Shown: positions 1 through 35,569 of the stretch, in pieces
Layout: each line of letters starts with the position of its first letter
How positions within the stretch are numbered: position 1 is the stretch's first letter
Virus record (IMG/VR): IMGVR_UViG_3300048892_000070
Location: 1 to 35,569 of that record
Reading direction: 5' to 3' (one strand)
Length of the DNA stretch: 35,569 nucleotides
Source of the DNA: a virus
Taxonomy: Duplodnaviria; Caudoviricetes
The notes under the pieces: model-generated
The model's input: the letters and a program-made list of their open reading frames with translations, nothing else
The model's database searches: none
What the model was told of the DNA's origin: nothing
Program-made: the position numbers and the translations under genes

Positions 1-1
1 C

Positions 2-562
2 TTCCGGGGCGTGATGATGGGCGAGGAGCCTACGGTCGAGTGTCAGGCCGGCTCGGCGATGCCCCGCTCCGACGCTGCCAAGCAGGCGGCGATCCTGGAG
101 ATCCTCCAGACCATGTTCCAGTACGGCATGGCTCCGAATCAGCGCGACCTACGCAAGGTCTTCAAGGACTACCAGGTCGGCGCTCTGGATCAATTGTTCT
201 CGGGCCTCTCCACGACTGAGCAGCAGATCCAGCGCGAGAACCGGAATATGGCCCTCGGAGAAGCGGTGGACATCAACGCCTTCGATGAAGACCAGGATCA
301 CATCGACGGCCACGAGGAATTCCAGCGCTCCGCACGCTACCTGCAACTCGAACCGCAGATCAAGCAGTTGGTCGAACTTCACGTCAACGCCCACCGCGAA
401 CGGATCAAACAGCAGGTGGACATGCAGGTCCAAGCGCAGGCCGCAGCCCAGCAGGGCCAGATGGGAGCCGAACATCAGATGACGCTCGAACAGGGCTCAC
501 ACGAAGCGGCGCTGGACGTTGCCAAGCAACACGCCGCCCCGACCCCTCCCGCCCGTGGCTAG
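2..562 (+). CDS. Portal protein, C-terminal part (5' truncated by window)
   Basis: Frame is open from the window start. Gln-rich helical tail with 'AFDEDQDHIDGHEEF...LHVNAH', upstream of scaffold and capsid. Positional inference. Confidence 0.7.
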   Translation, partial: FRGVMMGEEPTVECQAGSAMPRSDAAKQAAILEILQTMFQYGMAPNQRDLRKVFKDYQVGALDQLFSGLSTTEQQIQRENRNMALGEAVDINAFDEDQDHIDGHEEFQRSARYLQLEPQIKQLVELHVNAHRERIKQQVDMQVQAQAAAQQGQMGAEHQMTLEQGSHEAALDVAKQHAAPTPPARG

Positions 563-770
563 CTCGATCAAAGCTGCGATGCAGAAGATGATGAAAGAAA
601 ACGCCGAACGCCCCAACTCCGGTCACCGCCCCCCGAACCTCCATATGACCGAAGACACCCACAAGTCCTGCTCCACCTGCCTGCACTACGACAAGAATTT
701 CTGCGATCTCTACGACTACCGGACCCAGCCCAGCGAAGTATGCGACTCCTGGGCTCCCCTTCCCGAATAG
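555..770 (+). CDS. Small Cys4 protein, HiPIP-like motif (71 aa)
   Basis: GTG at 555 overlaps the portal end. Motif CSTC-x7-C-x12-CDSW. Confidence 0.65.
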   Translation: MASSIKAAMQKMMKENAERPNSGHRPPNLHMTEDTHKSCSTCLHYDKNFCDLYDYRTQPSEVCDSWAPLPE

Positions 771-777
771 GAGAACT

Positions 778-924
778 ATGAGCGCATTCGACAAACTCGC
801 CGGGAAGCTGGCGAAGAAGAAGGGCGTATCGAACCCCCGTGCGCTCGCCGCCTTCATTGGCGACCAGAAATACGGCAAGGCTGGCATGGCAAAGAAAGCC
901 GCCGCTGCGAGGAGAGGCAAGTGA
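778..924 (+). CDS. Small basic protein (48 aa), not in ORF track
   Basis: AGGAG RBS then ATG. MSAFDKLAGKLAKKKGVSNPRALAAFIGDQKYGKAGMAKKAAAARRGK. GTGA overlap with next gene. Confidence 0.75.
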   Translation: MSAFDKLAGKLAKKKGVSNPRALAAFIGDQKYGKAGMAKKAAAARRGK

Positions 925-1262
925 GCAACTCACAGACCATGCGCCTCATGCAGGCGCTTGAGTTCTTCAACTCCCGTACCCGTGGCGCAGAGCTGCCCAA
1001 GGGCGTCCAGGAGGCCGTAGAGGGCCTCCAGAAGGCATTGGGGCAGCCTGCCCCAGGACAGGACACCCCCGGCGCGAGAGCGGCTCTGAAGGTCGCCCCC
1101 GGCACAGACGGGACGGGAGAGAACTACCGCAAGGCAGCGGTCGGAGTGGACGGACCCTCCCCGGGCCAGAAAGAGGCCAACGGCATCTCGGCTGAAATCC
1201 AAAAGGCAGCCGAGGCGATCCTCTCCAAGGGCGGCGAATCGACGCCCACCGAAGCCACCTAA
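921..1262 (+). CDS. Hypothetical head-region protein
   Basis: GGAGAGG upstream, GTGA coupling to previous gene. Confidence 0.7.
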   Translation: MSNSQTMRLMQALEFFNSRTRGAELPKGVQEAVEGLQKALGQPAPGQDTPGARAALKVAPGTDGTGENYRKAAVGVDGPSPGQKEANGISAEIQKAAEAILSKGGESTPTEAT

Positions 1263-1283
1263 GACTTTCCACGTAACACGAAT

Positions 1284-1431
1284 CGACCAAGGACCGCCAC
1301 AGCAGTAGCCAAGGCCCTACGGGTACAGCTACGCCAAGGGCAAGGTCACAGTCGGGAATAGGAGTACCCAATGGCAGGTGACGCCGTACAGCCCGCCGAT
1401 GCAGGCGAGAGCCAAGGCGACGCGACAGCCA
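1284..1431 (+). promoter_or_regulatory. Putative structured cis-regulatory RNA with repeated CAAG/ACA internal loops around scaffold start
   Basis: Hand folding gives a hairpin at 1284-1354 with three CAAG/ACA loops and a hairpin at 1382-1422 with a fourth. Confidence 0.65.
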
Positions 1432-2177
1432 CCGACTCGGGGTTGTATGACCTCGACTCAGTCGCACCCGATGTGCGGGAGCTTCTTGAGCCCCACATCA
1501 AGGCAATCAACGGAAACGTAGAAAAGAAGTTCCGCGAAGCAGCCGACGAACGAAAAGGTTGGCAACCCTACGAGGAGCTTGGGCTGAAGGACATTCAGCC
1601 TGAAGAACTTCAGGGGCTTCTGGAGTTCGCCAAAATGGCGAACGATCCCGAAAAGTTCGGCCAGTGGTGGCAGGACGCTGGGAAAGAAATGGGCCTGTTC
1701 GACAAGTTCAGCGAGCAGGAGAACGACGACCTCGACCTGGAGTCAGTCGAAGATTTCTCGCAAGAGAACATCGAGAAACTGATTGCGGAGAAAGTGGCCG
1801 AGGCCACCTCTCCGATCCAGGAGAAGTTCCAGGCACAAGAGCAAGAACGCCTGGAGCAAGAGGCAAGCCAGGAGATCACTTCTCAGCTCGAGGAGATCCG
1901 GAAAGAGCATCCGGACCTTCCCAAGGGCGCAGAGGATGCGATCGTCAGGCTCGCCTACTCCCACGCGGACGAGGACCCGAACCCAATCCAGAAGGGCTTT
2001 GAGGAATACGAGCAGTTGATCGGCCAGGGCGAGAAGGCCCTGTTCACCGACAAGGCAGAGCAGCCACAGACCCCAGAGGGTCCAGGGGCCGCTTCTACGT
2101 CTCCCGAGAAAGTCACCTCGTTTGGTGACCCCCGCCTCAAGGCGATGGCAGCCGAAAGGCTGAAGAACAGCGCCTGA
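1371..2177 (+). CDS. Capsid scaffolding protein
   Basis: Very acidic, helical, basic C-terminal tip. Directly precedes the capsid gene. AGGAG RBS at 1360-1364. Confidence 0.8.
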   Translation: MAGDAVQPADAGESQGDATATDSGLYDLDSVAPDVRELLEPHIKAINGNVEKKFREAADERKGWQPYEELGLKDIQPEELQGLLEFAKMANDPEKFGQWWQDAGKEMGLFDKFSEQENDDLDLESVEDFSQENIEKLIAEKVAEATSPIQEKFQAQEQERLEQEASQEITSQLEEIRKEHPDLPKGAEDAIVRLAYSHADEDPNPIQKGFEEYEQLIGQGEKALFTDKAEQPQTPEGPGAASTSPEKVTSFGDPRLKAMAAERLKNSA

Positions 2178-2188
2178 TTCACCGCGAC

Positions 2189-2228
2189 TGAGGAAATCCT
2201 TGTCCCTCTGACACCAGGAGTTTCCTCA
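2189..2228 (+). promoter_or_regulatory. Hairpin sequestering the capsid RBS
   Basis: TGAGGAAA-TCCT-TGTC pairs with GACA-cc-AGGA-g-TTTCCTCA. The 3' arm holds AGGAG and the A of ATG. Confidence 0.55.
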
Positions 2229-3472
2229 TGGCAACGCAGACACTCTCTGCTGCCGACGCGATTCTCAAGGACCTGTATGTCGGTCCCGTAGTCGAGCAGC
2301 TCAACCAGAAGACGTACCTGATCGACCAGATCGAGCGCGATTCGCAGTCCATCGACCACACCGGTCGACGGGCCGTGATCCCCGTTCACACCAACCGCAA
2401 CCGTGGCCGTGGCTCACGCGCTGACGGGGGCAACCTGCCCGCCGCCGGCACGCAGTCCTGGCAGGACGCGATTGTCAACATCCGCTACAACTACTCGGCC
2501 ATCGAGGTCACTGATGGCTCGATCAAGGCCTCTCAGTCAAACGAGGGTGCCTTCGTCAACATCCTCGACGCCGAGACGAAGGGCTGCGCGAACGATCTCC
2601 GCAAGGACATCAACCGCCAGGTCTTCGGGACCGGGGACGGCCTCCTCTCGACCGTCGCCAAATCCCAGACGGAAACAACCGTCCTGGAATTGGAATCGGT
2701 CCAGTACGTCGCAGTCGGAGATCCGGTGGATGTCCGCCGCAAGACCGATGGCGTCGCAACCGAAGGCGTCACCTCCGTTTCGATCAAAAAACGGACGGGC
2801 GGCACCACCAAGACCATCGAACTCTCGACCAAAGTGGCCGGGACGGTTGACACCAAATTCGGGGTCTACCTGCAGGAAAGCCGCAACAACGAGATGGACG
2901 GGCTCCGCAACATCATCGAAACGAAACGGACCCTCCACTCGATCAACTCGGAAACCGCCGGTAACGAGTTCTGGAACGGCAACATCCGGGAAGCAGGCTC
3001 CAGCGCGACCTCTACATCGGTCGCAGGCGAGTCTGTGTTCGAGCAGGCCGCCGATGATGTCGGTTTCTCGGGCCAGGGCGAGGTCGAGGTCTTCCTCACC
3101 ACGCGTGGTATCCGCAGAAGGCTGGCGGACACCTACCAGTCCCAGAAGCGCTACAACGATGCCCAGGCCGTCAACGTCCACGGTGGCTACTCGGCCATCC
3201 TGGTCAACGAGGTCCCGGTCATCGCTGATGACGACGCCCCGCGCAACACCGCGTTCGGGCTGAACAAGGAGTCGTTCCGCTGGTTCCAACAGTCCAGTCC
3301 GGGCTGGATGGATCAGGCGGGTGGGGGTGTGTTCCACCTCAAGGACGGTTCCAGCGCTGGAACGAAGGTTGCCACGTGGCAGGCCTTCTTCAGTTGGTAC
3401 TGCGCCCTCGGCTGCGTCGCGCCGAACCGCAACGCCAAGATCATCTACATCACCGACGACAACCCGTCATAG
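2228..3472 (+). CDS. Major capsid protein (HK97-fold expected)
   Basis: 414 aa after scaffold. 'LKDLY.GPV.EQLN', 'DLRKDINRQVFGTGDG' and 'LGCVAPNRNA' are typical of phage major capsids. Followed by a terminator. Confidence 0.88.
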   Translation: MATQTLSAADAILKDLYVGPVVEQLNQKTYLIDQIERDSQSIDHTGRRAVIPVHTNRNRGRGSRADGGNLPAAGTQSWQDAIVNIRYNYSAIEVTDGSIKASQSNEGAFVNILDAETKGCANDLRKDINRQVFGTGDGLLSTVAKSQTETTVLELESVQYVAVGDPVDVRRKTDGVATEGVTSVSIKKRTGGTTKTIELSTKVAGTVDTKFGVYLQESRNNEMDGLRNIIETKRTLHSINSETAGNEFWNGNIREAGSSATSTSVAGESVFEQAADDVGFSGQGEVEVFLTTRGIRRRLADTYQSQKRYNDAQAVNVHGGYSAILVNEVPVIADDDAPRNTAFGLNKESFRWFQQSSPGWMDQAGGGVFHLKDGSSAGTKVATWQAFFSWYCALGCVAPNRNAKIIYITDDNPS

Positions 3473-3480
3473 GTTTGAGG

Positions 3481-3515
3481 GTGGGGCTGCGCCTTCGGGC
3501 GTGGCCCCTACTTTC
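3481..3515 (+). terminator. Intrinsic terminator/attenuator after capsid gene
   Basis: GTGGGGCTGCGCC-TTCG-GGCGTGGCCCCTAC stem with cUUCGg loop and a short T tract. Confidence 0.7.
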
Positions 3516-3528
3516 AAGGAAAGGACGC

Positions 3529-3981
3529 ATGGAGATTCGCCCCGCTTCACTCGCCATGTTCGCCAAGGGCCGCGAGGGCCAGCTGGTCCCCATAGACGAT
3601 GACGTACAGGGTGTGGCGAATGCCCTCAACGAGATTGACCACCACTTCCGCCTGCGCTACTCAGAGGCCGGCGAATACTTTGTCGTGTACTGGAAGGGCG
3701 ACGAGGAACCGGAGGGCGACGGCTACCTCATTACGACCGCTCAAGAACTTGACCACCGCCTCGTCAACCACGTAGGCGAGATTTACAAGCGCTGCCAGGC
3801 ACCGGGCTATTCCTTTGCCGACGAGCTGGAGCGCACCGAGGCCGAGGCCCGCGCACAGAAAGACCATGAGTTCCTTGAGAAGCACGGGGAGATGTACGAA
3901 CAGATGGCCTACGCGATGCGCCACGACCTCGGCTACGACCAACAAAGAGTCTTTATCCCGAAGGAGATAGCGAGTGTCTGA
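3529..3981 (+). CDS. Hypothetical virion-operon protein (150 aa)
   Basis: GAAAGGA RBS before ATG 3529. Overlaps next gene. Confidence 0.75.
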   Translation: MEIRPASLAMFAKGREGQLVPIDDDVQGVANALNEIDHHFRLRYSEAGEYFVVYWKGDEEPEGDGYLITTAQELDHRLVNHVGEIYKRCQAPGYSFADELERTEAEARAQKDHEFLEKHGEMYEQMAYAMRHDLGYDQQRVFIPKEIASV

Positions 3982-4666
3982 AGCTGACCTTGTCATCGCT
4001 GTCCCCTCAAGGGGCAATTGTCGCGTCGAGTGGGCCTCTGCCCTAAAGATGCTTGAGCCGCCCGTGAACTACTCATGGGCGCTCCGCTTCATCACGGGAG
4101 AGGAAGTGGACGACGCGAGGAACGGGAGCGTTCTCGATGCCCGCGAGATGGGTGCCAAATACCTGATGTTCATTGACGACGACACCCTGATTCCCAACCA
4201 GGGCCTGCGGCGCATGGTTTACCTGATGGAGAACCACCCCGAGTGGGACCTTCTCTCGGGGGTCTACGTGACCAAGACCGACCCTCCCCAGACCCTTGTG
4301 TTCCGAGAGGGCAACCCCGGCCCCTCCTGGGACTGGAAGTTCAACGAGCAGTTCCCGATCACGGGCTGCGGGATGGGCTGCTGTCTAATCCGCATGAGTG
4401 CCTTCGAAAAGGTGGAGGAGCCGTGGTTCAAGTTCGTCCGCCAATCGGAAGGCAAGAATCACTCGGAGGAGGGCGAGGACCTGTACTTCTGCCGCAAGCT
4501 CGAAGAGGCCGGCGGGACGATGATGGCTGACGGGGGACTGCTCTGCGGCCACATCAACAAACAGGGCGCGATCTTCTCGATCCCCGCCGACTCCCTGCCG
4601 ATCCGTAACGGCGACATGAAGGGCCACACGATCATCGACGCCACCGAGACCCTGAGCGCCGCATGA
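3974..4666 (+). CDS. Glycosyltransferase, GT-A fold (family 2-like)
   Basis: N-terminal VIAVPSRG strand, YLMFIDDD (DxD), GCGMGCCLI and GEDLYFC motifs. Confidence 0.85.
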   Translation: MSEADLVIAVPSRGNCRVEWASALKMLEPPVNYSWALRFITGEEVDDARNGSVLDAREMGAKYLMFIDDDTLIPNQGLRRMVYLMENHPEWDLLSGVYVTKTDPPQTLVFREGNPGPSWDWKFNEQFPITGCGMGCCLIRMSAFEKVEEPWFKFVRQSEGKNHSEEGEDLYFCRKLEEAGGTMMADGGLLCGHINKQGAIFSIPADSLPIRNGDMKGHTIIDATETLSAA

Positions 4667-5316
4667 GCATCGCAGGCAGGACGTACCTGGAACTTCAGGA
4701 CGAGGTTTTGGAATTCCAGTTCAGCCCCAACAAGTACCGGCCGCTGGTCAAGCGCTGGCTTAACGAGGCCCAGCGCCAGGTCGCCATCTCCGCCGAGCTC
4801 CGCGACATGGAGACGACCACGGCCGTTACCACCACGCCGACGACCGAAGGCTACGTTCTCCCCGAAAACTACGGGCGCCTTCTCGACTTCTTCTACATCG
4901 AAAGCCACGAACTCGTCGCCCCGATGGACGTTCGGGACCTCGACGCCCTCCCTGAATCGACGGGACGCCCCTATGCCTACGTGGTCCGCGATGACGAACT
5001 GATCCTCTACCCGACCCCTGACGGCGTCTACACCTTCACGCTGCGCTACTGGAAGCTCCCGGCCGACATGGTGGCGGACTCAGACGAACCCGAACTTCCC
5101 GTGCAGTACCACCAAACCCTGATCGGCTACCCGATGTGGAAAGCCTATCTGCGAGAGAACGACTACGCGGCTGCCTCCACCTGGCAGGCAATCTGGGAAC
5201 AGGGCCTGCTCAAACTGCGGGGCGAGGTGCAGCACGACAGCTTCGACGGGCCGCGTCAGGTCGACGGATCGTGGGGGGATGCTCACGGGATACCCCCGTA
5301 TGCGAGTTGGAGGTAG
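4663..5316 (+). CDS. Head-tail adaptor (tail tubular A-like)
   Basis: 'KRWLNEAQRQV', 'GRPYAY...LYPTPDGVYT..LRY', 'PELPVQYHQTLI' pattern of phage adaptors. Position fits. Confidence 0.75.
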   Translation: MSIAGRTYLELQDEVLEFQFSPNKYRPLVKRWLNEAQRQVAISAELRDMETTTAVTTTPTTEGYVLPENYGRLLDFFYIESHELVAPMDVRDLDALPESTGRPYAYVVRDDELILYPTPDGVYTFTLRYWKLPADMVADSDEPELPVQYHQTLIGYPMWKAYLRENDYAAASTWQAIWEQGLLKLRGEVQHDSFDGPRQVDGSWGDAHGIPPYASWR

Positions 5317-5319
5317 GGG

Positions 5320-6885
5320 GTGAGGGGCTGGCCGATCACATACCAGGACTTCTCCGGGGGCCTGAACACCCAGGGCGGCGTCTACCTAGCCGCCGACAAC
5401 CAGTGTCGGGAAGCTCTGAATGTCCACACCTCTCTGACCGGGGACATCGAGAAGCGAAACGGCTTCGTGACTCTGAGCGGGTCCACCCTGACCGGCTCCC
5501 CGATCAACGGCACGGGCGTCCACACGCTCTTTCCCGCGAACACTTCGACCAAGAGCCTGCTCGGGGTAGCGACCACCTCAAGCACGGACACGATCTTCAA
5601 GATGACCACGGCTGGGGTCGCCTCGGCCCTCAAAACGGGTCTGGCCGCGAACACCCGCTGGTGGTTTGCCCAGAGCGAAGTCAACGGCTCGGCGGGGCCG
5701 ATCTTCGGGCTGAACGGCACCGACACCCCGGTTCGCTGGGATGGCTCCGCAGGCTCAACCTCCGAATGGAAAGCCAGCACCGGGGAAGTCCCCAAAGGCG
5801 CTAAGTATCTGACCGCCTTCTCTGAGCGCCTCTGGGCGGCTGAAGGCTCCCGCGTATGGTACTCGGGCATCACCGGCTCGACCCCGGACCCGCTGAACTG
5901 GGACTCCGAAAACTACGTCGACCTCGAGCCCAATGACGGGCAGGTCATCACCGGGATAGGGGTAGTCGGGAACTACCTGATGGTCTTCAAGGCCCGCAAG
6001 ACCTACGCCATCTATGACGCGGTGACGGCAGCCAACCGCCAGATCTCCAACCAGGTCGGCTGCGTGGCCCCTCGCTCAATCGTCCAGACCCCCGCAGGAC
6101 TGTTCTTCCTCTCCGAGGACCAAGGTGTCTGCTCCACCGATGGAGTCAAAGTCTCCCCGTTCTCGGACACGATCAAGCCGACGCTGGACGAAGTCGCTGC
6201 CTCCCCCTCCACCCAGGCCCTTGCCGCCGGCGTCCTCCGCGAGCGCCGCTACTTCCTCTCGATCTCCACGGGCGGGACGCGGAACGACCACACCCTTGAG
6301 TACGACCTCCTCTCTTCAAGCTGGTGGCTGCACGACTGCGCCACAAACCAGTACGCGCTCCTAGATCCAGGAGGCACCCCAGTCCTCTACTCGGCCGACT
6401 CGACCACCACGGCACGGGTGAGCAAAGCCTTTGTCTCAGGCACCTTCACCGACAACGGGGCCAAGTACAAAGGCAAAAGCTTCTACGTCAGCCCCTACTA
6501 CGCCTGGGGCTTCTCAGGGTCCATCAGGTATCTCCGATACATCGATCCCCACAAAGTCAAGCGCATCCCGGAGATGCGGGTGGATGGGGTCGGAGCGTGG
6601 GAAGCGCTGATTGCCTTCGACTACTCCGACGAATTCGAAGTCATCGAAGGGGAAGCCTGGGAGACCCCTGGCTCTCCGCTCGGCGGCATCTTCGAAGAAG
6701 CGGACGGGACGAAATTCGAAGGCGAAGGGGACGGCACCTTTGAAGAACAGAGCGAAGTCGTCGTGGATCGCCACTACCACACCGTAGGCATAGGCCGTTC
6801 GGCCAGCGTCAAATACGTGAACGACGACGAAAACAACTTCCGAATCTTGAGTCAAACCATTTCGATACTTGTGAGAGAGGACTGA
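5320..6885 (+). CDS. Tail nozzle / stabilization protein (tubular B, P22 gp10-like)
   Basis: 521 aa, beta-rich. Starts 'DFSGGLNT...ALNV...GDIEKRNG'; 'RLW', 'VWYS', 'VGCVAPRSI' motifs. Confidence 0.75.
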   Translation: MRGWPITYQDFSGGLNTQGGVYLAADNQCREALNVHTSLTGDIEKRNGFVTLSGSTLTGSPINGTGVHTLFPANTSTKSLLGVATTSSTDTIFKMTTAGVASALKTGLAANTRWWFAQSEVNGSAGPIFGLNGTDTPVRWDGSAGSTSEWKASTGEVPKGAKYLTAFSERLWAAEGSRVWYSGITGSTPDPLNWDSENYVDLEPNDGQVITGIGVVGNYLMVFKARKTYAIYDAVTAANRQISNQVGCVAPRSIVQTPAGLFFLSEDQGVCSTDGVKVSPFSDTIKPTLDEVAASPSTQALAAGVLRERRYFLSISTGGTRNDHTLEYDLLSSSWWLHDCATNQYALLDPGGTPVLYSADSTTTARVSKAFVSGTFTDNGAKYKGKSFYVSPYYAWGFSGSIRYLRYIDPHKVKRIPEMRVDGVGAWEALIAFDYSDEFEVIEGEAWETPGSPLGGIFEEADGTKFEGEGDGTFEEQSEVVVDRHYHTVGIGRSASVKYVNDDENNFRILSQTISILVRED

Positions 6886-7526
6886 TGACAGGCTCAATTA
6901 GCCCCGAACTTCCTAGCGGCGGAGAACCGCGCAGTACCTCGGACTCAAAGGTCAAGGGGTCGCTTATTACGCTGCGGGACGGCCTCAACAACCTCCTGAA
7001 CAGCGAAAACAAGGTCGCCAAGGCCTCCTTGGAAGCGGGCGCGGCCCCCGTAACGTGGTACACGCCGAAGGTCATCGCCACCGAAGAGAGCCGGACCAAT
7101 ACGGCCTTTGGGACGCTGACCACCGCTGACGAAATCAAATCGGTGGTGCTGCCAGAAAACGGGTTGATCTGCGTCAGCTACCGAGCATTCGTAAAATCCT
7201 CGGTAGCAAGCGCAGGGACAATCGCCCTCTTCGTCGGGTCGAACCAGTGCAAGAACGCAATCGGCGGCGAAAGTACATCGAAGTCAACCTCTGGAACCGA
7301 AACCAGTCTGTTCATCTTCAAGCCTGCCGAAAACGAGGCGGGGGAACCTTGGCTCCGAACCAGCGGGGCTTTCACTGACGCCACGACCGGACAGATTGCC
7401 AGTGATGCCTTTGTCCCCATATTCGCCGCCGCCGGCACCTACAACATCAGCGTCCAGTACAAGGCTTCCTCGGGCTCGGTAACAGCAAAAGCCCGCAAGC
7501 TCTGGGTCTACACGGTGGGTGTCTAG
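6885..7526 (+). CDS. Putative tail fibre / minor tail protein
   Basis: Ser/Thr-rich beta C-terminal domain ('AAAGTYNISVQYK'). Coupled to nozzle gene. Confidence 0.55.
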   Translation: MTGSISPELPSGGEPRSTSDSKVKGSLITLRDGLNNLLNSENKVAKASLEAGAAPVTWYTPKVIATEESRTNTAFGTLTTADEIKSVVLPENGLICVSYRAFVKSSVASAGTIALFVGSNQCKNAIGGESTSKSTSGTETSLFIFKPAENEAGEPWLRTSGAFTDATTGQIASDAFVPIFAAAGTYNISVQYKASSGSVTAKARKLWVYTVGV

Positions 7527-8020
7527 TGGGCGTCGTCACGCAGCTTGCGAGCATCACGCTTTAGTTGCCTCCAGCACTTCGGTCGGTAGGAGCCACGCGC
7601 CCCCCGGCATTCGTCGCGTGTTTCGCGCCATTCTTCCCAACCCTGGCGGCGAAGTACATCTTCTCCGAGAACCCCCGTTGAGCCGCAAGCTGGCAGGCTC
7701 ATCATTTCGGGGTGGTCAAGTCCGAGCAGGTGCCCGTACTCATGTCTCACGATGCTGCAAAGGAATTCGCCGCTCAGTCCTTCGGCAATCAGGAGTTCGC
7801 AGGGCATCGGCCCCGTTGGCATCGTCGCCTCCCCGAAAGCGTCGATTGACCCGGGCGGCACGACTTCCTTCCTGATCGTCGTGCAGAGCGTCGGCTCCCT
7901 GCCCCAAAACGCTTCGGCTTCGGCGTACGCCTGTTCCTCGGCTGGGCCGAACGGTGCCGCCCGCGCCCCCGACGCCCCTAGCGCCAGCAGAACGGCAGCG
8001 AGCAGAAAGGCGCGCTTCAC
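7523..8020 (-). CDS. Secreted zinc metalloprotease-like protein (matrixin/metzincin motif)
   Basis: Signal peptide MKRAFLLAAVLLALGASGARA. HEYGHLLGLDH followed by Met (PEMM). Confidence 0.75.
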   Translation of the reverse strand: MKRAFLLAAVLLALGASGARAAPFGPAEEQAYAEAEAFWGREPTLCTTIRKEVVPPGSIDAFGEATMPTGPMPCELLIAEGLSGEFLCSIVRHEYGHLLGLDHPEMMSLPACGSTGVLGEDVLRRQGWEEWRETRDECRGARGSYRPKCWRQLKRDARKLRDDAH

Positions 8021-8163
8021 CCCAGGTGCCGCTCAAACCATTCGAGTAGGTCCTCGGCCCAATGGCCCGTGATCGCCCAGAGCTTTAGGACTGCCCAGGC
8101 CGACCAGAACGCGATGGGGATGACCCCCAGGACAACGATCACTAGCCACCAGAACCACGTCAC
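8017..8163 (-). CDS. Trp-rich membrane peptide (48 aa), not in ORF track
   Basis: MTWFWWLVIVVLGVIPIAFWSAWAVLKLWAITGHWAEDLLEWFERHLG. GTGA overlap with the protease start. Confidence 0.6.
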   Translation of the reverse strand: MTWFWWLVIVVLGVIPIAFWSAWAVLKLWAITGHWAEDLLEWFERHLG

Positions 8164-8181
8164 AACTCAGGAGCCTACCGC

Positions 8182-9450
8182 TTGCCTTCCCAGAATCCAC
8201 CGGCTCTCCCGGCTCAACTCTCCAGACCAGACGCCCAGCAGGTCGTAGACGCCCTGAACCAGAGGCTATGGGTTCCAGAGGAAGCGGTTGTCAACCTCAA
8301 GGATCATCGCATCGGGGCCAAGGGCGACGGAGTCACGGACGACACGGCGGCGATCAAGGTGGCGATAGCGACGGTCAAAGAACGCAGTGGCTCGGGGACG
8401 ATCTTCTGCCCCGCCGGCACCTACGTCTTCACCGAACAGATCGACCTCGTCAAAGCCAGGGGCATCCTCTTCCAGGGCGTCGGCGCTCTCACCGCGGGCT
8501 CGGGGCCGGGGACCAAGTTCCTCTACAAAGGGCCGAACGTAGACCCGGTTTGGAACGCCGAAGAAGCGTTCGGGGCGAGCTTTGCCAACCTCCAGCTCCT
8601 CTACTCCTCCGACCTCACCGGCTCACATCTGGTCAGCTACCAGCTCTCGGCCTACTGCAGCATGAAAGAGGTATTCATTGGGGGTCAAAGTGGCACCTCG
8701 ACCTGCAAGGGCCTCGTCAACTTGGACGAAACGCAGGGCGGGACGAAGTTCGACCATGTCAACTTCCAGTCCGCCCAGACGGCTTGCAGGGGTAAGACCG
8801 AAGAGAAAGGCTTCACTAACGCGGTCGGCTGGTATGACTGCATCTTCGCCAACCTCGTCGGGGCGGCGATCAGGAACCCCGGAGAGGATTGGTCCTTCTT
8901 CAACCCGACCGTAGAGGGATTGCAGAACGGCAAAGCCGCGTTCATCTCCCAGGATGAAGGCTTCACATCGAAGATGACCAGCATCTTCGGAGGCTGGTTC
9001 GGGGACGCCAACCAGGAAGGCGACTGGATCACCTACTCGGGCTATGGCCTGACGACCGTGGGGGTCAAGGTCGGGGACGCGGCGAGTTGGGTGCGCTGCG
9101 GCTCCAACGCTCCGGTGGAGGGCCTACTTGTCTCTGGCTGCACCTTCGACTCCACCAAACACCTCCTCACGGTCCTCAAAGGCGCTCACAAGGGCTGGAA
9201 CGTCACCGCCAACCAGTACGTGAACACCGGGGCGGTCGAATGGGCGGCTGAATCCTCAGTCACAAGGGGGGTCATCGACAACCCGAAAAGCGACATCTTG
9301 AACCTCGGGATGGTGATGTCGCACGTAGGCGCGGTCTCGGACGCGGCATTCGCCACACCCCCGCCCGACATGACGGTGGCCTACGACACCGAAAACAACA
9401 AACTCTATATCCGAAATTCGGGCGCGTGGAAGTCCGCCGCCTTCACTTAG
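8182..9450 (+). CDS. Tailspike, right-handed beta-helix (pectate-lyase-3-like), putative depolymerase
   Basis: 'VVNLKD..GAKGDGVTDDTAAI...GTIFCPAGTY' signature, repetitive beta strands, C-terminal 'YDTENNKLYIRNSGAWK'. Confidence 0.8.
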   Translation: MPSQNPPALPAQLSRPDAQQVVDALNQRLWVPEEAVVNLKDHRIGAKGDGVTDDTAAIKVAIATVKERSGSGTIFCPAGTYVFTEQIDLVKARGILFQGVGALTAGSGPGTKFLYKGPNVDPVWNAEEAFGASFANLQLLYSSDLTGSHLVSYQLSAYCSMKEVFIGGQSGTSTCKGLVNLDETQGGTKFDHVNFQSAQTACRGKTEEKGFTNAVGWYDCIFANLVGAAIRNPGEDWSFFNPTVEGLQNGKAAFISQDEGFTSKMTSIFGGWFGDANQEGDWITYSGYGLTTVGVKVGDAASWVRCGSNAPVEGLLVSGCTFDSTKHLLTVLKGAHKGWNVTANQYVNTGAVEWAAESSVTRGVIDNPKSDILNLGMVMSHVGAVSDAAFATPPPDMTVAYDTENNKLYIRNSGAWKSAAFT

Positions 9451-9461
9451 AAAGAGCCTGA

Positions 9462-10331
9462 ATGGTCACTGGACTTGCACAACGAAACAGTCGTCTGGGG
9501 GTTCCTCACCTCAACCGCAACCAGCCTCACTTGAAGGCCGGGCTGGCGAATCGCATCGCCGCGCCCAAACCCCCGCCTGTAGTGGGAGCCGCCAAGCCCC
9601 TTACCACGCCGCAAGCACCGACAGCGACCGTTCCTGCAACGCAGTCCACCCCGACCGATCCGCTAAAGACGGTTGGCGACACGAAGCCCAACCACATCAA
9701 GGCTCCGCCCGCTCCCACCGCCACATCGACCGACCCCTTCGCAATCACCCCATCTTCCGGTCCCGACGATCCCCGCGATGCGACTTACTGGCAGAACGTC
9801 ACCAAACTTCAGTTCAACGACCGCAACGAATACGCCAAAGACCTTGCGGACCAGACCACGGCTGATAGCTCGTATGCCTCGGCCCTTCAACAGGCGATCC
9901 AGGCCAGGGCCACACAGGAACGCTCCCTTGGAGAGAGCGCCATCAGGGGCAACCTCGGGTCCTCTGGCTGGCTCAACCGCACCCAGGGCGAACAGGTCCG
10001 CGACTACACCCAGGAACGCGCCAACGCGGCTCTGACCAAGAGCCAAGAAGACGCGGCGAGGCTTGCTGCTCGAACGGCACTGGTCCAGGGCTTCAGCCTC
10101 GAAGAGGCCCAGGAACGTGCGGAAGCGGCGGGGCGTCGGGGGGCCGGTGCGATCGCGGAAGCCGAAAGCGGCGAACCCGCCGTGGCCTCTTCTCCCGCCG
10201 CCCCAGCCGCGCCCGGCAAACAAGGCGGCAAATCCAAACCCGCCAAACAGAACGCCCCCCGCGTCGGTAACGCAGTCGCCCTCACGCCGCCCTACAAAGC
10301 CGCCCTTGGCAAACGAAGGAAAGCCCAATGA
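9462..10331 (+). CDS. Putative internal virion / ejection protein
   Basis: Ala/Gln-rich helical core with 'IRGNLGSSG'. First of three coupled genes after the tail genes. Confidence 0.55.
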   Translation: MVTGLAQRNSRLGVPHLNRNQPHLKAGLANRIAAPKPPPVVGAAKPLTTPQAPTATVPATQSTPTDPLKTVGDTKPNHIKAPPAPTATSTDPFAITPSSGPDDPRDATYWQNVTKLQFNDRNEYAKDLADQTTADSSYASALQQAIQARATQERSLGESAIRGNLGSSGWLNRTQGEQVRDYTQERANAALTKSQEDAARLAARTALVQGFSLEEAQERAEAAGRRGAGAIAEAESGEPAVASSPAAPAAPGKQGGKSKPAKQNAPRVGNAVALTPPYKAALGKRRKAQ

Positions 10332-11665
10332 ACCCTCACATAGCGAGACTTGCCAAAGCGATGCGCGTCCAGGGGCGCAGCGCCATCTCCGCCGCAGCCC
10401 CCACGGCGGGGAGCATGGCGGGAACTGCCGCAGCGGGCGGCGCGGCACCGGGCGCCCCGAAGGGCAAACCCGCCTACCACCCGCTTCAGGCGATCAAAAA
10501 CCTTCCCAGCGGCCAACTCACCCCCCAGCAACAGGCCCAGTACGCCCGCGCCCTCTCGGTCCTCGAAACCCGTCCCGCGATTCACGGCTTCAAACAGCTC
10601 GCACAACAGCTCACGCAGGAGCGCGAATCGACCGCCAAAGGACTTGGGAACCTCGGAAACGAACTTCAGGGCGGAGTCACCGACACCTACAAAAACATCG
10701 CTCAGTCTGAGGCCCAGAACCTCGCCCGTCAGAACCAGCTAGGCCAGCAGTTGAACCAGCAGTCAGGGGCGATCGCCCAGGCCGGGGGCCAGGAACTCAC
10801 CGGGATGCAGGAAGGCGCCCTCGGGGATTACGAGAAACAGCTTCAGATGCGCGGAGCGCCCGGAGCAGGAGGGGCGCAGCAGGCCCTCGCCTCCGCCGTC
10901 GCCAACCAGCAGGCCACCCAGAACGCCGACTCTCAGGCATCTCAGCAGTTCGCCGCCTCGCAGGGCTCGAGCTACGGCGCTCTGGCCTCTCAGATGGCCG
11001 GCGCTGCCCAGATGCAGGGTGGGGCAGCGGTCGGGCAGATCGGCCGCGACATCCTCTCCCGCGTAGGCCAGTCCAACCAGAAGTACAACGAGGGCATCCA
11101 GACCGCGCTCGGAAACCTCGGCGAAGCCAAGTCGTCCTACGGAGCCGACTTCGTCAAAAACCTCGGGGCCGTCCACGGCGAACAGCAGAAATTCCGGCTT
11201 GGGCAGGAGGCGGTCAACAGCGAAAAAGCCAAGCTTGCGGCGGAAGAAAAACAGAACGCTGCCAACAACAAGATCAACCAGGAGAAAGCGGAAGCCTCTC
11301 AACTCTCGGCGGAAGCCTCGCTCACCTCAGCGACCGCCAGCGCACGCCAGGCCGCCGTCGCTGCCTTCAAAGCCCACCACCCCGGCTTCACTTCGGGCGA
11401 ACTCCTCAAGCGCCAGAAAGAAATCAAACAGGAAACCGCCGAAGTCAAGACGCTCATCCCAACTCTGGTCGGCACCTACGGCTCCCCCTTCAAAGCCCCG
11501 AAGAACGTCTCTCTCGGCAAAGCCCTCGCAGCCTTCACCCTGAAGCTGAACGAAAAAGCTTCAGCCGATCCGGCCCTCGTCCAGAAGATCGTCAACGAAT
11601 GGGCGAAGAAGAGGACGCAGGGGAACCGAGGCATACCGGGAGCCAAAAAGGTCCCCTTCAAGTAG
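10328..11665 (+). CDS. Putative internal virion / ejection protein
   Basis: Gln/Ala/Gly-rich coiled-coil. ATGA overlap. Confidence 0.55.
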   Translation: MNPHIARLAKAMRVQGRSAISAAAPTAGSMAGTAAAGGAAPGAPKGKPAYHPLQAIKNLPSGQLTPQQQAQYARALSVLETRPAIHGFKQLAQQLTQERESTAKGLGNLGNELQGGVTDTYKNIAQSEAQNLARQNQLGQQLNQQSGAIAQAGGQELTGMQEGALGDYEKQLQMRGAPGAGGAQQALASAVANQQATQNADSQASQQFAASQGSSYGALASQMAGAAQMQGGAAVGQIGRDILSRVGQSNQKYNEGIQTALGNLGEAKSSYGADFVKNLGAVHGEQQKFRLGQEAVNSEKAKLAAEEKQNAANNKINQEKAEASQLSAEASLTSATASARQAAVAAFKAHHPGFTSGELLKRQKEIKQETAEVKTLIPTLVGTYGSPFKAPKNVSLGKALAAFTLKLNEKASADPALVQKIVNEWAKKRTQGNRGIPGAKKVPFK

Positions 11666-14600
11666 ATGGCCCCGAAACCCAAAGTCAAGGGGAAAAGGCC
11701 TGGGGCCATTCACTACCTCTTTGGCCCCGGCGCATTCGGCACGGGTCCGCCGAAGGCTCCCACCTCTCACGACGTAGCCGAACATGAGGGGCGCGTTCCG
11801 CAGGTCGGCGTTCCTTCCGGTCCGCGTCAGACCGTCGCCCCCTCGCCTCACGCTGCGCCCGGCACTCCGTCTGTCTACTACGGGCCGCCATCCCCAGCTA
11901 CGGCGCCCCCCAAAGCCCAGCCCTCCGCTCCCTCGCATGTTGTCGCCCGTCAGCGCAATCTTGTAAAGCAGTTCGTGACCAAGGCATACAGCCAGAAGGT
12001 CGCCAAGATTCGCAAAAGCACCCCCGGTTACGAACTGAACGACCGGATAGGCAAGGCGAAAAACGAAGTCTCCGACCTGCGGGAAAGACTCCTCAACCAC
12101 CCCGCAGTCGAAGAAGCCAACAGCGCGGGCAAGGTTGTTTCTCCCACGGGCCTCGCCAAACTCCACCGAACCGAACTTCAGCGCCACGCGATTGAAGGAC
12201 CAAAGGGCGTAGCGCACTCCAAACTGTTCGGCCTCGAGCCCCGCAGCCTCCAGGTCGGGACCAAGGGGCTGAAAGAACTCCAGGGTTCGACGGGGGTGGA
12301 GGGGTCGGTCGCGAGGACGCAGGCCAGGGCGGAGGCGAAAGCCCACTCGGCCTCAGAACCTTCGACGCTGGAAGATCTCGGCTACGCCTCCATAGGAATC
12401 CCTGGAATCGGCATCGGTGGAGACCTAGCCAAAGTCACCGAGCTCGGAGCCACCGCAATCCCGAAACTCCTTGCCGAGGGTGGGGCAAAGCAGCTAGCCA
12501 CATCGGCGGGAGCGAAGGTGGCTGCCAAGGGGGCGAGCGTGAAAGGCGGCCTGGAGGCACTCTCGCACCTCCCCGGTGAGGCTGTCGATGCACTGCGAGC
12601 CGCACCCAATGCCGCCAGGGGTCTGCCCGATGTTCTCCGCGCCGGAGCAAAAGAGACTCCAGCAGCGCTCAGGGCGGGAGCGAAGGCCGCTCCGAAGTAC
12701 GTCGGCAGCAAAGGACTCCAAAGCGGGGAGAGGGGCGCTCAGGCGTTCTCAGGTATAGGTGCGCTTGGGGCACTCCACAAGGGTGGCGTCAACGTCCCGG
12801 GTGGGGCGATTCTCGAAGGTCAGGGCAAGGCCCTGGCCAAAGACCCGGGCAAAGTCCTCAGCTCGACGGCGAGCATCGCCCCCGGCCTCCTCGTCTCCGC
12901 ACTTCAGCTTCCCGCAGCCGGCGTTGCGTCCGTTACCTCTGGTTCCCCCAAGCCTCTTGAGGGAGCGATCAACGAACAGAAGAACTTCTTCCAGCACTTC
13001 GCCAGCACCTACGGCGGGAGCAACGTCAAGAAGATCGAACAGGCCACCCTGAAAGAAGGCCTGCTCCCCGAGGTCATCGCCGCCCCACTTGCTGCCAAGG
13101 GGTTGGAGAAGCTGAACACCCCGGTCAGCTCGGCTGTCCGAGATTTCGCAGCGGGTAGACGCGCCCCCGCTACCGATGCCCAGGGGAACGTCCTGCTCCA
13201 TGAGCATGGCGGCCCGGTGAAGCGCGGGTCTCAGCGCCACCCCAACGAGGTCAAACTGACTCGGCACGGTGAAAACAACCACCTCCGCAGGGAGGAAGCT
13301 CGCCACGCCGGTACGACCGAAGACCTCGTGAATGTCGAGTTCGGCCACCGCGCCCGTGACATCGAACATGCTGCACGGAAGGCTGCGGGTAAGAAGGCCC
13401 AGATCAGGACCGGGCTGGGGCCGAAGGGCAAGGACACCCTCCATGCCCGACCGACTGACTTCATCCCGTTCCTGAATCGCGCCGCGATCGACCTCCATAA
13501 CCCCGAGGCCGCGCTTCGGGAGATCCAGCACTACCACGAGCAGTTCAAGAGGCTCCCGCCGACCAGCAAATACGGGGCGGACCCGGCTCTGCTCACCGCC
13601 CGCGACGCGGTCGATTACTTCCGCGCCCACCCCGAGGCCCTGCGGGACAAGCACCTCGCCGACATGCTCAGCAGCTACCGAGACATGGCGAACGGCAAGA
13701 CCGGCCTCGACTCGCTCTCGACCTCTGACCGTAACCGCTACTTGGGGGTTGCAGCGGCACACGGCATCACCCCACCCGAGGACGCCCTTCCCCATGGAGC
13801 GCGTCCGCTCACAGAGGCGACCGACCGCGCAGGCGCGTGGAAAGACCTCGAAGGGCGAGACAAGCAGATCAAGGCGCTCGCGGCGGAGGGCAACAAGAAG
13901 AAGGTCCAGGCGCAGGCGTTCGACAAGAACTCCGCGAAGGGCAAGCAGCTACGCCGCGAATCCAAAGCGGCCTACGCCAAAGCGAAGGCGATCAAGGCCG
14001 GCCGCGAGGACCTCCATGCCGCGCTCAAGGACTACAAGCGTCCCTGGCACAAATCGAACCGCAACGCCAAGCGCATCCCGTATGACGACGCTCTGGAGAA
14101 GGAGTTTGTCGACAACACCAAGAAGGTGATCGCCGAACGCGGTCTGCACCCCGAGCCCGCTTTCGTACCTGACACCAGTGTCGTTGCCCGCGCTCGACCG
14201 GACCAGTCCGCCACGGGTGGGCAGAAGGCCCTCCCGCCCGGCCCGCAGATCAACGAGGGCTACGTCTGGCAGCACGGCCTTCAGCAGCAGGGCTACGAAC
14301 ACCTCCTAGGAAGCGTCAACCGCTCCGTCGCCGCCCACCACTGGTACGAGAATGGCCGGCGCTTCCGAGATGAACGCCACATCGACTACAAGGGTTCGGC
14401 CCAGCACGACAGCAAGACTTGGGCCGAGGCTCTCAGGCACGGTGTCATCAACGAAAAGGATGTAGTCCTCATCCCGACCGGGGTTCTCAGCCGCCTGGAG
14501 CGCTCAGTGCAGGGAGGTACGCCCTCTGAGTACGCGCAGGCCTCAGCAGACCTCACCGAGCAGGCGGTCAAGGCCAACCAGGGCGTCCCAGGGACGAAGT

Positions 14601-17524
14601 ACGAGGCATACCCGAAGGCTGCCTACCAGGAGTTCGCCGCGCAGGCCCAGAAAGCCCCGGTCGCTCAGTGGCTTCGCTCCGCGAACATGGTTACCAGCAG
14701 GGCGATGCTCAGCACTCCGTCGTTCGTCGCTGCTCAGGTGGTCGCGGAAACCGCGCAGGCCGTGGCCGACACGAACCCCGTTCGCATGGCGCAGGGGATG
14801 CTGGCCTACAGCAAACTGGATACGGCACAGAAGGCGCGGATCAGCGGAGTGTCGGGGGAGACCGGCAAAGCGATCTTCTCCGCAGACAAGCTCGGGAACG
14901 CGCTCCTGCACGAAGGCAAGCCGATGAAGGATGCCCTCAGCTTCTTCCGCCGCAACCTCTTCGGGCGCTCAGTGAAGTCCATTGTCACGATGAAATGGGC
15001 CGGTGAGGTCAACCGCTTTACCAGCGGCCTGACTCGCCGCGCAGTCCTCACGGGCGAGGTAATGAAGGAGCTAAACGGCCTTCAGGCCCACAGCCGCAAG
15101 CTGCTCGGAATGCAGGACGAGTTCCAGAAGGCGACCAAGGGGATGAGCGCCAAGCAGAAGATGGCTTGGGCTGCCGACAACCCCAAGTTCCTCGACAAGA
15201 TGCAGAAAGAGGGCCTGCACCCCGCGATGGGAGGCTGGAACAACCTCACCCGCACGGGCCACTTCCCGGAGGTCTACAGAGCAGCGGGTCTGGTGTTCTA
15301 CCCCTTCCTGCGGATGTCGGTTCTCTGGCCGCTCAAGTACGCCGAGAACCACCCGATCAAGGCCACCGCCCTCGCCTACCTGACAGCGCAGAACAACTTC
15401 GCCCTACGTGAAGCCCTGCATGGCGAACCGTCCTTCCTGAACTACGCGCAGATCCCGATATACGGCACCAACCCCAAGACGGGGAAGCTCGAAGCGACCA
15501 GCACGATCAACCTTTCCCGCATGTCTCCGGGTGGGAACGCTCTGACCCAGGCTGCGCAGGGAACGGGTTCTCCGGTCGGTGCGCTCCAGCCCGTCATCGG
15601 AGCAGCGATCCTGGGCGCCACGGGACAGGGTTCCCTCGGACCCGTCGAGGGTGGAGCGGGAGCGCACCTCAAGGCAGCGGGTGCCTCGATACTCAGCCTC
15701 TCGCCCTACCTGCGGGCGCTCGACACAGCGTCGGGCCAGAAGGCATCGGGCCAGAGTCAGTTCGGGATTCTCGGCAAGCGGGCCAACATCGCCGCCGAAC
15801 CCCTCGCTGCGCTTGAGGCAAAACTCAAGGGACCAATCGGCTCGCAGCTCTTTCGCTCGCTGGGCAACCCCCTGGCCCCGCAGCCCATCGGCCTACAGCG
15901 CGACCAGACGAAGCTGAGCCGCATCCTCGGGGAACTGAGCGCCAACAGCAAGTCCAACCAGGCCAAGAGCAGTGACCGAAACCAGGTCATCAAGATGCAG
16001 AAGGCCAGCGAAAAAGCTGGCAAGGAACTGGAAGGGCTCTACAAGAAGTACGGCCTCTCCAAGGTCGCCAAACGCGACGAAGAACTCTACAACTACGCGC
16101 ATCCTTACCCGGGGTCGACTGAAGGTGGAATCTACGGCAAGAAAGAAGCCACGGAATCCATCTACGCGCCGCAGTCCACCTCGAGTTCGATCTACCAAAG
16201 CACCCCCACGAAGCCCAAGATCCCGACCGAAACCAATGGGATCTCGCTCGGCTCCATCAACATCCCGGGGCTGGGCAAGACGCTCGGCTCGATCGGCACT
16301 CCGCTTGCTTCCTTGATCGGTGGAGAAAAGGCGCAGGCTGCGGGGCTTCCGAAACGTAAGCCCGTGACGCTGAAAGGCCCGCTGACCACCAGCCAGAAGT
16401 CCTTTGGCACCGAACTCGTCAAGCAGACCCACCTGACCCCGAAAACGGTTGGAGGGTGGCTCTTGGCAGAGGAGAGCGGCTCGGCTGCCGCGAGCAAGCA
16501 GTCCTCCGGGGACAACAACCTCCTCAACATCGGCCCCGGAGCAGTCCTGTCCAGCAACCCAAAGATGGCGGCGAGAGAAACGGCTGCGCTAATCAACACC
16601 TCCAACTACTACGCAGGCATTCGCTCGACTGTTGGCAAGGGCACAGCCGCCCAGGTCGCCGCCATCAAGGCTTCTCCCTGGGACGCCGGGCACTACGCCA
16701 ACGGCATTCCCACCAACCTTGTTCAGGGGTCGGCCTCCAACGTCCTGCTGAAGGGCGACGTCCGACCGGGGCAGGGGGCCACGGTTCGAGTCCGCGCTGA
16801 CGCGAAGGGCATGGTCAAGTGGGCTCACGCGCTTGTCGGGACTCAGGAGGGTTCGCGCCTGCAGCAGAAGTGGGCAGCGCAGGCCGGGGTTTCCTCCTCG
16901 GAACCTTGGTGTTCGGAGTTCATCGCCGCCGGCCTCCAGCGCCGCGGCCTGCCTCAACCCGAAAACCCCGCCTACTCAGGAACCTGGCTGACGTGGAGCG
17001 GCGGGAAGCACATCGGCACCAACATCACCAAGGCCAAGCCGGGCGACATCCTCGTATTCGGCTCCAACCCCGGCTCTACGAGCCACGTGGGGCTCTATGT
17101 CGGCAGCGGTAAGATGATCTCGGGCAACTGGTCCAATGAAGTCGCGGCGGCGAAGGTCAGCGAAGAGTCCGAACCGATCGCCGGGATCGTTCGCCCGAAG
17201 TACAAGGGCGGCATGGTCAGCGTCAAGGCTGGAACCCCGCTTCCGGGTAGCGCTCTCGGCCCCACCGGAACCCCAATCGCTGCCCCAGCCGTAGCGGTTC
17301 CGGTCTCCAACACGACGAGTTCCCCGAAAGCGAGCAAACAGAAGCGGAGCCGCGCACGGATGAGCGCAGCCCAGCGATTGAAGCTGGTCGAACAGATCAC
17401 CAGCGGCAACCTGACCCGCTTTGGAATCCCCGGCATGGCAGCCCCCAACCGTGCCCCGGTCTCCACTATCGCCGCTCTGGGCAAATCCCTTGAAGCCGGG
17501 CGTCAGGAACTCGCTGCCCTATGA
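11666..17524 (+). CDS. Large ejection-type protein with C-terminal lysozyme-like and CHAP/NlpC-P60 domains
   Basis: 1952 aa. 'WLLAEES...NNLLNIG...YYAGI...SPWDAGHY', then 'PWCSEF...AKPGDILVFG...HVGLY...ISGN'. Confidence 0.75.
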   Translation: MAPKPKVKGKRPGAIHYLFGPGAFGTGPPKAPTSHDVAEHEGRVPQVGVPSGPRQTVAPSPHAAPGTPSVYYGPPSPATAPPKAQPSAPSHVVARQRNLVKQFVTKAYSQKVAKIRKSTPGYELNDRIGKAKNEVSDLRERLLNHPAVEEANSAGKVVSPTGLAKLHRTELQRHAIEGPKGVAHSKLFGLEPRSLQVGTKGLKELQGSTGVEGSVARTQARAEAKAHSASEPSTLEDLGYASIGIPGIGIGGDLAKVTELGATAIPKLLAEGGAKQLATSAGAKVAAKGASVKGGLEALSHLPGEAVDALRAAPNAARGLPDVLRAGAKETPAALRAGAKAAPKYVGSKGLQSGERGAQAFSGIGALGALHKGGVNVPGGAILEGQGKALAKDPGKVLSSTASIAPGLLVSALQLPAAGVASVTSGSPKPLEGAINEQKNFFQHFASTYGGSNVKKIEQATLKEGLLPEVIAAPLAAKGLEKLNTPVSSAVRDFAAGRRAPATDAQGNVLLHEHGGPVKRGSQRHPNEVKLTRHGENNHLRREEARHAGTTEDLVNVEFGHRARDIEHAARKAAGKKAQIRTGLGPKGKDTLHARPTDFIPFLNRAAIDLHNPEAALREIQHYHEQFKRLPPTSKYGADPALLTARDAVDYFRAHPEALRDKHLADMLSSYRDMANGKTGLDSLSTSDRNRYLGVAAAHGITPPEDALPHGARPLTEATDRAGAWKDLEGRDKQIKALAAEGNKKKVQAQAFDKNSAKGKQLRRESKAAYAKAKAIKAGREDLHAALKDYKRPWHKSNRNAKRIPYDDALEKEFVDNTKKVIAERGLHPEPAFVPDTSVVARARPDQSATGGQKALPPGPQINEGYVWQHGLQQQGYEHLLGSVNRSVAAHHWYENGRRFRDERHIDYKGSAQHDSKTWAEALRHGVINEKDVVLIPTGVLSRLERSVQGGTPSEYAQASADLTEQAVKANQGVPGTKYEAYPKAAYQEFAAQAQKAPVAQWLRSANMVTSRAMLSTPSFVAAQVVAETAQAVADTNPVRMAQGMLAYSKLDTAQKARISGVSGETGKAIFSADKLGNALLHEGKPMKDALSFFRRNLFGRSVKSIVTMKWAGEVNRFTSGLTRRAVLTGEVMKELNGLQAHSRKLLGMQDEFQKATKGMSAKQKMAWAADNPKFLDKMQKEGLHPAMGGWNNLTRTGHFPEVYRAAGLVFYPFLRMSVLWPLKYAENHPIKATALAYLTAQNNFALREALHGEPSFLNYAQIPIYGTNPKTGKLEATSTINLSRMSPGGNALTQAAQGTGSPVGALQPVIGAAILGATGQGSLGPVEGGAGAHLKAAGASILSLSPYLRALDTASGQKASGQSQFGILGKRANIAAEPLAALEAKLKGPIGSQLFRSLGNPLAPQPIGLQRDQTKLSRILGELSANSKSNQAKSSDRNQVIKMQKASEKAGKELEGLYKKYGLSKVAKRDEELYNYAHPYPGSTEGGIYGKKEATESIYAPQSTSSSIYQSTPTKPKIPTETNGISLGSINIPGLGKTLGSIGTPLASLIGGEKAQAAGLPKRKPVTLKGPLTTSQKSFGTELVKQTHLTPKTVGGWLLAEESGSAAASKQSSGDNNLLNIGPGAVLSSNPKMAARETAALINTSNYYAGIRSTVGKGTAAQVAAIKASPWDAGHYANGIPTNLVQGSASNVLLKGDVRPGQGATVRVRADAKGMVKWAHALVGTQEGSRLQQKWAAQAGVSSSEPWCSEFIAAGLQRRGLPQPENPAYSGTWLTWSGGKHIGTNITKAKPGDILVFGSNPGSTSHVGLYVGSGKMISGNWSNEVAAAKVSEESEPIAGIVRPKYKGGMVSVKAGTPLPGSALGPTGTPIAAPAVAVPVSNTTSSPKASKQKRSRARMSAAQRLKLVEQITSGNLTRFGIPGMAAPNRAPVSTIAALGKSLEAGRQELAAL

Positions 17525-17805
17525 GCGAGCTAGACACCGTCATCCGGCTCCTCGAGGGCGTCCGAGTGGATATGCGAGAAGGCTTCCGCCGGACCGATGA
17601 GGAGTTCCGCACCGTGAAGGCCACGCTTGAGCGGGTCGAGGCCGAAGGGCGGCGCACCAACGGGCGCGTCACCAAGCTGGAGATGGCGGAGCAGGGGGGC
17701 GACGAGCGCCGCAAGCGCTGGCGCGATTGGGTCCCCCAGGCCGTCACAGCCATCGGCTCTACCACCCTGTCCGTCCTCCTCTACGCGCTGTTCCTGGCCC
17801 ATTGA
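17521..17805 (+). CDS. Membrane protein of lysis module (holin-like)
   Basis: Coiled coil 'RTNGRVTKLE' plus one C-terminal TM helix. Confidence 0.6.
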   Translation: MSELDTVIRLLEGVRVDMREGFRRTDEEFRTVKATLERVEAEGRRTNGRVTKLEMAEQGGDERRKRWRDWVPQAVTAIGSTTLSVLLYALFLAH

Positions 17806-18170
17806 CCGGCCCCAACCAGATTCGCAACGCGATCCTCGCCCTCGGCGCCGCAGTCATCATCCTCGCGGCGGCGTTGCTCTTTGCCAGTGCAATCAAGGGG
17901 CCGAGCCCTGAATCGGTCAGGAACAGCCAGCTCGAACTCCGGGACAAACTGGTCTGGTCCTGCGAATTCGAGGAAACACCCCTCCGGGAAATCCTTCAAT
18001 CAATGATCCGGGAAGACATTCGTAGTTCTGCCAAGGTCAGGCCGAGCTACTTCCCCGACATCCCGCCAAAGGTTCTTCACCGCCTCGTTAGCGCGCAACT
18101 CGCATCCAAACGGCGACAGTTGAAACGGGCCGCCCCCATCGACTGCGAAGGCCTATTTCCTCCGCCCTAA
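17802..18170 (+). CDS. Membrane-anchored protein of lysis module
   Basis: TTGA overlap start. N-terminal TM 'AILALGAAVIILAAALLFA'. Two Cys. Confidence 0.6.
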   Translation: MTGPNQIRNAILALGAAVIILAAALLFASAIKGPSPESVRNSQLELRDKLVWSCEFEETPLREILQSMIREDIRSSAKVRPSYFPDIPPKVLHRLVSAQLASKRRQLKRAAPIDCEGLFPPP

Positions 18171-18198
18171 ATAGTCGGGGTCCGACCCCCACTATTTA
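18168..18198. repeat. 31-bp near-perfect palindrome
   Basis: TAAATAGT-c-GGGGTC-C-GACCCC-c-ACTATTTA with one mismatched pair. Confidence 0.85.
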
Positions 18199-18209
18199 TA
18201 GAATGGTCT

Positions 18210-18653
18210 ATGCCCCCCTACCTCCGAAATCTCGTTTCCCACATCGGCCCAGATAAGCGGGGCTACGCAAGGGTGTCGCTGCACCCAGCCCATCCCTTCT
18301 ACTGCATGGGCGTCCATAACAACCGGACCTCGGACCGACGCATTCTTGAGACCCACCGTTACGTGATGGCTGAATACTTGGGCCGCCCGCTGAGTTCCCA
18401 TGAGCAGGTCCACCATATAAACGGGAACCGGCTCGACTACCGGCTCGAGAATCTCCAGCTTCGCCTAAGCGGGCACGGACCAGGCCAGGCGTGGCGGTGT
18501 GCCTCCTGCGGGAGTACCGACATCGAAGCCATCCCACTGGCCGAGCCCCCAGATGGCGAGAGGCAGGAAGCCCGCTCGGAGCCGACCAGAACTCCAACGG
18601 TCGAAGTCCAGCTCCGGATCAGCCTGGACGCGCTCGAAGCTCCCCTTCCCTGA
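18210..18653 (+). CDS. HNH endonuclease (homing-type) with CxxC
   Basis: 'HRYVMAEYLGRPL...VHHINGNRLDYRLENL'. TAGAAT 5-6 nt before ATG suggests a leaderless transcript. Confidence 0.85.
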   Translation: MPPYLRNLVSHIGPDKRGYARVSLHPAHPFYCMGVHNNRTSDRRILETHRYVMAEYLGRPLSSHEQVHHINGNRLDYRLENLQLRLSGHGPGQAWRCASCGSTDIEAIPLAEPPDGERQEARSEPTRTPTVEVQLRISLDALEAPLP

Positions 18654-18680
18654 ATTCCCACTAAGCCCAGGAGGGCCTAC

Positions 18681-19607
18681 ATGTCGCTGAAGTACGAGCC
18701 AGTTTTGGACGGCTGCCCTGTGCCCCGCCCGCTCTATCCGATCCTCAAGAAGCTGAAGAAGGAAACCGGCTGCGTCTACCAGTCGATCTACCGAGGAACG
18801 GATGCGGAAGCGCTGCTCAACAAGTACGGCAAGCACTCCCAGCAATACCTCTACGAACACCAGGGCACGGAAGGGATCGGGCCTGCCAATCCTCCGGGCC
18901 AGTCAACGCATGAGCTGCGCTCCGATGGCGTCCCGTACCCAGGGCCGGTCGGGCGAAAGCTGCCATGGTTTGACTGCGGGATAGACGTTGACGACGCGCA
19001 CGTAGAAGCGGTTATCGCCGCCGCGAAACGCCACGGCTGGAAGCTCTATCGCCCCTACGGCTCGGGGAGCGAGTACCACCACGTGAACTTCGCCCACAAG
19101 CCGAGCCACTGGAAGGCGTTCTTCCGCGCCGTCTTCACACCCAAGAAGAAGAAGCACCGCAAGCCTGCGCCGCGTCCTAAGCGCCTCTCTCCCGCCGGCG
19201 CCCAGTTCATCGCAGACTTCGAGGGATTCCGCTCAGCGCCATATCAAGACGCCGTGGGGGTGTGGACCGTCGGATACGGCCATACGCACGGCGTTGGGCC
19301 GAACACAAAACGGGTGACCAAGAAGCGGGCGCTTCAGCTCTTGGAGGCGGACGCCGCCGACGCAGCCACGGCGGTCCGCGATCTCGTTGACGTTCGCCTC
19401 GACCAGCACCAGTTCGACGCGCTGGTCTCGTTCGTCTTCAACCTCGGGGCCGGTGCCCTCGCTGAATCCACGCTCCTGAAGCTGCTCAACAAGGGCGACT
19501 ACAAGGGAGCCGCTGCCCAATTCGCCCGCTGGGACCACGCGGGCGGTCAAGTGCTTGAGGGCCTTTCTCGGCGTCGTGCTGCCGAGGCCGCCCTTTTCGC
19601 CAAATAG
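18681..19607 (+). CDS. Endolysin: M15-like zinc peptidase + GH24 lysozyme
   Basis: N-domain 'SIYR...ANPPGQSTHE...GIDV...EYHHV'. C-domain 'FEGFRSAPYQDAVGVWTVGYGHT...QFDALVSFVFNLG...GLSRRRAAE'. Confidence 0.88.
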   Translation: MSLKYEPVLDGCPVPRPLYPILKKLKKETGCVYQSIYRGTDAEALLNKYGKHSQQYLYEHQGTEGIGPANPPGQSTHELRSDGVPYPGPVGRKLPWFDCGIDVDDAHVEAVIAAAKRHGWKLYRPYGSGSEYHHVNFAHKPSHWKAFFRAVFTPKKKKHRKPAPRPKRLSPAGAQFIADFEGFRSAPYQDAVGVWTVGYGHTHGVGPNTKRVTKKRALQLLEADAADAATAVRDLVDVRLDQHQFDALVSFVFNLGAGALAESTLLKLLNKGDYKGAAAQFARWDHAGGQVLEGLSRRRAAEAALFAK

Positions 19608-19626
19608 CACCCAACGAAAGGAAGCG

Positions 19627-19797
19627 ATGCAGACCCTTCACCCGAAGGTCAAGGTTCCCGCGCTCGTCGGCCAGGTGGTTTCGGTCGTCCTCGCGGTCCT
19701 CGCTGTCGTCGGGCAGTCTGTCCCGGCTGCTGTCCCGATCACCACGGAGGCGACTTCAATCCTCCTGCTGATCGCCGGCTACCTCACGTACGCATGA
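19627..19797 (+). CDS. Holin (56 aa, two TM segments)
   Basis: GAAAGGA RBS. Two hydrophobic stretches, directly after endolysin. Confidence 0.7.
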   Translation: MQTLHPKVKVPALVGQVVSVVLAVLAVVGQSVPAAVPITTEATSILLLIAGYLTYA

Positions 19798-19856
19798 CCC
19801 TCCTCTACGTGCTGGCGGACGTGATTCTGGTTGTGGTCCTCGTCAAGGTGCTGTAG
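19794..19856 (+). CDS. 20-aa hydrophobic peptide
   Basis: MTLLYVLADVILVVVLVKVL. ATGA overlap with holin; fills the gap to the next gene. Confidence 0.45.
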   Translation: MTLLYVLADVILVVVLVKVL

Positions 19857-19859
19857 CCC

Positions 19860-20183
19860 TTGGCCTTCAACACGACCGGCAAGGGGTCGGCGGCGGAGAA
19901 CTTCGTCGCCCGGCACCTTGAGGCGAAGGGCTACACGGTCGGCTCCCTCCGTCACCGCAAAGGCGGCGGGGACGAGCTGGCGGTCCACCCAGAGGGGCCG
20001 ATCCTCCTAATCGAGGTCAAGGGCTGCAAGCCCAGCGCCCTCTGGCAGAACTTCCGCCGCGACCAGCGCCAGGAAATGCGAGATGTGCCGCTGCCCCCCA
20101 ACGCAGAGCGGACCCTGGCCCTTGTCAAGGGGTCGGGAGACAACCGGACAATCGACTGGTACGCCGAGGAGGAATGGCCCTAG
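19860..20183 (+). CDS. PD-(D/E)XK nuclease, Holliday-junction-resolvase-like
   Basis: 'G.AAENFVARHLEAKGYTV...GDELAV...LLIEVKG'. Confidence 0.75.
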   Translation: MAFNTTGKGSAAENFVARHLEAKGYTVGSLRHRKGGGDELAVHPEGPILLIEVKGCKPSALWQNFRRDQRQEMRDVPLPPNAERTLALVKGSGDNRTIDWYAEEEWP

Positions 20184-21389
20184 ATGGCTCCCAAGCTGAT
20201 CGAGATGCCCCCGCTGGAGAAGCTCCTCCAGCTCGCGCCCAAGCACTCCTCGTTGGCTCAGCTGGCCGAAGATCCAGAGGTGGGCATCAAGCCGGGGACG
20301 TTCCAGAAGCGGACCAAAGCGGATGGGACGCGGGAGCAGATCGAAGCCGCGCTGAGGCCCGCTGGCTCCCCGCTCGACGCGACGGGCGATGTCTCCCGAG
20401 AGGAGATGCTCGAACACCGGGTCAAGGAGCTGGAAGCACAGGACCGCAAGGACCGCAAGAACAAGGTCTACGACGAGCGGATAGTTGCGGCGGTCGAGAA
20501 CGCCATTGCCACCCGCGAGCCCCTCTACTCCCCGGCCCCGATCCCCCGCGCCAAGCACTCGGCCACCCAGCATGAGTTCTTCCTGAACTGGTCGGACCTC
20601 CATGCGGGAGAGGTCGTCTCGCTCGAGGAGACAGGTGGGATCAACTCCTACGACTGGGCGACGATGCTCAAGCGTCAGGAGAAGCTCCGAGAGAGCCTGT
20701 TCAGCTACCAGGACAACAGGCCCTACCCGGTGGAGACCCTCCACGTAGGAGCGCTGGGAGACATGCTCAGCGGGTCGATCCACGACGAGCTGGTAGCCAC
20801 CAACGAGATCCCGATGGCAGAGGCCACGGTCCAGCTTGCCCAGGACGGGGCGGAGTGGCTTGAGTCCCTCACCGAGCGCTTCCCCCGGATCAAGTTCTCG
20901 GGCGTCGTCGGCAACCATCCCCGCGCCCACAAAAAACCTTGGGCCAAGCAGGGATTCGACAACGCCGATTGGACCGTCTACCGGATCATGCAGGCGATCC
21001 TCGCCAAAAACGACCGCATCGAGTTCGACATCCCGAAGGCGACCCAGCACCGGGTGATCGTCGCGGAGAAGTGGCCGCTACTGCTCTGGCATGGCGATGG
21101 CGTGAGGTCATCCATGCCCGGAGTTCCCTGGGGAGGCGTGGTGCGCCGCGTCACTGCCCTGAAAGCCCAATACGCGAGCGCCGGCAAGCCGGTTCGCTTC
21201 TTCAACTGCGGCCACTTTCACACCGCAAATGCGGTCGAGGGAGGCGAGATCATCCTGAACGGCTCGGTCAAGGGCGTGGACGAGTACAGCATCAAGGCGT
21301 TCGGCGGTGGGCGTCCTCCCCAGCAAGTCCTTCAGACCTTCCATCCACGGAAGGGACTCACCGACGTTTCGATCATCGACCTGGCCTAG
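20184..21389 (+). CDS. Calcineurin-like metallophosphoesterase
   Basis: SDLH, GDML, GNH, WHGD and GHFH motifs in canonical order. Confidence 0.85.
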   Translation: MAPKLIEMPPLEKLLQLAPKHSSLAQLAEDPEVGIKPGTFQKRTKADGTREQIEAALRPAGSPLDATGDVSREEMLEHRVKELEAQDRKDRKNKVYDERIVAAVENAIATREPLYSPAPIPRAKHSATQHEFFLNWSDLHAGEVVSLEETGGINSYDWATMLKRQEKLRESLFSYQDNRPYPVETLHVGALGDMLSGSIHDELVATNEIPMAEATVQLAQDGAEWLESLTERFPRIKFSGVVGNHPRAHKKPWAKQGFDNADWTVYRIMQAILAKNDRIEFDIPKATQHRVIVAEKWPLLLWHGDGVRSSMPGVPWGGVVRRVTALKAQYASAGKPVRFFNCGHFHTANAVEGGEIILNGSVKGVDEYSIKAFGGGRPPQQVLQTFHPRKGLTDVSIIDLA

Positions 21390-21640
21390 TGCTGCCCAAG
21401 TACGCCAACTGTCGGCGCTGCGGCAGCCGCATCAACCACGCCGAGGGCTACTCGTCGGTCCACTTCTCCGAGGGCAAGACGACGCTGGAAAAACTGCGTA
21501 ACGGCAAGGTCATCTGCCTGTGCGTCGAGTGCTCGCTCGCCCTACGGACTTATCTGGGCGTCCCGGAGGTCCCGCCTCGCCCGGTCGTCTCGCCCCCTGG
21601 CCTCCCCGAGCCTCCAGTCTCTCTCTACTGGGAGGACTGA
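21389..21640 (+). CDS. Zinc-finger protein (83 aa)
   Basis: TAG/GTG overlap. CRRC...CVEC. Confidence 0.65.
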   Translation: MLPKYANCRRCGSRINHAEGYSSVHFSEGKTTLEKLRNGKVICLCVECSLALRTYLGVPEVPPRPVVSPPGLPEPPVSLYWED

Positions 21641-21697
21641 CCCGTAGCCGATGCCGCCCTACGGAGCCACGGTCCCGCGCATGGTGTCGCTGCGTCT

Positions 21698-21737
21698 AGC
21701 CCTCGTCCCTGAAATATGGGGCGGGGGCTTTTCTTTT
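21698..21737 (+). terminator. Intrinsic terminator ending the late operon
   Basis: 12-bp stem AGCCCTCGTCCC/GGGGCGGGGGCT followed by TTTCTTTT. Confidence 0.85.
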
Positions 21738-21779
21738 GAGCCAATCTGCGTGGTATCGTGGGTCGTGCCTTAAGTGGTC

Positions 21780-21845
21780 AAGACCCCCGTCCTCCGCGTC
21801 GAGTGATCAGTCTTTTCAGCGGAGGGCGGGGTCTTTCTGCTTTTT
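21780..21845. terminator. Second long hairpin (terminator or small RNA 3' end)
   Basis: AAGACCCCCGTCCTCCGC/GCGGAGGGCGGGGTCTT, 21-nt loop, T-rich tail on +. Abuts the sulfotransferase stop. Confidence 0.6.
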
Positions 21846-22755
21846 AGACGCTCCAGGTCGAGAACGTTTTGCCTGTCAGCTCGCGCAGGCGTTCCGCCTC
21901 GCCCGCATAGAGATCTGCGAGGCGAGAGCGCAAGTCGTCGTCTAGCTCGGGAGCCTCGACTGGCGGGAAGAACGTGCGCTCCACGGTGCGGCGCAGGGAG
22001 CGGCGAACGCCGCGTGGGAGCCAGCGCAGGGCCGAGGCTTTCGCGCCTTCGGCGAAGCGTTTGTAGCCAGCGGAATAGACGCGCCGCTCACTGTTGGCGT
22101 TCAGCTCGTTGTCAAAGAGGGATGAGTCGAAGCCAGCGTCCACCGACAAGAAGGCGAATATCTCGCGCAACGTGGCGGACCGATCAGCGAGGAGGTCAGC
22201 CTGGTCGACCACCAAGATCCTGTCCTGTCCGAAGTGCGCGAGGTAGCGATCGAGCTGGGACGCGTAGAGGCTGGGGCACGTGAAGATCGAGGAGCTGTCC
22301 GTGAGGTCGCCCAGCGCCTCCGACAGCGACCTTTGCTCGCCCGCCAGAGAAACCCGATGCTGGAAATGCGAGAGCGTCCGGGCGATGGGATCGCGGACCA
22401 AATAGATGAACCGAGCGTCAGGGATCAGCTTGGCGATCCGCTTCGGCACATCTTGGCGGCGGGGATAGACCGTATAGCTGGGTGAGGCCTCCCCCCGCTC
22501 TCTCGCGTCGGAGTCGAAAAGCTGTTCGTAGGCAGCCAGGTCGTCGACCCTCCCGCCCGGATAGGGCAGGCCGTTCTCGGGGCCAGCGAAGAAGTGCGGC
22601 TCCTTGTTGGCCGACATCTGGATCTCCGGATGCTGGTCGAGGTAGTAGTGAAGGCTGGTCGTCCCGGCCTTCGGAGCGCCGATTATGAGGAAGGTCGGCA
22701 GGGTCGCCCTGCGCTGGTCTGGTCCCAATGACGCCCCCATGCCGATGCCGACCAT
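21844..22755 (-). CDS. PAPS-dependent sulfotransferase
   Basis: 5'-PSB loop 'IIGAPKAGTTSL', 'KEPHFF', 'GEASPSY', 3'-PB 'RDPIARTLS'. Confidence 0.9.
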   Translation of the reverse strand: MVGIGMGASLGPDQRRATLPTFLIIGAPKAGTTSLHYYLDQHPEIQMSANKEPHFFAGPENGLPYPGGRVDDLAAYEQLFDSDARERGEASPSYTVYPRRQDVPKRIAKLIPDARFIYLVRDPIARTLSHFQHRVSLAGEQRSLSEALGDLTDSSSIFTCPSLYASQLDRYLAHFGQDRILVVDQADLLADRSATLREIFAFLSVDAGFDSSLFDNELNANSERRVYSAGYKRFAEGAKASALRWLPRGVRRSLRRTVERTFFPPVEAPELDDDLRSRLADLYAGEAERLRELTGKTFSTWSV

Positions 22756-22857
22756 ATTCCGCTAAGCGCTTTAGCGCAAATTCGGCCTCATCAGAACTTC
22801 TCATGCAATGCTTTCTGCGTGGTTCGCAACGGGAGGGCGAGCCGCAACAGGGAACAG

Positions 22858-23052
22858 ATGGGAACTGGGACATCGCTGTCGAGATTGAGGACCATACGCG
22901 ACGCTCAGCGCCGTGCAAAAGCCCTGCTCTCAGAGAGAGACGAGCTGATTGTCAGGGCGGTGAAGGTGGAGGGGCATTCGGAGCGGCTGGTCGCTGAGGC
23001 GGCGGGTCTGACCTCGCCGCGGGTCAACCAGATCGTCAACGCCGCTAAGTAG
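22858..23052 (+). CDS. Small HTH protein
   Basis: 'ERDELIVRAV..GHSERLVAEAAGLTSPRVNQIV'. Start could instead be 22819. Confidence 0.65.
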   Translation: MGTGTSLSRLRTIRDAQRRAKALLSERDELIVRAVKVEGHSERLVAEAAGLTSPRVNQIVNAAK

Positions 23053-23272
23053 TTTTCGGGAATACAGACAGGGACGGACCGCAGCTAAACGAATGTCGAG
23101 CGCCCTTGCAATCTTGCGAGCGGGCGAGCAGGGTGCGGGCTGTGGCAGCCGGGCTAGTGGGGGCGGTTCCGTCCAGCGGGGGGCGTAGGTTCATCGACGC
23201 GCTACAGGCGCAATGGTGGGCTGCCGGCCTTGTCGCTGCCAATGAATCAGCCCTCCAGTTTCGGAGGCGCTG

Positions 23273-23512
23273 ATGGATGCGGAGCAGGTGGGGGAGAGGG
23301 ACCACGACGCGGAGCTAGCGGAAGCCCTGGTCGCGGTCAGGCGGGTGGCGGCTAACCCCCAGCTTCCTGATTACGTAGAACGGTCTCTAGCAGCGACCGT
23401 TGCTCTGCTAGAGCGGCTTTCACCTCAGCGAGTTCTGCGGCCAGTTGATTCTCAAGCGCGTCCAGCCTCAGCGTCCAATCCCCAGCCTCCGCTGCTGCGG
23501 ACCGTCCGTTGA
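23273..23512 (+). CDS. Hypothetical protein overlapping repressor 3' end in antisense
   Basis: GGAGG RBS and ATG, amphipathic helices. 161-bp convergent overlap lowers confidence. Confidence 0.4.
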   Translation: MDAEQVGERDHDAELAEALVAVRRVAANPQLPDYVERSLAATVALLERLSPQRVLRPVDSQARPASASNPQPPLLRTVR

Positions 23513-23858
23513 GCTTCCCCATGAGGTCATTGTCCTCCGGTTCTTCCCGCTCCGCAAGCGGCCCGGCGACCAGATCGGCCACGGTCGTCTCAAGGGCTTT
23601 GGCGACCTCATCCAGTTCTTCGGGGCGATGCTTGCCGCGCTCCCAGCGCGACCACTCGCTCGCCTGAACCGTTCCGGGCATCCGTTCCGCGCACTCGCGC
23701 TGGGATAGCTCGCCCCTCTCGCCGCGCAGTTCCTTGCGCCGCTCTCGCATCCGTTTCCCAATGCGTTCGGTTTCGTCGGCCATCCGCGCCGCGAGCCTAA
23801 GCAGGTCGGCACGGCTTGTCGATGACACAGGTATAGGCAGGACTTGACTCGGCGGCAT
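23352..23858 (-). CDS. Immunity repressor, XRE-family HTH (cI-like)
   Basis: 'LSQRECAERM...EWSRWERGKHRP..LDEVAKAL'. Divergent from a cro-like gene. No S24 peptidase domain. Confidence 0.85.
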   Translation of the reverse strand: MPPSQVLPIPVSSTSRADLLRLAARMADETERIGKRMRERRKELRGERGELSQRECAERMPGTVQASEWSRWERGKHRPEELDEVAKALETTVADLVAGPLAEREEPEDNDLMGKLNGRSAAAEAGDWTLRLDALENQLAAELAEVKAALAEQRSLLETVLRNQEAGG

Positions 23859-23880
23859 TTGTCTGTAGTATAGACACAGA
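23844..23880. promoter_or_regulatory. Divergent promoters and 17-bp operator
   Basis: TTGACT-16bp-TAGTAT on +, TATACT on - (23867-23872), palindrome TGTCTGTA-G-TATAGACA at 23860-23876. Confidence 0.7.
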
Positions 23881-24126
23881 ATGACGAGTCAGGAGACAGG
23901 ACAAGCAATGCCGACCTACGCGAGCAACCTCCGCCAAGCCCGGGACGGACGAGGCTGGAGCCAGAAACAGGTTGCCGATGCCATCGGCGTCACCCCGTCA
24001 GACGTAAGCCGCTGGGAGCGGGGCGCGGTCGAACCGGGGCGCAAGTACCGCCATCTGCTCGCTGACCTCTTCTTCGCTGGCGATGTCTCCGCGCTCTACC
24101 GCGAGCCGACCGGAGCAGCGGCCTAG
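23881..24126 (+). CDS. Cro-like XRE HTH regulator
   Basis: 'LRQARDGRGWSQKQVADAIGVTPSDVSRWERG'. Start may be 23908. Confidence 0.88.
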   Translation: MTSQETGQAMPTYASNLRQARDGRGWSQKQVADAIGVTPSDVSRWERGAVEPGRKYRHLLADLFFAGDVSALYREPTGAAA

Positions 24127-24195
24127 ATGCCCTTCCTAGCCCTCATCGCCCTCTCTGTCCTGATCGTCTCTGTCTCTATGTGGGCGCTCGGCTGA
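24127..24195 (+). CDS. 22-aa hydrophobic peptide
   Basis: MPFLALIALSVLIVSVSMWALG. Abuts cro stop; TGATG overlap with next gene. Confidence 0.5.
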   Translation: MPFLALIALSVLIVSVSMWALG

Positions 24196-24434
24196 TGAGC
24201 GACTCGACCACCTCCCACTTGGGACGGAGGCTCTCTGTGGTGCCAGAGCCGAAGGAGCATCCGGTTCTCGGAGCGCTTCGCTGGCTGCACTTTTTGAACG
24301 CAGCTACGAAGAACCGAGCCGAGCTTGAACACATTGCACGTGAGGCACGGCGAGAGGGACATGACGCCTACGCAGACCACTTCGACGCTGCTGTCCGGTC
24401 ACTACTACAAGCGGAAGGTCGGGTGAGGGGCTGA
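24195..24434 (+). CDS. Hypothetical protein
   Basis: TGATG coupling on both sides. Confidence 0.6.
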   Translation: MSDSTTSHLGRRLSVVPEPKEHPVLGALRWLHFLNAATKNRAELEHIAREARREGHDAYADHFDAAVRSLLQAEGRVRG

Positions 24435-25264
24435 TGCCCAAGAAGATCGAGATTGTCTCGCGCTGGGACAGTTCCAAGGTTCTCTACGTCGCCAAGGGAG
24501 CCGCTGACGTTCGAGCGGCGGTGGAAGAGGCGGTGAGCAGCGGTGCCTACCTGCGCGGTGCCTACCTGGGCGGTGCCTACCTGCGCGGTGCCAACCTGGG
24601 CGGTGCCAACCTGGGCGATGCCTACCTGGGCGGTGCCAACCTGCGCGATGCCTACCAGGGCGGTGCCTACCTGCGCGGTGCCAACCTGGGCGATGCCTAC
24701 CTGGGCGGTGCCAACCTGCGCGATGCCTACCTGGGCGGTGCCTACCTGCGCGGTGCCAACCTGGGCGATGCCTACCTGGGCGGTGCCAACCTGCGCGATG
24801 CCTACCTGGGCGGTGCCTACGACCACCCGAGACACCCCCTCTACGCCTTCCGTCAGGATTACTGGTCGATTCTCGATCAGGCGCCCGGCGAGGTTGCTGG
24901 CCTTCGCAAAGCCATCGTCGCCGGAAAGATCAACGGGTCCACCTACTCGGATGAATGCGGCCTCGGTTGCCTCAACGGAACCATCGCCAACGTCCACGGT
25001 TGCGACTTGGAGGAGCTTCGAGACGAGCTTGGCATCGTCATTGATTCCAACCGCCCGGCAGAGCAGTGGTTCATTGCCATCGCCAAAGGTGACAAGCCGC
25101 TCCCGCTCGACACCGATTTCAAGCAACGCTCAGAGAGCGAGTTCCGCATCTCCTACGCGCTGGTTTGGCTGGACGAGTGGACCGAGTCACGTAAAGCGAT
25201 TGCGAAGGCGCTAACGCCCAAACCGAAGCGTAAATCTGCGAGGAAGAAAGCGGCGAAGTCGTGA
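24434..25264 (+). CDS. Pentapeptide-repeat protein
   Basis: 18 A(Y/N)L(R/G)(G/D) repeats between unique N- and C-terminal domains ('GKINGSTY..ECG.GCLNGTIA'). Confidence 0.92.
   Translation: MPKKIEIVSRWDSSKVLYVAKGAADVRAAVEEAVSSGAYLRGAYLGGAYLRGANLGGANLGDAYLGGANLRDAYQGGAYLRGANLGDAYLGGANLRDAYLGGAYLRGANLGDAYLGGANLRDAYLGGAYDHPRHPLYAFRQDYWSILDQAPGEVAGLRKAIVAGKINGSTYSDECGLGCLNGTIANVHGCDLEELRDELGIVIDSNRPAEQWFIAIAKGDKPLPLDTDFKQRSESEFRISYALVWLDEWTESRKAIAKALTPKPKRKSARKKAAKS
24542..24820 (+). repeat. 15-bp tandem repeat, 18 full units + partial
   Basis: Unit G(G/A)TGCC(T/A)ACCTG(C/G)GC, with a 75-bp higher-order repeat. Confidence 0.95.
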
Positions 25265-25467
25265 GCCCCTCCGAATGGATTGTCGTTGCGGGCTTTGTCG
25301 TCATCGCCCTGCTGGCCTGGTACGGGATACGGAAGACCGACCCCAAGCTCGCCCCTCGCATCCGTTCTCCACGGGCAGAGAACTTCGACCTCGCCAGCGG
25401 TTCATGGCGACGCTATCGGGGCGACTTCGACGCTGAGCATCCCAACCGGAAACGAGTCGGGCTGTGA
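25261..25467 (+). CDS. Small membrane protein
   Basis: GTGA overlap, N-terminal TM. Confidence 0.6.
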   Translation: MSPSEWIVVAGFVVIALLAWYGIRKTDPKLAPRIRSPRAENFDLASGSWRRYRGDFDAEHPNRKRVGL

Positions 25468-25500
25468 CCCTCCTCCAAGCCCTATACACAATGGTCAAGG

Positions 25501-26079
25501 GTGGGGGGATGGTTCGTCGTGGGTGAGCATGTAACCGTCAAGAGCGTCAACGGCGAGGGCAATCCTTGGCAGCACGGAATCACTTACTGGCCCGTCACCT
25601 TCGACCGCAACGGCCAAGACTTCGAATGCACGTGGGGCAAAAAAGGCGACCCCCCGGCAATCGGTGAAACCGTGGAGGGGGACTTCCGCCAGCAGAACGG
25701 CGAGTGGAAGTTCTCGAAGGCGTCCAAACCGCAGGGCGGAGGCTCGGCGGACTACGGGGGCGGCGGCGCTTCGAAGCCGGGTGGCCGCGAATGGAAACCT
25801 GAGTCGGAGCTTGACCCGGAGAAGGTGGCCCGGATTACTCGCGCCCATTCGCAGAATCTCGCGGTGGAGTTGTTGAACAGAGTCCCGAGCTTCGCCGAGG
25901 CTCCGAAAGAGAACAAGCAACGGGCGATCACGGCCTGGGCTGACTTCTTCGATGCTGATGTTCAGAACGCTGCGGTCGTCGCATCGGCCAAGGCCGGCCT
26001 CAACGCAACCGAGACTCCCGCCATTCGCCCCGCTGCGGCTGACGGAGAGATTGTCGACGGGGACGGGATTCCGTTTTGA
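25501..26079 (+). CDS. SSB-like / recombination protein
   Basis: Beta-rich (OB-like) N-domain, Gly linker, acidic tail ending DGDGIPF. Start uncertain. Confidence 0.6.
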   Translation: MGGWFVVGEHVTVKSVNGEGNPWQHGITYWPVTFDRNGQDFECTWGKKGDPPAIGETVEGDFRQQNGEWKFSKASKPQGGGSADYGGGGASKPGGREWKPESELDPEKVARITRAHSQNLAVELLNRVPSFAEAPKENKQRAITAWADFFDADVQNAAVVASAKAGLNATETPAIRPAAADGEIVDGDGIPF

Positions 26080-26294
26080 GGCGCCTCCCCGTCATTAGTG
26101 CAGCCGAACTTCAGGAGGCCGTAGAGGCCGCTGAGTTCGGACCTGTCTCTCGCCCCCTCGACACCTTCGAAGGCGCCTCACAAGCCTTCTACGACGCTGA
26201 GCAACGTCACTACGACCTGTTTGGGCCGAGTAATACAGAACGATTTGGGATGGGCTACGGGTATCACGAGGAGCGGTGGGGGGAGTTCGAGTGA
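26076..26294 (+). CDS. Hypothetical protein
   Basis: 4-bp overlaps with both neighbours. Confidence 0.55.
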   Translation: MRRLPVISAAELQEAVEAAEFGPVSRPLDTFEGASQAFYDAEQRHYDLFGPSNTERFGMGYGYHEERWGEFE

Positions 26295-26518
26295 GCGGCG
26301 TTGCGGGTGCCATGTGCGGCGGCTACGACCGCAAGGAGAAGACCCGCTTCATTGACGCTAAGTGGTGCTTCCACTGCCGGAAGCGCCTAATCCACACCTG
26401 GGTCGTCTTCTTCCCTGAGCCGATGAGCTACTACGGCCCGACTGCCAAGTGGGAATGCGCCAAGTGCGGCAAGGATGAAACCGGCTTCCCCGGCACCGAG
26501 TGGTGGTACGGCGAATGA
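26291..26518 (+). CDS. Zinc-ribbon protein
   Basis: CFHC...CAKC. GTGA overlap. Confidence 0.6.
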   Translation: MSGVAGAMCGGYDRKEKTRFIDAKWCFHCRKRLIHTWVVFFPEPMSYYGPTAKWECAKCGKDETGFPGTEWWYGE

Positions 26519-26955
26519 GCCAGAAAGCGACCGTGCTGGCAATGCTCCGCAACGCAGGAGAGCGAGGGGTACGGAGCGACGAGTTCATTCGCTCCTACAT
26601 GCCGAGGGGCTGCGCACGGGTCTGGGAACTCAAGGCATCGGGCCTCGATATCGAGGCAACCCGAGAGGGTAAATACAAGCGATTCGTCCTACGGGGCGGG
26701 GTCGGATTGGGCGTTGGGTCGTCGGAAAGAGAGAGCGTCGGGGTTCATGGCCCGCGTCCCCTGCCGACCCCCAGCGTCCAATCGGGCCAGAGCAGGGTCG
26801 GGGGCCGGGGTGAGCGGGTGCCGGAGAACCGGAGGGCGGCCAACGGCCGTGACCTTGACCACCATGCAGCCAATGCGACCCCTGACCCTGCGGCCCGCCT
26901 CTTTGACCTACCCAGCCGCTCAGCCTTCACAGACCCCGAGGACGTGGCCGCCTGA
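26515..26955 (+). CDS. Winged-HTH protein
   Basis: 'SQKATVLAMLR..G..GV.S......ARVWELKASGLDIE'. Confidence 0.65.
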   Translation: MSQKATVLAMLRNAGERGVRSDEFIRSYMPRGCARVWELKASGLDIEATREGKYKRFVLRGGVGLGVGSSERESVGVHGPRPLPTPSVQSGQSRVGGRGERVPENRRAANGRDLDHHAANATPDPAARLFDLPSRSAFTDPEDVAA

Positions 26956-27092
26956 TGCCCGACCCAGTATGCGCCCGCTGCTCTCACGTACTCACCGAGA
27001 AGCCGATCTGGGCAAAGGATAAGGACGGCAGGATGACAGGGCAGCACGTGTGTTCTGGGTGTGCGACGGCGACGGAGAAGCAGGACGCGTGA
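26955..27092 (+). CDS. Zinc-finger peptide (45 aa), not in ORF track
   Basis: MPDPVCARC...VCSGC. Coupled on both sides. Confidence 0.55.
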   Translation: MPDPVCARCSHVLTEKPIWAKDKDGRMTGQHVCSGCATATEKQDA

Positions 27093-27427
27093 CATGGACC
27101 AAGCTAGACGATGGCTTTTGGTCGAACCCGAAGGTGGAGGACGTAGGGAACGAGGCTGCCGGCGCCTACGTGCGGATGCTCTCCTACTGTGGCCAGCACT
27201 TGACGGACGGGCACGTCAAACACTCAGCGGCCCGGTACGTCACAACGAGCCGCATCCTCAAGCGACTGGTCGAGTTCGGCTTCATCGAGCCCACCGGGGA
27301 AGGCTGGGTCGTCCCGGACTACCTGGAGTTCAACAAGAGCCGGGAGGAAGTGGAAGCGACGAGACGGGCGCGGTCGGAGGCAGGCAAACGAGGCGGCGAA
27401 AGCTCCAGCAAGGGGTCGAGCAAGTGA
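27089..27427 (+). CDS. Replication-initiator-like protein, N-terminal domain only (112 aa)
   Basis: 'WTKLDDGFWSNPKV...TDG.V...DYLEFNKSREEV...RSEAGKRGG' resembles actinophage replication organisers. Stops inside AGCAA repeats. Confidence 0.65.
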   Translation: MTWTKLDDGFWSNPKVEDVGNEAAGAYVRMLSYCGQHLTDGHVKHSAARYVTTSRILKRLVEFGFIEPTGEGWVVPDYLEFNKSREEVEATRRARSEAGKRGGESSSKGSSK

Positions 27428-27600
27428 TTAAGCAATTGCTTAAGCCGTTGCATTCGACAAAAAATAACCCCGTCCTGTCCCGTGGACTACGGGTTAACAG
27501 AGCGCAGTGTCTCTCTCCAACGTTCCGTCTAGCGAGGCGTCTCAGGGTTAACCGTCCGTTCCGTCTCTCGCTGAGTGTTCTTCGCCCTCCGCACATGCAA
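27405..27600. other. Candidate replication origin / structured non-coding segment
   Basis: AGCAA iteron-like repeats, palindrome TTAAGCAATTGCTTAA, A-tract, repeated GGGTTAAC and CGTTCCGTCT. Confidence 0.5.
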
Positions 27601-27611
27601 GGGGAAAGCTG

Positions 27612-27866
27612 ATGAAGCGAGGCAAAGACGCTCGCCTAATCGACCGCGCCATAGCTGTCGCCTACCACGCAACCGACAGCGAAAAGCAGCGAGCCCGAGA
27701 GGCCAAACTCACCTTGAAAGCGCCCTGGGTCTTCAACGCCTTTCTGCTTCTCCTCGATGCCGGCGCTCCCCCCACCGAGTCCAAAATTCTCGCGGAGGCC
27801 AAGCGATTCGGGGAAGCCTATGAGCGGTTCATGTCGCGGCCGGTGAACGAGCGGATGGCAGCGTGA
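27612..27866 (+). CDS. Hypothetical protein
   Basis: AGGGG RBS-like sequence, GTGA overlap downstream. Confidence 0.6.
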   Translation: MKRGKDARLIDRAIAVAYHATDSEKQRAREAKLTLKAPWVFNAFLLLLDAGAPPTESKILAEAKRFGEAYERFMSRPVNERMAA

Positions 27867-28231
27867 GCGGCGCAACGGCGGAGCATATGGACGCGCTTCA
27901 AGAGCGCAGTCGGCAGATTCGCAGCCACCGAAAGGCCCTTGACGAGGCGATCCGCGCCGAGGAAATCAGCGTGGCGGAAGTCCTCACCGACGAAATCCCC
28001 GACTGGTTGGAGCGCGTCCCGCTCATCCACCTGCTCTCCCAGCCCTACCGCATCCCCACCAAGCTCGTCCACCAATTCCTCGCCGACTGCCCCGTGCAGA
28101 GCGAGCTTCAGAAGGTCGGCAGGACCACCACACGGCAGCGGGAATGGCTGGCCGGGGCAATCCTCAGCTGGGAAGCGCGGAGAGACGAGGGCCGCTTCAA
28201 AGAGGGCCGGAAGGCGCGGGTGGCGACGTGA
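27863..28231 (+). CDS. Actinobacterial IHF (mIHF/sIHF)-like protein
   Basis: 'MDALQ..RQIRSHRKAL..AI....SVAEVL...PDWL...LIHLL..P.......FLADC.V.....VG..T.RQR..L' follows the mIHF helix/H2TH pattern, recognised from memory. Confidence 0.6.
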   Translation: MSGATAEHMDALQERSRQIRSHRKALDEAIRAEEISVAEVLTDEIPDWLERVPLIHLLSQPYRIPTKLVHQFLADCPVQSELQKVGRTTTRQREWLAGAILSWEARRDEGRFKEGRKARVAT

Positions 28232-28260
28232 GAACGACGAACGGCCCCGAGGGGCCGCTG
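28232..28260 (-). terminator. Terminator for the inverted small gene
   Basis: On -: CGGCCCCTCGGGGCCG hairpin followed by TTCGTCGTTCT. Confidence 0.6.
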
Positions 28261-28290
28261 TCGCAGAGGGGCAAGTTGAGAGACCGGCCC

Positions 28291-28458
28291 CTAAGTCTTT
28301 TCGGCCTTACGGTAGGTAGTGCGCCCAACGGTATGGGCTTCCCGCACGTTCGTCCATTCGCCCCGACGTGCGCGACTAATTGCCTCCTCCTTACTCGCGG
28401 CCTCAACCTCAAGCTTCTCGTCAAAGGTGATACGCCGGGAAACGAGATAAATCGCCAT
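28291..28458 (-). CDS. Inverted 55-aa gene, not in ORF track
   Basis: MAIYLVSRRITFDEKLEVEAASKEEAISRARRGEWTNVREAHTVGRTTYRKAEKT. GAGGAG RBS; TGgTACACT extended -10 at 28496-28504. Confidence 0.75.
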   Translation of the reverse strand: MAIYLVSRRITFDEKLEVEAASKEEAISRARRGEWTNVREAHTVGRTTYRKAEKT

Positions 28459-28520
28459 CTGAGGTCTCTCCTCTCAGTGGTGGATAGGAAGCACCAGTGT
28501 ACCACCGAGGCGGTCGCCTA

Positions 28521-29075
28521 ATGCTCCACGCAGCCAAACAGTGCGGGTGCGCGAAGGAAATCGGCATGACGAAGGCAGGCCAGCCCCATTACTGCGAGCA
28601 CGGGAACCTGCTCGTCTACGTGCATGGGTTGAAGGGCGGGAGCGAGCGTCCACGGGCTGCCAGTAAGCCGCGCAAATCGCCTAAGCGCACCCAGCCAAAA
28701 CGGGACTGGTCAGACGCCCGCCGCAAGGTAGAGGACGAGGTGGTTTGCCGAGTCTGTGGAGGCAATCAGGACGTACAGGCGGCGCACGTAATCGGAAGGG
28801 CGAGCGATAAGCCGCGCGAGTGGGGACCCCACGCGGCGCTCTACGTGGAGCCCGATTCCATCGTCCCACTCTGCGGCGAGTTCTCGCCCATGAAGTGCCA
28901 CCCGCTTTACGACCAGCACCAGCTTGACATCTTGGAGTTCCTTTCTCCCGCCGAGCAAGTCCAAGCGGTCAAGGACGCGGGCTCCATCGAATCAGCCCGC
29001 CGCCGCACCTCACCCAGCTCTTATTGCATTCTGGAGTCCCCCTCCCGCTCTACTACAGGGGGGGCGAGGGCGTGA
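28521..29075 (+). CDS. HNH-like zinc nuclease (NinG/Ref-like)
   Basis: CRVC...AAHVIGR...IVPLC...CH..YD. Confidence 0.65.
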   Translation: MLHAAKQCGCAKEIGMTKAGQPHYCEHGNLLVYVHGLKGGSERPRAASKPRKSPKRTQPKRDWSDARRKVEDEVVCRVCGGNQDVQAAHVIGRASDKPREWGPHAALYVEPDSIVPLCGEFSPMKCHPLYDQHQLDILEFLSPAEQVQAVKDAGSIESARRRTSPSSYCILESPSRSTTGGARA

Positions 29076-29779
29076 GGCCGAGATTGCTGGACCTCTTTTG
29101 CGGGGCGGGCGGCTGCACGAAGGGCTATCAGGAAGCGGGCTTTTACGTGGTCGGGGTTGACCTGAAGCCGCAGCCGAACTACTGCGGGGACGCCTTTTTC
29201 CAGACCGATGCCTTGGATGTTCTGGAGGCACTCGTCGAAGAGCGACAGGTGGATTGGCTGTGGCCGTCAGCACTCACGAATCTCGCTGCTGTCCATGCCT
29301 CTCCGCCCTGCCAGGCATATACGTCGATGCGGCACTTCGGCAAGGGTGCCGGCGAGGGTGCCCCGGAACTCATCGAGCCGACCCGCGAGCTGCTCATCGC
29401 CACGGGCCTTCCGTACGTCATCGAGAACGTCCCGACCGCCCCGCTCATCAGCCCCTACAAGCTCTGCGGCTCATCCTTCGGCCTGAACGTTTGGCGCCAC
29501 CGCCTGTTCGAGACGAACTTCCCGATGATGTCTCCCGGCTGCGCCCACTTCCTCGCCCCGAAGCCGATCGCCGTCTACGGAGACCACCCGCAGACCCCCG
29601 GTGAGAAAGGCACCCGCCGCGTCCGTCGAGCCCGCTCCCTGAAAGAAGGTCAGGACGCAATGGGCATCGACTGGATGCCGTGGAAGGAACTCACCCAGGC
29701 CATCCCGCCGGCGATGACAGAGCACATAGGCGGCTACCTCTTGGCCCACATCGAAGCTGAACGAAAGGTGGCGGCATGA
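29072..29779 (+). CDS. Short C5-cytosine DNA methyltransferase-like protein
   Basis: LDLFCGAGG (motif I), SPPCQ (IV), IENV (VI), RHRLF (VIII). Little room for a target-recognition domain. Confidence 0.85.
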   Translation: MRPRLLDLFCGAGGCTKGYQEAGFYVVGVDLKPQPNYCGDAFFQTDALDVLEALVEERQVDWLWPSALTNLAAVHASPPCQAYTSMRHFGKGAGEGAPELIEPTRELLIATGLPYVIENVPTAPLISPYKLCGSSFGLNVWRHRLFETNFPMMSPGCAHFLAPKPIAVYGDHPQTPGEKGTRRVRRARSLKEGQDAMGIDWMPWKELTQAIPPAMTEHIGGYLLAHIEAERKVAA

Positions 29780-29997
29780 AAGACCGCTGCCCAACGTGCG
29801 GGAGCAGCAATCCAATGTTCACCGACTGCAAGGACAGGGCGGTCGCCAAGGAAGAAACCGGCCGTGACTTCCCCGATCACCCGCCTGGATGCGGCGACCC
29901 CTGGCACGACGACCCCGCTTCTAAACACACCGGCCGAGGCAGCCGTATGAACCAACCCGCCCCAACACAAGGAGGCATAGGACTACATGGAGGGTGA
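29776..29997 (+). CDS. Small Cys/His protein
   Basis: ATGA overlap. CPTC...CGDPWH. Confidence 0.55.
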   Translation: MKDRCPTCGSSNPMFTDCKDRAVAKEETGRDFPDHPPGCGDPWHDDPASKHTGRGSRMNQPAPTQGGIGLHGG

Positions 29998-30745
29998 GAT
30001 GACAGAGCAGGTAGAGAGGCGGTTTCGGAATCTGGAGCGGTTGGAGCTTCACGTCGATGGCGACCGAATCGGGCTTCTCCCGATGCCGCAGGGCCGCTAC
30101 GTCCGCTTCGATGACGTTCTACTCGCCCTGCAATCAGAGGACGCAGGTTGGTGCGGCGAATGCGGCGAAACGGGCGGAAGGCACCTGTCCTACTGCTACG
30201 AGTACAAGCCAAACCGCGAGGACGAGAAGCGACAGGAAGCGGCGACAGAGGCCGCCAAGCGCTGGATGCTCGCGCACGACCTTGACGGTTACCTCTTCGA
30301 CCATCTCGCTGCCGATGTTCTCAGCGCGGCTGATCGCGTGGTACCGCCCAACGCCCAGGGCGATCACCATGAGTTTCCGCCGCCGCCCCTTGACCTTCCG
30401 GACGCTCCAGTCGCCCCACCTCTCGACAAGTCAACAGGGGGTCGTCTGGAGGCCGAACTAGACGCAGCCGACCAACCCGTTGCCGTGCCGCCTCTTTTCT
30501 GCGGTTCAGATGCCCCCAACCCCACCCAGCAACAAGTCCCAGACCAGGAGGGAAAGATGACGATTGCAACGGTGAGCGGGAGCGGGAGCGGGCCGCCGCT
30601 AAAGCCGACTCCGAAATGGCGTCGAGAGTTGCGGCTATTGAAGCGGGACGGTCCGATCAAGTACGTGCGGGTGTTACGCGCCCTGCGTCGCTTCCACCGA
30701 GCAGTAGACGAGATGGAACGAACCGAAGGAGGCCACAATGCCTGA
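29987..30745 (+). CDS. Modular hypothetical protein
   Basis: Several short segments including CGEC. Internal RBS+ATG near 30547-30560. Confidence 0.6.
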   Translation: MEGEMTEQVERRFRNLERLELHVDGDRIGLLPMPQGRYVRFDDVLLALQSEDAGWCGECGETGGRHLSYCYEYKPNREDEKRQEAATEAAKRWMLAHDLDGYLFDHLAADVLSAADRVVPPNAQGDHHEFPPPPLDLPDAPVAPPLDKSTGGRLEAELDAADQPVAVPPLFCGSDAPNPTQQQVPDQEGKMTIATVSGSGSGPPLKPTPKWRRELRLLKRDGPIKYVRVLRALRRFHRAVDEMERTEGGHNA

Positions 30746-30884
30746 CGACAACCTGAACCCGAGTGAGGGCCGCCTGCCGCTCCGCATCAACGGCATCAAA
30801 GCGGCGCAGATCATCGCAATTAGTGCCTACGTGCTGGGAATGTTGATCTTTTGCGGCGCGATGGCTTGGAGCGTGAAAAAGTGA
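30738..30884 (+). CDS. Small membrane protein (48 aa), not in ORF track
   Basis: AAGGAGG RBS, TM 'IIAISAYVLGMLIFCGAMAW', TGATG overlap. Confidence 0.6.
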   Translation: MPDDNLNPSEGRLPLRINGIKAAQIIAISAYVLGMLIFCGAMAWSVKK

Positions 30885-31360
30885 TGAACGAGCGCCCCGT
30901 CGTCCAGCGCGACCATGCGAGTCGAGAGGCCATCGGCGACGCGACGCTGACCGGCACCTGTCGTGACTCCGCCTATGTCCTGACGGACCGCCCAGACTGC
31001 GCAGTCTGCCTGATGGTCGATCAGTACGCAGCCGATGGTGGGCGTCACGCGCTGATGCGAATGAGTAATGACGAGGCGAGGACTCTTGGCCAAAGACTTC
31101 TCGACGCCGCCCTATCCCAATCAGAGGATGATCCGCCGATACCCGGGGTCGATGGTGACTACGCCGCCCTGCAATCAGAGGATGGAAGTAAAGAGGGGCG
31201 GGTCCGCAAACGAGTCATTGACGAAATCCGTTCCCTGACCCCGCACGAAATCGAGTGCGACTGCCCGGCGAAGGGAATCGCGGCCCTGGATCAACATGCG
31301 GCCGAGTGTCCACGCGGCGCTGTCGGCCTGATGCTCGACGCCATCGCCACCCATGAATAG
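30884..31360 (+). CDS. Modular hypothetical protein
   Basis: Coupled start. Contains two AAL(S)QSED linkers. Confidence 0.6.
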   Translation: MNERPVVQRDHASREAIGDATLTGTCRDSAYVLTDRPDCAVCLMVDQYAADGGRHALMRMSNDEARTLGQRLLDAALSQSEDDPPIPGVDGDYAALQSEDGSKEGRVRKRVIDEIRSLTPHEIECDCPAKGIAALDQHAAECPRGAVGLMLDAIATHE

Positions 31361-31640
31361 AGAGACGACAGTTCCAGAGGAGGCTGTTGAGGCGGCCCTT
31401 GCCGGTTATCTTGCCGTTGAACTAAGCGGCCCGGGGTCGGCCCGCAATCACGCCAGCGAGCGGATGCTAGGTGCCATCCAAGCCGCCCTACCAGCCCTAC
31501 GTTCTGAGTGGGAGGCGGAAGTTGAGGAGCGGTTCTGGGCGGACCCCGATCTTCGAGCCACCACTGCCCTCAGCAAAACCTGGGTGACCATAAGCGAAGC
31601 CCTTGATCGCGCCCTCTCCACTACAGGAGATGCGGACTAA
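31353..31640 (+). CDS. Hypothetical protein
   Basis: Overlapping start/stop. 'VPEEAVEAA...AIQAALP' helical. Confidence 0.6.
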   Translation: MNRETTVPEEAVEAALAGYLAVELSGPGSARNHASERMLGAIQAALPALRSEWEAEVEERFWADPDLRATTALSKTWVTISEALDRALSTTGDAD

Positions 31641-32143
31641 TGAGCGGCTTCGGCGGCGCGCATCCTCACGCACCAAATAAAGGCGCGACCGACGAGTGGT
31701 GGACGCCTCCTGAGGTCTTCGACGCCCTCGGCCTGCGCTTCGACCTTGATCCGTGTGCCCCGAATTCTCCCTCCGCGGACTGGCTTCCAGCGGACCGGCG
31801 CTACACCCGCGACCAGGATGGACTCTCGCTCCCGTGGGAAGGCCGAGTCTGGCTGAATCCGCCCTATGGTCGAGAGGCGGGCCGTTGGGTCCAAAAGCTC
31901 GCGGATCACGGCAACGGCATCGCTCTCGTCTTCTCCCGAACCGACGTGAAGTGGTGGCATGCTGCGGTCCCGAGCGCCACGGCGGTCTGCTTCATCCGGG
32001 GCCGCCTTACCTTTATTGCAGGAACTGGGCAGTCCGCCCCCGGTAACTCAGGCGGTCCCTCGGCTCTACTTGCCTATGGACAGGACTGCGCCGATGCGGT
32101 CGAACGGTCGGGACTCGGCTTGACGTATCGAGGTTCCCGATGA
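31640..32143 (+). CDS. Phage N6-adenine DNA methyltransferase (Dam-phage type)
   Basis: 'TDEWWTP', 'FDLDPCA', 'DGL..PW.GRVWLNPPY'. Confidence 0.9.
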   Translation: MSGFGGAHPHAPNKGATDEWWTPPEVFDALGLRFDLDPCAPNSPSADWLPADRRYTRDQDGLSLPWEGRVWLNPPYGREAGRWVQKLADHGNGIALVFSRTDVKWWHAAVPSATAVCFIRGRLTFIAGTGQSAPGNSGGPSALLAYGQDCADAVERSGLGLTYRGSR

Positions 32144-32316
32144 GTAGAGAGACACCCAATAAGGACCAGGGGGAGAGGCCGACAACGATTCAGGTAGAGC
32201 TGGACCGCGACCTGGCGGGCATTTATCTCAAGGGCGCAACTAGAGCCCTACCCCGCATGGTGGAGGCGGTCGCCCATGTCGATCAATCAATCCAGGAAGC
32301 GCTGGGCGAGCAGTGA
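32140..32316 (+). CDS. Hypothetical protein (58 aa), not in ORF track
   Basis: ATGA and GTGA overlaps. MSRETPNKDQGERP... Confidence 0.55.
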   Translation: MSRETPNKDQGERPTTIQVELDRDLAGIYLKGATRALPRMVEAVAHVDQSIQEALGEQ

Positions 32317-32612
32317 CGAGACAGGCGTTCATATTGGTTCGTCGCCCCTGCCAGCGCTGGAGGGTAGCCCGCAGCTCAAAAGACGCGGACAATGTCTTTG
32401 CAATTGGCGGCGACGCAATCGAAGTCGTCCCAGCCGCCCTCCTTACAGAAGAACAAGAGCGTGTAGAGCAGTTGGAGCGGGCGCTTGAGGAGATGATCGA
32501 AACCGCCGAGGAGGGCTGGGAATACGCCGCGGAGTACTTCCGCGAGAAGTGGGACTGCGACGGCCAGATCAACAAAGGCCGAGCAGCCCTCCAGACCAGA
32601 GAGGACGGATAG
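32313..32612 (+). CDS. Hypothetical protein
   Basis: Coupled ORF with coiled-coil end. Confidence 0.55.
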   Translation: MTRQAFILVRRPCQRWRVARSSKDADNVFAIGGDAIEVVPAALLTEEQERVEQLERALEEMIETAEEGWEYAAEYFREKWDCDGQINKGRAALQTREDG

Positions 32613-32615
32613 CTC

Positions 32616-33206
32616 ATGGAGCGGTTCAGCCACGGCAAGGACGGTTTCTGGCAAGACCCAGACGGCCTCTACGTCGAGTATAAGGACCACCTCGCCAAGC
32701 TCAGGGCAGTTGAAGAGGAACGGGACAAGAGCCGTGCCGAGGTCGTCATTCTCCAACGCGCTTGGAAGATCGACGCCGAGTTGCTCGAAGCTCGCGCCCG
32801 CCAACACCGAGAACTCGTTGAGCGCGTACGGAAAGAGCTGGAACGCCGCGTCTCGGTCCTTGAGAAAGGCCGCGTCGGCCTCTCCCCGGTCAACCGCATC
32901 CCCTTTGAAGACGAAGCGCGTGCCTACCGAGCAGCCGCCCAACTACTTGCCCCAGACCAGCCCAGTTTGTCCAGCCCGGAGAAAAAGAACTCCACCACGA
33001 CAAACTCAGACCAAGCAGGAGAGGAGGCGGATCATGGCTGCCCCGACGACCCGATCTGTCAGACCTGCCCGGCTTCCCACGAGGACGATGTGTGCCTCCC
33101 GCATGAGCGAAAGGCTGCCGAAGACGCCCGCACCGCCCCAGACCAAGCTACCCCTGACTCAGGAAATGACGAGGCGGATCGTGGCGAAGAGAGGGGGAAG
33201 CGGTGA
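32616..33206 (+). CDS. Modular coiled-coil hypothetical protein
   Basis: GAGG RBS. 'DPDGLYVEYKDH' followed by coiled coil and a repeated tail. Confidence 0.6.
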   Translation: MERFSHGKDGFWQDPDGLYVEYKDHLAKLRAVEEERDKSRAEVVILQRAWKIDAELLEARARQHRELVERVRKELERRVSVLEKGRVGLSPVNRIPFEDEARAYRAAAQLLAPDQPSLSSPEKKNSTTTNSDQAGEEADHGCPDDPICQTCPASHEDDVCLPHERKAAEDARTAPDQATPDSGNDEADRGEERGKR

Positions 33207-33442
33207 ACTGGACAAAGTGCAAGGTCTGCGGCATGGGAAGCCTCGGCGGGATCACTTGGTATCGCCGCCATCATTGCCCCGAGCCATTCCCACCCGAGGT
33301 TGCTCAGAGCATGTGGGACTGCCTGCTCGTTCCTGGGGCAATCCTCCATCCGAGGACGAAGGCCCGCCTACAAATGTCGTGGCGATGCGGCTATGCCAAA
33401 TCCGTAACGGTTCCGCCCCCTGACTCAGGAGAAGGGGTATGA
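33203..33442 (+). CDS. Cys/His-rich hypothetical protein
   Basis: GTGA overlap. CKVC...HHC. Confidence 0.5.
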   Translation: MNWTKCKVCGMGSLGGITWYRRHHCPEPFPPEVAQSMWDCLLVPGAILHPRTKARLQMSWRCGYAKSVTVPPPDSGEGV

Positions 33443-33639
33443 GCGGGCCGCAGATTTCAGCCGAGCAGTTTGAGCGCGAATATGCGGAGCGGGCCGGTGT
33501 CACGGTTGAGAGGTTGCGCCAGCTTGGTCGGATGGTCCGCCCCTGCGATTGCGGTGACGAGATTTGCGAGGGCTGGCAGATGGTCAGCGCTAGCCAGGCC
33601 GCCGAGATAGACGATCCCGAGAAGCCGTGGGCGCGATGA
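33439..33639 (+). CDS. Hypothetical phage protein
   Basis: 'EQFEREYAERAGVTVERL...PCDCGDEICEGWQMV'. Confidence 0.7.
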   Translation: MSGPQISAEQFEREYAERAGVTVERLRQLGRMVRPCDCGDEICEGWQMVSASQAAEIDDPEKPWAR

Positions 33640-33878
33640 GCGGCGACTTCGAGGGCGACCGCTCTTGCTCAACTCACTTCGGCTGCACCTGCCTACAACG
33701 GAAAGCAGCCGAACGAGACCGCCTCCAAGCCGACCTCTCTGCTCTACGGCGAGGGTTGGAGCGGGAGATTGACGCGGCGAAGAAGCGAGCCTTCGAGGCG
33801 GACGACCCGCACAGCACAATCGCCCACTACTACGCTGCCGACCGCCTCCTCGCCCTTTTAGGTGGACACGATGGCTGA
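33636..33878 (+). CDS. Hypothetical protein
   Basis: ATGA overlap. CSTHFGCTC plus coiled coil. Confidence 0.55.
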   Translation: MSGDFEGDRSCSTHFGCTCLQRKAAERDRLQADLSALRRGLEREIDAAKKRAFEADDPHSTIAHYYAADRLLALLGGHDG

Positions 33879-34116
33879 GTTCTGCCGCGTCTACTGGGGC
33901 ACCCACGGCTGCAAGCTGGAGCGGGGCCACGACGGACCGCACCTCTGCTCCTGCGCCGACGACGAGGCTGTCGATCCGGTAACCCGCGAGTACATCGATG
34001 AGTCAGGCGTCGTCAATGTCGGCGCTCCGCCCTACTACGGCCCGGGCACTCATTTCTACGGCGAGGATGCCCCCACAAACCACCCTACAAAGTCGGATCA
34101 AGGAGAGGGGCGGTGA
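33871..34116 (+). CDS. Cys/His hypothetical protein
   Basis: 'CRVYWGTHGCKLERGHDGPHLC'. Confidence 0.6.
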   Translation: MAEFCRVYWGTHGCKLERGHDGPHLCSCADDEAVDPVTREYIDESGVVNVGAPPYYGPGTHFYGEDAPTNHPTKSDQGEGR

Positions 34117-34394
34117 GCGACCCGATTCTCTCAATCGAGGAGGCAGCCGGCATCGTGAAGCTCTCCGAGCGCCAGCTATACCGGGTAGCCCGTGAAGGCG
34201 GTGGTCCCTTCCGCAAGCTCGAGGGACGTTGGCGCTGCTACGAATCCGAGCTCCACGCCTGGGTCCGCTCTCATGCACCCAGAAAGCGCGATCCGATCTC
34301 CCGCGACCCGATGGCTCCCCGAACGCCTCCCCGATCTCGCGGTAGCTTGCGCTCGAAAGTAATCGAGCTAGATGCAAGGAGGAGAGCGGCGTGA
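34113..34394 (+). CDS. xis: Excisionase-like HTH protein
   Basis: 'LSIEEAAGIVKLSERQLYRVAREG..PFRKLEGRWR'. Coupled to integrase. Confidence 0.8.
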   Translation: MSDPILSIEEAAGIVKLSERQLYRVAREGGGPFRKLEGRWRCYESELHAWVRSHAPRKRDPISRDPMAPRTPPRSRGSLRSKVIELDARRRAA

Positions 34395-35464
34395 GCGTCC
34401 ATCCAACGAGGACAGGCAAGTGGGAAGTGCGCTACCGGGAGGGAACGCGCAACCGGAGCAAGACCTTCGACCGCAAGAGCGATGCGGGCAGCTTCGACAT
34501 CAGACAGAAGGAGAAGCGCCAGCGCGGCGAGCAGATCATCAGGCCCCGCGACACGCCAACGCTCGAGGCTCTCGCGGGTCGGCTGACCGAGAAGCGAGCG
34601 GCGGACGGGATCGCCACGAATACGCTCCTGTTCAACGGCAGCGTCTTCGACAAGCACATCTCGCCCTATCTCGGCCACCTGCGAGTCGCTGAAATCTCCC
34701 CCGAGCGCCTTGACGAGTGGCAGGCCGAGTGCCCTGCGTCCGCCTACATGATGAATCGGGCGATGGAGTACCTGGGCCAGCTCCTCGCCTATGCCAAGCA
34801 GCTTCGATACGTGGAGACCAACCACGCGGCAGACCTCAAACGTCGCCCCCACCGGACCCGCAAGGGAAAGACCGCCTCACCCGCTCAGGTCGAGGCGATG
34901 CGGGACTACTTCCTGAGCAAGAAACGGCTGGGCTACGCGACCCTGATCTCAGTCTCGGCCTACGTGGGCATCAGGCCCGACGAAACCCTGCAACTGCGGT
35001 GGGACTCGCTCAATGGCCGGCGGTTCTTCATCGAGGCCGAGATGAGCAAGACCGAGAAAGCTCGCTATCCCGAGATCCCCGATCCTGTTCTTGCAGACCT
35101 CGCCCAATGGCGGCTTGCCCAGGGAAGTCCCGAGGGCCTGATCTTCCCGCGTTCGGATGGGGTGCCCTGGCGTAAGACGGACCGAGACAACTGGCGAGCC
35201 CGGTGGTTTCGTCCCGCTGAAGAGGCGGCGGGGCTTGAGGGCTTCCGCCCCTACGACCTTCGCCATACCTGCGCGTCACTAATGCTCAGGGCGCAGATTC
35301 CACCGGCAGACGTAGCCGAGCACATGGGCCACGGCTTACGAGTCTTGTTCGACACCTATGGCCACGAGATCGAGGGAATGCGCGGAATGCCTGCGGTCCC
35401 GATGGCCCAAGCAATTCAGGAAGCGCGTGGTTTGGATGTTCGGAGAAAGTTCGGAGCGGCCTGA
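34391..35464 (+). CDS. int: Tyrosine integrase
   Basis: Arm-binding N-terminus 'WEVRYR...SKTF', GIRPDE, YDLRH, MGH and catalytic Tyr in DTYGH. Confidence 0.95.
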   Translation: MSVHPTRTGKWEVRYREGTRNRSKTFDRKSDAGSFDIRQKEKRQRGEQIIRPRDTPTLEALAGRLTEKRAADGIATNTLLFNGSVFDKHISPYLGHLRVAEISPERLDEWQAECPASAYMMNRAMEYLGQLLAYAKQLRYVETNHAADLKRRPHRTRKGKTASPAQVEAMRDYFLSKKRLGYATLISVSAYVGIRPDETLQLRWDSLNGRRFFIEAEMSKTEKARYPEIPDPVLADLAQWRLAQGSPEGLIFPRSDGVPWRKTDRDNWRARWFRPAEEAAGLEGFRPYDLRHTCASLMLRAQIPPADVAEHMGHGLRVLFDTYGHEIEGMRGMPAVPMAQAIQEARGLDVRRKFGAA

Positions 35465-35496
35465 CAATGAGCGCTCGTAAAGACGTTCGTTTCCAA

Positions 35497-35568
35497 TGGG
35501 CGCGCGGAGAGTCGAACTCCGGACCTCTCGCGTGTGAAGCGAGCGCTCTCCCACTGAGCTACGCGCCC
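35497..35568 (-). tRNA. tRNA-Val (anticodon CAC), probable attachment site
   Basis: GGGCGCG acceptor stem, TAGCTCAGTGGGAGAGC D-arm, CTCGC-TTCACAC-GCGAG anticodon arm, GTTCGA T-loop. CCA not encoded. Confidence 0.97.
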
Positions 35569-35569
35569 G

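What the first reader, a model, noticed from the sequence alone, without database searches (positions are those of the whole stretch)
1284..1431. RNA with four identical CAAG/ACA internal loops bracketing the scaffold start codon
Seen: 1284-1354 folds by hand into one long hairpin, cgac CAAG gacc gcc ACA gc a guagc CAAG gccc uac gggu ACA gcuac gc CAAG ggc aa gguc ACA gucg. It has three 4x3 CAAG/ACA loops (the middle one inverted) separated by stems of different sequence, and ends 5 nt before the AGGAG RBS. A fourth loop forms inside the first codons (ACA 1388-1390 opposite CAAG 1413-1416). That hairpin can extend to 1372/1431, covering part of the AUG. Constant loops with varying stems argue for selection on RNA structure. 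Inference: a multivalent protein-binding operator that controls scaffold or capsid translation. P22 scaffolding protein is known to autoregulate post-transcriptionally. I do not recognise this motif from any described family.
Basis: partly seen in the sequence, partly recalled or inferred. Interest (0 to 1): 0.85.

Follow-up and report, generated by a model that had tools for sequence, protein, structure and literature searches.

The report
Phage scaffold's own mRNA operator
A family of soil podophages keeps two to four copies of one small RNA loop on both sides of the start of its likely scaffolding-protein gene, and one loop letter changes in step with one amino acid of that protein, so the protein likely binds its own message to limit its own synthesis.

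Summary
Real and conserved. The loop C-CARG-G/Y-ACA-G (R = A or G) lies at the scaffold start in 58 of 62 non-redundant relatives, against 122 of 1996 control windows. Stems covary, and the coding copy fixes a wobble base (46 of 51; background 13%). The copies bracket the ribosome footprint (medians -16 and +13). New here: all copies in a genome switch A/G together (44 of 51), and scaffold residue 47 tracks the switch. G loci carry D/E in 25 of 25; non-acidic residues occur only in A loci (16 of 16). Residue 47 is the sole top column in 200 of 200 sets of nine independent pairs, family-wise p about 0.008; coat and portal show nothing. Best reading: a multivalent operator bound by unassembled scaffold to repress its translation, as known functionally for P22, whose gene lacks this loop. 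No Rfam family; only a sub-threshold match to the seven-nucleotide bubble of coronavirus s2m. The AUG-covering extension is not supported. Cultured phages Adat, Jasmine and Shocker carry the loop, so it can be tested. Binding and repression are untested.

The parts
1284..1354 (+). Leader hairpin with three CAAG/ACA 4x3 internal loops, the middle one inverted
   Evidence: RNAfold MFE and centroid, z -3.3; closing pairs 0.82-1.0; conserved and covarying in relatives; CM score 66.4 bits, but this sequence helped build the model
1288..1350 (+). Outer loop: CAAG 1288-1291 opposite ACA 1348-1350; R base at 1290
   Evidence: 5+4 flanking pairs; the last leader ACA lies at -16 to -28 from the AUG in 44 of 56 loci with a leader loop
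1299..1338 (+). Inverted middle loop: ACA 1299-1301 opposite CAAG 1335-1338
   Evidence: closing pairs 0.82 and 0.99; three leader loops in 6 of 62 loci
1310..1327 (+). Inner loop: CAAG 1310-1313 opposite ACA 1325-1327; the part that matches the basal bubble of s2m
   Evidence: 5+4 pairs; RF00164 21.1 bits against gathering score 50, E 0.027
1360..1373 (+). Shine-Dalgarno AGGAG (1360-1364) and AUG (1371-1373), lying between the leader and coding hairpins
   Evidence: sequence; leader element ends at median -16 and coding hairpin starts at median +13 across relatives
1382..1422 (+). Coding hairpin with an inverted loop, ACA 1388-1390 opposite CAAG 1413-1416; it dictates the V-Q-P and Q-G codons
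   Evidence: 45 of 62 loci; wobble A before Gln in 46 of 51 against 83 of 628; weak in this phage's own fold
1371..2177 (+). 268-aa acidic, all-helical protein between portal and major capsid genes; likely scaffolding protein
   Evidence: no Pfam or PHROG hit; AlphaFold2 all-helical, pLDDT 82, pTM 0.42; Foldseek match to the gene before the capsid gene of phage Shocker, E 4e-5; portal upstream in relatives
1509..1511 (+). Codon 47 (Asn here) in predicted helix 33-69; the residue that tracks the loop's A/G type
2228..3472 (+). Major capsid protein; in five relatives the same loops also, or instead, lie in an enlarged gap before this gene
   Evidence: phrog_14242, E 8.6e-65; L003, L004, L015, L141, L149

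Best explanation
This is a conserved RNA structure of two to four identical CARG/ACA internal loops placed on both sides of the ribosome-binding site of the likely scaffolding-protein gene, and it likely works as an operator that unassembled scaffold binds through its N-terminal helix to repress its own translation. Shown: the loops, their covarying stems, their position just outside the Shine-Dalgarno-to-+12 window, the codon constraint of the coding copy, the concerted A/G switch, and the tracking of that switch by scaffold residue 47 (acid with G; Asn, Gln, Ser or Ala only with A). Inferred, by analogy with the s2m crystal structure: C pairs with A, G pairs with C, one A forms a platform-like triple, and the two middle purines (A, R) are pushed out of the helix as a recognition surface. 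Inferred: helix 33-69 (conserved K44, D/E47, T51, K/R52-53, Q55) reads the extruded R, a carboxylate suiting G and amide or hydroxyl residues suiting A. Inferred: scaffold oligomers fill several loops cooperatively and clamp both sides of the 30S footprint. Inferred: scaffold drawn into procapsids by coat protein leaves the mRNA, so synthesis follows the free pool. In a minority of phages the same loops before the capsid gene would let scaffold also tune coat synthesis.
For: 58 of 62 leaders against 122 of 1996 control windows; CAAG 98, CAGG 97, every other CNNG word at most 9. 114 and 35 loops in the two bins flanking the AUG, 0-3 in all other bins, 24 on the minus strand in 479 kb. Third stem pairs 137 of 149 and 120 of 149 against 79 and 67 expected; 7 of 11 pairs show two-sided changes, 90.6% of cells pair against 16-38% when slid. 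Wobble A 46 of 51 against 13%. One type per locus in 44 of 51 against a shuffled mean of 16.1, maximum 30, with 9 changes on the tree and sister switches such as this window (AAAA) against L002 (GGGG), whose capsids differ at 6 residues. Residue 47: G loci D/E 25 of 25, non-acidic only in A loci 16 of 16, mixed loci D/E 7 of 7; sole top column in 200 of 200 random sets of 9 independent pairs, net 8-9 of 9, family-wise p median 0.008; best capsid column 4-6 and best portal column 4-7 of 9. Ten new G-containing loci all have D. Copies before the capsid gene match the locus type or residue 47 in 5 of 5, including A-type L003 about 900 nt from its leader. The N-terminus of P22 scaffold is implicated in translational autoregulation (bioRxiv 10.1101/2022.12.13.520362, passage).
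Against: No binding, probing or reporter data. Residue 47 was found after the fact; the new loci test only the G-to-acid direction, which is also the common state (117 of 151 hits among representative proteins), and no new non-acidic case turned up. Seven A-type loci of one clade, plus new locus L132, have D47, so the code is not one-to-one. Codon 47 lies 140 nt from the leader, and close relatives differ from the window in a block over leader and N-domain (X4 diverges at 1471-1565), so linkage contributes. The conserved stems leave the Shine-Dalgarno and AUG outside, so the sign of the effect is not given by the structure. The scaffold identity rests on gene order and fold type, not on homology. 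Four of 62 leaders lack the loop; L081 lacks it anywhere near either gene yet keeps D47. In SARS-CoV-2 s2m the corresponding loop is a dynamic 10-nt loop by NMR (PMC11182009, passages), so the bubble geometry depends on context. P22 itself has no such loop.
Confidence: 0.66

Rival explanations
1. Scaffold does bind the loops, but the outcome is not repression: it activates initiation, or gathers scaffold on the polycistronic portal-scaffold-coat message to nucleate procapsids where the parts are made.
For: The stems do not cover the Shine-Dalgarno or AUG in a conserved way. Copies before the capsid gene lie 50-112 nt upstream of its start, farther than needed to block a ribosome. A portal/mRNA interaction has been suggested for P22, with little evidence (PMC5529062, passage).
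Against: The tight bracketing of one start site (medians -16 and +13) and a copy forced into the first codons fit initiation control; the P22 precedent is autoregulation.
Confidence: 0.15
2. Another protein (coat, portal, a small upstream protein or a host factor such as the SRP protein Ffh or a ribosomal protein) binds the loops, and residue 47 only hitch-hikes in a recombining leader-plus-N-domain module.
For: Block-wise divergence of leader and N-domain in close relatives. The s2m paper notes a superficial resemblance to SRP RNA domain IV (PMC539059, passage). The small upstream ORFs were not tested for covariation.
Against: No neighbouring scaffold column tracks the type as well (next best 6 of 9 in the hand-picked pairs), and no capsid or portal column does. 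A host factor would not explain genome-wide concerted A/G switches between sister phages. L003's distant copies share its type. Model hits in 61 host-family genomes were five weak ones lying within long open frames.
Confidence: 0.11
3. A protein-independent RNA module: the loops dock on each other or on rRNA, or guide RNase processing or stabilisation of the late transcript.
For: In s2m the extruded purines make a tertiary RNA contact. Repeated flanks allow cross-pairing between leader and coding copies.
Against: This does not explain the covariation with residue 47; the best nucleotide column is the first base of that codon, with A, C, U or G in A-type loci and so no pairing pattern. Copy number, spacing and orientation vary freely.
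Confidence: 0.06
4. DNA-level repeated operator half-sites, with the hairpins a by-product.
For: Short repeated words around a gene start.
Against: Two-sided stem changes; the upper closing pair is G-U in 93 of 149 loops, which pairs only on the sense strand; variable spacing; no promoter-like site in 1-4000 (a weak test for these hosts).
Confidence: 0.02

Closest known systems
Phage P22 scaffolding protein (gene 8) translational autoregulation
   Same: [quoted passage not shown]
   Different: No detectable homology to P22 gp8 (no Pfam hit; PF09306 only as a sub-threshold Atlas lead at 0.88). No CRRG/ACA loop around the P22 gene 8 or gene 5 starts and no model hit in its genome. Here the RNA site is a defined, repeated, covarying module with a candidate specificity residue.
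Coronavirus/astrovirus s2m (Rfam RF00164), seven-nucleotide asymmetric bubble
   Same: Same 4x3 loop form: C10 G11 A12 G13 opposite A38 C39 A40, with a purine substitution at 11 and substitutions at 12 tolerated (PMC539059, passages); flanking stems align too.
   Different: 21.1 bits against gathering 50; the upper 18 model positions (purine bulge, quartet, pentaloop) are replaced by 5 nt. Multi-copy at a DNA-phage start codon rather than at the 3' end of an RNA-virus genome; position 2 is always A. Shared module, most simply by convergence; not a member.
Autogenous translational operators with repeated sub-sites, e.g. E. coli thrS operator bound by ThrRS; MS2 coat operator (recalled)
   Same: An mRNA structure at the start codon bound by the gene's own product (PMC6542539, passage; symmetrical operator-repressor interaction seen as a reference title only).
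   Different: No sequence relation; sub-sites lie on both sides of the ribosome footprint, one in the coding region; the proposed binder is an acidic helical assembly chaperone with no known RNA-binding fold.
SRP RNA domain IV symmetric loop (recalled; resemblance of s2m noted in PMC539059)
   Same: Similar letters on both strands of an internal loop.
   Different: SRP's loop is 4x4 (recalled) and the paper calls the structural details completely different; no SRP Rfam hit.

Membership tests
s2m (RF00164) | Reaches the Rfam gathering score of 50 bits | tested here: not met
   21.1 bits, E 0.027 in a 301-nt search; no hit in relatives
s2m (RF00164) | Seven-nucleotide bubble C-R-x-G opposite A-C-A between two stems | tested here: met
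   sequence and secondary-structure level only; 3D geometry not tested
s2m (RF00164) | Three-purine bulge, G-C quartet and GNRA-like pentaloop above the bubble | tested here: not met
   18 model positions replaced by 5 nt; upper stems and loops vary freely
s2m (RF00164) | Lies near the 3' end of a positive-strand RNA virus genome | tested here: not met
   start of a head gene in a tailed DNA phage with an integrase
P22-type scaffold autoregulation | Target is a scaffold gene between portal and coat | tested here: met
   gene order and helical acidic product; function inferred, not shown
P22-type scaffold autoregulation | Homology to P22 gp8, or the same RNA element in P22 gene 8 | tested here: not met
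P22-type scaffold autoregulation | Unassembled scaffold lowers its own synthesis after transcription | not testable with these tools
   needs a reporter or infection assay
Autogenous translational operator (thrS-like kind) | Conserved RNA structure at the translation start | tested here: met
Autogenous translational operator (thrS-like kind) | Bound by the gene's own product | tested here: inconclusive
   covariation with residue 47 is indirect; 8 A-type loci with D47
Any Rfam 15 family | Gathering-score match | tested here: not met
   window and 15 related loci at gathering; window 1200-1500 and 11 more loci by E-value
SRP RNA domain IV | 4x4 symmetric loop in an SRP RNA helix (recalled) | tested here: not met
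   loop is 4x3 in 149 of 149 by the descriptor used; no SRP hit

The most novel reading that the evidence does not exclude
A new RNA family and a new RNA-binding module: capsid scaffolding proteins of a large actinobacterial podophage group read an s2m-bubble-like loop through one helix, with a one-residue, one-base specificity switch (acid 47 with G; Asn/Gln/Ser with A) that has flipped at least nine times and would insulate assembly control between related co-infecting phages. It would be the first defined operator for scaffold autoregulation, and a natural protein ligand for the loop type found in coronavirus s2m.
Probability: 0.5. Interest if true: 0.88.

Novelty: new variant of a known kind. 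Interest (0 to 1): 0.8.

Why it matters
Scaffold autoregulation has been known in P22 since 1985, but I found no paper in the held library that defines an RNA operator or a binding surface for it (searches; the 1985 papers were not readable). This element supplies a structured, multi-copy site, a candidate binding helix and a natural specificity swap that gives a clean experiment, in phages that are in culture (Arthrobacter phages Adat and Jasmine, Microbacterium phage Shocker). If right, it shows how a phage matches scaffold supply to capsid assembly, adds an RNA-binding role to an acidic helical chaperone, offers two near-orthogonal repressor-operator pairs for synthetic biology, and shows the s2m bubble as a recurrent RNA module with a protein partner.

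Tried and rejected
RNAalifold on the 35-leader MAFFT alignment gave a weak, wrong four-pair consensus driven by the repeated words; pairs were then counted on a named structure. My first structure string was misregistered for the inner loop (discarded) and corrected; the window's own row is shifted one column there. Three pattern scans of IMG/VR looked for the motif in other phage groups; 13 of 39 hits were scaffold leaders of this family; 24 of 120 had a scaffold hit; 14 of 120 had a scaffold hit and 2 more were truncated members, with no nested loops elsewhere. No loop near the scaffold or capsid starts of P22, SU10, BUCT555, ctEqG8, ctKpZ937 or ctLwi270; the DS1 hit is off-consensus and probably chance. 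Host-genome model hits (5 of 61 genomes, 23-28 bits) lie within long open frames and look like chance; the scaffold profile hit only the known prophage among 401 genomes. The AUG-covering extension was rejected. The loop at window 2066/2083 is probably chance. No RNA holder was listed among sequencing runs. The complex predictor was not available, so scaffold dimerisation has no verdict. No solved relative of the scaffold. GC content does not explain the A/G type. The hand-picked pair test was chosen after seeing residue 47 and was replaced by the automated test. The alignment files of Fremin et al. 2023 (PMC10690425) could not be searched; four readable files had no hit, so a prior computational prediction among its over ten thousand candidates is not excluded. 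The scan's earlier findings returned nothing.

Full report
Setting. The window is a 35.6-kb virus record with podovirus-type head genes, an integrase and a terminal tRNA. The finding lies at the start of a 268-aa acidic ORF (1371-2177) between the portal end and the major capsid gene (2228-3472, phrog_14242). The ORF has no Pfam or PHROG match, is predicted all-helical (pLDDT 82, pTM 0.42) and matches the equivalent gene of phage Shocker by fold (E 4e-5). I call it a likely scaffold from gene order and fold type. Relatives are prophages in Paraconexibacter antarcticus and a Solirubrobacteraceae MAG; others lie in an Actinomycetota, a Terriglobia and a Verrucomicrobia bin. Cultured relatives at 27% capsid identity are the Arthrobacter phages Adat, Jasmine and kin, and Microbacterium phage Shocker.

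The observation. Two of them are the only well-flanked CAAG/ACA loops in the window. The fourth, coding loop is weak in this phage's own ensemble (upper closing pair 0.03). The extension over the AUG depends on the stretch folded and is at chance level in relatives (17 of 44 against 10-18).

Conservation. Of 153 loci then held, 114 had a complete scaffold ORF with a leader, and 62 remained below 90% leader similarity, the window included. The start codon was chosen by length and Shine-Dalgarno score, not by the motif. 58 of 62 have at least one CARG/ACA loop, against 122 of 1996 control windows from the same loci; one of the 58 (DS1) is probably chance. With the two middle letters left free, CAAG (98) and CAGG (97) dominate and no other word exceeds 9, while controls are flat. 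Loops pile up in the two 100-nt bins flanking the AUG (114 and 35) with 0-3 elsewhere. The best compatible set gives 149 loops: 1, 2 or 3 in the leader (15, 35 and 6 loci; none in 6) and a coding copy in 45. The consensus is C-CARG-G opposite Y-ACA-G. The third stem pairs, which the descriptor does not require, hold in 137 and 120 of 149 against 79 and 67 expected. On 35 two-loop leaders, selected by structure and so leaning towards it, 7 of 11 pairs show two-sided changes and slid controls fall from 90.6% to 16-38%. Defined from the protein alone, the codon before the early Gln ends in A in 46 of 51 (Val, Ala, Leu, Thr, Gly) against 83 of 628 elsewhere, so the coding copy is selected as RNA. 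Adat, Jasmine and Shocker have one loop at -40/-21.

Anatomy. The leader element ends at a median of -16 and the coding hairpin starts at a median of +13. The two bracket the stretch that an initiating 30S subunit covers (established knowledge) without pairing it. In five loci the loops also (L003, L004, L149) or instead (L015, L141) lie in an enlarged gap of 116-474 nt before the capsid gene; the model finds L003's second copy at E 1.2e-6. L081 and ctLwi270 have none near either start.

Which protein. Copies within a locus share R in 44 of 51 multi-loop loci (shuffled mean 16.1, maximum 30). The type changes 9 times among 43 pure multi-loop loci on a quick maximum-likelihood tree of 58 scaffolds (the careful search did not finish). 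Sisters switch all copies at once: the window is AAAA and L002 is GGGG, with 6 capsid differences. Scanning all 268 scaffold columns, residue 47 in helix 33-69 stands out. Among 48 pure loci, G loci have D or E in 25 of 25. A loci have S 8, Q 4, N 3, A 1 and D 7, the seven D in one clade. All 7 mixed loci have D or E. In 200 random sets of 9 phylogenetically independent A/G pairs, column 47 was the sole best in all 200 (net 8-9 of 9), with a family-wise p of 0.004-0.016 from all label flips. Capsid columns reached 4-6 and portal C-terminal columns 4-7. Of 16 further loci printed, I dropped 5 as copies of discovery loci; the other 11 are 10 G-containing loci, all D, and one A locus with D. That agrees but tests only one direction. 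Assembled contigs of three other runs read G at 1290, and one continues to E47, but resembles L002. The capsid-proximal copies match their locus (A in L003 with Q47; G in four loci with D47), which local linkage alone would not give. An acid reading guanine and an amide or hydroxyl reading adenine is ordinary base-recognition chemistry (established knowledge); that this contact occurs here is inference.

Comparison. No Rfam family reaches gathering score in the window or 15 relatives. The only weak hit is s2m over the inner loop (21.1 of 50 bits). In the SARS s2m crystal structure the seven-nucleotide bubble has a C10-A40 pair, a G13-C39 pair, an A38 platform-like triple, and G11 and A12 rotated out, with a purine change at 11 and changes at 12 tolerated (PMC539059; abstract and passages). 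The phage loop fits that form but lacks the rest of s2m, so it is not a member; SARS-CoV-2 s2m shows that the geometry depends on context (PMC11182009, passages). A survey of s2m lists it in four virus families, and its passages on bacteriophages do not report it there (PMC3653767, passages). P22 scaffold autoregulation is the functional precedent (preprint passage; the 1985 papers seen as titles only; one was asked for and not held), but P22 and SU10 lack the loop. Ten literature searches and term searches in two motif-discovery papers (PMC5737381; PMC10690425) showed no description of this element. The alignment supplements of the latter could not be read, and most subscription papers are not held.

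Verdict. The RNA element is real, conserved and apparently undescribed, and within the scans run it is confined to this phage group. The most likely mechanism is cooperative binding of free scaffold to loops on both sides of its own start site, repressing translation until assembly removes it (0.66). Scaffold binding with another outcome (0.15), another binder (0.11), a protein-free RNA role (0.06) and DNA repeats (0.02) remain. It is a new variant of a known kind of control, with an unusually direct test: swap residue 47 and the loop purine.

Noticed in passing
window 2178-2230; L002, L006, L008, L009, L012: The short gap between scaffold and capsid genes is conserved in sequence in this clade and folds into hairpins, in several cases pairing the capsid Shine-Dalgarno; possibly translational coupling of coat to scaffold.
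   Followed up: partly
window 2061-2089: A fifth CARG/ACA loop (2066/2083) in the scaffold's C-terminal coding region, also in L002 and L012, but G-type in an A-type phage and absent from L006, L008 and L009 with similar peptides; probably chance.
   Followed up: yes
L015 4773-5001; L141 2310-2785: Sister phages that lost the element at the scaffold start carry it before the capsid gene instead.
   Followed up: partly
L305, upstream of the scaffold start: The whole leader element is tandemly duplicated.
   Followed up: no
L022 4308-4492: Group I intron hit just after the scaffold gene, at the capsid gene start (RF00028, 70.6 bits); capsid matches in L035 and L073/L125 also span extra DNA.
   Followed up: no
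L024, L068, L079, L127, L145, L151 scaffold N-termini: N-terminal extensions of 30-50 aa lie between the Q-P and Q-G peptides; in L079, L127 and L145 the two loop strands still pair across 90-110 nt.
   Followed up: partly
L017, L018, L020, L022, L073, L131 upstream of the leader: One or two extra stable hairpins precede the element in this clade; possibly a processing or stabilising 5' structure.
   Followed up: no
window 3974-4666: A glycosyltransferase family 2-like gene sits between the capsid region and the adaptor gene (weak Pfam hits below cut-off).
   Followed up: no
window 34391-35568: Integrase followed by a tRNA gene on the minus strand at the record's end, consistent with a prophage attachment site.
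   Followed up: no
L025-L027 (Adat, Jasmine, Shocker): The 'hypothetical protein' before the major capsid gene (phrog_33339) aligns with this scaffold family and can be annotated as a likely scaffold.
   Followed up: partly
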